Source of the DNA: Candidatus Hodarchaeota archaeon
GTDB taxonomy: Archaea; Asgardarchaeota; Heimdallarchaeia; Hodarchaeales; Hodarchaeaceae
DNA: 23,772 bases
Direction: 5' to 3'
Assembly (NCBI GenBank): GCA_016839785.1
Contig: JAEOTQ010000099.1
Location: forward strand, 1 to 23,772
In this document: positions 1 through 23,772 of the stretch, one piece after another
Numbering within the stretch: position 1 is the stretch's first letter
How the letters are laid out: every line of letters starts with the position of its first letter
Notes under the pieces: generated by a model
The model's database searches: none
Told to the model about the DNA's origin: nothing
What the model saw: only the letters and a program-made list of their open reading frames with translations
Position numbers and translations under genes: made by a program

Positions 1-789
1 ATTTCTGCTGAAGTTAATGAATGGATGTATTCAAGCATAAAAAAGGATTTACATTTCAATTCCATTACAGGAGGATCTGACCTGAATGCTATCTTTGCTG
101 GTGGATGCCCTATCCTTCCAGTATATGCGGGTCAACTTCAAGCCAATGCTTTAGGGATGCGGATTGAAGCTTATGACGAAGTGGGAAATCCAATCCGAGA
201 CCATCAAGCTGAACTTGTATGTGAAAATCCTTCTCCTAGTATGCCTCTCTTCTTTTGGGACGATCCAGACCATCAACGATATAAAAGTGCATATTTCAAT
301 TTTTTTGATAAGTTAGACAAGGAGGTTTGGAGACATGGAGATTATATCATTATTCACAGTGATACGGGTGGAATGACCGTGTTAGGACGCTCTGATGCTG
401 TGTTAAAACCGTCTGGTGTTAGGATTGGCACATCAGAAATTTATAATCTTGTTGAAGCTCTTCCTGAAGTGGCAGATAGTCTAGCAATCGGTCAGAAATG
501 GAAGAACGATCAAAGAATAATTTTATTTGTGAAGCTTACTCCGAATGCTGTTCTCACTACGGAGTTGAAATCAAAAATTAAGAAAACTTTAAGATCAAGA
601 GCGTCCCCTAGACATGTCCCCTCAATCATTCTTGAAACACCAGATATTCCTTATACTTTTAGTATGAAAAAAGTCGAGATGGCAGTTACTAATATCATTC
701 ATGGAAACCCTGTTACAAATCGAGATGCTCTCTCTAATCCAGATGCGTTAGACTACTATGAGAAGATCCGTCCAAATCTCAATAAATAG
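1..789 (+). CDS. Acetoacetate--CoA ligase (acetoacetyl-CoA synthetase, AMP-binding family), 5'-truncated by the window edge
   Basis: The frame is open from base 1 (ISAEVNEWMY...). Motifs SITGGSD...GGCPILPVYAGQLQ, ELVCENPSPSMPLFFWDD, VWRHGD, GRSDAVLKPSGVRIGTSEIY, SPRHVP and NRDALSNP are characteristic of acetoacetyl-CoA synthetases. Confidence 0.9.
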   Translation: MSAEVNEWMYSSIKKDLHFNSITGGSDLNAIFAGGCPILPVYAGQLQANALGMRIEAYDEVGNPIRDHQAELVCENPSPSMPLFFWDDPDHQRYKSAYFNFFDKLDKEVWRHGDYIIIHSDTGGMTVLGRSDAVLKPSGVRIGTSEIYNLVEALPEVADSLAIGQKWKNDQRIILFVKLTPNAVLTTELKSKIKKTLRSRASPRHVPSIILETPDIPYTFSMKKVEMAVTNIIHGNPVTNRDALSNPDALDYYEKIRPNLNK

Positions 790-927
790 ATGAGAATTTC
801 GTCAATAGAATAAGTAGATGTAGGTTTTATTCGGAAAACATTATGGTATTTCTGGACAAATGTAAAACGATTTTAGAAGAGATAAATACAAAAATATTCT
901 ACAATTCACTTTATTTGGTGAATTATT

Positions 928-1326
928 ATGGTGGAAATCTTACGTAAAAAAATATCTGGAATGTCATTTGATGACGCTGTTGATCATGTACAAACCATTG
1001 TAGCCAATGAAGGATTTACTGTATTGTTAACCAAAGCAATCGATCAAGTAATCGAAAAGAAACTTGGTGTCAAAGATTATCCTCGATATACGAGTATCAT
1101 GGCATGCGGTGCAGATCTAGCAAAAGCCGCTTTAGATGTACATAAAGATGTCGGGACGTTATTCCCCTGTAGCTTTGTCGTTTATGAAGAAAACTCTGAA
1201 ATTATGGTTGCTCATGTATCAATTATGAAAATCGCAGCTGAATTAGGATTTGCTTCTCAAGAAGCAATGGCACCTGTGATCAAGAAAACTGGTGAACGGG
1301 TTCATGCTGCGTGGGATAAAATTTAG
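928..1326 (+). CDS. DUF302 domain protein
   Basis: 132 aa. The pattern SFDDAV...EGFTVL...IDQ...KKLG...Y.I.ACG..A..AL......GTLFPCSFVVYE matches DUF302. A GGTGA SD-like motif lies upstream. Confidence 0.85.
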   Translation: MVEILRKKISGMSFDDAVDHVQTIVANEGFTVLLTKAIDQVIEKKLGVKDYPRYTSIMACGADLAKAALDVHKDVGTLFPCSFVVYEENSEIMVAHVSIMKIAAELGFASQEAMAPVIKKTGERVHAAWDKI

Positions 1327-1344
1327 CTAAATATACATAACACT

Positions 1345-1370
1345 ACATTCTTTCCTTTTTATTTTCTTCC
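1345..1370 (+). terminator. Probable archaeal oligo-T terminator after the DUF302 gene
   Basis: T-rich tract TTCTTTCCTTTTTATTTTCTT about 20 nt after the stop codon. Confidence 0.45.
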
Positions 1371-1436
1371 CACTCCTGAAATTTTTTCTACGAATCGTTA
1401 AATATTCCCCTCCCAATCGAAAAAACGGGAGTTTTA

Positions 1437-2012
1437 ATGAGCAAAAACATTACAATCCGTGATTACAAAGAGGGAGATTGGCCATCTGTCAAGTTAGTTT
1501 TACTAGAATCAGATATTTACACTGCATATGGTTCTACAGTCCTTAAAAGTGAAAAAGGTAGAATAGATTTTTATGCTCAAGTTCCTGAAAAGGGAAAAGT
1601 CTTTACTGCGTGTATTACTAACCCTTCATCTAGTGAGAAAGATGATCAAGATGAGAACACAGAGCTAGAAGAGACTCGCGAATCAATCGTTGGGTATGCA
1701 GTTATTGATTTCTTTAGTCGTGGTATTTTCATATTATCGCTTATCATTGGGAAGGAATACCGCGGTTTAGGTTATGGAAAGCAATTAATGGAACATATCA
1801 AGAGGTTTGCTAAAAAGAATACTCAGTACACAATTTTACGTGGATTTGCAGGTGAACAGCTAGTCAATGTTCATACCTTTCTATTAAAACAAGGATTTAG
1901 AGCCTGTGGTTTTGTCGAACATGATTTATCTTGGAATCACTCGACTATTCATTATGTCTTTTCTCTTCGAGAGGAAAAAGATGAAGAACAGGAGTTTTTA
2001 ATTTCCGCTTAA
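1437..2012 (+). CDS. GNAT family N-acetyltransferase
   Basis: N-terminal ITIRDYKEGD, acetyl-CoA-binding motif A (IIGKEYRGLGYGKQLM) and motif B (FLLKQGF). Confidence 0.85.
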   Translation: MSKNITIRDYKEGDWPSVKLVLLESDIYTAYGSTVLKSEKGRIDFYAQVPEKGKVFTACITNPSSSEKDDQDENTELEETRESIVGYAVIDFFSRGIFILSLIIGKEYRGLGYGKQLMEHIKRFAKKNTQYTILRGFAGEQLVNVHTFLLKQGFRACGFVEHDLSWNHSTIHYVFSLREEKDEEQEFLISA

Positions 2013-2040
2013 ATCTCTGAAAGGACTGATTTCTTTCTGC

Positions 2041-2607
2041 TTATTCGGAATATTGATCAAAAGAAGTAAATTCTTTAACAGACTTTCGCATGGGCCTTCG
2101 TCCTTCGTTTTCGCGTTGTTTTTCACTCATTTCCTCTGGAAAAACGGAAGTGTGTTTACCTACAATTATTAAAGTTATTAACGAGTAGTCTTTGGGAATC
2201 TTAAGAATTTCTTTGGCTTTTTCAAGGTTAAATCCAGCGATAGGGTGTGCAACTAATCCCATTTCTGATAGTAGTAAGATTAGATACGCTGTGGCCATTC
2301 CTGTATCAAATAAAAAATAAGGATCCCGTCCAGATATTTGACAGTCTAAGCTTACTTCTGAATATACAGCTACAATCATTGAAGCGTTTTTAGCCCACGC
2401 ATTACCTCTACTTAAGGCGGTAAATAATGATTGGAGAATCACAGGATTTTGAACAAATATGTAGCGCCAAGGTTGGTTATTATTACAGCTCGGAGTTAGT
2501 GAAACAAGTCCAGCAACTTTCTTAACATCTTCGGGGGAAATTTCTACGGATTCAAGAGCTCGATATGCTCTTCGTGATTGAATTATTGAGTCAAGCATCG
2601 TTAACAT
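2041..2607 (-). CDS. Nitroreductase family protein (FMN-dependent)
   Basis: SRRAYR, TPSCNNNQPWRYIFV, DTGMA..YLIL....GL..HPIAGF and LITLIIVG..R..RK motifs. Confidence 0.92.
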   Translation of the reverse strand: MLTMLDSIIQSRRAYRALESVEISPEDVKKVAGLVSLTPSCNNNQPWRYIFVQNPVILQSLFTALSRGNAWAKNASMIVAVYSEVSLDCQISGRDPYFLFDTGMATAYLILLLSEMGLVAHPIAGFNLEKAKEILKIPKDYSLITLIIVGKHTSVFPEEMSEKQRENEGRRPMRKSVKEFTSFDQYSE

Positions 2608-2702
2608 CTATCCCAGAATTTCATTAATTATTGACTAGCCAAGAAAACGACCTTCTTTAAGGACTCTTCCTCTTTTTTCAGAACTCTGAGATGAAAGGTT
2701 TC

Positions 2703-5700
2703 CTACTTCTTTTTCTCTTTCATCCGTTTTTTCTTTTCTTTCGGATCAAATAACGATGTCATATCATCTAGAATTCCATCAAATAAATCCCCAAAAGCTT
2801 CTTGACTTTGCTCATCACTAAGTGTTATTCCCTCATTTTGGATTGTCGCAGCGTGTTGTGATAATGCGTTATACTCTGATGATCCAACTGGAAATTTTGA
2901 AGCGGTTTTTAAGCAAAATGTAACAATTTCGGATAAGCCATCATTGTCCTCTAGTTCTTGAAACATATCTGTTGACTTGAAAAGTTGATCTATTGTGTCA
3001 GTAATGTTACCTTCTGTAAAAGCTATTTTAGCAGATGTTAAAAGAAATTTTGCTTCCTCTTGCTTAAGATTATTATCCTTGAAATGTTTTAACAGATTCT
3101 CTCTTTCAGAAATTGCCAGTTGATTGCCAACAGGAGATCTATACAATTCTTCATAAATTTCAGCAATTTTTGTTGAATAACGACTTGTCCCTTTTTCTCC
3201 AAAGGCTTTCAAGTTATTCGATGCTGTATTAATGAGAGCGATTGCTGTTTCTGGATCTTCCTCTAGTAGACTTCTACCTGCGGAATAGAACATATTAGTT
3301 ATTTCCACAAGAAGATCTTCCAGTTTTTTTTCTATACTTAGCTGGAGACTCTTTTCACCCCATTCTAGTAATGAAGCAAAATCTCCCATCATGAGGAGAA
3401 ATTTTGCACGTTCGATACTATACGCAATGACTTCCTCTACATTATCAATAACTGAATTAAGTTCTATAATCTGATTAAAAAGTTGAATCACAGCAGGTTG
3501 ATTCTGCTCTTCTTTGTATACTGTTAATCCATGTTCTCTTATTTCTGAGCAAATTGATGTTATTAATTCTGTTGAATTTTCAAGGCTATTAGCTACTTCA
3601 CCTGCTTGATTCCACATTGTTAAGGCGAGATCTAAACGAAGAGGTGCAAAAAGTATTGCATTGTCTTTGTACAATCGCATAGCTTGTTTCTTCATATCAG
3701 CTTCACTGAGAATTTGAAAAAGAGCCTGAAGAATAGCCCACGCCTCTTCAAATTGTTCGTCATGAATCCGAGATTTCTGATCTCGATCAAGTAATGCGAC
3801 AACTTTCTCGGTGAATTCTTCATTTTCAGCATCTAGGCGTTTCAAAAAAGAGAATGTTTGACCATATATTGTGATAGCTTTTTGGTAATCCTCCTTCTCG
3901 GAGGACAATTTTTCCATAATTGGCCAAATGAAGGAGATAAATTGGTCTGGTTTGTTGATTTTTTCGTGGAAATTTAAACTTAAGAGAATCATTTCGGTAA
4001 GGTGAAGTGTATCATCTAGTTTCAAAATAAAGTTGTTAGTCCATTCAACTATCTCTTCTAAATGTGGATGTGATTTATTTTCCTCAAAATATACAGTAAA
4101 AGTTTTCAAAAGAAAATTGTTTATCTCAGTAAAATATTCTGGTTCCACAGCGCTTTCAGCTAGGTTTTGAACAAATGGAAAGAGAAAAGCATTGAAAATA
4201 GCCCTTTTGTGTACAAGAGAAGCAATTGTCTCTAGCTGGTTAATAATAAACAGCTTAGCGGAAAGTAAAGAAGCAGAAAGAGTTTGATCCATTAAATATT
4301 GAAGATTTCTTAGAACAATCTGTTCTAGCTCGGTCTCATTCGCCGCTAATTGGGTCGATTTCGAAATTAATTCAACCGCTACCTTTGGATTCTTCTCTAA
4401 TAATAATGATCCAATTTTGAAATAGAAATCTGCGGCAAGTTCCTTATTGTATGATGAATAAACTGTAAATGTTTGTTCAGCGTAACCTGAAGCAAGTTCC
4501 ATCAAGTTGCTGTTAATTGATTTGTATGTAGTCGCAGCTAATACTTCTCCATGCTTTTCTTTCGAGATAGCTGCCCCCGTTTTGCTGATCAAATAGAGAA
4601 ATTTCTGAAGATCATCTCTCATACTCGTATCCTGAGAAAAAAATGGATCTGACCTTTCAATAAGGTAGTCGATTAGCGATTGCAATTTTTCAGTCGCTTG
4701 TAGTGTTTCAAAATTTCCCTGAGCACGTTCCAAGAAGTCATATTCATACGAAATTTTTCCTTCTTGACCAAGAGTTTGAGCAAATGAAAATGCCGTATCT
4801 CCTGCCATTTCAATATCCCCGAAGTATGTAAACAAATCTACAATAGAGATTAATTGGGTTGCTGCATCATCAAGTTTTCCTTCACTCAGTAGATCTCCAA
4901 AATTACTCTGAAGAAATGTAGTGATTTCTCTTGCTTTCCCAGACTCTTGATATAAATCCCACCATATTTGTGCACAATATTCGAAATAAGGAAGGGCCTG
5001 TATTCTAAGCTTTTTTGTAAACATCAATTGACCATAATTAAACAGATATTCCGTAGTTTGATCAACAATCTCATTATAGTTCGATTTTGAGAGATTAATT
5101 CGTTGGAGTAAATAATGAATACCCTTGTTATTCTGGAATTCAATCGAACCTTTTTTGACTAACAGCATACGTGAGTTAATAACATTATCAGAAATTGTTG
5201 TTCCTTGTTCAAATAAATACGTTAGAATATTTTCAATAATTTCTTGGTTGTCGTGAGTGACTGCAGCGTCAAAAGCATCTGTAATTGTAGAATTAAAGTC
5301 TTCTAGATGATTGGCCTTATCATATATCTGAGCAAGTGACCATAGAAAGGGAGCAACTCTTTTTGGATCATCTGCTTCAAGAAAACCTGCACTTGCAGTT
5401 TTTTGCAACACTCGTGCAATATCGAGCTGTTTTTGAACTTTTTCCAGGGCTTTTAGAGCAAGTATTTGCGCAATTCGGAGAGAAAGTTCCTTTTGAGGAT
5501 AGGGAAGAACATCGGCATTCTGAGACTTAAAAAATCTCATTAAATTCGCTGTATCTTCCATCGCTTCTGCAGGTCGATTTATATCAATGAACCTGTTGAT
5601 CTTTTCAAGTTTCACCTCTAAAATCTTATCCATCACACTTTTATCAAGTACTACCATCTGATAATTTTCTATTGCTTTGTTGAATAGGTTGACACCTTTG

Positions 5701-6173
5701 TTATACTTTTCTTCTTTTCCTAGGAGATGACCGGGTGCTAAAAATTGCTTTCCAAAGTTAAAATAGGTGTCTCCAATATCCTGACTTATTTCATAGGCAA
5801 CAGTTTGATTATCCGCTAGCTGATATAATTCTAATGCCCAAGATAATACTTTCAGTTTGTCTTCTGGTTTAAGATCGTCAATTGTATCTCGCATCCTACC
5901 TGATAGATCCAGAAATGTGGGAAGGAGTTCTTTAATCGCTTTCTGTTGTTCTTCGTGTAATAACTGCTGATAATATTGTTTTGCATAGTCAAACATCAAG
6001 GAATTTTTTCCTGTTTTTTGGGAGGAAAAAAACGCCTTGTTATAGAGTTTCAGACTTCTTTGACCATCTGGGATACTTTTGGCAACTTGGAGATATGTTT
6101 TTGCAGCTTTTTCGAAATTTCCTGCAGATTCAAAAGCTTGGGCTTTTTCTAATTCCTTTTGAACTTCAGACAT
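2703..6173 (-). CDS. Large all-helical repeat protein (TPR/alpha-SNAP-like solenoid), function unknown
   Basis: 1156-aa ORF, acidic and rich in Leu, Glu, Ala and Phe. Helix-pair patterns include AQAFESAGNFEKAAKTYLQVA, DLFTYFGDIEMAGDTAFSFAQ and EEAKFLLTSAKIAFTEGN. No signal peptide or transmembrane helix is visible. Confidence 0.75.
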   Translation of the reverse strand: MSEVQKELEKAQAFESAGNFEKAAKTYLQVAKSIPDGQRSLKLYNKAFFSSQKTGKNSLMFDYAKQYYQQLLHEEQQKAIKELLPTFLDLSGRMRDTIDDLKPEDKLKVLSWALELYQLADNQTVAYEISQDIGDTYFNFGKQFLAPGHLLGKEEKYNKGVNLFNKAIENYQMVVLDKSVMDKILEVKLEKINRFIDINRPAEAMEDTANLMRFFKSQNADVLPYPQKELSLRIAQILALKALEKVQKQLDIARVLQKTASAGFLEADDPKRVAPFLWSLAQIYDKANHLEDFNSTITDAFDAAVTHDNQEIIENILTYLFEQGTTISDNVINSRMLLVKKGSIEFQNNKGIHYLLQRINLSKSNYNEIVDQTTEYLFNYGQLMFTKKLRIQALPYFEYCAQIWWDLYQESGKAREITTFLQSNFGDLLSEGKLDDAATQLISIVDLFTYFGDIEMAGDTAFSFAQTLGQEGKISYEYDFLERAQGNFETLQATEKLQSLIDYLIERSDPFFSQDTSMRDDLQKFLYLISKTGAAISKEKHGEVLAATTYKSINSNLMELASGYAEQTFTVYSSYNKELAADFYFKIGSLLLEKNPKVAVELISKSTQLAANETELEQIVLRNLQYLMDQTLSASLLSAKLFIINQLETIASLVHKRAIFNAFLFPFVQNLAESAVEPEYFTEINNFLLKTFTVYFEENKSHPHLEEIVEWTNNFILKLDDTLHLTEMILLSLNFHEKINKPDQFISFIWPIMEKLSSEKEDYQKAITIYGQTFSFLKRLDAENEEFTEKVVALLDRDQKSRIHDEQFEEAWAILQALFQILSEADMKKQAMRLYKDNAILFAPLRLDLALTMWNQAGEVANSLENSTELITSICSEIREHGLTVYKEEQNQPAVIQLFNQIIELNSVIDNVEEVIAYSIERAKFLLMMGDFASLLEWGEKSLQLSIEKKLEDLLVEITNMFYSAGRSLLEEDPETAIALINTASNNLKAFGEKGTSRYSTKIAEIYEELYRSPVGNQLAISERENLLKHFKDNNLKQEEAKFLLTSAKIAFTEGNITDTIDQLFKSTDMFQELEDNDGLSEIVTFCLKTASKFPVGSSEYNALSQHAATIQNEGITLSDEQSQEAFGDLFDGILDDMTSLFDPKEKKKRMKEKKK

Positions 6174-6231
6174 GGTGAAACAACACTAATCCTCCTCAAG
6201 AAATTAGGGATTTGATAAAGGTAACCCAAAA

Positions 6232-7542
6232 CTAGAAGAGAAATAATACAAAAACATAAACTGCCATTGCGCTCAGATGTATTCCAGTGATTGTTAGTCC
6301 ATACCTAATATAATCCATGAAAGATATAGAAACTCCCTCTCTATTACTCATTTCCATAATATAAATACCTTTTACACTACTAATGAGAATAACTGAATCT
6401 GTAATATTCACTACTGCAAGAATTGTCCACCAAACAATTCTCGGGTCTGTGTTCGTACTTAAAAGGTCTATTACGGGCCGTAACAGGAATATCAGAGGAA
6501 TATTTTCAATTATACTAGTTAGGGCGCCTAGGACTCCTGAAAAAGTCACAATCCCAATTTCTGGGGAGATTTGGAGTAGTTGTAGGATTGGTGCTTCTAG
6601 AAGTAAGGGTAATTCGGTTAATTGAATTAATCCTGACATAATGAATATTCCAGTTAAAAAGAAAAGCATAGGCCAATCAACTGCCCGTATAAATGAGTCT
6701 ACGTGATCAGAGAAAAAGATTAATACAAGAACTCCACCTCCAATGCAAATTATATCCACACTGAATCCAATTGATGTTCCTATAGCTAGGAATATTGTAA
6801 CGACAATGAAAATGACAGAGGCTTTATAGAAGTCTCTACGTGAATCAACAAAACTCCATGGATCAATTGTTTGAAGAAGACGTTGGAGTTCCAATCCAAA
6901 AGATACTTCTTTTTCTTTCATAGCCATGAATGACTCTTTAAACATAAAATAAGTCACTGGTATTGTTAAGAGAACCATCATAAATACAAATGGAACACTA
7001 AGAATTAAAAAATCGAAATAAGACCAATTTTGTTCTAATGAAACATAGGCTGCAGTATAAGAAGCAATTGGAGTTAGCATGCCAGCAAGGTTGGAATACA
7101 CTAGTTCTAAAAATAATATAGGCTTAGGATCAAATTCGGCTATTGTGGCTATCAAAATTGTGATGGAAGATACAATGATTAAGGCTAAAACATTGGTTAT
7201 CATCATACTCAGCACTAATACAGAAAGTGATAAAATCATTGTGAGAACATAGAAGGAACCCCGAATACTTCTTAAAATGTAGAGTATAAACACTTCTAAT
7301 AACCCTGAGGATTTTAACATTTCCATTATTATCGTTACGCCAACAATGGTCATTATAAGTTCAATATCAATCCATTGGTATACTATATGAATTTCTTGAA
7401 TAAGATCAACTGAAATGGCAATCATCACCGTTATTACCACCCCAACTAAGGTGATAGATACCTTATCAATTTTCTCTGAAGCAATAGTAACGAGTATGAC
7501 AAAGAAAATTCCTGTTAGAACCAGCCCTGTAAGAACATCCAC
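6232..7542 (-). CDS. ArsB/NhaD/SLC13 (ion transporter superfamily) permease
   Basis: About 12 hydrophobic segments with IT-superfamily motifs (EKIDKVSITLVG, IDIELI, SMMITNV, SNLAGMLTPI, VDWPMLFFLTGIFIM, SIIENIP, ISFMDYIRYG). GTG start, position uncertain. Confidence 0.85.
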   Translation of the reverse strand: MDVLTGLVLTGIFFVILVTIASEKIDKVSITLVGVVITVMIAISVDLIQEIHIVYQWIDIELIMTIVGVTIIMEMLKSSGLLEVFILYILRSIRGSFYVLTMILSLSVLVLSMMITNVLALIIVSSITILIATIAEFDPKPILFLELVYSNLAGMLTPIASYTAAYVSLEQNWSYFDFLILSVPFVFMMVLLTIPVTYFMFKESFMAMKEKEVSFGLELQRLLQTIDPWSFVDSRRDFYKASVIFIVVTIFLAIGTSIGFSVDIICIGGGVLVLIFFSDHVDSFIRAVDWPMLFFLTGIFIMSGLIQLTELPLLLEAPILQLLQISPEIGIVTFSGVLGALTSIIENIPLIFLLRPVIDLLSTNTDPRIVWWTILAVVNITDSVILISSVKGIYIMEMSNREGVSISFMDYIRYGLTITGIHLSAMAVYVFVLFLF

Positions 7543-7587
7543 TGGAGGTACCCACTTCCTTCTGATTATAGGAAGATCTGACTGTAA

Positions 7588-7680
7588 TTACCAATCTCCG
7601 TTTTTAACGATATTGAATGTATTTTCTTGTACAGATACTTTGAGTCTTTTCTTTGTAATACTCATCACTTTTCTTACCAT
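7588..7680 (-). CDS. Putative 30-aa upstream ORF (MVRKVMSITKKRLKVSVQENTFNIVKNGDW), in frame with the downstream permease
   Basis: ATG at 7680 is preceded by a GGGAGGGA SD-like motif. It ends at TAA 7590-7588 and is in the same frame as 6232..7542. Confidence 0.3.
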   Translation of the reverse strand: MVRKVMSITKKRLKVSVQENTFNIVKNGDW

Positions 7681-7810
7681 ATGAATCCCTCCCTAATTAC
7701 CCTAAACCAGAAAAAAACAAGCCTTTCTAGTGTGCACTGAACGATTCACTCTTAAATACACTATTCCTAAAGCTCTATTATTAAGAATCCAGTCGACTAC
7801 AGTGAATTTC

Positions 7811-10567
7811 ATGCTTAAGCTAGCATACCGAAATATCTTCAGATCAAAACAACGGTCTTTCCTGTTAGTATTCGGAATTACCATGACATTGGCTCTAGAA
7901 ACCGCTGTTATTGTAACTGTTGATACAATTTATACTGATTTCTTATTTGATAATAGAAATCAGAATTATACAGATGTTACAGTTCACCCAAGAAATTGGA
8001 TGAATTTATCAGAGCTCTTAAATTTAACTGACACAATTTCCAAATCTATTGGAGTGAGTAAGGCCTCTGCAGTCTACTATGTCAAAAGCGATTTTGTCCA
8101 AAACCAGACTGGAAGTCCTGTGGATGTCCTCATTTATGGTATTAATTCCAGGACACATCCTGATATTCCAACGCTAAATGTTACAAGAGGCTTTAGGACC
8201 GCTACAAATAATACTATTTTAATTTCCCAACCAATAGCCACAACGCTTCATATTGGGCTTGGATCTAAGTTAAATATTGAAAATAAGCCAGAAATTGGTT
8301 TTAAGGGAGCAGATCTTACAGTAGGAGGAATTTTTACTGTACCACCATTTTTTGGTAATCGTGAACTACAAACAGTTATTTTAATTGATATTGACACGCT
8401 GGTATCACTTTTTGAACCAACATCGCTTACTACTTCTCTGAAAGCTAAAATAGATGTGACTGTGGATAATCTTTTAGAAATTCGGAGTACTTCTGATCAT
8501 CTTAAAGATATATTAGGGTCGGAGTTCTCTGTTTTTGCTGAAAAAGACATTTCTGAATTACAAGCCCTTGGTATCAGTGCCTATTCTGTTGCTATGAATC
8601 TTGTCGTCATGGCTTCATTATTGGTTGAGTTTCTATTCACAACAAATATGCTCGCTATAGTTGTGAGGGAACGACAAAAAGAATATGGTATCTTTAGAAC
8701 AATGGGATTAAAATCTACTCAGCTCCTATTAATTATTTTTTATGAAGTATTGATTTATTCAGTAATAGGAAGTATTTTTGGGATTTTAGCGGGAATAGGT
8801 TTTTCAAACATACTTGTCGATATTTTAGATCAGTTCTATACCAGTCTCGAATTCCAGACTATTATAGCTAAACCTTCCTCCTTAGCTGTAATTTTCCTTT
8901 CTGGGGTAACAGTTGCCCTCCTTTCAGGTTTGTACCCAACTTATTTGAGTATTAAAGTACCCATTGTACAAAACATACATTCTAGAATGAGTACCCCTAG
9001 TTATAATCTTATTAAGGACTACTGGAAGTATGTTGTGTATACTGGAGCATTATTAACAGCCTCAGGATTTTTTCTCTCCTATTTTGTTGGGCCAGCAAGA
9101 TTTCTCAAATTTTCCCTATTTTCCACCCACTTTTTTGTGATTATATTTTTATTTCTTGGCACGTTGCTTATAGAGGCTGGATTACTAATTTTTATGCCAA
9201 GAATTGGTGAAAAACTCTTTGTTATGTTTGATATAGTTTCACGGACAATATCTATGCGAAATATTTCAAAAGAATTTCAAAGATCTTTATTCACAATAAT
9301 GACATCGTCCATTGCGTTAACATTTGTGATTTTTGTAGGTGTTGTCTCAGCTGCAGTAATTGCAAGTGTTCCTCAATATTATGAAGGCCAATGGGGGACA
9401 ATTGATATCGTTATAGAGACCAGTGATAGCAATCTTTTACCAGTAAATTTTACAGATCAATTGGACTCTATTGAGATGATTAGACAGTCAGGATACTTAC
9501 AAGAAACACGCACAGAGGTAGGACGCTTAAATAGTTATGTCTTCGGGGTTGAACCTGAACAATATTCGCATTTTGGGGAGATAATATTTGATTCTATTTC
9601 TGATGCTCCTGCTGATGATCTATTATCCGATAACTCTCTGAATCAAACAAACGTCTTAGTGTCAGATCTCCTCTACAATTCTCTAAATATAGCCTTGGGC
9701 CAGGAGGTGCCATTGAAATATGGTACAAATAACACCATAAACGTTACACTAGCTGCTGTAGTTAAAGGAAACGCGTTTTTGGGAAGTGGGAGATATCTAT
9801 ACTTGGCCTCGAATAATTTCCAGTCACTATTTAACACTTCGTTGGCAAAGATTTTCATTTGTGATGTTTATGAGGATCAGAATGTTGGAAAAGTGCGACA
9901 TAATATATCTGAATCATATGAATTTCTCAACCACGATGATGTAGTTAGTATTGATCTATATCGGAACATCATTGAAAATAGTTTGGAATTCCAAGCAAAC
10001 CTTTTCCAAGTTTTATTCATGGAATCATTTGTCTTAGCAGGAATTGCTCAATTTGTAGGTATTCTCCTATCTACTTTGCAAATGGAGAGAGAAATGGGAA
10101 TCATGCGAAGTATGGGCCTAACAAAAAGAGGAGTTTTTACTATTTTTCTTGCTGAATCCTTCGCACTCGGATTTTCGGCCATAATTTTTGGACTATTTGA
10201 TGGAATATTGGGTGCTGCTTTACTGTTATGGTATATATCATTTAGTATCCCGATCGCATTACATATTCCCCTTGACCATATTTTTACTTGGTTATTAATT
10301 TCATTGGCGTTTACATTTGTTAGTACATTTATTCCAGCATATCGATCAAGTCACAAAGAGGTAATAGCTACAATCTCTGCAAGACCCATGAGGACATATA
10401 AAAAGGAGAAAAAAAAGAGATTTATTTTTCCAAGATTCATGCAAGAAGAGGAACTGTTGTTTCCAAAATATTTAAAGGTATTAGTGAATGGATTAATTGT
10501 GATTTATTATTTCTGGGTCTTAATCTTTGCTTATTGGTTCTTCTTTGAATGGTTTTTCCCCAATTGA
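7811..10567 (+). CDS. FtsX/MacB-like ABC transporter permease (two-repeat type)
   Basis: The likely start is ATG 7811 (MLKLAYRNIFRSKQRS), not 7730. Two FtsX-type motifs are present (VRERQKEYGIFRTMG and QMEREMGIMRSMG), with two large sequon-rich extracytoplasmic domains and GLYP/FIPA motifs. Confidence 0.88.
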   Translation: MLKLAYRNIFRSKQRSFLLVFGITMTLALETAVIVTVDTIYTDFLFDNRNQNYTDVTVHPRNWMNLSELLNLTDTISKSIGVSKASAVYYVKSDFVQNQTGSPVDVLIYGINSRTHPDIPTLNVTRGFRTATNNTILISQPIATTLHIGLGSKLNIENKPEIGFKGADLTVGGIFTVPPFFGNRELQTVILIDIDTLVSLFEPTSLTTSLKAKIDVTVDNLLEIRSTSDHLKDILGSEFSVFAEKDISELQALGISAYSVAMNLVVMASLLVEFLFTTNMLAIVVRERQKEYGIFRTMGLKSTQLLLIIFYEVLIYSVIGSIFGILAGIGFSNILVDILDQFYTSLEFQTIIAKPSSLAVIFLSGVTVALLSGLYPTYLSIKVPIVQNIHSRMSTPSYNLIKDYWKYVVYTGALLTASGFFLSYFVGPARFLKFSLFSTHFFVIIFLFLGTLLIEAGLLIFMPRIGEKLFVMFDIVSRTISMRNISKEFQRSLFTIMTSSIALTFVIFVGVVSAAVIASVPQYYEGQWGTIDIVIETSDSNLLPVNFTDQLDSIEMIRQSGYLQETRTEVGRLNSYVFGVEPEQYSHFGEIIFDSISDAPADDLLSDNSLNQTNVLVSDLLYNSLNIALGQEVPLKYGTNNTINVTLAAVVKGNAFLGSGRYLYLASNNFQSLFNTSLAKIFICDVYEDQNVGKVRHNISESYEFLNHDDVVSIDLYRNIIENSLEFQANLFQVLFMESFVLAGIAQFVGILLSTLQMEREMGIMRSMGLTKRGVFTIFLAESFALGFSAIIFGLFDGILGAALLLWYISFSIPIALHIPLDHIFTWLLISLAFTFVSTFIPAYRSSHKEVIATISARPMRTYKKEKKKRFIFPRFMQEEELLFPKYLKVLVNGLIVIYYFWVLIFAYWFFFEWFFPN

Positions 10568-10676
10568 GCGTTTACTTGGAAATAGTGAAAATAGTCAATT
10601 CGATACTTCACAAAGTTTTATGAAATGATGTCCCAATCCAAAGATATAGATACTAAAAATTATCATTATACGATAT

Positions 10677-11423
10677 TTGTCATTAGAGGTGTATGAGTTG
10701 GAACAAAGAGGTCACCTAGAGTGGAACGTAAAAGATCTAGTACAAAAAAGAAATAAATTTCCAGACAGCAAAGAAACAAGCAGAATTATTGATGAAAAGA
10801 ATGTTAGGCGTTCTTTCGCCAAATTTCCTAATTCAACCCTAGATATTAAGGGAATGGTTGCATGGTTAGAAAAAATGGCTCGATACATTCCAATTTCAAG
10901 TGATAAAGAGCTAGAAGAGACGATTAAATTGTTGATAGTGCTTAGTAAAGAACGATCTCGATTTAATTATCTTTATGACAGACCAGGTCTGGAATTAATG
11001 AAACGTGTAAGAGAGTGCATGATTAGATATTTCATTGTTCTATCTGAAATAAGGGCAGAAAGAAAGGAATTCTTTGAGTATTGGCATTTAGATGAACAAT
11101 GGATTCTGGAATGGAGTATGGTATTACTGGGAGTTAAACCTCAAGATAAATTGGGAAAATATGGATTTCCTGACTTAGTTGCAAGAGATTTCTTAAATCT
11201 GCTAGCACTAGAGTTGGCATGCGCGGATTCTGCCACTAAATTAGAAGCACCAATGATTAGAATGCAGCCCTCCAAAGAAATTAAAGATAACTATATTTAT
11301 ATACCCACACACATTGCTGCAGAAGAGTATCGAGTTACAGTAGACAAAATATGCTCAAATCAACAAACTTTTTCAGAATGGGTTGAAGAAATTCAGACAT
11401 ACTACGATTTACCTAAAGCTTAA
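10677..11423 (+). CDS. Hypothetical protein with a possible degenerate PD-(D/E)xK-like motif
   Basis: 248-aa soluble ORF containing GFPDLVARDFLNLLALELAC. The start may be TTG 10698, which follows a GAGGTG SD-like motif. Confidence 0.65.
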   Translation: MSLEVYELEQRGHLEWNVKDLVQKRNKFPDSKETSRIIDEKNVRRSFAKFPNSTLDIKGMVAWLEKMARYIPISSDKELEETIKLLIVLSKERSRFNYLYDRPGLELMKRVRECMIRYFIVLSEIRAERKEFFEYWHLDEQWILEWSMVLLGVKPQDKLGKYGFPDLVARDFLNLLALELACADSATKLEAPMIRMQPSKEIKDNYIYIPTHIAAEEYRVTVDKICSNQQTFSEWVEEIQTYYDLPKA

Positions 11424-11435
11424 GAGTTGTGGATA

Positions 11436-12599
11436 CTATATGTGGAGAAAACACTCCACAAACGACTCTTTGGTGACAACTCGTGGTGGTTTTTCTAATC
11501 GACATTTGCTCATCACATGTTTACATCGTGGATGAAATTTGCATCCACGAGGCCAGTCGTAAGGTTTAGGGATCTTCCCAGGAATTTCTTCCAGAAGTCC
11601 CCCCTTCGTAACTGCATACCAAGGTAATGCATTTAAGAGACCTTGAGAATATGGATGAAGTGGTTCATTCAGGAAATCTGAAACAGAACGTGATTCAATA
11701 ACTTCTCCTCCATACATTACAGCGATAGTGTCTCCAAGTTTAGTCGCCGCCCCGATATTATGGGTAGCAAACATATAAGACCCTCCTAGGTCTTTCTTTA
11801 ATGTTTGAATCAGCTCAATAATTATTGCTTGGTTCGCGGGATCAAGCGAGGCAAGAGGCTCATCTGCCAAAAGAATCTCTGGATCTGCAATTAATGCCAT
11901 TGAAATGCAAACTCTTTGAGCTTGTCCATGGCTTAAACTGTCTACATATTTCTTGTAATTAATTTTAGGCTCTGGAAGAGCTACTTTTCCAAGAAATTCG
12001 TACACTCTCTCCTTGATTTTCTCTTGTCTCAATGATAATCTTTCTAAGAGAATTTCTCCCGATTGAAAACCTATGGTTAACCAAGGGTTTAGGGATTCCT
12101 TGGGTAATTGAGGGATGTACCCAATTTTCACTCCTCTAAATTCATTCATGCCTCTATTATCAAGAGAAAGAAGATTAATCGGGGGAGAAGAGTCATCGGG
12201 GTAATAATTTATTTCTCCTTCAAGTAATGCAAGATAATTGGCAAAGAGCTGGAGAATTGAGTTGAGAAGTGTCGATTTTCCACAACCTGTTTCTCCAATA
12301 ATGCATAATGATTCCCCTCTATGCAGTGTAAGTGATGCTGTATCAACAGCTTTTATCACGAGCTGCTCCAGTTCATAGGTATAATCAATTCCATCAATAT
12401 CTCGTTTTTCACGCCCGAAAGACCAGTAGTTTTCAATTGCTTGTTTCTCAAGTGGTTTAGGTTCAAACGATGGCCGAAATTGAAGCATTTCCATTAATTT
12501 TGCATCTAATCCTTGAGTGATGTCAAATCCCTTTAACTGATAATAGCATTTTAAATCTTTTATCTTCAAAATTATGTCATTTAATGGGGTGAAATTCAT
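11436..12599 (-). CDS. oppD: Oligopeptide/dipeptide ABC ATP-binding protein (OppD-like), atypical
   Basis: Walker A GETGCGKST, Q-loop YIPQ, Walker B ILLADEP, H-loop ATHN and C-terminal PLHPYS...GCKFHPRC...C...C. The signature reads LSHGQ. Confidence 0.88.
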   Translation of the reverse strand: MNFTPLNDIILKIKDLKCYYQLKGFDITQGLDAKLMEMLQFRPSFEPKPLEKQAIENYWSFGREKRDIDGIDYTYELEQLVIKAVDTASLTLHRGESLCIIGETGCGKSTLLNSILQLFANYLALLEGEINYYPDDSSPPINLLSLDNRGMNEFRGVKIGYIPQLPKESLNPWLTIGFQSGEILLERLSLRQEKIKERVYEFLGKVALPEPKINYKKYVDSLSHGQAQRVCISMALIADPEILLADEPLASLDPANQAIIIELIQTLKKDLGGSYMFATHNIGAATKLGDTIAVMYGGEVIESRSVSDFLNEPLHPYSQGLLNALPWYAVTKGGLLEEIPGKIPKPYDWPRGCKFHPRCKHVMSKCRLEKPPRVVTKESFVECFLHI

Positions 12600-12750
12600 G
12601 AATAATCATCCTTACACTGTTTGAACTCCTGTAGAGATGAGCTAATCTTAGAAACTTATGTATTGGAGCAGGTAATTTCCTATACACTGGAATACTAAGA
12701 ATGGAACCTTTTTAAATACTTAAATTGATAGGCGAATAATTTCTGGCAAT

Positions 12751-13014
12751 TTAATATGCACGTTTGACGAAGTATGCAATTCCGAGAAGGATTATCGCAG
12801 TTACTCCATACATCAATGTTAAGACGAAAGCCTCATCAGCACGCTCTCTGAAGTATACAGCTCCCGCAACATCCCCTATACTATAAAACCATGCAGCTTG
12901 CTCTCTATGAATTCCAACAGAAACCAAGAATGTTAACGCAAGTAAAATAAGAGGTATTGCAATTATTACGGAAATCTGGACTATTATTCGTTTATTGTTC
13001 CTTGATATATGCAT
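12751..13014 (-). CDS. Small hypothetical membrane protein (2 TM, ~87 aa)
   Basis: ATG 13014 is preceded by an AAGGTGA SD-like motif. It has a basic N-terminus and two hydrophobic helices flanking a short loop. Confidence 0.6.
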   Translation of the reverse strand: MHISRNNKRIIVQISVIIAIPLILLALTFLVSVGIHREQAAWFYSIGDVAGAVYFRERADEAFVLTLMYGVTAIILLGIAYFVKRAY

Positions 13015-13225
13015 TATAATCACCTTGAAATCAAAAATAACCAACAGGTTCGCTGTTGTTTTTCAGTAAACTATGGTAAATGGAGTATAAATACCAATAG
13101 AAGAATAATTCTAGGGATATTTAATTATTCTGAGGAGTGCAAAATGTATTCCAAAGTATGATCGTCAGATCCTTTTTTGGTCAGGTGAAAATTACTATGT
13201 ACAATTCTAGGTGTTTTTTCCGCCA

Positions 13226-13250
13226 ATTTTCATGAAAATGTATTCATTTT
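13226..13250. promoter_or_regulatory. Overlapping palindromes, candidate transcription-factor site
   Basis: The perfect 14-bp palindrome ATTTTCATGAAAAT (13226-13239) overlaps AAAATG-TATT-CATTTT (13235-13250) in the divergent intergenic region. Confidence 0.3.
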
Positions 13251-13702
13251 TTCTATAAATCAACAATACTTCTTTACTCAAGACAAAAATCGGAAAAGTA
13301 AGTGGTATTTCGTAATGTTCGACAAAATAACTGGAGGAAGTAATGATTCAAGTCAAAAGCAATATTAACATATATAATAGATATAACTCCATTATTTAAA
13401 TGATGATCCCAGTTTAGTGTAAGAATCCTGAATCAGACTCCTCTACTGAAATAAATTACTATTCCTTATTATTATATATGTGTAATTGAGGTGTTATAAT
13501 TAGGAATTTCACCTGTCATAATCTATTTAAACTTAAAACATTCGATTTGCTTTGGAATAAACTCCCGTATCGCCTTGATTCCATTTACTTGTCGGTGTTA
13601 TATTATAGTTAAGAGATAATTTAGCAATCTGATATCATCTTTTTTGGAATTAAAGGTCTCGTTAAAAAGATACAAAGAAATATTTGTAGGTGTACTCAGA
13701 AA

Positions 13703-15961
13703 ATGAGACTAAAAAGTAAAATTACGCTTTATGCGTTTTTAACTACCTTTGTTTTCTTAGCCAACATGGCAAGCCCTGCGGCTGCAGCTGTATTCGAGGT
13801 CAAGTTCCCTGATACTTTGATCATCGAAACAATTGACAAACCACAGACGCTTGATCCTAGTAGTAGCTATGAAACTTTTGGTGGATCATTAGTTGACGGT
13901 ATATATGAATTTTTAATTACATACGGTCACGGCGCAAGTGATCTTGAAGGTGAAGTCGCCTCAGGTTGGAATGTCGCAGCTGACGGAAAATCTATCAACT
14001 TCACAATTGAACCAGGACACTTTTTCGTACTCCCAGAAACAGGAGTTAGTACAGGCATTGAAATCAATGCATGGCATGTGAAATACTCTATTGATCGTAC
14101 AAACATTATGGCCGATCCTGACGGATATGGTTGGATGTTAGACGGTCTGATCACAGGTGCAAATTCCCACCAAGACTTAAACATCTCTGAAGCACAAGAT
14201 TACATTGCTGCAGGTGGTGTCGAAGTTCTTAATGATATGCTTGTAAGAGTCAATCTTGATTTTGCATATTCAGCCGCTGTCACAATCTTTGCATTTAATG
14301 CAGGAATTGTTATGAATCCAGTATGGATTGCAGAAGAAGCCCCAGGTACTTATACACAAGATACAGGTGGAAAAACTGCCGAAGATAATGCAACTGGAAT
14401 GTTCTCCTTCACCGACTGGTTTGCAGGCGAGAACGTCACTGAAATTATGGTTGACAAACTTGGTTTCGACGCAGCATGGGATCCACTAGATTCTGGTGTA
14501 GTTCCTTCAACTGGTGTAAACAGTCCCTATCGTCATGAGAGAGCAACCCTTTCTGGATGTGGAAGTGGTCCTTACTTCCTGCTTGAAACTCAAACCACAT
14601 ATGGTCAAGCAATCAAACTGCAAAAGAATCTACTTTGGGAAGGTTTCGTTACTGGACAAGGTGGCCCTGATTGGGAAACAGCCCCAGAATTATGGCCTAA
14701 TGCCCCCGAGTACGTCTTGATCAAGACAGTAAATGAACCTAATACTCGTTTACTCGATTTACAATCAGGTGATTGTGATTTACCAGGTCTACCAACCTCT
14801 CTTGCTGATCAAGTGATTGATATCGACGCATTCCTTGACGATGGTACCATTGAACCAATTATTGATGACGTCATTACCTTCCAAGTTCCTTCATTGACTG
14901 TAATCTTCTTGGGTATGAACCAAAAAGATGTTATTTCCGATGAATGGCTAGAAGAGGCATCATGGTCAGCATATAATGCAAGCGATTGGTATCCATATGC
15001 ATGGAGTGAAGACGAAGGAAATCCAACATTCACTGACAATCGAACACTACATAACAACGTCTTTGCGAACTACTTGTTCCGTCAAGCATTTATCAAATCA
15101 CTCGACGCTGAGGCTTATTTAGCCCAAGTGTTAAACGGATTTGGTATTATTCCTCAAGGATGTATTCCTTACGGACTTATGGGACACGCAGACTTCTTAA
15201 TCGATGAAGGTTATCAACCAACATACGATCCCGATGGTGCAAAAGCACTCTTCCAGACACTAGGTTGGCAAGGAGCAATCACCTTATGCTTCAACGAAGG
15301 TAATACAAACCGCCGAGCTGCAGCCCTCTTACTAGAGAGCGCAATCGAAGGTATGAATGTCGGCATTAGTATCAGTATCCGAGAAGTTAGCTGGCCAACT
15401 TACCTAGCCATTTACAAAACGCTCCCAGCGTTCTTAATTGGATGGGCACCAGACTATGCAGATCCAGACAACTATGTAGATCCATTCTATGGAACTTACT
15501 TTGCACAGCAATTGAACTACTCCAATCCCACAGTTCTCGATATGATGAACGAAGCTAAAGCAGAACCAAGTCAAGCTGCTCGTGAGCAGTTATACTTCGA
15601 CATTGAAAGGAATGCGTCATTAGACTATCCCTTCGTGCCTCTGTATCAAGGATTTGGTCTTTCAGTTCGCAGAAATTGGATCCAAGGTGATTATGACAGC
15701 GTTATCAATCCTATGAGAAACGGCGGTCAACCTTGGGAACGATTAGAGAAGGCGGAATTCATCACAACCACAACGACAACCACGACTACCACAACAACTA
15801 CTGAGACCACAACGACTACTGCTGGCACCTCTACTTCCTCTACTCCCGCAGAAACAACGGAAGAAACAACTACAGATGACGGTGGACCTGGATTCGAGTT
15901 TGCAGCCTTCTTAATTGCAGCTTCCTTAATGGCAATCTACTATCGCAAGCGAAGACGTTAA
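13703..15961 (+). CDS. oppA: Peptide ABC transporter substrate-binding protein (family 5, OppA/DppA-like) with Thr-rich linker and PGF-type C-terminal sorting signal
   Basis: Signal peptide (MRLKSK...SPAAAA), PQTLDP, YEFLI, VKYSIDR, GSGPY, RQAF, GWAPDYADPDNY and REQLY motifs. The C-terminus is a poly-Thr tract, then GPGFE, a TM helix and RKRRR. Confidence 0.92.
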   Translation: MRLKSKITLYAFLTTFVFLANMASPAAAAVFEVKFPDTLIIETIDKPQTLDPSSSYETFGGSLVDGIYEFLITYGHGASDLEGEVASGWNVAADGKSINFTIEPGHFFVLPETGVSTGIEINAWHVKYSIDRTNIMADPDGYGWMLDGLITGANSHQDLNISEAQDYIAAGGVEVLNDMLVRVNLDFAYSAAVTIFAFNAGIVMNPVWIAEEAPGTYTQDTGGKTAEDNATGMFSFTDWFAGENVTEIMVDKLGFDAAWDPLDSGVVPSTGVNSPYRHERATLSGCGSGPYFLLETQTTYGQAIKLQKNLLWEGFVTGQGGPDWETAPELWPNAPEYVLIKTVNEPNTRLLDLQSGDCDLPGLPTSLADQVIDIDAFLDDGTIEPIIDDVITFQVPSLTVIFLGMNQKDVISDEWLEEASWSAYNASDWYPYAWSEDEGNPTFTDNRTLHNNVFANYLFRQAFIKSLDAEAYLAQVLNGFGIIPQGCIPYGLMGHADFLIDEGYQPTYDPDGAKALFQTLGWQGAITLCFNEGNTNRRAAALLLESAIEGMNVGISISIREVSWPTYLAIYKTLPAFLIGWAPDYADPDNYVDPFYGTYFAQQLNYSNPTVLDMMNEAKAEPSQAAREQLYFDIERNASLDYPFVPLYQGFGLSVRRNWIQGDYDSVINPMRNGGQPWERLEKAEFITTTTTTTTTTTTTETTTTTAGTSTSSTPAETTEETTTDDGGPGFEFAAFLIAASLMAIYYRKRRR
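15764..15874 (+). repeat. Low-complexity Thr-rich (ACN)n coding tract
   Basis: Encodes TTTTTTTTTTTTETTTTTAGTSTSSTPAETTEETTT with mixed synonymous codons. Confidence 0.85.
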
Positions 15962-15969
15962 GTCTTCCA

Positions 15970-15993
15970 CCTTTTTTCTTTTTTTTTTCTTTT
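15970..15993 (+). terminator. Oligo-T terminator after the substrate-binding protein gene
   Basis: CCTTTTTTCTTTTTTTTTTCTTTT begins about 10 nt after the TAA. Confidence 0.7.
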
Positions 15994-16106
15994 AATATTA
16001 TAGTTTGAGATCCTCTTTTTTATGAACTAGTTTTACCCCCGCCTTTCTCTGGAGTGTACTTTTGATTTAGAGGCTACAAATTCATTACGTTTTATTCTGC
16101 CTTCAT

Positions 16107-16122
16107 GAAAAAAGATTTAAAG
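16107..16122 (+). promoter_or_regulatory. BRE + TATA box promoter for the second oppB (probably leaderless)
   Basis: Purine-rich GAAAAAAGA followed by TTTAAAA (16116-16122), about 25 nt upstream of ATG 16146. Confidence 0.5.
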
Positions 16123-16145
16123 AGATCATAGATCATTAGTCCTCA

Positions 16146-17234
16146 ATGAAATACAGAAATTATGTAATAAAGCGCTTAATTTTATTAATTCCAATGCTAT
16201 TTGGAATAAGTTTTATTACATGGTATCTCAGCGATATTGCTGGCGATCCCCTTGCTCCTTACGTTTCCCCAAATCAATTACCACTACCTGAAGAACTAGA
16301 AGCTGAATTACGAGAAAGATATGGCTTGAACAGACCCTGGCCTGTTCGATACATGGAATATATGCTTAATTTGCTATCAGGGGATTGGGGAAATAGCTAT
16401 GCTCTGGGGAATCGCGGCATTCCAGTCATGTCACTTCTTCAGACAGCTTTTCCAGCATCCATTGAATTAGGTCTGACTGCTATGGTCATTGCATTAATTG
16501 TAGGGGTCCCAGCTGGAATATATACTGCAAGAACGAAACGTCCAAAATTAAAAACTTTTGTCAATGGAGTATCTATTACTGGAATGGCAATTCCTTCATT
16601 TCTCCTAGCGATTATCGTCCAGTACTTAATAGTACAATTATTTCTTGGCTTAGGAAGGACATTTCATGATTCTTACATCATGAATTGGGCACCGTACCAT
16701 TACCGATATAATATCTGGCAATTGGCATATCCAAGGCGTATCTTGTTTGGTTTATTACCAACCACAGGATTTCTTCTGATCGATAGCCTTCTTGCGCCAG
16801 ATTTAGTTTTATTTATCGATGGATTTTTTCATTTAATTACGCCAGCATTAATTATTGCTGTTTCACAAATTCTAATAATCACTCGAATCACAAGAAATGC
16901 GATGGTAGAGGTTTTAAAAGAGGATTACATTCTACTTGCTAAAGCGAAAGGCCTACCAGAAAGAATTATTATTTACCGGCATGCACTTAAGAATGCGGCA
17001 ATACAAGTAACAACTATTGTAAGTTTAGTGCTTGCAAACTTGTTGAGTGGAGTAATATTCGTTGAAGTCGTCTTTAGCTGGCCAGGTCTGGGAATGTTTA
17101 TGTTAGCAGGTGTCAAGAGTCTTGATATGCCCACTATTAATGGATTTGTTGTATTTTCCACGCTTCTTTACGTTTTCATCAATTTAGCTGTTGATATTCT
17201 CTATGGTTTGATAGATCCGAGAATAAGAACATAA
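16146..17234 (+). CDS. oppB: Peptide ABC transporter permease, OppB/DppB type (paralogue 2)
   Basis: YVIKRLILLIPMLFG, GDP, YGLNRP, GDWGNS, FPASIEL, EAA loop LAKAKGL..HALKNA, EVVFSWPGLG and DPRIR. Confidence 0.93.
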   Translation: MKYRNYVIKRLILLIPMLFGISFITWYLSDIAGDPLAPYVSPNQLPLPEELEAELRERYGLNRPWPVRYMEYMLNLLSGDWGNSYALGNRGIPVMSLLQTAFPASIELGLTAMVIALIVGVPAGIYTARTKRPKLKTFVNGVSITGMAIPSFLLAIIVQYLIVQLFLGLGRTFHDSYIMNWAPYHYRYNIWQLAYPRRILFGLLPTTGFLLIDSLLAPDLVLFIDGFFHLITPALIIAVSQILIITRITRNAMVEVLKEDYILLAKAKGLPERIIIYRHALKNAAIQVTTIVSLVLANLLSGVIFVEVVFSWPGLGMFMLAGVKSLDMPTINGFVVFSTLLYVFINLAVDILYGLIDPRIRT

Positions 17235-17264
17235 AAAAAAATAGAAGGCAATTTCAACTCTCTG

Positions 17265-17522
17265 TTATGCAGGAGACTGAAATTGATGGAAAAATACCGA
17301 AAGAAGAAATAGAATCGCCATGATTATGAGTAGAGGGAGAAATACTGTTTGGATGAGTGCAATAAAGAGGGCGATGTAATCTTTGAAGTCAAGTTCAGCA
17401 CCAGCGAGATCAGTATCCGTATGTTCTGATGTAAGGCTTAAATATTGCGGATTCACTGGCGCTGCAAGAAACGGATCGTTTGTGGGAAGTGATAGTTCCT
17501 TTTTTTTCTGATCATCACTCAT
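17265..17522 (-). CDS. Small membrane protein, last gene of the opp operon
   Basis: ATG 17522 follows a GAGGT SD-like motif, 17 nt after the oppF stop. It has a hydrophilic N-terminus followed by ELDFKDYIALFIALIQTVFLPLLIIMAILFLL. Confidence 0.7.
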   Translation of the reverse strand: MSDDQKKKELSLPTNDPFLAAPVNPQYLSLTSEHTDTDLAGAELDFKDYIALFIALIQTVFLPLLIIMAILFLLSVFFHQFQSPA

Positions 17523-17539
17523 AAGGATCAACCTCTAGT

Positions 17540-18577
17540 TTATTCTCTGAAATGGCAGGAGATATAATGGGAGGCTTCTGTTTTTTTCAATTCAGGTACT
17601 TTTTCTGCACAAATCTGCCTTGCTTCGGGACATCTAGTATGAAAACGACATCCTGGAGGGGGATTTGCTGGGTTGGGGACATCACCACGAAGGATAATCT
17701 GCTTTTTCTCGTATAAAGGATCAGGAATAGGTAATGCGGATCCAAGTGCTAAGGTATAAGGATGTACCTCGGCACTTTTAAGAGTAAAAATGCGTTTTGG
17801 ACCGATTTCCAAGATTTTACCAAGGTACATTACCATAACGACGTCACTCATATGAGTAACAACAGATAAATCGTGGGAAATAAACATGTACGTCAGGTTA
17901 CGTAATTGTTGCAGTCTTTTCAGCAAATTTAAAACACGTGCTTGCACTGAAACATCAACTGAAGCTGTAGGTTCATCCAAAACAACAAAATGAGGATTCA
18001 AGACCAATGCACGTGCGATACAAACACGTTGCCGTTGACCACCACTGAACTCATGTGGGAATCTATTTAGATGTTCAAGATCTAACCCTACTTCTCTCAT
18101 TACTCTGAGAATATAATTGTTGATTTGTCTCTTCCGCATTGTCTTATGAACTAGCATAGGTTCCCTTAAAATATTTTTGACCATCATTCTAGGATTTAAG
18201 CTTGCATATGGATCTTGGAATACAATCTGCATCTCTCTACGAACCCTGCGAAACCTTCGAAGACTCATTTGGGCGATATTTTCTCCTTCGAAATAAATTT
18301 CACCAGAAGTAGGTTCACTTAATCGCAAAATTGTTCTCCCGAGCGTCGTTTTTCCACAACCAGATTCACCTACAACACCAATAGTCTTCCCTCTGGGAAT
18401 ATCAAACGTAACGTCATCTACTGCATGAACATGACCGACAACTCGAGATAAAATTCCACTAGTTATTGGGAAGAATTTTACCAAGTTTCTTACAGACAAG
18501 ATATTCTCCGCGTCACTATCTGTTTCTGGGCTAATGTCGCTTTGGGATTGATTTTCACTTGTACTCATTTTTTTCAC
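17540..18577 (-). CDS. oppF: Oligopeptide ABC ATP-binding protein (OppF/DppF)
   Basis: GESGCGKTT, VFQDPYASLNPR, FPHEFSGGQRQR, VVLDEPT, FISHDL and PPGCRFHTRC. The start is either GTG 18577 (overlapping the oppD stop) or ATG 18568. Confidence 0.95.
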   Translation of the reverse strand: MKKMSTSENQSQSDISPETDSDAENILSVRNLVKFFPITSGILSRVVGHVHAVDDVTFDIPRGKTIGVVGESGCGKTTLGRTILRLSEPTSGEIYFEGENIAQMSLRRFRRVRREMQIVFQDPYASLNPRMMVKNILREPMLVHKTMRKRQINNYILRVMREVGLDLEHLNRFPHEFSGGQRQRVCIARALVLNPHFVVLDEPTASVDVSVQARVLNLLKRLQQLRNLTYMFISHDLSVVTHMSDVVMVMYLGKILEIGPKRIFTLKSAEVHPYTLALGSALPIPDPLYEKKQIILRGDVPNPANPPPGCRFHTRCPEARQICAEKVPELKKTEASHYISCHFRE

Positions 18578-19611
18578 ACCTTTCCTTCATATTCACGTTG
18601 CTTAACATGGCAATGAACCCAATGTTCAGGAAGCACTTTGACCAATTTTGGCCTTTCTTGGGCACAAATATCCTCTTTTAAGGGGCAACGAGGATGGAAT
18701 CTACAACCTGATGGAGGATTCACTAGATTAGGAACTACTCCGTCAATAGAATCCAAGAGGTCCTTCGGTTTGTGAAGTAGGGGAATAGATCTTAACAAAC
18801 CTTGAGTATATGGATGAATAGGATCAACGAATAATGCTTTGGTTTCTGCCACTTCTGCAATCTGTCCTCCATATAAGACAGCTACACGGTCACACATTTC
18901 AGCTACTATTCCTAGATTATGTGTAACGAAGATTAGTGTTCGCCCCAGATCTTTTTTCAGTTTATTTAATAAATTGAGAATTTGTGCCTGAATAGTTACG
19001 TCTAGAGCGGTGGTGGCTTCATCAGCTATGATAATATCAGGATCTGCTGCAATAGACATTGCAATTAAAACTCTTTGTCTCATTCCTCCTGAAAGCTCAT
19101 GAGGATATCGTTTAAATAACTCAGCAGCGTCAGGAAGTTTGACTAAGTCAAAAATTTCAACCACTTTTTCTTTTAAGTATTTTGATAGTTTCTTTTTGTT
19201 GTCTAAAATATCCTTTTGGATTTTTTGGTGAATTAGAAACATCTCAGAAACTTGTTCACCAATTTGAATAACTGGGTTAAGAAAAGTCATGGGATCCTGA
19301 AAGATCATCGTCATTTTGGCACCACGTAATTTCCGAATTTCTTTTTCTTTGAGTTTTAAGACATCATTACCTTTGTAGAAAATCTCACCCTCGACAATCT
19401 TACCTGGTTCTTCAATTAATCTCATTACAGATCTGACGGTAACGGATTTTCCACACCCTGTTTCTCCAACTAATCCAAAGCTTTCTCCTTTATAGATAGA
19501 AAGATCTATCCCATCTAGAGCTTTCACGACGCCTTCGTACGTGTAGAAGTTTACTTTCAGGTTCTTGATATCCAGAATTACATCTTGAGTATTTGCTGTT
19601 GCTTCTGTCAT
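18574..19611 (-). CDS. oppD: Oligopeptide ABC ATP-binding protein (OppD/DppD)
   Basis: GETGCGKS, IFQDPM, YPHELSGGMRQR, IIADEATTALD, VTHN and HPYT...GCRFHPRC. Confidence 0.95.
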   Translation of the reverse strand: MTEATANTQDVILDIKNLKVNFYTYEGVVKALDGIDLSIYKGESFGLVGETGCGKSVTVRSVMRLIEEPGKIVEGEIFYKGNDVLKLKEKEIRKLRGAKMTMIFQDPMTFLNPVIQIGEQVSEMFLIHQKIQKDILDNKKKLSKYLKEKVVEIFDLVKLPDAAELFKRYPHELSGGMRQRVLIAMSIAADPDIIIADEATTALDVTIQAQILNLLNKLKKDLGRTLIFVTHNLGIVAEMCDRVAVLYGGQIAEVAETKALFVDPIHPYTQGLLRSIPLLHKPKDLLDSIDGVVPNLVNPPSGCRFHPRCPLKEDICAQERPKLVKVLPEHWVHCHVKQREYEGKV

Positions 19612-19632
19612 TATTTTTAGCTCCTTTGTCTC

Positions 19633-21549
19633 CTATCGACGTAGTTTAGGATCCATAACGTCCCTAACTCCATCACCAACAAGATTAAACGCAAGGACTA
19701 TCAGAAATATAAATATTCCCGGGAAGAATACTAGCCATGGTGCTGAAAGGAAATACTGTCTTCCAGAAGAAATCATAATTCCTAGTTCTGCATCACCAGG
19801 TTGAGCTCCGAATCCAATGAAACTAAGTCCTGCTGCTGTAAGAACCACACCGCCAAGATCAAGAGTAGCGGCAACAAGCAGTGGATAAATGCTGTTAGGT
19901 AAGATGTGTCTAAATAAGATTCGCATGTCACCCATACCGATAGATCTAGCTGCCTCTACGTATAAACGATTTTTCTCGCTAATAACCTGCCCCCGCGCAA
20001 TACGTGCGTAACCAGACCACCAAACTATAATCATAGCGATAGAAAGATTGAATAAATTCGGGCCTAATGCGGCTGCTATTGACATGGCAAGAATAAGACC
20101 AGGAAATGCGAAAAAGATATCCGTAATCCGCATCATCAGATTATCCACCCATCCGCCGAAATAACCTGCTAAACCTCCAATTATTGTTCCAACAACTGCG
20201 GCAACAGATACTATCCAGACGGCAAGGAAAAAATCAGTACGTAATGCCCAACAAATCCTACTCCATATATCTCCACCTTGTTCATCCGTTCCTAGTAAGT
20301 GAAATCTTCCATCAACTTCATAGTATTGGAAATTGTAGATTACCGATCCATTATTTGCGAATATTATTAGATCACTTGCGTTATCTCCAGTAAAATCAGT
20401 CCATCGAAAATCTAAAAATGGTTCTTCTGGGAGGGCAGGAAATTCAAATAACACCGAGGCTTCACTTTTATCTAGTGGAAGGAATTGTGGATCCTTTACA
20501 ACACTTGATGCAGTATAATATTCATACTTACCAGAATCAAACATTAATATCATATCTGGTCGTTGATCGTTGTTAATGAAAGCAAAATAAATCCTCAATG
20601 ATCCTGTTGTTGCTGTTGTTGGATTTATTTCTAGAATTTTTCCAGTCACATTTTTGGGTCCATAAGGTACTGGTTTACCAGCCCAGTTGTATGTAAGAAC
20701 TCCAAAAGAATAATGTGTTCGATTTCCTCTATTCATATACGTATAAATTTGATAGCGACCTGTATTCGCGTCAATGTCTGATGTAACTATGAGATCCAAT
20801 AAATGCGATCCATTATCATACGTTTTTTCCTCTCCGGAATCAAAATCAATGAGAGAAGGACTTGCTTGACCAGTAAAATTAAACATTTGACCAGCTGAAT
20901 TATTAAGAATGGAGAAAGCTGTCCAAGCTGGTGTCGCGGGGGTTCCTTTATTCAGACTAACATAGAGATGTCCATCGTCACCACCAATTATGACATCAGT
21001 GTCATTGTCCCCATCTAGATCTCCAGCAGTAGGAACAACTCTGGTTACACCTTCAGGAATGGGCATATCAAAGTAATCATCTCTCAATTCCCAATTAAGT
21101 TTTTCTTCAGTTGCTCCTCTGTTTTCAAAGAAGAGCAAGGAGGCTTCCGATGTATCTGTGCTCGCTGTCCCTACCATGAAATCATCTAATGAATTATTCG
21201 TAAAATCAGCAACCCAAGTTCGTGCTTTGAGATCAGGGTCAAGATCGAAATCACCGCTCAATGAAGAGTAACCTGTCCATTTCAAAGTCGTTCTCTCATC
21301 AGTAGTAAAAGGGGGTTCATTCATGATTCTAATATCAAATTCTCTGGGACCATAACTTGCGATAATTGGTGCAAAGATAGCTAACGCTAAAAGGAAAACT
21401 ATCACAATAAAACCAATTATAAAGAGAGGACTTTTACGTAAAAGAGAAATGGCATACCTGATTTCTTTCCAGCGTGCTTTAAGTGATACTCTGAATGAGA
21501 AAACGTCTTCGTGAATTTCTTCGCCTAAGTATTCTGTATCTGATACCAT
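19633..21549 (-). CDS. oppC: Peptide ABC permease OppC/DppC type with a large extracellular FG-GAP/VCBS-repeat insertion
   Basis: OppC N-terminal TM (AIFAPII), HLLGTD..G.DIWSR, MRITDIF.AFP, YVEAARSIG...HILPN and AFNLVGDGVRDVMDP. At 638 aa it is about twice the usual ~300. The insert carries D-x-[TDN]-x-[DN]-x-x-x-D repeats. Confidence 0.92.
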   Translation of the reverse strand: MVSDTEYLGEEIHEDVFSFRVSLKARWKEIRYAISLLRKSPLFIIGFIVIVFLLALAIFAPIIASYGPREFDIRIMNEPPFTTDERTTLKWTGYSSLSGDFDLDPDLKARTWVADFTNNSLDDFMVGTASTDTSEASLLFFENRGATEEKLNWELRDDYFDMPIPEGVTRVVPTAGDLDGDNDTDVIIGGDDGHLYVSLNKGTPATPAWTAFSILNNSAGQMFNFTGQASPSLIDFDSGEEKTYDNGSHLLDLIVTSDIDANTGRYQIYTYMNRGNRTHYSFGVLTYNWAGKPVPYGPKNVTGKILEINPTTATTGSLRIYFAFINNDQRPDMILMFDSGKYEYYTASSVVKDPQFLPLDKSEASVLFEFPALPEEPFLDFRWTDFTGDNASDLIIFANNGSVIYNFQYYEVDGRFHLLGTDEQGGDIWSRICWALRTDFFLAVWIVSVAAVVGTIIGGLAGYFGGWVDNLMMRITDIFFAFPGLILAMSIAAALGPNLFNLSIAMIIVWWSGYARIARGQVISEKNRLYVEAARSIGMGDMRILFRHILPNSIYPLLVAATLDLGGVVLTAAGLSFIGFGAQPGDAELGIMISSGRQYFLSAPWLVFFPGIFIFLIVLAFNLVGDGVRDVMDPKLRR

Positions 21550-21572
21550 TAGTATAACCTCATATCACTCCA

Positions 21573-22658
21573 TTAGTCAAATCGGATTCGCGGGTCGACT
21601 ACAGCGTAGAGAATATCTACAGCTAAATTGCTTAGTACATAGATCAACGCCGTGATGATAACAAAACCTTGAATAGCTGCCGTGTCGAGTACTGAGACCG
21701 ATTCTACTGCCCACCAACCTAAACCTGGCCAATCAAAGACTGTTTCAGTAAGTACTGCTCCAGTCATTAATCCCGCAAGAGCTAATCCAGCTACGGTCAA
21801 TGTAGGAATAATTGCATTGCGTAAGGCGTGTCGATATATAATTACACGCTCGGTTAATCCTTTAGATCTGGCCAAAAGGATAAAATCCTTTTTCATTGTT
21901 TCTAACATTGCCATTCTCGTCATTCTAGTTATAATTGCCATTTGTACCCATGATAAACAGAATGATGGGGCAAAAATATGTAAAAATACATCAAAGAATA
22001 AGGGTATGTCGAAGTTCAGCAACGAGTCTATCAATAGAAACCCTGTTGCACCAAAATTTCCAAATAATATGGTTCGGGGAACTACGTATTTATTTAATGT
22101 CAACCGCTCATGATAAGGTATATTGAAAGGAAGATTTGCTCCATCCATGAAAACATTGAAGTTGAATAAGATGATTTGGACCATCAATCCAAGCCAAAAT
22201 ATAGGCATTGATACTCCACTTAAGGCTGTTATCCGTGATACTTGATCTGCCATTTTATCCTTTTTTATAGCCGATATTATTCCCAAGGGTACTCCTATCG
22301 CTATTGCTAAAATCATAGAATATACAGCTAGTTCAGCAGAAGCTGGAAATCTATCTGCAATGATCTCGAGCACCGGTTGGTTCTGTAAAGTTGGGGAACG
22401 TCCCCAATCACCCTGCAAGAGGCGTGTGAGGTAGATCCAAAAACGGTCTAGAATTGGTTTATCTAATCCTAATTGTACTCTTAATTGTTCGATCCTTTCA
22501 GGAGGAGTTTTATCAAGAGCTGTACCAATATAAGCGGCTACAGGATCGCCCACACTATCACTTAAAATAAATGTAACAATGCTAACCCCAAAAAGAACTG
22601 GGATTAACAGAATCAATCTTTTAAAAATATATTCTCTAAGCTTCATATATTCAACCAC
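21573..22658 (-). CDS. oppB: Peptide ABC transporter permease, OppB/DppB type (paralogue 1)
   Basis: YIFKRLILLIPVLFG, GLDKP, GDWGRS, FPASAEL, SMPIFW, LARSKGL..HALRNA, TETVFDWPGLG and DPRIR. The start is GTG 22658 or ATG 22646. Confidence 0.94.
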   Translation of the reverse strand: MVEYMKLREYIFKRLILLIPVLFGVSIVTFILSDSVGDPVAAYIGTALDKTPPERIEQLRVQLGLDKPILDRFWIYLTRLLQGDWGRSPTLQNQPVLEIIADRFPASAELAVYSMILAIAIGVPLGIISAIKKDKMADQVSRITALSGVSMPIFWLGLMVQIILFNFNVFMDGANLPFNIPYHERLTLNKYVVPRTILFGNFGATGFLLIDSLLNFDIPLFFDVFLHIFAPSFCLSWVQMAIITRMTRMAMLETMKKDFILLARSKGLTERVIIYRHALRNAIIPTLTVAGLALAGLMTGAVLTETVFDWPGLGWWAVESVSVLDTAAIQGFVIITALIYVLSNLAVDILYAVVDPRIRFD

Positions 22659-22883
22659 ATTACGTATACTAACTCCTTATTTCATGTAGTGTTTGAGCGG
22701 GAATTCGAGAGCTAGTATATAATTTGGAAATTAATAACCCAATTGACCCAGTACAAATCGTAACTAGGCTTTTTAATGCATGCTTCTAATTTCCTTAATA
22801 TAGTTATCATTTATGCAGCTTTTCAAATGTCATCTGAGCACTTTAAACAATTGTTAAAAGAATTTAAGGGTGTACCTATTACT

Positions 22884-23414
22884 TTAGCTAGGTAAGAAAA
22901 GTTTATTTCGCAATTTAATAAGATAATAAACTCCGACTGCTACTATTACTGGGCCTAAAATAGAAAAATAGAATCCAATACCCAGACCGAGACTTTCTCC
23001 AGAACCTACCTCAAGGATGGCGAGTATCGATTCTACGATATCATAAATTGTAAAACCAAGACCAATCACCGAACAGATAACCGAACTGACTATGAAAAAA
23101 ATGAGTCTTTCAAATTTTTTACTCGCTTTCTCCTTATTTTTGGGAATCGCTTTGCTATATGAATATAAACCAATTGAAGTTGTAATAGCTAGCAAGTTAC
23201 CTATGGCTTGAGGAATAGATTCAATATATGAAAGACTAAATACATCAAAAGTGAGTGAGATACCAGATCCAGAATAGTTATAGATTATGAGATAAGGTAA
23301 TGTAAGTCCTATAAATCCAAGAAAGCCACCCCCAGCAATTAATCCGACGATTATATTTCGCGCCTTCTTATCTTCAAATTGATCGAGCATTTGTATACCA
23401 TTTTGAAGAATCAT
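22884..23414 (-). CDS. Hypothetical 4-TM membrane protein
   Basis: 176-aa ORF with four hydrophobic segments and a basic C-terminus. An alternative start is ATG 23390. Confidence 0.7.
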   Translation of the reverse strand: MILQNGIQMLDQFEDKKARNIIVGLIAGGGFLGFIGLTLPYLIIYNYSGSGISLTFDVFSLSYIESIPQAIGNLLAITTSIGLYSYSKAIPKNKEKASKKFERLIFFIVSSVICSVIGLGFTIYDIVESILAILEVGSGESLGLGIGFYFSILGPVIVAVGVYYLIKLRNKLFLPS

Positions 23415-23525
23415 ATCTAACGTACATAAATATGATTATACTCAATTAAGGAAAAGTTGTATTCCTTTTAAGTTGGTGAAGGAAGAGAAGTTCTTTTACC
23501 TTTATCGAACCATCAAAGGCTTTTT

Positions 23526-23771
23526 TTAAAGACAAATCCAGAAATAAAACACATATTCCGGAAAATACATGATTCGAGTATCCGAGGGAATATGAATATG
23601 ATTGCCTTTCCACTCATCTTGATCAGTATCCCCTGTCTCATAGATAAATCCACAGGTGTCATAAGCAATCCAATCATTGATTTTCTCAACATAATATGTT
23701 TTAACAACCTGTGCTGTTCCAACAGATTCATACCATGTGAGTCCAGCAGAAATTTCTCCCTGATCATCAAG
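23526..23771 (-). CDS. C-terminal part of a hypothetical protein entering from the right edge (not in the ORF track)
   Basis: The frame is open from the window edge: LDDQGEISAGLTWYESVGTAQVVKTYYVEKINDWIAYDTCGFIYETGDTDQDEWKGNHIHIPSDTRIMYFPEYVFYFWICL*. Its composition is more protein-like than the listed 23513..23770 ORF. Confidence 0.6.
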   Translation of the reverse strand, partial: LDDQGEISAGLTWYESVGTAQVVKTYYVEKINDWIAYDTCGFIYETGDTDQDEWKGNHIHIPSDTRIMYFPEYVFYFWICL

Positions 23772-23772
23772 A

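Follow-up and report, generated by a model that had tools for sequence, protein, structure and literature searches.

The question raised by this locus is why the channel subunit of an ABC importer in an Asgard archaeon carries a domain of several hundred residues in one of its loops, and what such a domain would do there. ABC importers are usually pictured as a bare channel with a separate binding protein, and the P2 loop of MalF is the textbook exception. Asgard archaea are the archaeal group closest to eukaryotes, and here the channel subunit of a peptide-class importer contains a whole predicted propeller, made of the repeat type of the integrin head. The window, meaning the whole stretch of 23,772 nucleotides that was analysed, comes from a Candidatus Hodarchaeota assembly, and its features are listed in Table 1.

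The permease gene and the occurrence of its insert

The gene P0001 was translated as a single frame running without interruption across the insert. Pfam OppC_N matched aa 32-80 (39.4 bits against a cut-off of 23.9, E 5.4e-10), while BPD_transp_1 matched aa 454-638 (117.5 bits against 26.4) and was covered over its full profile, 1-184; the EAA-type stretch was seen in the translation. The hydrophobic segment at aa 32-69 matched TM1 of E. coli DppC by alignment, and the NCBIfam OppC/DppC/NikC models began matching at aa 415-417. In the match to E. coli DppC (8z1v_B, 198.9 bits), query residues 41-73 were aligned with chain residues 30-62 and query residues 413-637 with chain residues 75-299, and the spacing from TM1 to the HLLGTD motif was ~334-340 residues in P0001 against ~12 in DppC. 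About 330 extra residues between these two landmarks (20308-21306, aa 82-414) had been noted in the original prediction, and Pfam, NCBIfam and the 8z1v_B alignment all agreed with it; its wider claim, that the TM1-TM2 loop of an OppC-type permease holds a large FG-GAP-type repeat domain, was likewise supported by Pfam, alignment and phmmer. We showed that P0001 is the OppC subunit of a Dpp/Opp-type (peptide/nickel class) ABC importer with a 334-residue domain in its first loop. It shares the OppC_N TM1, the BPD_transp_1 core and the EAA loop with E. coli DppC (8z1v chain B) and M. tuberculosis Rv1282c (8j5q chain C), and differs from E. coli DppC in the TM1-TM2 loop (~340 residues against ~12). 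Since P0001 scored below every NCBIfam equivalog cut-off (nickel, dipeptide, oligopeptide, glutathione and others; best Opp2C, 258.8 against 300), no substrate could be assigned.

Table 1. Features of the importer locus in the window (aa numbers refer to P0001; blades and strands as predicted).
Feature	Coordinates	Strand	Basis
P0001, OppC/DppC-type ABC importer permease with inserted propeller	19633..21549	(-)	ORF, 638-aa translation, Pfam, NCBIfam
Cytoplasmic N-terminus and TM1 (OppC_N), aa 1-80	21310..21549	(-)	Pfam, hydrophobicity, DppC alignment
Inserted ectodomain, five-bladed FG-GAP-type propeller, aa 81-414	20308..21309	(-)	phmmer, Pfam, AF2, Foldseek, VIA
N-terminal strand LKWTG, aa 87-91	21277..21291	(-)	model strand E10-14
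Blade 1, aa 109-155, loop DFTNNSLDD	21085..21225	(-)	model strands, family loop alignment
Blade 2, aa 170-212	20914..21042	(-)	motif scan, Pfam, phmmer
Canonical Ca2+-type loop DLDGDNDTD of blade 2, aa 177-185	20995-21021	(-)	motif scan
Blade 3, aa 230-289	20683..20862	(-)	model, family alignment
Blade 4, aa 318-360, degenerate loop INNDQRPD	20470..20598	(-)	model, family alignment
Blade 5, aa 380-412, loop DFTGDNASD	20314..20412	(-)	model, family alignment
Permease core TM2-TM6 including EAA loop YVEAARSIGMGDMRILFRHILPN, aa 415-638	19636..20307	(-)	Pfam, 8z1v_B match
OppB-type partner permease, directly upstream of P0001	21573..22658	(-)	Pfam BPD_transp_1 and BPD_transp_1_N
OppD-type ATPase	18574..19611	(-)	ORF, Walker A in translation, orthology
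OppF-type ATPase	17540..18577	(-)	ORF, orthology to G016 copy
P0174, family-5 substrate-binding protein, 752 aa	13703..15961	(+)	Pfam SBP_bac_5, sequence

A chimeric assembly or a mis-joined ORF would explain the unusual layout trivially, and its probability is practically nil. The junction at 20307/20308 was bridged by contigs of runs X1 (19500-20518, 0 differences) and X2 (19640-20763), and the junction near 21306 by contigs of X1 (21218-21376) and X3 (21200-22580), so the chimeric assembly that the original prediction had considered was refuted by independent contigs as well as by the unbroken frame, the six genomes described below and many database proteins. The X3 contig, from the RNA library of another study, continues into OppB; RNA-library contigs over the P0001 gene (X3, X5) are not taken as proof of transcription.

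The fused OppC gene was found in 6 of the 24 genomes of the order, including one single-contig genome, and the fused relatives were 67-97% identical in the core against 30-79% in the insert. The design recurs in Asgard MAG proteins labelled merely 'ABC transporter permease', and Thorarchaeota-labelled proteins carry a collinear insert in the same loop with conserved boundaries. When 301 genomes sampled phylum-wide (one per species) were searched with the inserts of P0001 and P0195, no fused form was detected outside the order, and the weak matches were FG-GAP proteins without the permease core. A related-loci search with P0195 returned 36 loci with no Thorarchaeota locus among them: 35 were bacterial OppC genes matched in the permease core alone, and one was a weak FG-GAP match. 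Protein Atlas yielded archaeal clusters of 751-752 aa and a bacterial cluster of 585 aa (PSII_BNR in 12% of members) at scores of 0.83-0.87, which are under its reliability mark of 0.9. In the literature search no paper was found describing an OppC-type permease with an inserted propeller; the original statement that this architecture is not known from characterised Opp/Dpp systems is in keeping with that result, but the architecture is not unique, since it recurs in the Asgard MAG proteins. The propeller-bearing OppC is confirmed as a real, conserved and undescribed design.

Fold and repeats of the insert

With the insert as query, phmmer returned 2325 matches at E<=1e-3, mostly FG-GAP/VCBS proteins, and 36 at E<=1e-30; up to 35 stretches were matched in a single target, and the strongest region was query 90-160. 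The FG-GAP scores of P0001 itself were under the Pfam cut-offs (20.9 against 26.9 bits and 13.2 against 22.1), with the best FG-GAP_3/FG-GAP stretch at aa 174-237. The FG-GAP_3 or FG-GAP cut-offs were passed by four relatives (P0004, 38.3 bits; P0050, 41.4/33.7; the G016 copy, 39.5/39.9; P0047, 34.7), and PF13517 or PF01839 was carried by 19 of the best 120 core relatives.

Structure prediction with AF2 followed by Foldseek, as the original prediction had proposed, gave an all-beta propeller model with pLDDT 81.8 and pTM 0.84; the blade count and closure come from this one model, built on a 13-row alignment. Propellers filled both structure searches. The top Foldseek matches were integrin alpha (E 6.5e-6, TM 0.34-0.42, rmsd 7-10 A), and the best global VIA match was the five-bladed propeller 4mlg_A (Z 16.1, rmsd 3.6 over 250 aa), with 7znr_A at Z 15.5; among the 50 VIA matches listed, Z was 12.4-16.1 and the recognised top ones were five-bladed propellers. 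Five repeat units were counted in the insert by family alignment, and the five repeats listed in the original prediction correspond to the inner-strand/loop/second-strand units of the five modelled blades. At the level of the model, the insert was shown to be a five-bladed beta-propeller made of FG-GAP/VCBS repeat blades. The N-terminal strand LKWTG, whose W is nearly invariant across the domain family, would close blade 5 and bring both ends of the insert together, judging from the strand order.

The integrin alpha propeller has seven blades. The insert shares blade homology with the integrin alpha head and with bacterial FG-GAP/VCBS proteins, as well as the D-x-D-x-D-x-x-x-D loop in blade 2, and differs from integrin alpha in its five modelled blades and in being inserted in a polytopic membrane protein. 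The integrin-alpha-like character first claimed for it therefore holds for blade homology and fails for the seven-bladed head, against which the five repeat units, the five-bladed global matches (Z ~16) of the model and the low integrin TM-scores speak. A five-bladed FG-GAP propeller would widen the known range of this repeat; the literature search for such a domain gave PMC4735018, which in its available part concerns tachylectin-type propellers instead. Propellers of GH families 43/32/62 share the five-blade geometry at 5-11% identity, whereas the sequence searches find FG-GAP proteins, and P0001 had no glycosidase match in Pfam or NCBIfam. A GH43-like reading was dropped because the likeness is at the level of the fold, and the P0001 propeller is not regarded as a member of these families.

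In the original prediction the repeats had been read as hairpins of the Ca2+-binding type, D-x-D/N-x-D-x-x-x-D. The motif was complete in one loop, that of blade 2, and incomplete in the others, being near-canonical in blades 1 and 5 and degenerate in blades 3 and 4 (motif scan, alignment); the loops of blades 1, 3 and 5 are nearer to the pattern in relatives than in P0001. The blade 3 loop has a 7-residue insertion that is common only to P0001 and P0002 in the family alignment, and blade 4 is followed by a low-confidence linker (aa 357-367) in the model. Across widely divergent relatives the layout of five blades is conserved, as are the boundaries and several loop motifs.

Surface position and mobility of the domain

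The propeller almost certainly faces the cell exterior. TM1 is N-in in the DppC/OppC family, so the TM1-TM2 loop, as the first loop after it, lies outside; the free-standing paralogues described below have a signal peptide and are anchored at the C-terminus; and the insert is enriched in N-x-S/T sequons. All three agree with the original placement of this loop outside the cell. The nine sequons first reported in the insert were found again on counting, and one was found elsewhere in P0001; shuffled inserts had a mean of 3.4 (sd 1.6), with nine or more in 0.22% of 5000 shuffles. N118, N276 and N182 were kept in 9/13, 8/13 and 7/13 alignment rows, respectively, and the net charge of the insert is -29. 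We infer with high confidence that the propeller sits atop the OppC half of the channel, outside the cell, where it is predicted to be N-glycosylated and probably binds Ca2+ structurally. An Asgard binding protein with N-x-S/T glycosylation is reported in the available text of PMC11284389.

The source genome also encodes the propeller domain as a free-standing surface protein. Such free-standing paralogues start with a signal sequence and end in a TM followed by a basic tail; they are flanked by other anchored surface proteins. The domain tree shows two or more switches between fused and free-standing forms; being unrooted, it does not give their direction. At the TM1-TM2 loop of further OppC paralogues in the genus there are ectodomains of other kinds, and one paralogue class has a CBM-like beta-sandwich there (1v0a, E 4e-6; 2zex, TMt 0.59). 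A PF12911 survey gave 32 proteins of at least 495 aa among the 150 matches listed; 20 of these were inspected (5 FG-GAP forms, 7 of ~570 aa and 8 of ~500 aa), and all 20 had extra residues in the TM1-TM2 loop. ORF length is nevertheless an unsafe proxy for loop inserts, since an N-terminal multi-TM extension accounts for some or all of the extra length of the Thorarchaeota proteins P0216, P0208 and P0276. The free-standing anchored version and the paralogues with other ectodomains at this site suggest that the propeller domain behaves as a movable cassette. A broader proposal, tenable but doubtful, is that the first outward loop of Asgard OppC is a cassette site, where surface modules (the five-bladed FG-GAP propeller, the CBM-like sandwich and one or more other folds) are swapped in and out and exchanged with free-standing PGF-CTERM-anchored proteins. 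In this way every importer would have a receptor head of its own, selecting a tethered glycosylated binding protein or its polymer, and the five-bladed FG-GAP form would be new for the repeat family.

These free-standing forms also bear on an unlikely explanation, in which the propeller is an envelope or adhesion module that contacts the cell's own surface layer, its glycocalyx or a partner cell, with OppC serving as a mere membrane anchor or the transporter being positioned in the envelope. The anchored paralogues among other such surface proteins and the repeated interconversion are in its favour, and Heimdallarchaeial genomes also hold proteins with an FG-GAP ectodomain, a TM and a cytoplasmic domain. 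Against this, the insert keeps its place in one loop of one transporter, with conserved boundaries, from Hodarchaeales to Thorarchaeota-labelled proteins, which suggests that it is tied to transport, and an adhesin could be displayed more simply on a single C-terminal anchor.

The importer operon and possible roles of the propeller

Dpp/Opp importers share with this locus an operon with OppB, two oligo_HPY-type ATPases and a family-5 binding protein. The two ATPases of the window were identified by orthology to the G016 copy, which carries ABC_tran and oligo_HPY; the G016 OppF orthologue is 79% identical over 202 aa and has both Pfam domains, and OppD orthologues (63-90% identical) occupy the same position in four relatives. 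The gene order OppB-OppC*-OppD-OppF, OppC* being the fused gene, was kept in G004, G002, G019 and G016, and OppB precedes OppC* in G022. The binding protein gene adjoins the fused operon in the window, G004 and G002; in G022, from another family of the order, SBP-OppB-OppC* are co-directional, and in G016 the best binding protein match is ~630 kb away from the operon. An S8 subtilase gene was observed ~3.5 kb upstream of OppB in G016. P0174 consists of a signal peptide, SBP_bac_5, a poly-Thr linker and a PGF-CTERM-like end, so the tethering of the neighbouring binding protein assumed in the original prediction is supported by its sequence. Matches to it at E<=1e-100 were found solely in the five fused-OppC genomes of the genus, and P0174 is likely the cognate binding protein of the fused-OppC importer.

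The role that we consider most likely, with a probability of roughly 0.4, is that the propeller is an accessory extracellular head that docks this PGF-CTERM-tethered family-5 binding protein. P0174 would hang from the membrane by its long poly-Thr linker and PGF-CTERM anchor, and the propeller may catch and orient it over the OppB/OppC entrance, via its protein surface or glycans, and keep binding protein and channel associated. When residues 30-685 of the binding protein were co-folded with the propeller, the support was weak: one run scored 0.01 and the other two 0.47 and 0.55 (median 0.47), against 0.00 for the best of three controls. In calibration 58 of 80 solved complexes passed the mark, as did 2 of 110 mismatched pairs, but scores of 0.60 or less came from 7 of the 80 solved complexes and from both of these mismatched pairs, and scores in that range are more often wrong than right. 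Contact agreement between the runs was at least 48% and partner pLDDT at least 75. The closest parallel is MalF P2 of E. coli MalFGK2, likewise an additional folded domain within an outward-facing loop of the permease of an ABC importer, where binding to the binding protein was measured (residues 91-276, Ig-like, Kd 7-22 uM for MalE; available part of PMC6906923), whereas for the P0001 propeller it is weakly predicted by co-folding. MalF P2 differs in being Ig-like, of ~185 aa and in TM3-TM4 of MalF, against a 334-aa propeller in TM1-TM2 of OppC, and the two have no homology. Should docking of the tethered binding protein or cargo capture prove to be its role, the propeller would illustrate how receptor and channel are held together in organisms that lack a periplasm, and the insertion of a domain into a polytopic membrane protein could be studied on it as a tractable case. 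For the present, with its function inferred, the value of the locus is that of a clearly defined object for structural and biochemical study.

The distance between the operon and the best binding protein match in G016 argues against docking, as do two further observations. The propeller module also occurs free-standing away from transporters, which speaks for a binding function without need of the channel, and the CBM-like sandwich at the same site in a paralogous OppC class points to glycan binding rather than a protein-specific dock. The latter two are in line with a somewhat less probable reading, in which the propeller is a receptor head for cargo. As a lectin-like capture module it would bind the substrate or its polymeric source (glycan, glycopeptide or peptide) directly, and enrich it at the channel mouth or pass it to the binding protein. 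Lectins are known among FG-GAP propellers, oligosaccharides can be substrates of archaeal Opp/Dpp-class transporters, and the best global structural matches of the insert are carbohydrate-active five-bladed propellers; these are counted for cargo capture. The likeness to those matches is however one of fold only, at the low identity given above, and the operon retains an ordinary binding protein beside it, so that a second receptor is not needed.

Compared with docking of P0174, it is very unlikely that the propeller is a passive cap or spacer that, without a specific ligand, just protects or stabilises the channel, or that it serves as a dock for a further enzyme, for instance a secreted protease. 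The much faster evolution of the insert than of the core would fit such a role, as would the subtilase gene near OppB in G016, but the conservation of blade layout, boundaries and loop motifs speaks against it, and the subtilase neighbour occurred in just one of the five loci examined.

A propeller in the first loop of an OppC-type permease

The product of OppC*, P0001, is a subunit of a peptide/nickel-class importer whose first loop contains a folded propeller. In Pfam, OppC_N scored 39.4 bits (aa 32-80, cut-off 23.9) and BPD_transp_1 117.5 bits (aa 454-638), and the NCBIfam models for OppC, DppC, NikC and GsiD all began to match at aa 415-417. P0001 stayed under every NCBIfam equivalog cut-off tested, the best being Opp2C (258.8 vs 300), so its substrate cannot be assigned; every other family feature tested puts it in the OppC/DppC permease family. 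When aligned to the solved E. coli DppC (8z1v_B), P0001 41-73 corresponded to chain 30-62 and P0001 413-637 to chain 75-299, thus a DppC loop of about 12 residues corresponds to about 340 residues in P0001. The original prediction described the large insert, 20308-21306 or aa 82-414, correctly.

By sequence homology, the insert (aa 81-414) belongs to the FG-GAP repeat superfamily. The Pfam match to FG-GAP_3, which spans aa 177-237, stayed below threshold (20.9 bits vs cut-off 26.9), and four relatives of the domain exceeded Pfam's own FG-GAP-type cut-offs. A word-indexed search with aa 81-414 returned five close relatives and then long repeat proteins with PF01839/PF13517. Exhaustive phmmer against 1.84 billion representatives gave 2325 matches at E<=1e-3, 605 at E<=1e-10 and 36 at E<=1e-30, mostly long multi-repeat proteins matching best at query 90-160 (P0001 aa 170-240). 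AlphaFold2, given aa 78-418 and a family alignment of 13 rows, produced an all-beta model (mean pLDDT 81.8, pTM 0.84). Integrin alpha heads topped its Foldseek ranking (4wk2_A, E 6.5e-6, probability 1.0) at low TM-scores of 0.34-0.42 and rmsd 7-10 A. In a structure search independent of Foldseek, five-bladed propellers came out on top (4mlg_A, Z 16.1, rmsd 3.6 over 250 aa); 7znr_A reached Z 15.5, and the 50 rows listed covered Z 12.4-16.1 at 5-11% identity. The five-bladed matches agree with the family alignment, where the insert consists of five strand-loop-strand units (hydrophobic-x-D-x-[DN]-x-[DN]-x-x-x-D-hydrophobic-G), the same five repeats listed originally, and the insert is read as a predicted five-blade ring of FG-GAP blades. 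Judging from strand order, the strand at the N-terminus (aa 87-91) probably closes blade 5, which would bring both insert ends together as loop insertion needs.

The integrin-alpha-like propeller of the original prediction stands as to FG-GAP homology and the propeller model, but not as to form, since integrin alpha has seven blades and the modelled insert five. Its Ca2+-type loops hold for blade 2, which is canonical (DLDGDNDTD, aa 177-185), but not for the other blades of P0001, which lack the full pattern; the loops of blades 1, 3 and 5 are nearer to it in relatives than in P0001.

The insert sits in the first loop after the N-in TM1 of the DppC fold, and its net charge is -29. It holds nine N-x-S/T sequons, as counted before, vs 3.4 expected (nine were reached in 0.22% of 5000 shuffles), and N118, N276 and N182 are retained in 9, 8 and 7 of 13 family rows, respectively. 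Free-standing versions of the domain start with a signal sequence and end with a TM segment and a basic tail. Together these features argue for the outward-facing loop proposed earlier, and we infer with high confidence that the propeller lies on the outer face beside the docking place of the binding protein. One report describes N-x-S/T N-glycosylation in an Asgard archaeon, chiefly on a solute-binding protein (PMC11284389).

Authenticity and spread of the fused gene

Both junctions, which were to be checked for a chimera, are bridged by contigs from separate public runs. Junction 20307/20308 is spanned by X1 (19500-20518, no differences) and X2 (19640-20763), and that near 21306 by X1 (21218-21376) and X3 (21200-22580, 1381 bases, 9 differences); X3 extends through OppB and comes from an RNA library of another study, which is no proof of transcription. 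Since the fused gene also occurs in 6/24 genomes of the order, an assembly artefact was excluded. Five of these are among the 22 genomes of the window's genus (one a single-contig genome), and the sixth is one of two genomes of a second family, where the gene is split over two contig ends.

Every named close relative is a MAG protein from the Hodarchaeales, annotated simply as 'ABC transporter permease'. When the permease core served as query, PF13517 or PF01839 occurred together with PF00528 in 19 of the 120 best clusters, additional to P0001 and P0003, whose inserts fall below threshold. Among the 19 are, by label, Candidatus Thorarchaeota P0195 and P0197 (596 aa) and Promethearchaeota P0199 (608 aa), which are collinear with P0001, have the same insertion site and the same five loops, and share the insert start PP-x-T-x-D...W and end D-G-R-x-H...GTD. 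The propeller-bearing OppC is real, conserved across Asgard lineages and undescribed: as the original prediction supposed, no OppC-type permease with an FG-GAP/propeller insert was found in the full-text literature searched, the main texts of open-access papers, and the papers that came up were unrelated as judged by title and abstract. For the general idea of an extra domain in a permease loop, MalF P2 is a precedent.

Fused relatives are 67-97% identical in the core and 30-79% in the insert, so conservation is much stronger in the core. Among insert-less cores in the genus, the nearest reach no more than 50% identity, so no insert-less orthologue was seen in the genus. On an unrooted tree of 12 propeller domains, from which the partial copy of G022 was omitted, the free-standing forms require two changes: P0004 and P0005 are nested inside a fused clade (support 100/99), and P0050 groups with the fused P0047 (97/95). 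P0004 (62% identical) is encoded in the window's own genome on contig C202, flanked on both sides by proteins with similar ends. Both flanking proteins have a signal sequence and a PGF/SGF-type C-terminal anchor, and the trio may be a small surface-protein cluster. Separately, the products of Heimdallarchaeial loci L080-L090 are 476-515 aa long and combine a signal peptide with about five FG-GAP repeats, a single TM helix and a conserved cytoplasmic domain of about 130 aa; their topology is receptor-like and integrin-like, and none has a permease core.

Operon and binding protein

The order OppB-OppC*-OppD-OppF is retained in G004, G002, G019 and G016. The family-5 binding protein (SBP) combines a signal peptide with a poly-Thr linker and a PGF-CTERM-type end (GGPGF...RKRRR). 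In G004 and G002 its orthologue lies next to the operon, and in G022, of another family of the order, SBP-OppB-OppC* form a co-directional cluster; the best match in G016 lies ~630 kb from the operon, and in G019 the contig breaks off after OppF. Only the five genomes of the genus having the fused OppC gave SBP matches at E<=1e-100.

Coordinates of the permease gene, its neighbours and related loci (without locus name: window)
Feature	Position	Strand	Details
OppC* (P0001)	19633-21549	minus	638 aa
SBP (P0174)	13703-15961	plus	752 aa, convergent to operon
Second OppB-type permease	16146-17234	plus	after SBP gene
Lone OppD/F-like ATPase	11436-12599	minus	oligo_HPY tail
88-aa ORF	17265-17531	minus	directly 3' of OppF
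1156-aa ORF	2703-6173	minus	
~500-aa OppC class	L034-L041, e.g. L035:1132-1716 (minus)		8 genes inspected, 8 genomes; ~170-aa insert
~570-aa OppC class	L019:484-2193, L028-L033		564-588 aa; 7 genes in 6 genomes; ~280-aa insert
499-aa OppC-like gene	L021:709-2205		G008; ~200-aa loop insert starting NHGFEDESMW
G022 binding protein	L042:2753-4867		contig C401
S8 subtilase	L024:3856-7572		G016; 1239 aa, C-terminal zinc ribbon
C202 trio	L002:617-1408, 1423-2682, 2689-3471		419-aa propeller protein (P0004) between two paralogous ~260-aa proteins
Receptor-like proteins	L083:1207-2634, L082:625-2154 (minus)		examples

The G022 binding protein matches the SBP with its halves swapped (query 422-673, then 35-418), a pattern that reflects either circularly permuted lobes or an assembly error. 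The second OppB, 45% identical to the operon OppB and without an OppC of its own, is present in G004 and absent beside the G002 locus; the lone ATPase lies near it. Only two OppC-type genes were found in the window's genome (84.5% complete). The 88-aa ORF has one C-terminal hydrophobic segment. The 1156-aa ORF had no Pfam match at E<=1e-3 and is conserved (77% identity) beside CitMHS and MacB/FtsX-type genes in G002 and G019. The S8 subtilase is encoded ~3.5 kb upstream of the fused operon's OppB; it was seen at none of the other four loci examined.

Candidate role and other inserts at the same loop

Our preferred mechanism, tentative at a probability of about 0.35-0.4, is that the propeller would hold the tethered binding protein in place and orient it, a role reported for the MalF P2 loop towards MalE (PMC6906923); the likeness to MalF P2 is by analogy only. 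The docking mechanism draws on the gene linkage of SBP and operon and on a weak co-fold pass. Three SBP-propeller runs scored 0.01, 0.47 and 0.55 (median 0.47; best of three controls 0.00), against a mark reached in calibration by 58/80 solved complexes and 2/110 mismatches, where scores of at most 0.60 comprised only 7 of the 80 solved complexes and both mismatches.

Different inserts occupy the TM1-TM2 loop of other OppC paralogues of the genus: a ~570-aa class, a ~500-aa class and one 499-aa gene. The insert of the ~500-aa class was modelled as a beta-sandwich (pLDDT 73.3, residues 39-184 confident) resembling carbohydrate-binding modules (CBM11 1v0a, E 4e-6; CBM16 2zex, TMt 0.59), with further matches to CBM61, CBM4 and CBM22 (CBM matches E 4e-6 to 1e-4). 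For this CBM-like insert and for the free-standing propeller paralogues alike, a ligand- or glycan-binding head accounts no less well than docking, and both count against docking; such a head is our second choice, though an unlikely one. That the propeller serves envelope contact or adhesion is quite improbable, and that it is a passive cap more improbable still.

The ~570-aa class had no Pfam match besides OppC_N and BPD_transp_1, and the insert of the 499-aa gene appears CBM-like by eye only. Across the 61 genomes surveyed in the class, open frames of at least 495 aa made up 32 of 150 listed OppC_N matches, and all 20 inspected had extra residues in the loop; frame length alone is no proof of a loop insert, as some Thorarchaeota proteins owe their length to an N-terminal TM extension. 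Outside the FG-GAP group, the closest OppC cores are those of the Thorarchaeota-labelled P0216, P0208 and P0276; these proteins have an N-terminal extension of ~140 aa with several hydrophobic segments before OppC_N, and P0208 and P0276 additionally carry a loop insert of ~140 aa.
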